Shown here piece by piece: positions 1 through 34,293 of a stretch of 34,293 bases of DNA. The notes under the pieces were generated by a model, which was given only the letters and a program-made list of their open reading frames with translations, ran no database searches and was not told the origin of the DNA. Origin of the DNA: Reclinomonas americana ATCC 50394 (Eukaryota); assembly GCA_048213135.1 (NCBI GenBank), contig PS015165.1, positions 22,970 through 57,262 of the forward strand, in the 5' to 3' direction. A program made the position numbers and the translations under genes. The first letter of the stretch is position 1. Each line of letters opens with the position of its first letter.

Positions 1-43
1 GTCATGTGACATCTCTTTACCTTTACGTCTGACCGCTCTCTCT

Positions 44-75
<32 letters not shown>

Positions 76-221
76 CCCATCTCTCTGTCTTTCTCTCTCC
101 TTCCTACCTCCTCCATTACTCCCCCCCTCTCGCACTCACTCCTCCATTCTCTCCCTCCCTCCCCTCCCTCCCTTCCTCCCTCCTCTCTCCTCTCTCCTCC
201 CTCCCTCCCTCCCCCGCGCAG

Positions 222-1075
222 ATCGCAGCAAGATCTCCTGTCACTGGCCTTCTGTCCGCCGTACTTGATTGTCGGCGGCACAGACACGGGTGCACTGGTG
301 CTGTTCAACTTCAACTCGTCGACACGCGTCGGCGAGATCCAGGTGCTCGAGAGTGGCTCCGACAGCGGAGAAGCTGCGGGCGCGGCCAGCTACATTGAGA
401 AGGTGAGCCGGCGCGCAAATTGCCTTTTTTCCTTTGAAGAAGTACTCACCCCCTCGTGCAGATCGTCTCCCTTCCCAAGAAAGACGGCCTTGTGGCCTGC
501 GGCTGCGGCGACGGCACACTCCGTTTCTTCCTCCTCCGCGAGACGCGCCAGGTGGGCGTAATCCAGGCCTCGTACCGCCTGAACAACCCGATCACTGCGC
601 TGTTTGTGACGGCCGATAACGATGTGCTGGTCACTGGTGACGCTCTCGGCTACATTCGTCTGTGGAACATTACGGGCGTGCCGCCGGGTGCCGGTCTGGT
701 CACCGAGGACATGGTCGTGTGCACCTTGTCGTTCCGCGCTCACGAGTCGATCATCACCAGGTATGGGGAAAAGAACGTCTTGCTTCACACCTCCCTCGCA
801 CTCACTCCACTCCCAGCTGCGCGTACGAGCCGTCCACGCACATTATCGCCACGGGTAGCTCTGACTGCACGGCGCGCATCTTCCTCGACAATGGCATGAG
901 CGCGGGTCTGCTCGGCGCCGACAAGTGGCGAATCAATGACCGCAAGACATTCCGCAAACTGCGTGTCCCCGAGATTCAACAGGAGCAGGAGTCGGAGAAC
1001 CGTCAGCGCATGGTCCAATTCCTGCGCAGCCGGGCCGAGGAGCAGTTGACTGTGCTGGAACGACGCAGTTCAATT
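222..1075 (+). CDS. 3' part of the EF-hand/WD40 (WDR49-like) gene, on an apparently inverted contig; exons 222-402, 462-760, 817->1075 (runs into gap)
   Basis: GT-AG introns 403-461 and 761-816 join an uninterrupted WD40 sequence: QQDLLSLAFCPPYLIVGGTDTG..LVACGCGDGTLRFF..LVTGDALGYIRLWNI..FRAHESIITSCAYEPSTHIIATGSSDCTARIF. This resembles my recollection of the WDR49 C-terminal blades. Confidence 0.8.
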
Positions 1076-1680
1076 NNNNNNNNNNNNNNNNNNNNNNNNN
1101 NNNNNNNNNNNNNNNNNNNNNNNNNNNNNNNNNNNNNNNNNNNNNNNNNNNNNNNNNNNNNNNNNNNNNNNNNNNNNNNNNNNNNNNNNNNNNNNNNNNN
1201 NNNNNNNNNNNNNNNNNNNNNNNNNNNNNNNNNNNNNNNNNNNNNNNNNNNNNNNNNNNNNNNNNNNNNNNNNNNNNNNNNNNNNNNNNNNNNNNNNNNN
1301 NNNNNNNNNNNNNNNNNNNNNNNNNNNNNNNNNNNNNNNNNNNNNNNNNNNNNNNNNNNNNNNNNNNNNNNNNNNNNNNNNNNNNNNNNNNNNNNNNNNN
1401 NNNNNNNNNNNNNNNNNNNNNNNNNNNNNNNNNNNNNNNNNNNNNNNNNNNNNNNNNNNNNNNNNNNNNNNNNNNNNNNNNNNNNNNNNNNNNNNNNNNN
1501 NNNNNNNNNNNNNNNNNNNNNNNNNNNNNNNNNNNNNNNNNNNNNNNNNNNNNNNNNNNNNNNNNNNNNNNNNNNNNNNNNNNNNNNNNNNNNNNNNNNN
1601 NNNNNNNNNNNNNNNNNNNNNNNNNNNNNNNNNNNNNNNNNNNNNNNNNNNNNNNAGAGAGAGAAGAAGAGAGAGAGGAG

Positions 1681-1719
<39 letters not shown>

Positions 1720-1768
1720 CGGTCAGCAAGGTAAAGAGATGTCACATGCAAGTGGACTAACGACGCAC

Positions 1769-5827
<4,059 letters not shown>

Positions 5828-5849
5828 GGAGTCGGGGATGTCTAAGGAG

Positions 5850-6250
5850 GAGAGGGGTGAGGAGGAGGGTGGTGAAGGAGAAGGATGGGGAGAAAGGTGG
5901 GGAGAAGGAGGGGGAGAATGGTGGAGAGGATGGAGAGAAGGAGGGGAAGAAGGAGTAGGAGGGGGAGAAGGGTGAAGAGAAGGATGGGGCGAAGGAGGGG
6001 GAGAAGGAGGGGGAGAAGGAAAGGAGAGAAGGAAAGGAGAGAAGGATGGAGAGAAGGATGGAGAGATGGAAGGAGAAGGGAAGGAAAGAAGGATGGAGAG
6101 AAAGATGGAGTGAAGGATGGAGAGAAGGATGGAGTGAAGGATGGAGAGAAGGATGGAGTGAAGGATGGAGAGAAGGATGGAGTGAAGGATGGAGAGAAGG
6201 ATGGAGAGAAGGATGGAGAGAAGGATGGAGAGAGAGAAGAGAGAGAGAAA
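5850..6250. repeat. Purine-rich low-complexity tract with 12-nt GAAGGATGGAGW tandem repeat
   Basis: Repeated gaaggatggaga/gaaggatggagt units, clearest at about 6090-6230. Confidence 0.9.
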
Positions 6251-7133
6251 CGAGTCTGCATTGACTGATATCTTGACAGAGTGAGTGGGTAAGAGTGTGA
6301 GTGTGAGTCTGAGTGTGTGTGTTTCTGTTTCTCACCGTATGAGACACGGTCCATGTGCAGCTTGTCAATCGCAACAACAGCACTCAAAAGAGTGGTGTGT
6401 TATATGAGCTGAATCGCGTGTTGGTAAGTGCCCCCCCTTCGTGCTCGTCTTCAGTGTCTCTCTCTCTTTATCTGATTATGTGCAGTGATTGCACAGTGTG
6501 AGACAAGAGAAGAGAGCGGGATGCACGCTCTTTCTGTGCGAGTGTGTGTTTCTTTGAGTTAATTGAGTGAGTGAAACGGCCGAATCGTGCTGACTCATCG
6601 CAATATTGCATTGGTTTGTCCAGGCCGGGAAAGTTGTAGTACGAGCTTGAATGCACATTTCTTGGCTGTGCACACACAATCGACAAAGAGCAACGAGTAG
6701 AACCACTGGCAACCGCAATTGTGTGTTGAGGGCTGTCAGATATAAATCGATTCATGTCCGGATTGGCGTTTTATCGAGTTGTGCATCGCCAGCAACTCAT
6801 TCGCCAACAGCATCAACACCACCCTTGTTGTCAGGGATATTGCCTCTTGCCCCGACACAGGCAAGCTGTTTCGAGCACTGCCTCATCTGAATAAACATTA
6901 CCCCTATGATTGCAAGCACAACAAAACGAGAGCAGACCTTGACATAGAGTCTGGAAAGAGATCAGCTGCGGGCCTCCAAAGTGGCGGCGCCGACACAAAC
7001 GAAAGAAGTCTCCCACCCGAACAAGCATTTCTCCAAGCCCGTCGACATGCACCACTACATTCTGGGCACATCGACGACATCGGGGGTCTCTAATAACACA
7101 GAAGCGCGTGCACACACATGCACACACAGAGAG

Positions 7134-8230
7134 TTAGCGATTCGGGCGCCACTCGTACGCCTTGTATGCATTGTAGCCGCCGGCCGCCACTCCGAGCACT
7201 GTAGATACGCATGGATCAGAATGAGAGAGGGAGAGGAACAGAGATGAGGATGAGGAGGATGAGGAGGGTGAGGAGGATGAGGAGGAGGAGAAAGAAGAGA
7301 AGAAGAAGGAGAGGAAGAACAAGAAGGACAAGAAAAAGAAGAAGAAAGAGGAAGAGGAAGAGAAAGAGGGGAGGAGAAGGAGGAGAAGGAGAAGGAGAAC
7401 AAGAAGAAGAACAAGAACAAGAACAAGAACAAGAAGAAGAAGAAGAAGAGATGGAGGAGGAGATCAAGGAGGAGGAGGATGAGGAGGAAGAGAACAAGAA
7501 GAAGAAGAAGAGGAGGAAGAAGAAGAAGGAAGAAGAAGAAGAAGAAGGAAGAGGAGGAGAGGAGGAGGAGGAGGAGAAGAAGAACAAGAACAAGAACAAG
7601 AACAAGGAGAAGATGAACAAGAAGACGAGCAAGAAGAGCAAGCAAGAACAAGGGGAGGAGCAGAAGAACAAGAACAGGAACAGGAAGGAGGAGGAGAAGA
7701 AGAAGAAGAAGAAGAATGGGAAGAAGAAGAAGGAGAAGAACGAGAAGAAGAAGAATGGGAAGAAGGAGAAGGAAAAGAAGAGCAAGAAGAAGAGCTGAGA
7801 CAGAGAAGAGTGACGCAACGAGTAAGAGGCAGCATCGCCCGTCGCCTCGCCACCGCTGCCACCAAGGCCACAGAGGCCACAGTGGCCGCAGAGTGTCCCT
7901 CAAAGTCCTTGCCATCCTTGATCAAGTAGCTGTGCGCACATCGGAGTCAGATAATGCAATGCACCTCATCTCTTGTCACACACTCACTCACTCACCCTGC
8001 AAGACCATACGCGCCACCAATCGCCAGTCCGCCAGCCAGAGAAGGCTTGCTGCCTTTGCGCACAAAACCCGCAATGCCACCAGCTGCAGTCTGCAGAAGA
8101 CAAAGAAGAGAGAGAGAGAGAGTGTGTGTATGTGCGTGTGTGTTAGCCCTCCCTGTCCTTCTCATGCTCAGGGCATGCACACATTCACACACACCAGCGC
8201 AGCCATAGTGAATGCCACATGTGAGCTCAT
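7134..8230 (-). CDS. TMEM14: TMEM14-family small membrane protein (4 exons)
   Basis: Spliced product: MSSHVAFTMAALTAAGGIAGFVRKGSKPSLAGGLAIGGAYGLAGYLIKDGKDFEGHSAATVASVALVAAVARRRAMLPLTLLGVAAGGYNAYKAYEWRPNR*. It carries the family motif GGxxGxxxxGSxxSL. The last intron (7199-7819) is (GAA/GGA)n-rich. Confidence 0.85.
7225..7800. repeat. (GAA/GAG)n low-complexity tract inside TMEM14 intron 3
   Basis: Triplet purine repeats; the ORFs across it are artefactual. Confidence 0.9.
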
Positions 8231-8315
8231 TCTCCGATCGAGTCAACAACAAAACGCGATCTTCTGATAGGACTTTGCATACGTTTTTCCTTCCAATCCC
8301 TCTACATTCTCATCA

Positions 8316-11083
8316 TCACCACATGAAGCGACCCAGATGCCCACCAGCACCCACAAACGGTCTGGCCACGAACGCGTACAACAGCAAGGCCGTCACTGCT
8401 GCATTGGCAATGGCCGTCAGTGCCCATCCGATGTTGGTCAGCTGCACCTGCGATGTTGCCGCCCACTGCGACGTTGGCTGCAGAGGAATGAGCGAAATGC
8501 TCTTGGGGTGAAGGAGAACAGGGCGCAGACTCACCGAGGAGGAGGAGGATGTTGGTCGTCGCGTCGGTGCGCCACCGTGCAGCAGGAAGAGCAGGGAGAC
8601 GGGCACGGCGCAGTAGCGGAACTCGAGCACCGGGGATGGTACCAGCACGAGAGCGGTGCACAGAGCCCAGGCGACAAAGCGCAGAACTTCGCGCATGGTC
8701 CACGTGAGGTTGCCCGAGGCTGTGCGTGGGAATGAGTGACAGCAATGAGACCGACTTTCGTGCCAGCAACAGACTCACCAAACCACAGCACCACCAACGC
8801 CGCCGCCGTGTATCCCAGCGGACATGCTACCACGCGCATGGTGAACGATTGCGACAGCACATTCTTCCACAGGTAGAATGGGAAGTGGCGATTGTCGGCC
8901 ACAAGGAACGGGTGCACCACACTGCGGCATGGCAAAGACGTTAGCAAAAGTGAAGAGGCGTGGAACGATGCCGTCCAACGCAACGTAAACCGCCAGGCGA
9001 ACACGACAAAAGCAGTGTAGATGCCGAGAACGACGAGCCAGTGCCGCCGCACGAATGTCAGCGCAAAGACGACAAACGATCGCACTGCGGTGGGGATTAA
9101 TTCAGCAGCAAGGGACAGAAGGGAGCACGGGCCAGACAGTAGCGAGAGCGCAAAGGAAGATGAGAGAGAGAGAGAGAGAGAGAGCCGTCGCGGCTCCACA
9201 AGAACAGACTGCGACGCGAATGCGGGTGCAGCAAAGGAAGATGCAAGAGAGAGATGTTGCAGAAGCGGAGAGACGGACTGCGACACGAACGGAGAGGGAA
9301 ACGGACATGCGTCGCAGGGGAGTACGGGGGGGCTGAAAGGATCAAGCGAGAAAAACGAAGCGATCGCGAGCGAAGATGAGAGAGACGTATCAGACAGACT
9401 GCGAGGCGCGTGAAGAGAGAAACAGTCATCCGTCGCACGGGGAGCACGGAGCGGCTGTAAGACTTATCAGACAGGTGCGGATGCACGAAGCAATGGCAAA
9501 CGTAGATGAGAGAGAAACGAGAGAAGCATCGCCGGACAAGAGAAATGATACGCAACCCACACCACCACCACAGGAACGGAAGGAAAGCAGAGCGAGACAT
9601 CACGTGCCACAAAGCAGTCTGCTACTCAACAATTACTCACCATTCGTCAACACTATCAGCGCACACGAAGCCCCGAGGAACGCCGCACAGTAGCCAAGCT
9701 GCGCGAGATGAATGCCGACAGTGTGATTGTCACGATCGCCTGCAGTCGACAAAGTAAGCGTCGTGCAGCGACCACTCTTTTCCTCTTGCGCCACCCACCC
9801 AACGCCAATCCCCCGTTGATGACCACGAACGCGACAAAGAGGACGGCCAACAATGCTGCCGCCCAGTGCCGCCTCACAATCGAGACCCAGTTGCGCGGCT
9901 GCAGCAAGTAGCGCAACAGTCTCCAATATCGCGCCCGCTCGTTGTGCCTCACCGAGGCACTTGGCGGCGAAGCGAGCACCGCAGACGCGCCACCAGGCGA
10001 CTCAATGGCAACGTGATCCACTGTAGCAGCAGCAGCAGGAGCGATCAGATGTCACGAACGCGTTGTGCATTGCCAAGACACACGCACCCGTTTCCCTCAA
10101 CGTCGCCATGAACCACTCAATCTCCGCCAGCAGCGTGGCGTACAGCACCCAGATGATGTTGTTCTGTCGAAACAGCACGGCGAGCAGCCCAAACTGCATG
10201 CACATCCGTCAGCTTCCACGTCACGCCGGCGCGCACACGAAGCTGCAGCTCACCACCAGCACTTGTTGCTGCTTCTGCTGGTGCTGCTGTCGTGCATGCA
10301 ACGACGCGCGCACGGTCAGCAGCACAAAGAAGATGCCACCCGGGTCGGTGTAGTACAACGCCGTGAAGAAGGCGATGATCGGATGCACGGCCACCGCCAG
10401 TGCTCTCCACGTGATCCACGGAGCGACGAATGATCGGTTCTTCTCCACCGCCTCAGAATCGTCGGCCTCCTCGACAGCCTCGCTCTCCTCTTGCTCCGAC
10501 AACAGCGAGAGCGCCACCTCAAAGATGCCCCACACAAACAGCACATTGACACTGCGCTCGTGTCAGCAACGAGAGGCACGCGCTCGACAACAACCATTGC
10601 AAGAAGGTTCTAACCATCGCAGTACTTGCGGTGAGCACGAGTAGACCATCACACTTGGAGGCAGCTCGAGTGCAGAGCCCATGCCCAGTGCCTGTGTGAC
10701 GCGATACACAGTGCTGTACACAAGGCCGGCGATGTAGCTGTAACACACGAGCGAGTGAGCGAGTGAATCACTCTGTCTGTTGATTGTTCTTCCGCAACAG
10801 TCCAGGTGGCGTGGTGATCTTCGGGTCCCACTCATTCCACTCGCCTCGACAGTATCGCTGTGTCTGTGGCACGTGAAAGATCTCATCCTGCATGTGCACA
10901 GACACACACAAGTCAGCCTTCGCTTATCAATCTGCTTCTTCACCGCTCGCTTTCGTTCACCATGTAAGAATCCGGAAGTGTGACACACACAATGTGGTGC
11001 ACGCAGGTGAGGGCGCCTAGTAGTGCCACTCGTGTGCATAGGAGCGACCACCAGGTCCACCGAGAGTCTCGGCGCTGTGACAT
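8316..11083 (-). CDS. ALG10: Dol-P-Glc:Glc2Man9GlcNAc2-PP-Dol alpha-1,2-glucosyltransferase (DIE2/ALG10 family), about 10 exons
   Basis: Family motifs appear after splicing: [77 protein letters not shown] and C-terminal RFMW*. Confidence 0.93.
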
Positions 11084-11200
11084 CTTGATGCAACGATGTC
11101 CTGCAAGTTCGTTTTTACCGCGTGACGTCGACCTGTGAGGGAGTACGACAAGGACTGAAGCTGCTGCAGCTCATTAATAGTGTTGATTGTGTATTCCCAC

Positions 11201-14200
11201 TCAGCTCGCTCCACTATCAGCAACCACTGCTGCATCGGCTGCCAATTCAGCAGCCTCCGCAGGCGGGGCGGCAAGGACTTCGTGCTCCACGGCAGCGGCC
11301 ACTTCTTCCTCAACAGCAGCGATCACTTCTTGCTCCACGGCAGCACCTACTTCTTGCTCAGCAGCAGCAACCACTTCTTGCTCCACGGCAACGGCAACCG
11401 CTTCTTGCTCCACAGCTGGTACCACTTCTTCCTCCACAGCAGCGATCGCTTCTTGCTCCACGGCAGCGGCAACAACTTGCTCCACGGCAGCACCTACTTC
11501 TTGTTCCACAGCTGGGACCACTTCGTGCTCCACGGCAGCGACGATATCACGACCGCCCTCATCATCATCCACGTCCTCCACGGCAATCTCCTCCGCAATC
11601 ACATCCTCCTCGGCGTCGCCATCACCGCTGACAGCGCGCTCGAGCTCAACCACCCCCACCGCTTCCGCCTCCGCCGCTCGCATCACGGCCGCCATGGCCA
11701 CAGCATCGACTGGCGGCGTGAATGCCGGCTCGATCTCCTCCTGTGCCAGGTCCTCCTCCACCTCGGCCAGTGTGGAGTTGTCGGTTCCGTTCTCGCTCGA
11801 GGCGACAGCGGCGGCGGCGGCAGCGAGTTGCGGCAACAGCGAACCCATGGCCGACGAGCCATCCCAGCTGATGGGCCACGACGACGGAAGCGCAGATCGC
11901 GGCGCCGCGTGATGCGACGAGGTGGCAGTCGTCGTTGTGGTGGTGCTGGTCGCAGTGGTGGCAGCAGTCGCGGCGGCAGTTGCCGCTGCAGCCATGGTGG
12001 CGGCGGCGGTCCGTGCTGCCGAGGTCGGCGAGAACGACATTACACTCCAGCTGTCCGACGAGTACGAATCAATGTCTTCCATGTCGTCGCCACCGGTGCT
12101 TCCACGTCGCGCGAGCGGTCGCGGTGGCAGGAGTGGTTGGAGACGGAGTGCACTCGGCGAGGCGTGTGGAGACCCAGTTGATCGTGTCGTTGTGGTCGTC
12201 GTGGTCGTTGTGCTGCTACCTCCGTTGCTGCTGGTCGTGGTGGTGGTGGTTGACGTGGTCGTGGGAGCGGTGGCGACAGCTGCCGAGGACACTCCAATCA
12301 CCGTCTCCAGAGTCTGGTGCGCCTCTGGTGCGGCTGCTGCGGCTGCCGATGGCTGCTGGTACAGCTCGTCAAAGTCGTCCGAGGTGGCGGCCGCAATATG
12401 CATGCGAGGAAGAAATGGCGGCAACCTGCGACGGCACAAAAGTCAGTCGACCGGCCAACATTGTCAGCACTTCTCCCCTTTAAGACGCACGCTGCCATGG
12501 ACGGACTGAGTGCCGCTGCTGCAGATCGCGGTGACTGACGCAGCGGTGGCGACGAGTGCTGCACAGGCTCCCAGCGGATACGCTGCTGCGGCCGCGGCGG
12601 TGGCTGCGCCTCCACCGAGGCTAGTGAAGGCCACGAATCGAGTGCCAGTGCGTCGGCCAGCAGTCGCTCTGCCGTGGAGCCACTGCCGCCGGCAGCGACT
12701 GGCGACGACAGCTGGCACTGCATCTTCAGTGCTTCGGAGGTCTGGCAGTGAGCGGCCATGCGGCAGCCAGGTGATCCTTCCAGGGTGTTGAAACAGCATG
12801 TCCACTGCGCGGGGCGACGGGTGAGACAGGAAGAGAAAGAACTGGGAGAGCGAGAGCGATCCACGCACGTGCTGCAGGGTGGCCGACAGAGGTAGAGAGG
12901 AAGCATGAAAAGAGAGCAGAGTTAGCAGGCATGTTGAGGCATCAGTTTCCAGAAAAGAGACACTCACCCCCTGCGACACACAAGCAGTCAGTCAGCCAGC
13001 ACGATGCGTGGATCACGAAGAGGAAAATCACAAACCATAACAAACTAATTCACGAGGAGGAAACACCAGCATTGCGATTAGTGAATGACAAACAACGGGG
13101 ACGAAAGAATGACGTGAACGCACATCCTGTGCAAAATAAAAAATCAGCATCCACACACCAGCTGCAGACGAACACAACACAACGAAACTCCAGAGTGGAA
13201 TCGGCAACCGTGTCGGTGATTCGCGCGCGCCGATGTCCACTTGCGACAGCGCAAGCACTGCCATTCCTGCCACAAATAAACTAGATTCAGCACACATATG
13301 TCGCAACGTTGCGCGCAAGGACATCGAATTAAGAAACCATGTCTGCTCCCGCCCCACCCCACGCCATGACGCGCGGCTGCAGTGACAGCAAACCATGTTG
13401 TGTGTGAGCAACACATGCACTCCTCTAACGCTTGGGTGCGCACGTACCGACGGGCCACTGGGCTCCTCACTGCTCTTGGCCACATGATGGTGGTGATGAT
13501 GGTGATGATGTACGTGGTGGTGATGCTGCTGCTGTCCGTCACCGGCAGGAGACGGCAGTGTCTGGTGCGTATCGGAGCCGGCGGCATGTAGCATCTCCCG
13601 CACGGCCCGCATGTCGTCCACCGACGCCCTCCGCAAATAAAAGTCCTCGGCGGTGGGCGTGGTTGCCGATTTGCCTGATGTGGGCGTCGTGGCCGCACAT
13701 CCCGTATTGCCGCCTACGCTAGCGACAGCAGCCGCTGCTGTCGCCTCCGCGCTGCTTCCACCGTCAGTCGTCTTGTTCATGACGGCGGCCACGTCAATAT
13801 TCAGCCTTGCCGGCGCCACCACTAACTCTTGCACAGCGCCCGGCAGAGAAAATAGCTGCGCAATGGGAGGCGGAGGTGGCGCAGAGGAAGAAGTCACAGT
13901 CGTCGTCGCGGTCGCGGGGTCGGTGGTTATCGCCAATGGTTTCCTGCAATCGTCGGTGGTGAGTAACCCCCACCAACTACTGCAACCATAACGTTGCTGA
14001 GTCAAGCGCAACGTCTTGTACCCGGCGGCTTTCGTGGAGGGCGTGCGCGTGTTGGCCAACTGCAACTGCTTCCGTTCCACGACGGCCAGTGCGCGCTCGT
14101 TTTGCACCGCTCGCTCGCGCATCAGCGACACGGTCTTTTCCAGTCGGTCCAGCCGTTGCACCACCTGATTGTCCATGGTGCTCAACGTGATGAGGAAGCG

Positions 14201-16238
14201 CTCCTCCATCATGTCGAAGCGTCGCATCACTTGATCGATGAAGCCCTCCATGGCCTTGTACGGACACTCACTCGCCACGTGGCTCTCCATGCGCGTGGCC
14301 GGGCTCTCGAACGTGCACCCGTAGATGCTCATCGGACAACTCATCTGCACGACTGTCAGCCAGGGTGGGGGGGGGGGGGGGGGACAACAGGATGGATGGA
14401 GAGGAAGGACACACCTTGCGCCCCGTGCACTCCCAGTCTCGATGATACCGCAGCGAGTTTCGTGGCACCTCCGAGCTGCACATCCCGCACGGAACGAGCG
14501 TGTTGGGGCACTCGATGCGCTGGTGTTCCTCCAACTGCACAAACACAAACGAGAGTGAAAGTCAATATCATGTCAACTTTATGACGACAATGACGATTGA
14601 CGCACCTTTTGTGCCACCACCGGAGCGCCACAACGGCAATACACCGGCCGAAAATCGCACTCGTTCATGTGCACCGACAAGAGCCGTGCCATCACCATCT
14701 GCTGGCATCCCGACGACCCGTACGGACAGTCCACTGTGCTCGGCGAAATCAATTGACCATTGACGAGCAAGGCATGAAGGAAGGAAGCGCACGCAACCCA
14801 GGCGGTATTCGCATTGTCGACGATGACTGTGCAGCGATTCCAGTGGACCACGCCACGGACAGCCCATGTGGCGACACTTGCAAGGTAAAGTGAAGATCTC
14901 TCGTTTGAGGTACACCACGGGAGGAGGGATGCTGTCAAAAGAGAAGAAGAGAGGAGGATGAGGAGTGGGAAAGGCAAGCAAACTGTCATGATGCAGGAGA
15001 GGAGAAGAGAGGACGACGATAGCGGTGGTGGTGGTAGTGGTGGTGGTGGAGGAGGAGGAGGAGGAGGAGGAGGAGGAGGAGGAGGAGGAGGAGGAGGAGG
15101 AGGAGCTGAGGTCGCAGCGAGAGTGAAGTACAAGTCTCTTTCTCTTGCTCATACGCAAGGCAGAAGATGAGGGTGGAGGATGACGAGGGTGGAGGAGGAT
15201 CAGGAGGAACTGACAGCTGTCTTGATCGCACAGTGAGTGCACGAAGGAGAATGCGTCTCTTTCTCTCTCACATACACACGCTGTGCGGAGACAAGAGAAG
15301 GGTGGAAGAGGGTGATGGAGGAGGTGGACGATGAGGAGGAGGAGGACGAGAAGCAGAGAGAGACTGAAGGAGCAGGCAGTTGTCGTTTCGCACAATGAGT
15401 GCACGAAGGATAAGGCGTCTCTTTCTCTCTCACATACACACGCGGTACGGAGACAAGAGTGGTGGAAGAGGGTGGAGGAGGAGGAGGGACAGAAGGAGAA
15501 GCAGAGAGGAGGGCGGTGGAGGAGGAGGAGGAACACAAGGAACACGGAGCTGTCTCGATCGCACAGTGAGTGCACGAAGAGCAAGGCGTCTCTTTCTCTC
15601 TACATACACACGCGGTGCGGAGACAAGAGGAGGGTGGAGGAGGGTGGTGGTGGTGGTGGCAGAGGAGGAGAAGGAAGAACAAGAGACAGGCAGTTGTCAT
15701 GATCGCACAGTCTCTCACACACAAACGTACAGAGAGAGAGAGAGAGAGAAGTCTTGTCCTACGTGCAGCGCGTACTCTTCCTGTTTCTATGTCCCTCCTC
15801 CGCCACCCTCCTCCTCTCTTCTCCGTTGTGTGTGTGTGTGTGTGTTCTCATTCACTCTCTCTTCATCTCCTCTTTCCCCTTTCTCTCCCTCTCTCTCTCC
15901 CTCGCTCTCTTCCTCTTCACCTCCTTCCCTCCCTCCCTCTCCCTCCCTTCTCCCTCTCCCACTCACCGCGTCAATGCACCACACCCACACGGATTGAGAT
16001 GATTCGCCAACACCGTCTCCACACACAGTCGACACAACACATGCGTCAGGGTCTCACACAGTGCCGGTTCATCGCAGGGCACTCCAGTGCAAATCACACA
16101 GCGGAGGCGGTCGACGCGCTCCAACAAGGCCGCGTTCTTTGCAGAGGAAGAGGAGGCAGAGGAGGAGCTGTCCGCGGCATCCTCTGCGGCGGGGTTGTCC
16201 TCCAGGGCCAGCCAGAGGTATTCCTCATCAAAGCACAT
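11201..16238 (-). CDS. RING finger + TRAF-type zinc fingers + coiled coil + Btk-type zinc finger + acidic Ala/Val/Glu repeat tail (putative E3 ligase; about 14 exons including microexons)
   Basis: RING: CVIC..C.ETLTH.LCRLC..PCGC. TRAF-type fingers: CKCRHMGCPW..HRRQCEYRL|VDCPY..HMNECDFRPVYC and HQRIECPNTLVPCGMC..HRDWEC. A coiled coil follows, then WQCLRC..CRFHSG|D|FVM|G|H|WTCC..PGCRMAAH. A phase-2 junction leads into the acidic ORF ending at 11201. Confidence 0.75.
11270..11545 (-). repeat. Coding tandem repeat, about 11 copies of a ~24-nt unit (AVEQEVxA)
   Basis: AVEHEVVP AVEQEVGA AVEQVVAA AVEQEAIA AVEEEVVP ... AVEHEVLA. Confidence 0.9.
15215..15720. repeat. Intronic minisatellite, three full copies plus one partial, period about 165 bp
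   Basis: Core gcacagtgagtgcacgaag..gcgtctctttctctct..acatacacacgc recurs near 15228, 15390 and 15561. Confidence 0.85.
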
Positions 16239-16601
16239 GAGGAGAGGCCTCGTGTGTGCGTCGTGGAGGGAGTTGTGACAACAATAGTTAAGTTCGAAGT
16301 TTGTCAACCGGACAAGGGTGGAGTTGTCATGACCTCAGTGGATCACATTAAAGTGCAACATATGCGACGCGCTGTGGGCGAAGCGTAGTCGCCGTCGATG
16401 GGAGCATTGGAGAAGATGTTCGTTGCAAGTGAACAGGCGTTATCAATCGCGACGTCGGCTGCACATTGAACGGGGTGGTGATGGACGCCTGTGCCACGTG
16501 CCGAGTTGAGATCGACATTTTACAGGAGGCAGAGCCCGATTGGAACAGCGTCGCGATCGGTACACTGGGTGCTGCAATCAGGCACCAAACAACAGCAGTG
16601 C

Positions 16602-17336
16602 TTAGACCGGGAGCGGATCTTCTTGGGCGACTGGGGGCTCGACTGGTTGCACAGCGAGTCGGCAGGCAATCGCGGCCTGGAACCGCTTGACTGTGAAGGA
16701 AGAACGCCGGTGAAAAAACGTGAGAGAGAGGATTCTCTTTACACACGGACTGCAGCTGAACGCTTCTCATCCATTTCCGGGCTCCATGGAACATCGTCCC
16801 TGACATCCTCTGCAAGCATTGAAGTAAGGTTCGTTGCAGCGGACATATCGACACGACAAGACGCACCACCACAAGAGTCTTCGTCTTCGTCATCGTCATC
16901 ATCAATTTTGACGCAGTCTGTGAAGAGAGAGAAAGCAGAGTGTGACACACGGTGACGTGTGCTCAGCATGTCTGTGTGTGTCTACATGGGGAGCTAAGGC
17001 GGCAATTGTGTCAGGCGCCTCGAAAGCGCGAGAGCGGGAAACTCGGGCCATGATCATGACTGCAGCTGCTCACCACGCACCACAAGGTTTGCGCCATTGG
17101 ATGCCCTGGAGCTCAGGATCTTGCTCAGCAAGCAGGCGTCGTAGCATCACGGAAAGTTGTTGGCGACTGGGGTGAGGGGGTTCACTGTTATGTGGGACTT
17201 TGTGATTCGACCGATCTTTTTTGTTCAGCGAATTCGGATCCAGTTTTGAGCCACCACCATCGATATCATCGACGATGACCACCGCCGCGATGGCCTGCAT
17301 TCGACAACCAACGGCCAGACCACCCTGCACCTCCAT
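16602..17336 (-). CDS. Hypothetical protein, about 170 aa, 3 exons
   Basis: MEVQGGLAVG..WRKPC|DCVKIDDDDEDED..EKRSAAV|LKRFQAAIACRL..EDPLPV* through two phase-compatible GT-AG introns. No family recognised. Confidence 0.5.
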
Positions 17337-17501
17337 TCCAACTTCGCTGACATTGCACACGCCTGAATTTCCGAACACAGCAAGTGTCGCTGTGGCAGGT
17401 CGTTGTTGCAAGTATTTTTCCTCTACGAAATCCGTTGTTCTCCTCCTCACACAGAGCAGACCTTACCCTCCTACCACCACGTCATCTCCTCCGCCCCCGC
17501 G

Positions 17502-18292
17502 ATGCTGAGCTACCTGCTCCTACTCTTGATCGCCGTCGCCACGTCATGCACCGCTGACACGGGCGCTACCGTCGATCGCAGCATTCTCCAAACGGGCTGC
17601 GGAGCACTGTGCCAACACCTGTTTCCGATCATCGGTGGCTCCGCATGCGCTGCCCTTCTCCTTACCGGAACCTTCTGTGTGATTCACACCATGGTCAGCG
17701 ACGAGCAGGAACGACAGAAGAGGCGGATCGAGTTTCTGAGCAAGGTCCGCACCACGCAAAAATTCCGTTCCACAACTCCTTCCTCACCTCTACCTCTCTC
17801 TCTCTCTCGTTCTCCCGCTGCAGGTCGACGACCAAGTGAGCGGCGCGCAGAGTGTCCTCACCGCAGAGATGATCGGCCTGTCGAATCCCTGCAATCGACT
17901 GCGCGGCCTGTGGACCGGCGTGATCCAACAGCAGCGCCGATCCATGAAATTCACCCTGAACCTCGGCTGCTGGCCGGGCGCTACCACCGCCGCTCCGCTC
18001 CATGTGTTTGGCGTAGGTGCGTGTATCGATGACACGCACGACACCCACCGTCACTCACGGTCCGCTTGCAGGCGAATGTCGGCTGGGTAGATTTCTGGTG
18101 CGCGGACAATGTCGAGTGTCCAGCTCTGGAGGGCTGTGCATTGCTTTCGAAAAGGTGCGTGTGTGTGGGAAAGAGAGAGGAGGGTGGGGAAAGGAAAGGC
18201 ACTGGCTAACACCGTGCAGGAATACGACAACGTGCGAACGAGCGGCCAAGTGGGCGACCTGTCGTGCCTGGAATTGTGCGTCCTCTCTGCTT
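17502..18292 (+). CDS. Hypothetical single-pass membrane protein (signal peptide, TM helix, beta-rich domain); 3' end in gap
   Basis: MLSYLLLLLIAVATSCTA.., TM IIGGSACAALLLTGTFCVI, and three GT-AG introns joining ..LSK|VDD..LWTGVIQQ..FGV|GECRLGRFLVRG..FEK|EYD. Confidence 0.65.
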
Positions 18293-19006
18293 NNNNNNNN
18301 NNNNNNNNNNNNNNNNNNNNNNNNNNNNNNNNNNNNNNNNNNNNNNNNNNNNNNNNNNNNNNNNNNNNNNNNNNNNNNNNNNNNNNNNNNNNNNNNNNNN
18401 NNNNNNNNNNNNNNNNNNNNNNNNNNNNNNNNNNNNNNNNNNNNNNNNNNNNNNNNNNNNNNNNNNNNNNNNNNNNNNNNNNNNNNNNNNNNNNNNNNNN
18501 NNNNNNNNNNNNNNNNNNNNNNNNNNNNNNNNNNNNNNNNNNNNNNNNNNNNNNNNNNNNNNNNNNNNNNNNNNNNNNNNNNNNNNNNNNNNNNNNNNNN
18601 NNNNNNNNNNNNNNNNNNNNNNNNNNNNNNNNNNNNNNNNNNNNNNNNNNNNNNNNNNNNNNNNNNNNNNNNNNNNNNNNNNNNNNNNNNNNNNNNNNNN
18701 NNNNNNNNNNNNNNNNNNNNNNNNNNNNNNNNNNNNNNNNNNNNNNNNNNNNNNNNNNNNNNNNNNNNNNNNNNNNNNNNNNNNNNNNNNNNNNNNNNNN
18801 NNNNNNNNNNNNNNNNNNNNNNNNNNNNNNNNNNNNNNNNNNNNNNNNNNNNNNNNNNNNNNNNNNNNNNNNNNNNNNNNNNNNNNNNNNNNNNNNNNNN
18901 NNNNNNNNNNNNNNNNNNNNNNNNNNNNNNNNNNNNNNNNNNNNNNNNNNNNNNNNNNNNNNNNNNNNNNNNNNNNNNNNNNNNNNNNNNNNNNNNNNNN
19001 NNNNNN

Positions 19007-22000
19007 GCGTCAAACAAATGCAGCGTGAGAACACAAAACTAAACCCACTTATTTTCACATCGACCAACAAAACTCACCGGCAGTGGGAGAGTGTTGGCAG
19101 TGGCCGCAGCAGAGCCGTTCGTGGCGGCCGCCGCAGCGGTGGGCGACGATGAAGCCGAGCGAGTGGCGGAAGCGGCAGGTGAGGAGGCGCGTCCTGCCTG
19201 CTCGCGCAGTTCGGTGTTCTCTCGCACCAACTTGAGCTTCTCCGTCTCCAACTTGGCCTTCTGCTCGCGCACGGTCGACAACTGTGCGCGCAGTGCGTTA
19301 GTGGACTCCTCCTTCTCGGCCAGAGCCTTGGTGAGCGCCTCACGAGCGGCCATCAACTCGTTGTGCAAGTCGATGCGCTCCTCCGCGCCCTGCATGAGCA
19401 GCACGTTGCGACCGGAGGCACCTGCGTAGTTGTGAGTGGATTTCAGTCACGCGCCACAGGGTGAAACACAACAAAATGAATGTACCTTTTTGCAGCGCAT
19501 CCTTGACGCGACGCAGTTCATCACGCAGACGATCACGCTCGTCGCGCAACCGATCGCGCTCCTCCACGACCGAGTCAGCTGCACGAGCATCGAGGAGTCA
19601 GTGGAAAGCTGCCGCCAAGTAGGAGTTGCAGGACACGAAACTAGCGGAGCGCGAAGCAGACGCCGAGCTGGCGACCGGCTCAAAGAGGTTGGCGGACGAG
19701 AGCGCATGAATCGGCGTCTCGATCGAGAAGCGGAATGCTGCACATGCAGTGAGGACGACACGCCAGTTTCATCAATGCAGTCATGCCACGCAACATTGCC
19801 GAATGGAGGCCAAATCAGTGTTGACGGAAACCGGTGGCGGCAGGACAGAGTGATCGAGAGTCTCGCCCTCGCCCCACAGCTCAACAGCCAGTGGCTCCTG
19901 CTCCAAATACTGCTGCAGATCGGGCGTCATCGTCAACTTGAAGTTTTCCGTGTGATCAAACACGGGCCGCACGCTGAAGCCGGGGAACACCTGTCGAAAC
20001 AGCGGTGGTGAGAATCACGGGAGACAATAGAGAGAGACATAGAAAAGGGGAGAGAGACACAGAAACAGAAAGGAGAGAAAAGACGAGAGAGAAAGGAGAG
20101 AGAGAAAAGAGACAAGAGAGAGAGACTGAAGAAAGAGACAAGCGCGAGAAGGAGAGACACACAGAAAAGGAAGGAGAGACGCAGAGAAATGGAGAGAGAA
20201 GATTGAATGAGTGAGTGAGTGACTGGGCGAATGAGTGCGCGTATTTTAGAGAGAGCGAGAGAGCTTGTGTCTCAGAATGCCTGCTCGTGTTAGTGTGTAT
20301 CTGTGCGTGTGTGTGTGCACAAGCACTCACCGGCGTCTGGCGCTCATTGGCCTCGTTGAAGAACTTGAACTTCATAAACACATTGTTGGCAAACTCCCTC
20401 TTGGTCAGTTGCGCATCCATCAGTGTGAGCGAGAACTTCATCGGAGCGCCCATCGGCACCGGTTCGCCCTGCTCGTAGCTGTCGTCCATGACTTCCACGT
20501 CCCTACACCGGCACTTGTGTTCAGCGTTTCTTGTAGCGGGCGCAGAGAGTGGACAGCATGACAACGCAACATGGTGTAGCGCACAGAGCCAAGGTCGCCC
20601 TTGACTGCTGGGTCGCTCGGCAAAATGCTCACCACGGCATCCTCGTCCTCCAAGTCGACTCCAATGCCCATCGTCACGCCCAGCAAGAAGATCGGCGCGT
20701 AGCCGATGGCAATGCGCTCCGTCAGGTCGATGAACGGGTCATCCTCCAGCGGAAGTTCGTACGGCTAAAACACACAAATAATCAGAGAACAACGTCGACA
20801 CCTCATTTCTCTCACATAGGAAACACTCACCGTCTTGTTGCGGTGCGCACGGCGCACGTCCTTGTACACGGCCTCCATGGTGGCGTAGCGATTGCAAAAG
20901 TCCTCGTACGTCCAGTAGGCCGGCGCGTCGGTCCACTTGCGCTGCACCTCCACCATGGCTTGCGCGCCGTTCACGTCACCGAACTTGGACTTGATCTTGC
21001 CCACAAAGGTGACTGGACGGCGGAGGTCTTGTGCCAGCAGGTTGGCTTGGCGGGTGAGAGGGACGAGCTGGGCAGACGGAAATGGTGAGAGGAGAAGGGA
21101 AAGGAGAGGGAAAGAGAGAGGGGGAGGGAAAGGAGAGGGAGAGGGAGAGGTAGGGACAGTGAGAAGCGCACATTGATACACACGAACGATTCTTGCAAAC
21201 ACGAACGCGTCACATTCTGTTACATACACACGCACGCTTACACAAATGCACGCTCGCATTCTTACAAACACGAATGAACAGTGACATTCTTGCACACACA
21301 TTACGAGCAGGAATGCACGTCACATACTTACAAACACGAGCACACGCACTCACAATTACACGCATACACATGCACACAGTAAAGCACATACACACATTTG
21401 CTCACGCTCACAAACTTACAAACACGAGCACAAGAACTCACAATTACACGCACACACATGCACACAGTTATACACACATACACAATCACTCACTCACTCA
21501 CTCACCCACTCACTCACCCACCCACTCGCTCACCCACCCACTCGCTCACCCACCCACTCGCTCACCCACCCACTCGCTCACCCACCCACTCGCTCACTCA
21601 CTTACGAACACGAATGCACCTCATGTTCTTAAAACACACTCACTCGCACAAAACATACACACACAACACACCTTGGTCAGCTGATTCTCGATACGAATCT
21701 GCGCGACACGCTCCTGCGCCTTCTTCTCCTCCTGGCGAATGCTGCGCTCGAGCGCTCGCGACAAGTGCGCTTGCAGTTCGGCAGCCTGGCGTTGCATGTC
21801 CTCCACCTGCTGCTTGTGCTGCGCCTCGGCTTCTTTCTGTGGTGTGTCAAGGAGCCTGGATTGAGGACTGTGCCCAAGGCAATGGGCGCACACTACTCTC
21901 ACTCACACGCTCATACACATCTCTCCGTCTCTCGTTCTTTCTCTCAACCAATCTCCCACACACATACACTAAGCTCTCTCTCTCTCTCTCTCTTTCTCTT

Positions 22001-25000
22001 TCCCCTTCTCTCTCTCACTCTCTTTCCCCTTTCTCTCACTCTCTTTCCACTTCTCACTCTCTTTCCCTTTCTCTCACTCTCTATCCTCTTTCTTCTCTCT
22101 CTCCTTCTCTCTCCTCCTCTCTCTCTCTCTCCCTTCTCTCCATCACACTCACCAGCGCCTGACCACCGCGCACACGGGCAATCTTCTCCGTAAACTCCCT
22201 CTCTAGCCGCTCTTGATCGGCACGCAGCTCGGCCTCCTTCTTCCTGCGATCGGCGTCAAAGGCGCGCGCCAGCTCGGCCTTGGTGCGCTCCACCTCCTGG
22301 CGCACTTCCTCTGGGTCCTTGTAGCCCTGGGACTTGAGCAGCTCCTGATAATGGCGATTCGCGAGTGAGCAGCAGCTGCAGTAGGAGCGAGAAAGCGAGG
22401 GCGGCATCTCAAACGCACCGTGTACGCAAACTGGAAGGTGACATTTGGATCGGGCGGGCCAGCACGCGGATCAATAAAGTGATAACAGAAGCTTGAACCG
22501 ATCCAGATGCGAGATCCCTGCGAGACAAACAAGTCAGTGCGGGCTGTATATGATCTGCAAACAAAAACACAAAAACCACTCACATGGCGCAGTACAGTCG
22601 GCTCGGTGATTTCCTTGCCGTTCACGTGCGTCTTGTAACGCTCGCGATCCGAGGCCAGCGGTGTGAGCGTGACACGGCCGTTCACATTCTCGAAGCGGCA
22701 GTGGATCGGCGCAACCTCTTGTCCGTCAAACACCACGTCGGCGTGCGATTGCTGAACCGAGAAACAAAGAAAAAATGAGAAAATGGGGCGAGGCGGGGAG
22801 TGGAATCAAGGTGCAAGGACGTTACCCCTTCAGTGGCGGGATCCATGGAGCCAATGGTGAACGACCTGCCAATGGGAATACCGTGCACCAGACGACCGGC
22901 CATGAATGGGTCCTCCGACAGATTCGAGATGCGCGGCGTGTCGTCGGCAATGTCCTCTGCGGCGATACCAAGCTCCTGCGGTGACATGGAGAGTGAGACA
23001 CGGCGGTGAAGACGGTGAGAGGTGAATGTTGCGCAACTCTCATGTAGCGGTGGCGGGCATCGCGCATCACATGCGCGTCGTTGACACGCTCCTCGTACGA
23101 CTTTTGCATCTCCTCAATGACCTTCAGCTTCTCCTCGAGCTCATTCTGCAGCTCGTCGATGCGAGCCTGCGTCAGAGCCTCGCGTTGCTCTGTGCACAAG
23201 CGGTGGTGAGTGCATGTGGAGAGGGAGAAGAATCGTGTTGGCGGAAACGCAACGGAGCTCTGCCTGCAGCGCCATGACACGGTTGCGAGACTCTGCGAGG
23301 GTGGACGGAAAGTGAGAGAGATGATCATCACACACAATGACTACTGTTACAGACAGACCCTCCTCAAGTCGGCCGCGATCAGCGGACGTGTGCACAGCCT
23401 TTTGCGCATTGACCTTGACGCGAGACACACTCTTGGCGAACCTGCGCGCGCACACAAAGGCATCAGCAATGGCGCGCAAGAGCAGTGAAGGTGAAAGGCG
23501 AGAACGCAACTCCAAGGTCGACACGGATTCCTCATAGTTGAGCGCCGACGGAGAAATGGCGGCAATCATGACGGTCTTGCTGTTGAGACCGAGCGACTCT
23601 TGCAACACCCTGCATGCGGGATCAGCAACGAAATGATGGCCCAAGTGCCTTGGTCAAAAAAAACGCAACTCAGTGAGGCGCGAGTCACGGTAGGCCGGCT
23701 TCTGACCATCGGCCAAGGCACGAATGACACGACCGAGGGTCAGCAGCGACAGGTTGATCTTGGCACCTTGCTGTGTAGTGGGTAGAGGAGAGAGTGGTGA
23801 GAAACAAGGAGAGGAATGTGGTTTGGCCGAGATGATCACGAAACGGCGCGAGTGACTCCCTCGGTTTCGGCCTTGCTGATGCGCTCCGACCCGGCCAAAT
23901 CGACAAGGTTGATTTTCGGGGCCAGGGTTTGGCTCGTCCGCAGGTCGGTCTGCCAGAGGGCAAAGGGGGTGAGCATGGAAAGGGGGAGGAGAAAGGGAAG
24001 GGGGAAGAGAAGGGGGAAGGGAAGGGGAAAGCGAAGAGGACGAAAGGGAAGGGCGAAAGGGAAGGGGAAAGGTGAAGGGGAAAGGTGAAGGGAGATGTAA
24101 AAGGGAAAGCGAAGAGGGCGAAAGGGTGAAGGGGGAAGAGAAGAGGAAAGGTAAAGTGGAAAGGGCGACGAGAACGAAAGGGTGACGGGGAAGAGAAGTG
24201 GAAAGGTAAAGGGAATGAGCGACGGGGAAAGCGACGAGGACGAAAGGTTGAAGGGGGGAGAAGCGGCAAGGCAAACGGGAAGGAAGCGAAGAAAAGGAAA
24301 GGGTGAAGGAGTAAAAGCAGGGGAAGAGTGAAGGGTAAAATGACGAAAAGCATGTCGTGTTAAGACGGTGAGAGAGAAGAGGTAGAGAAAGCAGGTAGCT
24401 GGCCTATTTTCCCAATCAACAGCCACCGTGACGAAGCAGGAGATAAGCAAGAGTCAGAAGGGTAGAGGAATAGCTGGGCGGAGAGATGAATGGAGCAGAT
24501 CACCTGCCACAACCAACAGCAAAAAAAGAGCAAGGGGGATCAACTCTACTCACATGGCGAAGAAAAGAAAATCAACACATTCAAAGGAGAGACAAGGAAA
24601 GAAAGAAATGTAGACGGAGGAAGATTGCATGGAGCAACCACAGCAGTGACAGGGAGGTAACAGAAAAACGAATCACGAGATCACACGCCCTCTCTCCCTT
24701 CTCCCCACCAACAGACCTTTCGGAAGTGCACAGTCATAACAGTGTGCGCGCGACTGGATTGGTCATTGAGCGCCGTCTTCTCAATGATGCGCATGCGGAG
24801 GGCGGCCTCCAGATTCTCCATGATCTCGTCGAATGACTTGACGAGAACGCTGTCAAGGCATGAGGCACGATGAGCACAAGAGGGAGACTATTGCAAGAGG
24901 AACGCTCGCTCACGCAACTGATTGGCACCGTGAATGTAGACGCCCTTGAGGCGGTCCTTGACCACGCGGAGCTTCTTGGAGTCGCGCTCCGCCTCGCTGG

Positions 25001-26697
25001 TCACCAAAAGATCGTTGATCTGCTCCATATAAATCTGTACAATTGTAATTTCTACTTCGGTGCGGATGTTGCGATTGGTGGCCATCTCCGCCTCGCAGCG
25101 CTCGAAGAGCTCTTGGCACACCTGCGCACAAGGAGAAGGGAGGTTAACGGGGAGAGGGGACAAGGGGGGAGATGAAGGGCAAGGGGAGAGAGTGCCGAAC
25201 TGCAGTGTTGCTGATGCAGGCGTGAACGATGTTAGAGGTTCTCTAATCCGCTCCCTCTCTGTCTCTCATCTCTATTTGTCTCACTATTTCTATGTGAGTG
25301 CATTCTCTGACAGAGCGTGGTGCTGGTGTGGCACGCACTGGAGACAGAAGTACCCCGCGAATGGTGCACATTTCTCTTCGTCGCGAACTCGGAGTGCAAG
25401 CGCTCATCTCGAGTTGCCTGTTGCCACTTTCAAGCAGCGCGATCGCTCTCCCCTTCTAACAGCGCTACAGCGTGGGAGTGGAAACTCCTCCACGTGTGCC
25501 AGTTCTTTTCGTGAGAGTTCTCAAATCTGTGACCACTCTTCAAGCACATTCTTCAGACGATGCGGTCGCTTCCAGCGAGCGAAAGCAGATCTTCTCCGAA
25601 GCTCCTGTTGCTCATTCCTCCTCTCTGTTTCACACACTCTTGCTCTCCAATATAACTGAAGAGTGTTTGAGAGTGAACTACATCGCGTGTTGCCGGTTGT
25701 CTATTCTCCTCTCCATCTCACGTCTCTTCCACATAAATAAAGTGTATTTGGAGAGTGAACCTACATCGTGTGCTGCCTGTACTCTCCATCTCACGACTAA
25801 CGCAGACGTTGCCACACACTCTCCCGTGTAATTGAAGAGTGTTTTGAGAGTGAACCTACTTCGTGTGCTCTCAACTTCACGCTTCCTCGCACAGTGCCGG
25901 CAACCCTCTCCCTCTCAGCTAGCGCAAGTAGTTTAGCGTGGTGCGCTTGGCACACATGTGTCTCTCTCACATACACACCAACACACACACACACACAAAC
26001 ACACGCACACGCACACGCACACTCTCCCTGTCTCTTTCACGCACACGGTCGCTCGGTGACAGAACCGATTGAGAGTGGATCGTCTCATACGTTGCCTCTT
26101 CTGCCCCACTCTTCTGCATGCAAGTGCCAGGAGTGCTCTCTTCACACTCCGTCCCCCCTTCCCCCCTCTCTCTCTCCTTCACGCAACTCTCGGCATGATG
26201 CCCTGATCCGCTCCCCGCGGCGCTCCCACCATGGAAAACGACTTGCCCGACCCACTCTGCCCATACGCAAACAGACTGCTATTGTAGCCCTCCAGCGAGT
26301 TCTCCAGCACCGATCGCCCCAGCCGCTCATACACCAGATTCTGATCGGCAAAGTGCGGATCGCGCGGGTCGTGCGACCAAATCGAATAGTTGAAGGCGTA
26401 CTGTCGCGGCGGCTCATTCGGCTTGTGCGGGTTGTAGATGAACGTGTGCTTGCGTGACTCATCGTCGGCAGGCATGTCCACAATGCATCGAATGTTCGGG
26501 TCTGCATGTGGAGAGAGATAGAGAGAGACGCAGAGAGAGAGAGAGGAGGGAGCGAGAGAGAGAGAGAATTGACGCAGAGGAGGGAGAGGAGGGAGGGAGG
26601 GAGGGAGGGAGGGAGGGAGGGAGGGAGGGAGAGGAGGAGGGAGAGAGAGAGGCGGGAGTCNNNNNNNNNNNNNNNNNNNNCGTGTCACGTGAGGTAG

Positions 26698-26743
<46 letters not shown>

Positions 26744-26842
26744 CGAGTGAGTGAGTAGGCAAGAGCACAAGGCATACACACACGCGCGTACACACCGAAT
26801 GAACGGGCGCACGCGCACTGCGACCTTGATGGTTTCTGACAT
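19007..26842 (-). CDS. Kinesin-3-like motor (N-terminal motor, coiled coil, FHA domain, C-terminal coiled coil); about 21 exons; 3' end probably in gap
   Basis: IKVAVRVRPF, P-loop FAYGQSGSGKSFS, switch I NDQSSRAH, switch II LVDLAGSE, INLSLLTLGRVI and YRDSRLT. FHA region NLSEDP..HCRFEN..HVNG..LRHGSRIWIG. Subfamily (KIF13/KIF28-like) is not resolved. Confidence 0.92.
25655..25880. repeat. Degenerate intronic tandem repeat, 3 copies, period about 85-90 bp
   Basis: agtgt(a)tt(t)g(g)agagtgaac(c)tac.tcg.gtg near 25660, 25741 and 25837. Confidence 0.75.
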
Positions 26843-27141
26843 GGTGTCTTGACTCTCTCTCTCTCTCTTCTTCTTCTTCTTCTTCTTATGAGAGAGTGTC
26901 GGGTGTGTGCCGGCTCCACACGCCACCAACTCTGCCTTCGGAAAAACTTACAATTGGTCGTTGCCGCCAATTGCATGATTGATCGCTCACAGGGAGAGAA
27001 ACGCAGAGAAACGCCCTCTGTCTCTCTGTGATCGCAGCGAGTAGTCGATGTGATGAATGCTGAGCGTGGGATACATGAGAGTCGCCTTGTTGAAACGAAG
27101 CGCGATCTGTGGAGAAGGAACAAGCACGCACACATACTGTT

Positions 27142-27250
<109 letters not shown>

Positions 27251-27581
27251 CTGCCGCCTAGACTGCAGGTTGTGTTGATTGTGCTTCCGTCGCCATCCGG
27301 ATCCACCAAACGGAAGCTGCACGTCTCCAACTAATTCACATCTACCGCCGAAAGCACGCCCACATAGTCGATACTGCTGCACCATTCGAGAAGGGCTCTT
27401 TGACGTCGGAAGCATCACCCCACTCAACAATTCCGCATGCTGCTGACCGCTGTTTGTTGCGATCCTTCAGTAAACACTAATGGTGCATTTTCCTTTTCAT
27501 TTTTGCAGGCGCGTGTGGCCAACCCCTTCCTCCTTTCCCACGCACACACGCACTACTATGTTTGCCTACTACACACAACTG

Positions 27582-30346
27582 CTACCGCATATCATCCACA
27601 ACACTATTAACGGAGGCCGCCTCGGCCCCAAGCGTCCCTGCTGCCTCGGCGGCCGCAGCGGCCACCGCTGCTGCTGCCACTCCGCCGTTCGCCACGTGCG
27701 CATGCGCAATGGCCCCCATGTCCACATCGTGGCCACTGCCGCTGGGTAACCTGGAGCCGTCCATGGGATCGAGCATGCTCTCGGAGAGCCACAACTCCGA
27801 CGAGCTGGACCGGTGGTGGTCGGAGAGCGGTCGCCGCCGCAGCCAATCGGCAAACGGCGACTCGGAGGCCGAGCGACAATGCCGCAGCAAGAGGGAGGTG
27901 TAGGCGTGGGCCACGTTCAGCGCCATACTGGCCACCTCCAAGAACGGCAGCTCCAAGCTGCTGCCCGTGGTGGCTGGCAACGTGCGTGTCCTCGACGGTC
28001 TCCTCCTCCGTCTCCGGTTGGCCGGCAGGGCGAGTTCGTTCTGAGCCTCGGCCGTCGTGACCTCCAGACTCCTCTCGATCCAGGTGAGCTCCATTTCCAG
28101 GGCGGCTGAAGGGGGGAAGGGGGAAGTGTGAGTGCATGTAGAATGGAAACTCAGCATTTTGAGGGAGAGAGCGAGAGAGAGAGAAAGAAAGACGAGCGTG
28201 TACAACTCAGCATGCATTGAGCTGGGACTCAGCATCTGCCCACCACTCAAAAGCTGTAACGCGCATAGACTGCACACTCTCAGATCATGCCTAGCAACTC
28301 ACGCCCAAGGTCGCTGGCAACAAAGACGCACACAAATAGTCTGGACACTCTCTTGGCATACTCCCTATCGTTCCAATCCACTCCCTAACAGACAGCTGAA
28401 ATGCACAGCACATCTCTCTCACAAGCAATGTCGACGAATCAGGCTAACATATTCTCCAGTCAAAGCACGCCATTCTACTCGAAACAATCACTTGCACGAG
28501 CGGCACAGCAAAGAACACGAATAAGCACTTTTCTCATTTTCGCAGGATGCCGATCTACTCCATCTGCCTCTCGCCTCATCTCGCTGACAACCAAGTCGCA
28601 GACGAATAGGCCACCCCCACTCTTGGCATACTCTCTTCTCTTGCCATTCCACTCTGTCACAGACAAGTGACATGCACACCCCACCTCGCTGACTCTCGCT
28701 TTGTCACCCTTATCTCAACCCATTCCACTCGAAACAATCACTGGCACGAGTACCATGCACGCCGCATATCTCTCACAACCAAGGCAAACGACCGACACTG
28801 CGTTCTCACTCACAGCGCACACAACCCATCTCGCCCACTTCGCTGCATTCTCACTCTTATCGCAAGCCGTCCACTCAAAACTGCAAATCTCTCACAACCA
28901 CTGCATTCTCTGCGCAGTCTCTGATTACTTTCCCTCTTACACCTTTCACCTCACTCTTGGTACCCTCTCATCGTCTCTTGCATCAAGCCCTCACTAAAAA
29001 GGCACACAATGCGATTCCGGTATTCTCTATCGCTGCTCAATATTACCAAAAATGATCCGCTCCATATTGCTCTTAGGAAGCCACACTCTGTCACTCACTC
29101 ACCAGCCTTGTCCAACCACATTTCGAGATGCGCCTCGCTGAACCCAATGCACAGAAACACTCCGTCGGGACTCCACGCGACGCTCTCCGCCTCCAACCCA
29201 GCCCCCGCACTCGACAACACTCGCAAAACTGTCCCGTCTTTGGATCTGCGGGAGCGCACACACGAGTCAGGCACACAGATCACTCACATGGCAACGAAAG
29301 AATGCGGAACACGCAACTGCACGACATTATGTAAACCATCCGCCGACAACACCACCAGCGTGTCGCCGAGAGGACACCACTGCATGTCGGTGATCATGGG
29401 CGACATGCGCGATGTGCTGATCCGGTGGCCCGTCTGCGCATCGATGCACAGCAGCATGCCGTTGAACAGCGCAATGGCCAGCGTCGCGCCGTTTCCACTC
29501 CACCGCAGCATGGCCACGTCGCCCGAGGCACCAAATTCATCCTCCTCCTCATCGTCTTCCTCGTCGTCATCGTCATCCTCCTCCTCCGCGTCTGCCGTCG
29601 CTTCTCTTCTCCTCATCGGCACATCGTCTGCTGCTGCTGCTGCTGCTGTTGTACCACCGCCATCCTCATCGTCATCCTCGAGCGTGCCACGCACCGCCAT
29701 GGTGGTGAGCAGGCACGCTNNNNNNNNNNNNNNNNNNNNNNNNNNNNNNNNNNNNNNNNNNNNNNNNNNNNNNNNNNNNNNNNNNNNNNNNNNNNNNNNN
29801 NNNNNNNNNNNNNNNNNNNNNNNNNNNNNNNNNNNNNNNNNNNNNNNNNNNNNNNNNNNNNNNNNNNNNNNNNNNNNNNNNNNNNNNNNNNNNNNNNNNN
29901 NNNNNNNNNNNNNNNNNNNNNNNNNNNNNNNNNNNNNNNNNNNNNNNNNNNNNNNNNNNNNNNNNNNNNNNNNNNNNNNNNNNNNNNNNNNNNNNNNNNN
30001 NNNNNNNNNNNNNNNNNNNNNNNNNNNNNNNNNNNNNNNNNNNNNNNNNNNNNNNNNNNNNNNNNNNNNNNNNNNNNNNNNNNNNNNNNNNNNNNNNNNN
30101 NNNNNNNNNNNNNNNNNNNNNNNNNNNNNNNNNNNNNNNNNNNNNNNNNNNNNNNNNNNNNNNNNNNNNNNNNNNNNNNNNNNNNNNNNNNNNNNNNNNN
30201 NNNNNNNNNNNNNNNNNNNNNNNNNNNNNNNNNNNNNNNNNNNNNNNNNNNNNNNNNNNNNNNNNNNNNATGGGGGTGGCGGAGAGCGGCACAAACACGT
30301 GAGGATGTGTGGGAGGAGGAGGTGGAGCAGCAGCACTGGCCGCCAT
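27582..30346 (-). CDS. WD40/beta-propeller protein with acidic insert and low-complexity C-terminus (interrupted by gap 29720-30269)
   Basis: VAMLRWSGNGATLAIALFNG, ITDMQWCPLGDTLVVLSADG and ESVAWSPDGVFLCIG. A phase-1 junction DKA|AALEMEL leads to the last exon ending MR*. The putative start MAASAAAPP at 30346 lies beyond the gap. Confidence 0.7.
28260..28900. repeat. Degenerate intronic tandem duplication, period about 250-270 bp
   Basis: actc(tc)ttggcatactc near 28347 and 28619; cccatt(c/t)..actcgaaacaatcact(t/g)gcacgag near 28469 and 28719. Confidence 0.7.
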
Positions 30347-30595
30347 TCTCTCTCTCTCCTCTCAGTGAGACACACACACGCGCGTGCAGAGAGTAGGAGT
30401 ATGGGACGCGTGCGCGTTGCTCCTTTTCGTCTGCGTGGGTGTGTGATGAATATCAGGACAGAATGGGTTAGATATCTGACGCGCTCGCGCGGTCATGACG
30501 GACAAATGCGAATGCAATGTCGACCTCGTACATTCAGTCACAGTCGACTAATCGGGATGGTACAACGAAAGGAAGGGGGTGATATCATCAGCATC

Positions 30596-32986
<2,391 letters not shown>

Positions 32987-32990
<4 letters not shown>

Positions 32991-33866
32991 AGCAGTACGG
33001 TTTGTGCACACAGGCGAGAAGTAGCAACTGCGGTTCAGCAGGCGACCGCAGCCGAGGTTGCATGCACGACAAAATCCGAACATGCTCCGGACCCCGGCTT
33101 CCTCCACTTTTCTCACACCGTAACCTTGCCAGTACATAGAATGCACATAGTACTACTCATTGCTGCGCTCAAAAGACCGCTAACAGCGCCGCACAACCAT
33201 GCAACAGCGCAGGACACCCGCGACGTTCTCACTTTTCCCCACAAACATGAGCGGGGAGGAAGACGCCGCCTCCTCCTCCTCCTCTCCAGGCAACCTCGAG
33301 ATCTTCTCACTCTCTCGCGTGCTTGCACTCTCTGCTGCGCGACACGGAGGTGGACACCACGCGCACACTTCGTCGTCAGTGACTGGTGGTGCTGGTGGTG
33401 CGAGTGCTGCGAATGGAGCAGTCGGCAGTGTGCAAGTACACATGCGTAGTGAGCAGCATGGCATACACAGGCGTGCAGCAACTGCAGTTCAGCACGAGGT
33501 TTCATGCACAACAAAATCCGAACATGTTCCGGACCCCGGCTTCCTACACTCTTCTCACGCCGCCACTTTGCCTACAGATAAAGCGCACATAGCACTACTC
33601 ATTACTGTGCTCAAAAGGTGCCGCACGACCTCTCAACCATGCAGGACACGCTCGACGTTCCCACTTTTCCCTACAATCATGAGCGGAGAGGAAGACCCCG
33701 CCTCCTCCTCCTCCTCTCCAGGCAACCTCGAGATCTTCTCACTGTCTCGCGTACTCGCACTCTCTGCTGCGCGACACGGAGGTGGACACCACGCGCACAC
33801 TTCGTCGTCTGTGACTGGTGGTGTTGGTGGTGTGAGTGCTGCGAATGGAGCAGTCGGCAGTGTGCA
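32987..33866. repeat. Tandem duplication, 2 copies, period about 432-460 bp
   Basis: atgagcgg(g/a)gaggaagac at 33247 and 33679; gaatggagcagtcggcagtgtgca at 33411 and 33843; acaaaatccgaacatg(c/t)tccggaccccggc present in both copies. Confidence 0.9.
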
Positions 33867-34132
33867 TGTGGGAAGAGGCGCGCGGGAAGGCGCGGCGGAG
33901 GCGGATGATGCCGGGTTAGTCGCGCGTGTGTGTGTGTGTGAGGATGAGTGGAAGGCAATGGGGGATACGTGTGGTCACTTGCGCGTGCACAGAGAGGCTG
34001 TGTTGCTCACTCTTCTCTTTCTCTCTCTATCTCTCTCGCTCTCTCTCTGTTGATTCAGTCGTGCATGCATTGATTGACTGCATTACTCGCTCACTCACTC
34101 AATGGCTCCGTTCTTCTCGTCAGTCACTCTCG

Positions 34133-34293
<161 letters not shown>

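Follow-up and report, generated by a model that had tools for sequence, protein, structure and literature searches.

How is a zinc-binding domain assembled when its two coding halves are separated by 384 nt that can be divided completely into short intron-like units and exons of one or three codons? The question is raised by two exons on the minus strand of the window, i.e. the whole stretch of 34,293 nucleotides analysed here. Reading of the sequence places the end of one exon (..CRFHSG) at position 13189 and the start of the other (WTCC..) at position 12804, with 384 nt between them. The upstream exon (13189..13266) is in phase 0 at both ends, is preceded by an acceptor ..TGGCAG at 13267, and carries the first half of a putative zinc module (C-x2-C-x13-C-x2-H-x-G), its final letters being TGC CGA TTC CAC TCT GGA. 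The downstream exon (12491..12804) begins with TGG ACA TGC TGT and encodes the second half (W-x-CC-x9-C-x4-H) followed by low-complexity sequence, up to a donor GTGCGT (12490).

Organization of the 384-nt gap

The gap is filled by five GT..AG units of 62, 79, 65, 96 and 64 nt, and the remainder consists of GAT, TTTGTTATG, GGG and CAC. These four pieces are all multiples of three without a stop codon, and together they add six codons (18 nt). Unit 1 (13127..13188, GTTTCG..GCACAG) has CTGAT 17 nt from its end and is followed by GAT (Asp, 13124..13126). Unit 2 (13045..13123, GTGCGT..AATTAG) is the weakest of the five, with a TAG acceptor and a sole strict branch-like site, CTAAT, located 33 nt from its end; it leads to TTTGTTATG (Phe-Val-Met, 13036..13044), for which TTT only, with a donor GTTATG at 13041, is an alternative. 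Unit 3 (12971..13035, GTTTGT..TCGCAG), with CTGAC both 21 and 17 nt from its end, precedes GGG (Gly, 12968..12970), which could also be read as GGGGTGAGT with donor GTCTCT. Finally, unit 4 (12872..12967, GTGAGT..CTGCAG, with CTAAC 50 nt from its end) and unit 5 (12805..12868, GTGCGT..GCGCAG, with TCTCAC near its end by reading) enclose CAC (His, 12869..12871). Both GAT and CAC are present in all four in-frame tilings that are possible in the gap. Minus-strand reading and coordinate extraction reproduced all coordinates, unit lengths and microexon letters given in a preliminary description of this DNA, and the branch-like sites that it had assigned to the five units are all present.

Comparison with other introns in the window

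Short reference introns in the window (n = 15), themselves inferred from continuity of reading frame and profile, measure 60–77 nt with a median of 69; two of the reference introns were picked via a harvest based on T-richness and frame joining, which is too noisy for counts, and were then checked by translation. For the kinesin reference introns, the Pfam Kinesin coordinates are continuous across the exons (24–106, 107–166, 170–211, 221–246, 252–285 and 287–318). Three of the chain units (62, 64 and 65 nt) fall inside the reference range, and the other two exceed it, with 79 and 96 nt. The T content of the chain units (0.30–0.47) can be compared with 0.24–0.42 in reference introns and 0.18 in exons.

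Four of the five chain donor hexamers recur in independent reference introns, and such hexamers are found at 6 of the 38 GTs of the region. Donor GTTTCG of unit 1 is shared with kinesin intron K5, GTGAGT of unit 4 with reference intron K10, and GTGCGT with reference introns b, f and K11. The remaining donor, GTTTGT of unit 3, is absent from the reference hexamers but falls within the class GTNNGT; the donor rule (GTNNGT or GTTNCGT) was framed after the reference and chain donors were known, and the exact-hexamer check is the stricter one. Eight AG dinucleotides occur in the 384 nt, five of which are the proposed acceptors; two of the other three are located 27 nt past a donor, and the third lies within the GTGAGT donor. 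The five units resemble the short introns of this organism in donor type, acceptor and T-richness, with the resemblance in length extending to three of them.

The use of GTTGCG as donor, in 6 of 16 reference introns, is unusual. For kinesin, the best match reaches 57% identity, and the lineage appears to be unsampled.

Occurrence of unit chains by chance

A rule-based scan of both strands of the window identified 193 intron-like segments, 123 on the minus and 70 on the plus strand. The chain described here, with a length of five, is the sole run of at least three such units; the 384-nt gap holds six segments, five of which tile end to end. The longest chain was three both in dinucleotide shuffles (2 of 5000) and in Markov-1 simulations (3 of 5000), with none of four or more, and when the chain rule was applied to the real 767-nt intron K4 the longest chain was one. 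Under the loosest tiling rule, allowing any GT..AG of 45–120 nt and in-frame microexons of at most 12 nt, some tiling existed for 78 of 3000 shuffles, and in 17 of 3000 there was one whose microexons add up to 18 nt. The pattern therefore exceeds chance expectation.

The predicted zinc module

With the six microexon codons included, the spliced model contains the ligand pattern C-x2-C-x13-C-x2-H-x10-CC-x9-C-x4-H. The distance from His to Cys-Cys is 10 in this case, and becomes 4 when all microexons are skipped. The part H-x10-CC-x9-C equals the ligand spacing of Btk, in which His143 and Cys154/155/165 (His-x10-Cys-Cys-x9-Cys) bind a single zinc (PMC3836457). In the downstream exon alone, residues 1–17 match positions 12–28 of the 30 positions of the Pfam BTK profile (PF00779), albeit at 15.1 bits (E 0.023) and below the cut-off of 24. 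Since the match begins at profile position 12, 11 positions are missing before the first residue of this exon. An atlas lead from the same exon (12491..12804) pointed to a BTK-bearing cluster (score 0.89). The Btk motif directly follows a PH domain, and Pfam scans, which covered single exons, gave no PH match for any upstream open frame or exon scanned. The domain had been labelled a Btk-motif zinc finger, which is only partly right because of the sub-threshold Pfam score; the ligand spacing of the spliced model and the profile match of its second half speak for the label, whereas that score and the absence of an upstream PH match speak against it. In comparison with the Btk motif there are four extra ligands, namely C-x2-C-x13-C before it and a His four residues beyond the final Cys, and these point to a second zinc site, which the Btk motif lacks.

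A CHORD domain forms two zinc sites from eight invariant ligands, ordered C-C-C-H-C-C-C-H, with its final His going back to site one (PMC2935968); by spacing comparison, this order is also present in the spliced model. Among CHORD proteins (Rar1, Chp1, melusin), Rar1 has in its CHORD-II, with ligands Cys164, Cys178, His181, Cys213 and His218 (PMC2935968), exactly the x13, x2 and x4 of the spliced model, whereas the CHORD loops of x4, x14 and x15 are represented here by the shorter x2, x10 and x9. No match to Pfam CHORD (PF04968) was obtained with either finger exon separately at E values up to 10. CHORDs are found in tandem pairs and in association with a CS domain or Sgt1 (PMC2935968); here, Pfam scans of single exons revealed one module only in the gene and no CS match, and the host protein appears to be of the TRAF/Sina zinc finger type. 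Judged from ligand order and spacing, all eight ligands together fit a putative CHORD-type two-zinc module with Btk-motif spacing in its second half. Such a domain would, in shortened form, connect the CHORD fold with the Btk motif, and we propose that it is most likely a structural protein-interaction module.

Gene context and possible origin

Upstream exons of the same gene (14345..14933, minus strand), interrupted by introns a, b and c of 64, 71 and 70 nt, encode putative TRAF/Sina-type zinc fingers, for which the Pfam matches on single exons are sub-threshold (Sina_ZnF, 22.8 and 25.3 bits; zf-TRAF, 18.2 and 19.9 bits). The 181 nt immediately before the first finger exon (13267..13447) are best read as an intron of 71 nt (13377..13447), a phase-0 exon of 39 nt (13338..13376) and a second intron of 71 nt (e2, 13267..13337) with a weak donor, GTTTCT; skipping of the 39-nt exon would also keep the frame. 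In the downstream exon a long open frame continues, followed by a further canonical intron of 65 nt (f). The other exons of the gene range from 39 to more than 300 nt.

Searches for relatives turned up neither an orthologue nor another locus of this kind. Homologues of a TRAF-region query among longer proteins were not found (0 matches from 24 candidates), and an exhaustive phmmer search of 1.84 billion representatives with the 101-aa downstream exon gave no match. Metagenome contig scans with the 95-aa and 101-aa exons yielded 213 and 588 pattern matches, respectively, none of which was confirmed. A sequence search of the PDB with the two finger exons returned no match for one and a single chance match (E 8.4) for the other.

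Several other origins of the gap sequence were considered and rejected. Among themselves and against the remaining window sequence, the five units show no significant similarity (at best 14 nt at 93%); they are not copies of one another or of window sequence, so that an introner or tandem-duplication origin can be dismissed. An embedded RNA gene, such as a snoRNA, is not indicated, since no Rfam match reached the gathering score in the window and the one chance-level match (E 0.87) is on the other strand. The plus strand contains an open frame of 169 aa (12775–13284), but this putative antisense gene has no Pfam match. Recursive splicing with zero-length exons is not compatible with the sequence, as no gap is zero and no microexon starts with GT.

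Alternative readings of the locus

The whole 384 nt could be one intron, in which case the mRNA would join ..CACTCTGGA (..HSG) straight to TGGACATGC (WTCC..) and the inner sites would be decoys. Such a reading agrees with the fact that the pair 13188/12805 is itself GT..AG and in phase 0, so that the all-skip join is in frame, and with the presence in this organism of long introns, such as K4 (767 nt) and a kinesin intron of about 1 kb. However, only 4 residues would then separate His from Cys-Cys, compared to 10 in Btk (PMC3836457) and 14 in CHORD (PMC2935968). Moreover, by reading, K4 is a CT-rich low-complexity sequence whereas the five chain units are without such repeats, and a five-unit in-frame tiling was absent from 5000 + 5000 simulations as well as from the real K4. 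We therefore consider a single intron quite improbable. It is unlikely, too, that the chain is spliced otherwise, through a different tiling (with TTT and/or GGGGTGAGT) or through partial inclusion of the microexons. The gap does allow four in-frame tilings, adding 12, 18, 18 or 24 nt, the second 18-nt one being GAT, TTT, GGGGTGAGT and CAC. The 9-nt exon has the weakest flanks, namely a TAG acceptor and the donor GTTTGT outside the reference hexamers, and a 14-nt near-repeat (93% identity) lies on either side of it. Against this, 2 of the 16 reference introns likewise end in a TAG acceptor, and the donors GTTATG and GTCTCT of the second 18-nt tiling do not belong to the donor class of this organism, whereas GTTTGT and GTGAGT do. 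The earlier claim that only inclusion of all four microexons produces the Btk spacing has to be narrowed, as the second 18-nt tiling exists; what is restricted to the proposed path, among the four tilings, is the combination of x10 with a Gly two residues ahead of Trp-x-Cys-Cys.

Retention of unit 1 would make the protein end at a TGA around 13144, or the gene could be a decaying pseudogene with the WTCC.. exon unjoined. The frame indeed stays open for 14 codons past ..HSG, and these include a Cys-Cys pair and two more Cys. The read-through stretch, however, is 47% T compared to 18% in exons, its Cys codons stem from a TG-rich tract, and it is without a Pfam match, whereas the BTK match sits on the downstream exon, with its long open frame and 65-nt intron; this reading is very unlikely. 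The preliminary description had further suggested that skipping could tune the finger combinatorially, because all four exons are in phase 0. Regulated skipping could produce up to sixteen in-frame loops of 4 to 10 residues, by which the second zinc site would be switched or reshaped. The idea is unsupported by the present analysis, and we regard it as very improbable.

Proposed splicing model

In the reading that we consider likely, all four microexons (3-9-3-3 nt) are included in the mRNA and the gap represents five separate short spliceosomal introns. The phase-0 exons of 3, 9, 3 and 3 nt would then supply Asp, Phe-Val-Met, Gly and His. Introns of 60–77 nt, as found in this organism, would be compatible with intron-definition splicing, and given their usual size each of them is probably recognised across its own length as one unit. 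An exon of 3 nt leaves no simultaneous room for factors at both of its splice sites, suggesting that neighbouring introns are probably removed one after another. The mature mRNA would encode a compact predicted two-zinc module situated C-terminally in a protein that also appears to have a coiled-coil-like stretch besides its TRAF/Sina-type zinc fingers.

If transcripts confirm this model, the run would be among the densest of minimal exons described, with three one-codon exons and one three-codon exon within 402 nt, set apart by introns close to the minimal length. It would also be a test of a spliceosome confronted repeatedly, under intron definition, with 3' and 5' splice sites three bases apart, and it would imply that in genomes like this one gene finders can miss a metal-binding domain's core.

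Comparison with known microexons

Ultra-short exons are known from plants and fungi. Described examples are 1-nt exons in APC11 and VPS55, adjacent exons of 5 nt and 12 nt in a rice gene and a 1-nt exon in Fusarium CYP621A, with RT-PCR validation of two adjacent microexons (PMC8831610, PMC12940212). The likeness to these described cases is in internal coding exons of less than 15 nt, flanked by canonical introns, that are overlooked by annotation and restore a conserved protein. The cases described there are RNA-proven, with at most two in a row, whereas here four are predicted, three of them single codons, between minimal introns.

In human RPS24, an animal gene spliced by exon definition, the microexons are located at the 3' end of the coding region, whereas the run described here would lie inside a structured domain, between introns of 62–96 nt. 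Three neighbouring RPS24 microexons, of 3, 18 and 22 bp, are alternatively spliced, and a run including a 3-nt exon is the feature shared with the present locus (PMC12207440).

The micro-exon genes (MEGs) of Schistosoma contain runs of symmetric, very short exons of 3–81 bp (bioRxiv 10.1101/2023.06.21.545858), and they provide a known precedent for the idea of combinatorial variation. Their introns are long, up to 5 kb, their products are secreted and microexons make up most of their length. In contrast, microexons account here for no more than 18 nt of a large gene, between introns of 62–96 nt, and the product is a predicted metal-binding module, in which variation should not be tolerated. 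The locus shows the features of coding microexons, with organism-type splice signals on both sides and the frame kept; it does not show those of a schistosome-type micro-exon gene, i.e. mostly microexons, long introns and a secreted product. The run is an extreme form of a known phenomenon and not a new kind, because plants, RPS24 and the schistosome micro-exon genes already offer cases of tiny and adjacent microexons.

Anatomy of the chain

Read on the minus strand (12300–14200) and extracted by coordinates, the five intron-like units, four proposed microexons and flanking exons of the preliminary description were all present as listed. The upstream exon ends with ..TGC CGA TTC CAC TCT GGA (last base 13189) and is followed, on the same strand, by unit 1 (13188–13127, 62 nt, GTTTCG..ACAG), unit 2 (13123–13045, 79 nt, GTGCGT..TTAG), unit 3 (13035–12971, 65 nt, GTTTGT..GCAG), unit 4 (12967–12872, 96 nt, GTGAGT..GCAG) and unit 5 (12868–12805, 64 nt, GTGCGT..GCAG), separated in this order by the candidate microexons GAT, TTTGTTATG, GGG and CAC; the downstream exon starts with TGG ACA TGC TGT at 12804. 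Two pyrimidine-rich stretches of 14 nt, 93% identical to each other (E about 0.02, the search space being tiny), flank the 9-nt microexon: one lies in unit 2, at its 3' end (13050–13063, minus strand), the other in the 5' part of unit 3 (13013–13026, minus strand). They may have arisen through a small local duplication or by chance.

Introns of the organism

A reference set of 16 introns outside the chain was compiled from the same gene, a kinesin-3-like gene and a WD-repeat gene; these are inferred introns, placed by frame continuity rather than proven by RNA. The kinesin-3-like gene (about 19400–27000, minus strand) encodes a motor domain (Pfam Kinesin, six exons) and an FHA domain (30.5 bits). 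Its exon ends are supported by the Pfam Kinesin profile coordinates, which run on across the six exons (24–106, 107–166, 170–211, 221–246, 252–285 and 287–318). For a conserved kinesin exon, the best database match has only 57% identity, so the lineage of this organism seems to be unsampled.

Fifteen reference introns are 60–77 nt long (median 69), many of them in the kinesin gene, which also has the sixteenth, a CT-rich low-complexity intron of 767 nt, and an additional one of about 1 kb. The donors are GTTGCG (six; donor coordinates 14797, 24918, 23669, 23510, 23253 and 2395, minus strand), GTGCGT (three), GTCTGT (two), and GTGTGT, GTACGT, GTTTCG, GTTTCT and GTGAGT (one each). The classical GTAAGT/GTGAGT type is thus represented once in 16. 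The donors seem to share a GTGCGT consensus that may carry one additional T, an unusual arrangement among eukaryotes. Acceptors are CAG (14/16) or TAG (2/16), and T content is 0.24–0.42, versus 0.18 in exons.

Four of the five chain donors are hexamers that also occur in this inferred set, and the T content of the units is 0.30–0.47; the least typical are unit 4, with its 96 nt, and unit 2 (79 nt, TAG acceptor). The 384-nt region contains 38 GT dinucleotides, six of them within a reference donor hexamer, and four of these six are proposed donors. Five of its eight AG dinucleotides are proposed acceptors, while two others lie 27 nt past a donor and the last is within the GTGAGT donor.

Chance expectation

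The window was scanned with a rule (donor GTNNGT or GTTNCGT, acceptor YAG, 55–100 nt, branch-like YT[GAC]AY 8–45 nt from the end) that was based on the inferred reference introns, its donor part having been written after the chain had been seen. This yielded 123 intron-like segments for the minus and 70 for the plus strand, and the only chain of at least three segments (gaps of at most 12 nt) was the present one, with five links. When the 384 nt were dinucleotide-shuffled 5000 times, the longest chain had length 0 in 2660 shuffles, 1 in 2281, 2 in 57 and 3 in 2; for 5000 Markov-1 sequences of intron composition, the corresponding numbers were 2342, 2549, 106 and 3. For comparison, the longest chain in the real 767-nt intron was 1.

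The candidate zinc module

Two contiguous patterns are independent of the splicing model: C-x2-C-x13-C-x2-H-x-G in the exon 13266–13189, and W-x-CC-x9-C-x4-H in the exon from 12804. Inclusion of all four microexons gives C-x2-C-x13-C-x2-H-x10-CC-x9-C-x4-H. In Btk, the zinc ligands are His143 and Cys154, 155 and 165, i.e. H-x10-CC-x9-C (PMC3836457). In Rar1 CHORD-II, one zinc is bound by His181 and Cys196, 197 and 213 and another by Cys159, 164 and 178 and His218, in the pattern C-x4-C-x13-C-x2-H-x14-CC-x15-C-x4-H (PMC2935968). Compared with these patterns, the candidate module has the CHORD ligand order and three spacings equal to those of Rar1 CHORD-II, but three shorter loops, and its second half has Btk spacing. 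The Btk-motif finger proposed earlier is retained in its spacing, but the profile match of the exon from 12804 to Pfam BTK (positions 12–28 of 30) reaches 15.1 bits (E 0.023), below the cut-off of 24. As this match begins at position 12, 11 profile positions are absent before the first residue of the exon. An Atlas look-up, useful as a lead only, gave a 38-aa cluster with BTK in 13% of its members (score 0.89). A PDB sequence search with the finger exons gave no useful match, and protein database and metagenome contig searches found no homologue or related locus.

Alternative explanations

On sequence grounds, all five introns and all four microexons of the chain are probably genuine. Under the loosest rule (any GT..AG of 45–120 nt; gaps in-frame, stop-free and at most 12 nt) the real sequence allows only four complete tilings, each of five introns, adding 12, 18, 18 or 24 nt; among 3000 shuffles, 78 had any tiling and 17 an 18-nt tiling. 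The claim that only these four microexons give the finger spacing thus has to be relaxed, since a second 18-nt tiling exists; of the two, however, only the proposed one places Gly two residues before Trp and uses donors of the local class. Another tiling, or partial inclusion of the microexons, is unlikely. Somewhat less likely still is that the whole 384 nt form one intron: with all microexons skipped, only 4 residues would separate His from Cys-Cys, versus 10 in the Btk motif and 14 in Rar1 CHORD-II, the two modules compared.

If unit 1 is read through (13144–13188, minus strand), the frame stays open for 14 codons, which include a Cys-Cys pair and two further Cys, before it reaches TGA. That the protein ends there, or that the locus has decayed, is very improbable; the read-through has no Pfam match, and its Cys codons probably just result from the TG-richness of this tract (47% T). 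As the units are related neither to one another nor to any other part of the window, tandem duplication and an introner origin were both rejected. Searches for an RNA gene embedded in the window and for an antisense gene opposite the chain gave no support for either. If the five introns and four microexons are real, the introns would probably be recognised by intron definition and would probably have to be removed stepwise.

The host gene and its surroundings

Upstream single exons on the same strand resemble Sina_ZnF (22.8 and 25.3 bits) and zf-TRAF (18.2 and 19.9 bits; all sub-threshold in Pfam), and are followed by a coiled-coil-like stretch and low-complexity sequence. The gene clearly extends beyond the exon starting at 12804, as this is followed by a canonical 65-nt intron (12490–12426) and then a 413-codon open frame. 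Just 5' of the finger, a candidate phase-0 exon of 39 nt (13338–13376, minus strand) is flanked by introns that are each exactly 71 nt long; it has a weak donor, GTTTCT, and could be skipped without loss of frame. Farther 5', ahead of the TRAF-type exons, an open frame (15963–16334, minus strand) shows a RING-like arrangement of cysteines but, up to E 1, matched no Pfam family; it might be part of this gene, whose layout would then combine a RING with TRAF zinc fingers. Repeated units of about 170 nt also occur 5' of these exons. The window is part of a draft eukaryotic assembly (G+C about 57%, seven N runs of 20–714 nt), with extensive low-complexity or tandem tracts (15200–15850, minus strand; 4500–5300, 7000–7900 and 23950–24400) of CT, CA and GA dinucleotide runs and a repeated ACGT-type unit adjoining N runs.

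Comparison with known microexons

Exons of 1–3 nt and neighbouring microexons are already established. Plants have exons of 1 nt and two neighbouring ones of 5 and 12 nt that were confirmed by RT-PCR (PMC8831610); a 1-nt exon is known from Fusarium (PMC12940212), microexons of 3, 18 and 22 bp from RPS24 (PMC12207440), and schistosome micro-exon genes have exons of 3–81 bp and long introns (bioRxiv 10.1101/2023.06.21.545858). The plant study has at least two adjacent microexons, whereas four would stand in a row here. No run of four including three single codons was found in searches of open-access text on consecutive or single-codon microexons; the chain would thus be an extreme case of an established phenomenon, and as a putative new extreme of microexon runs it is well supported by the sequence statistics.
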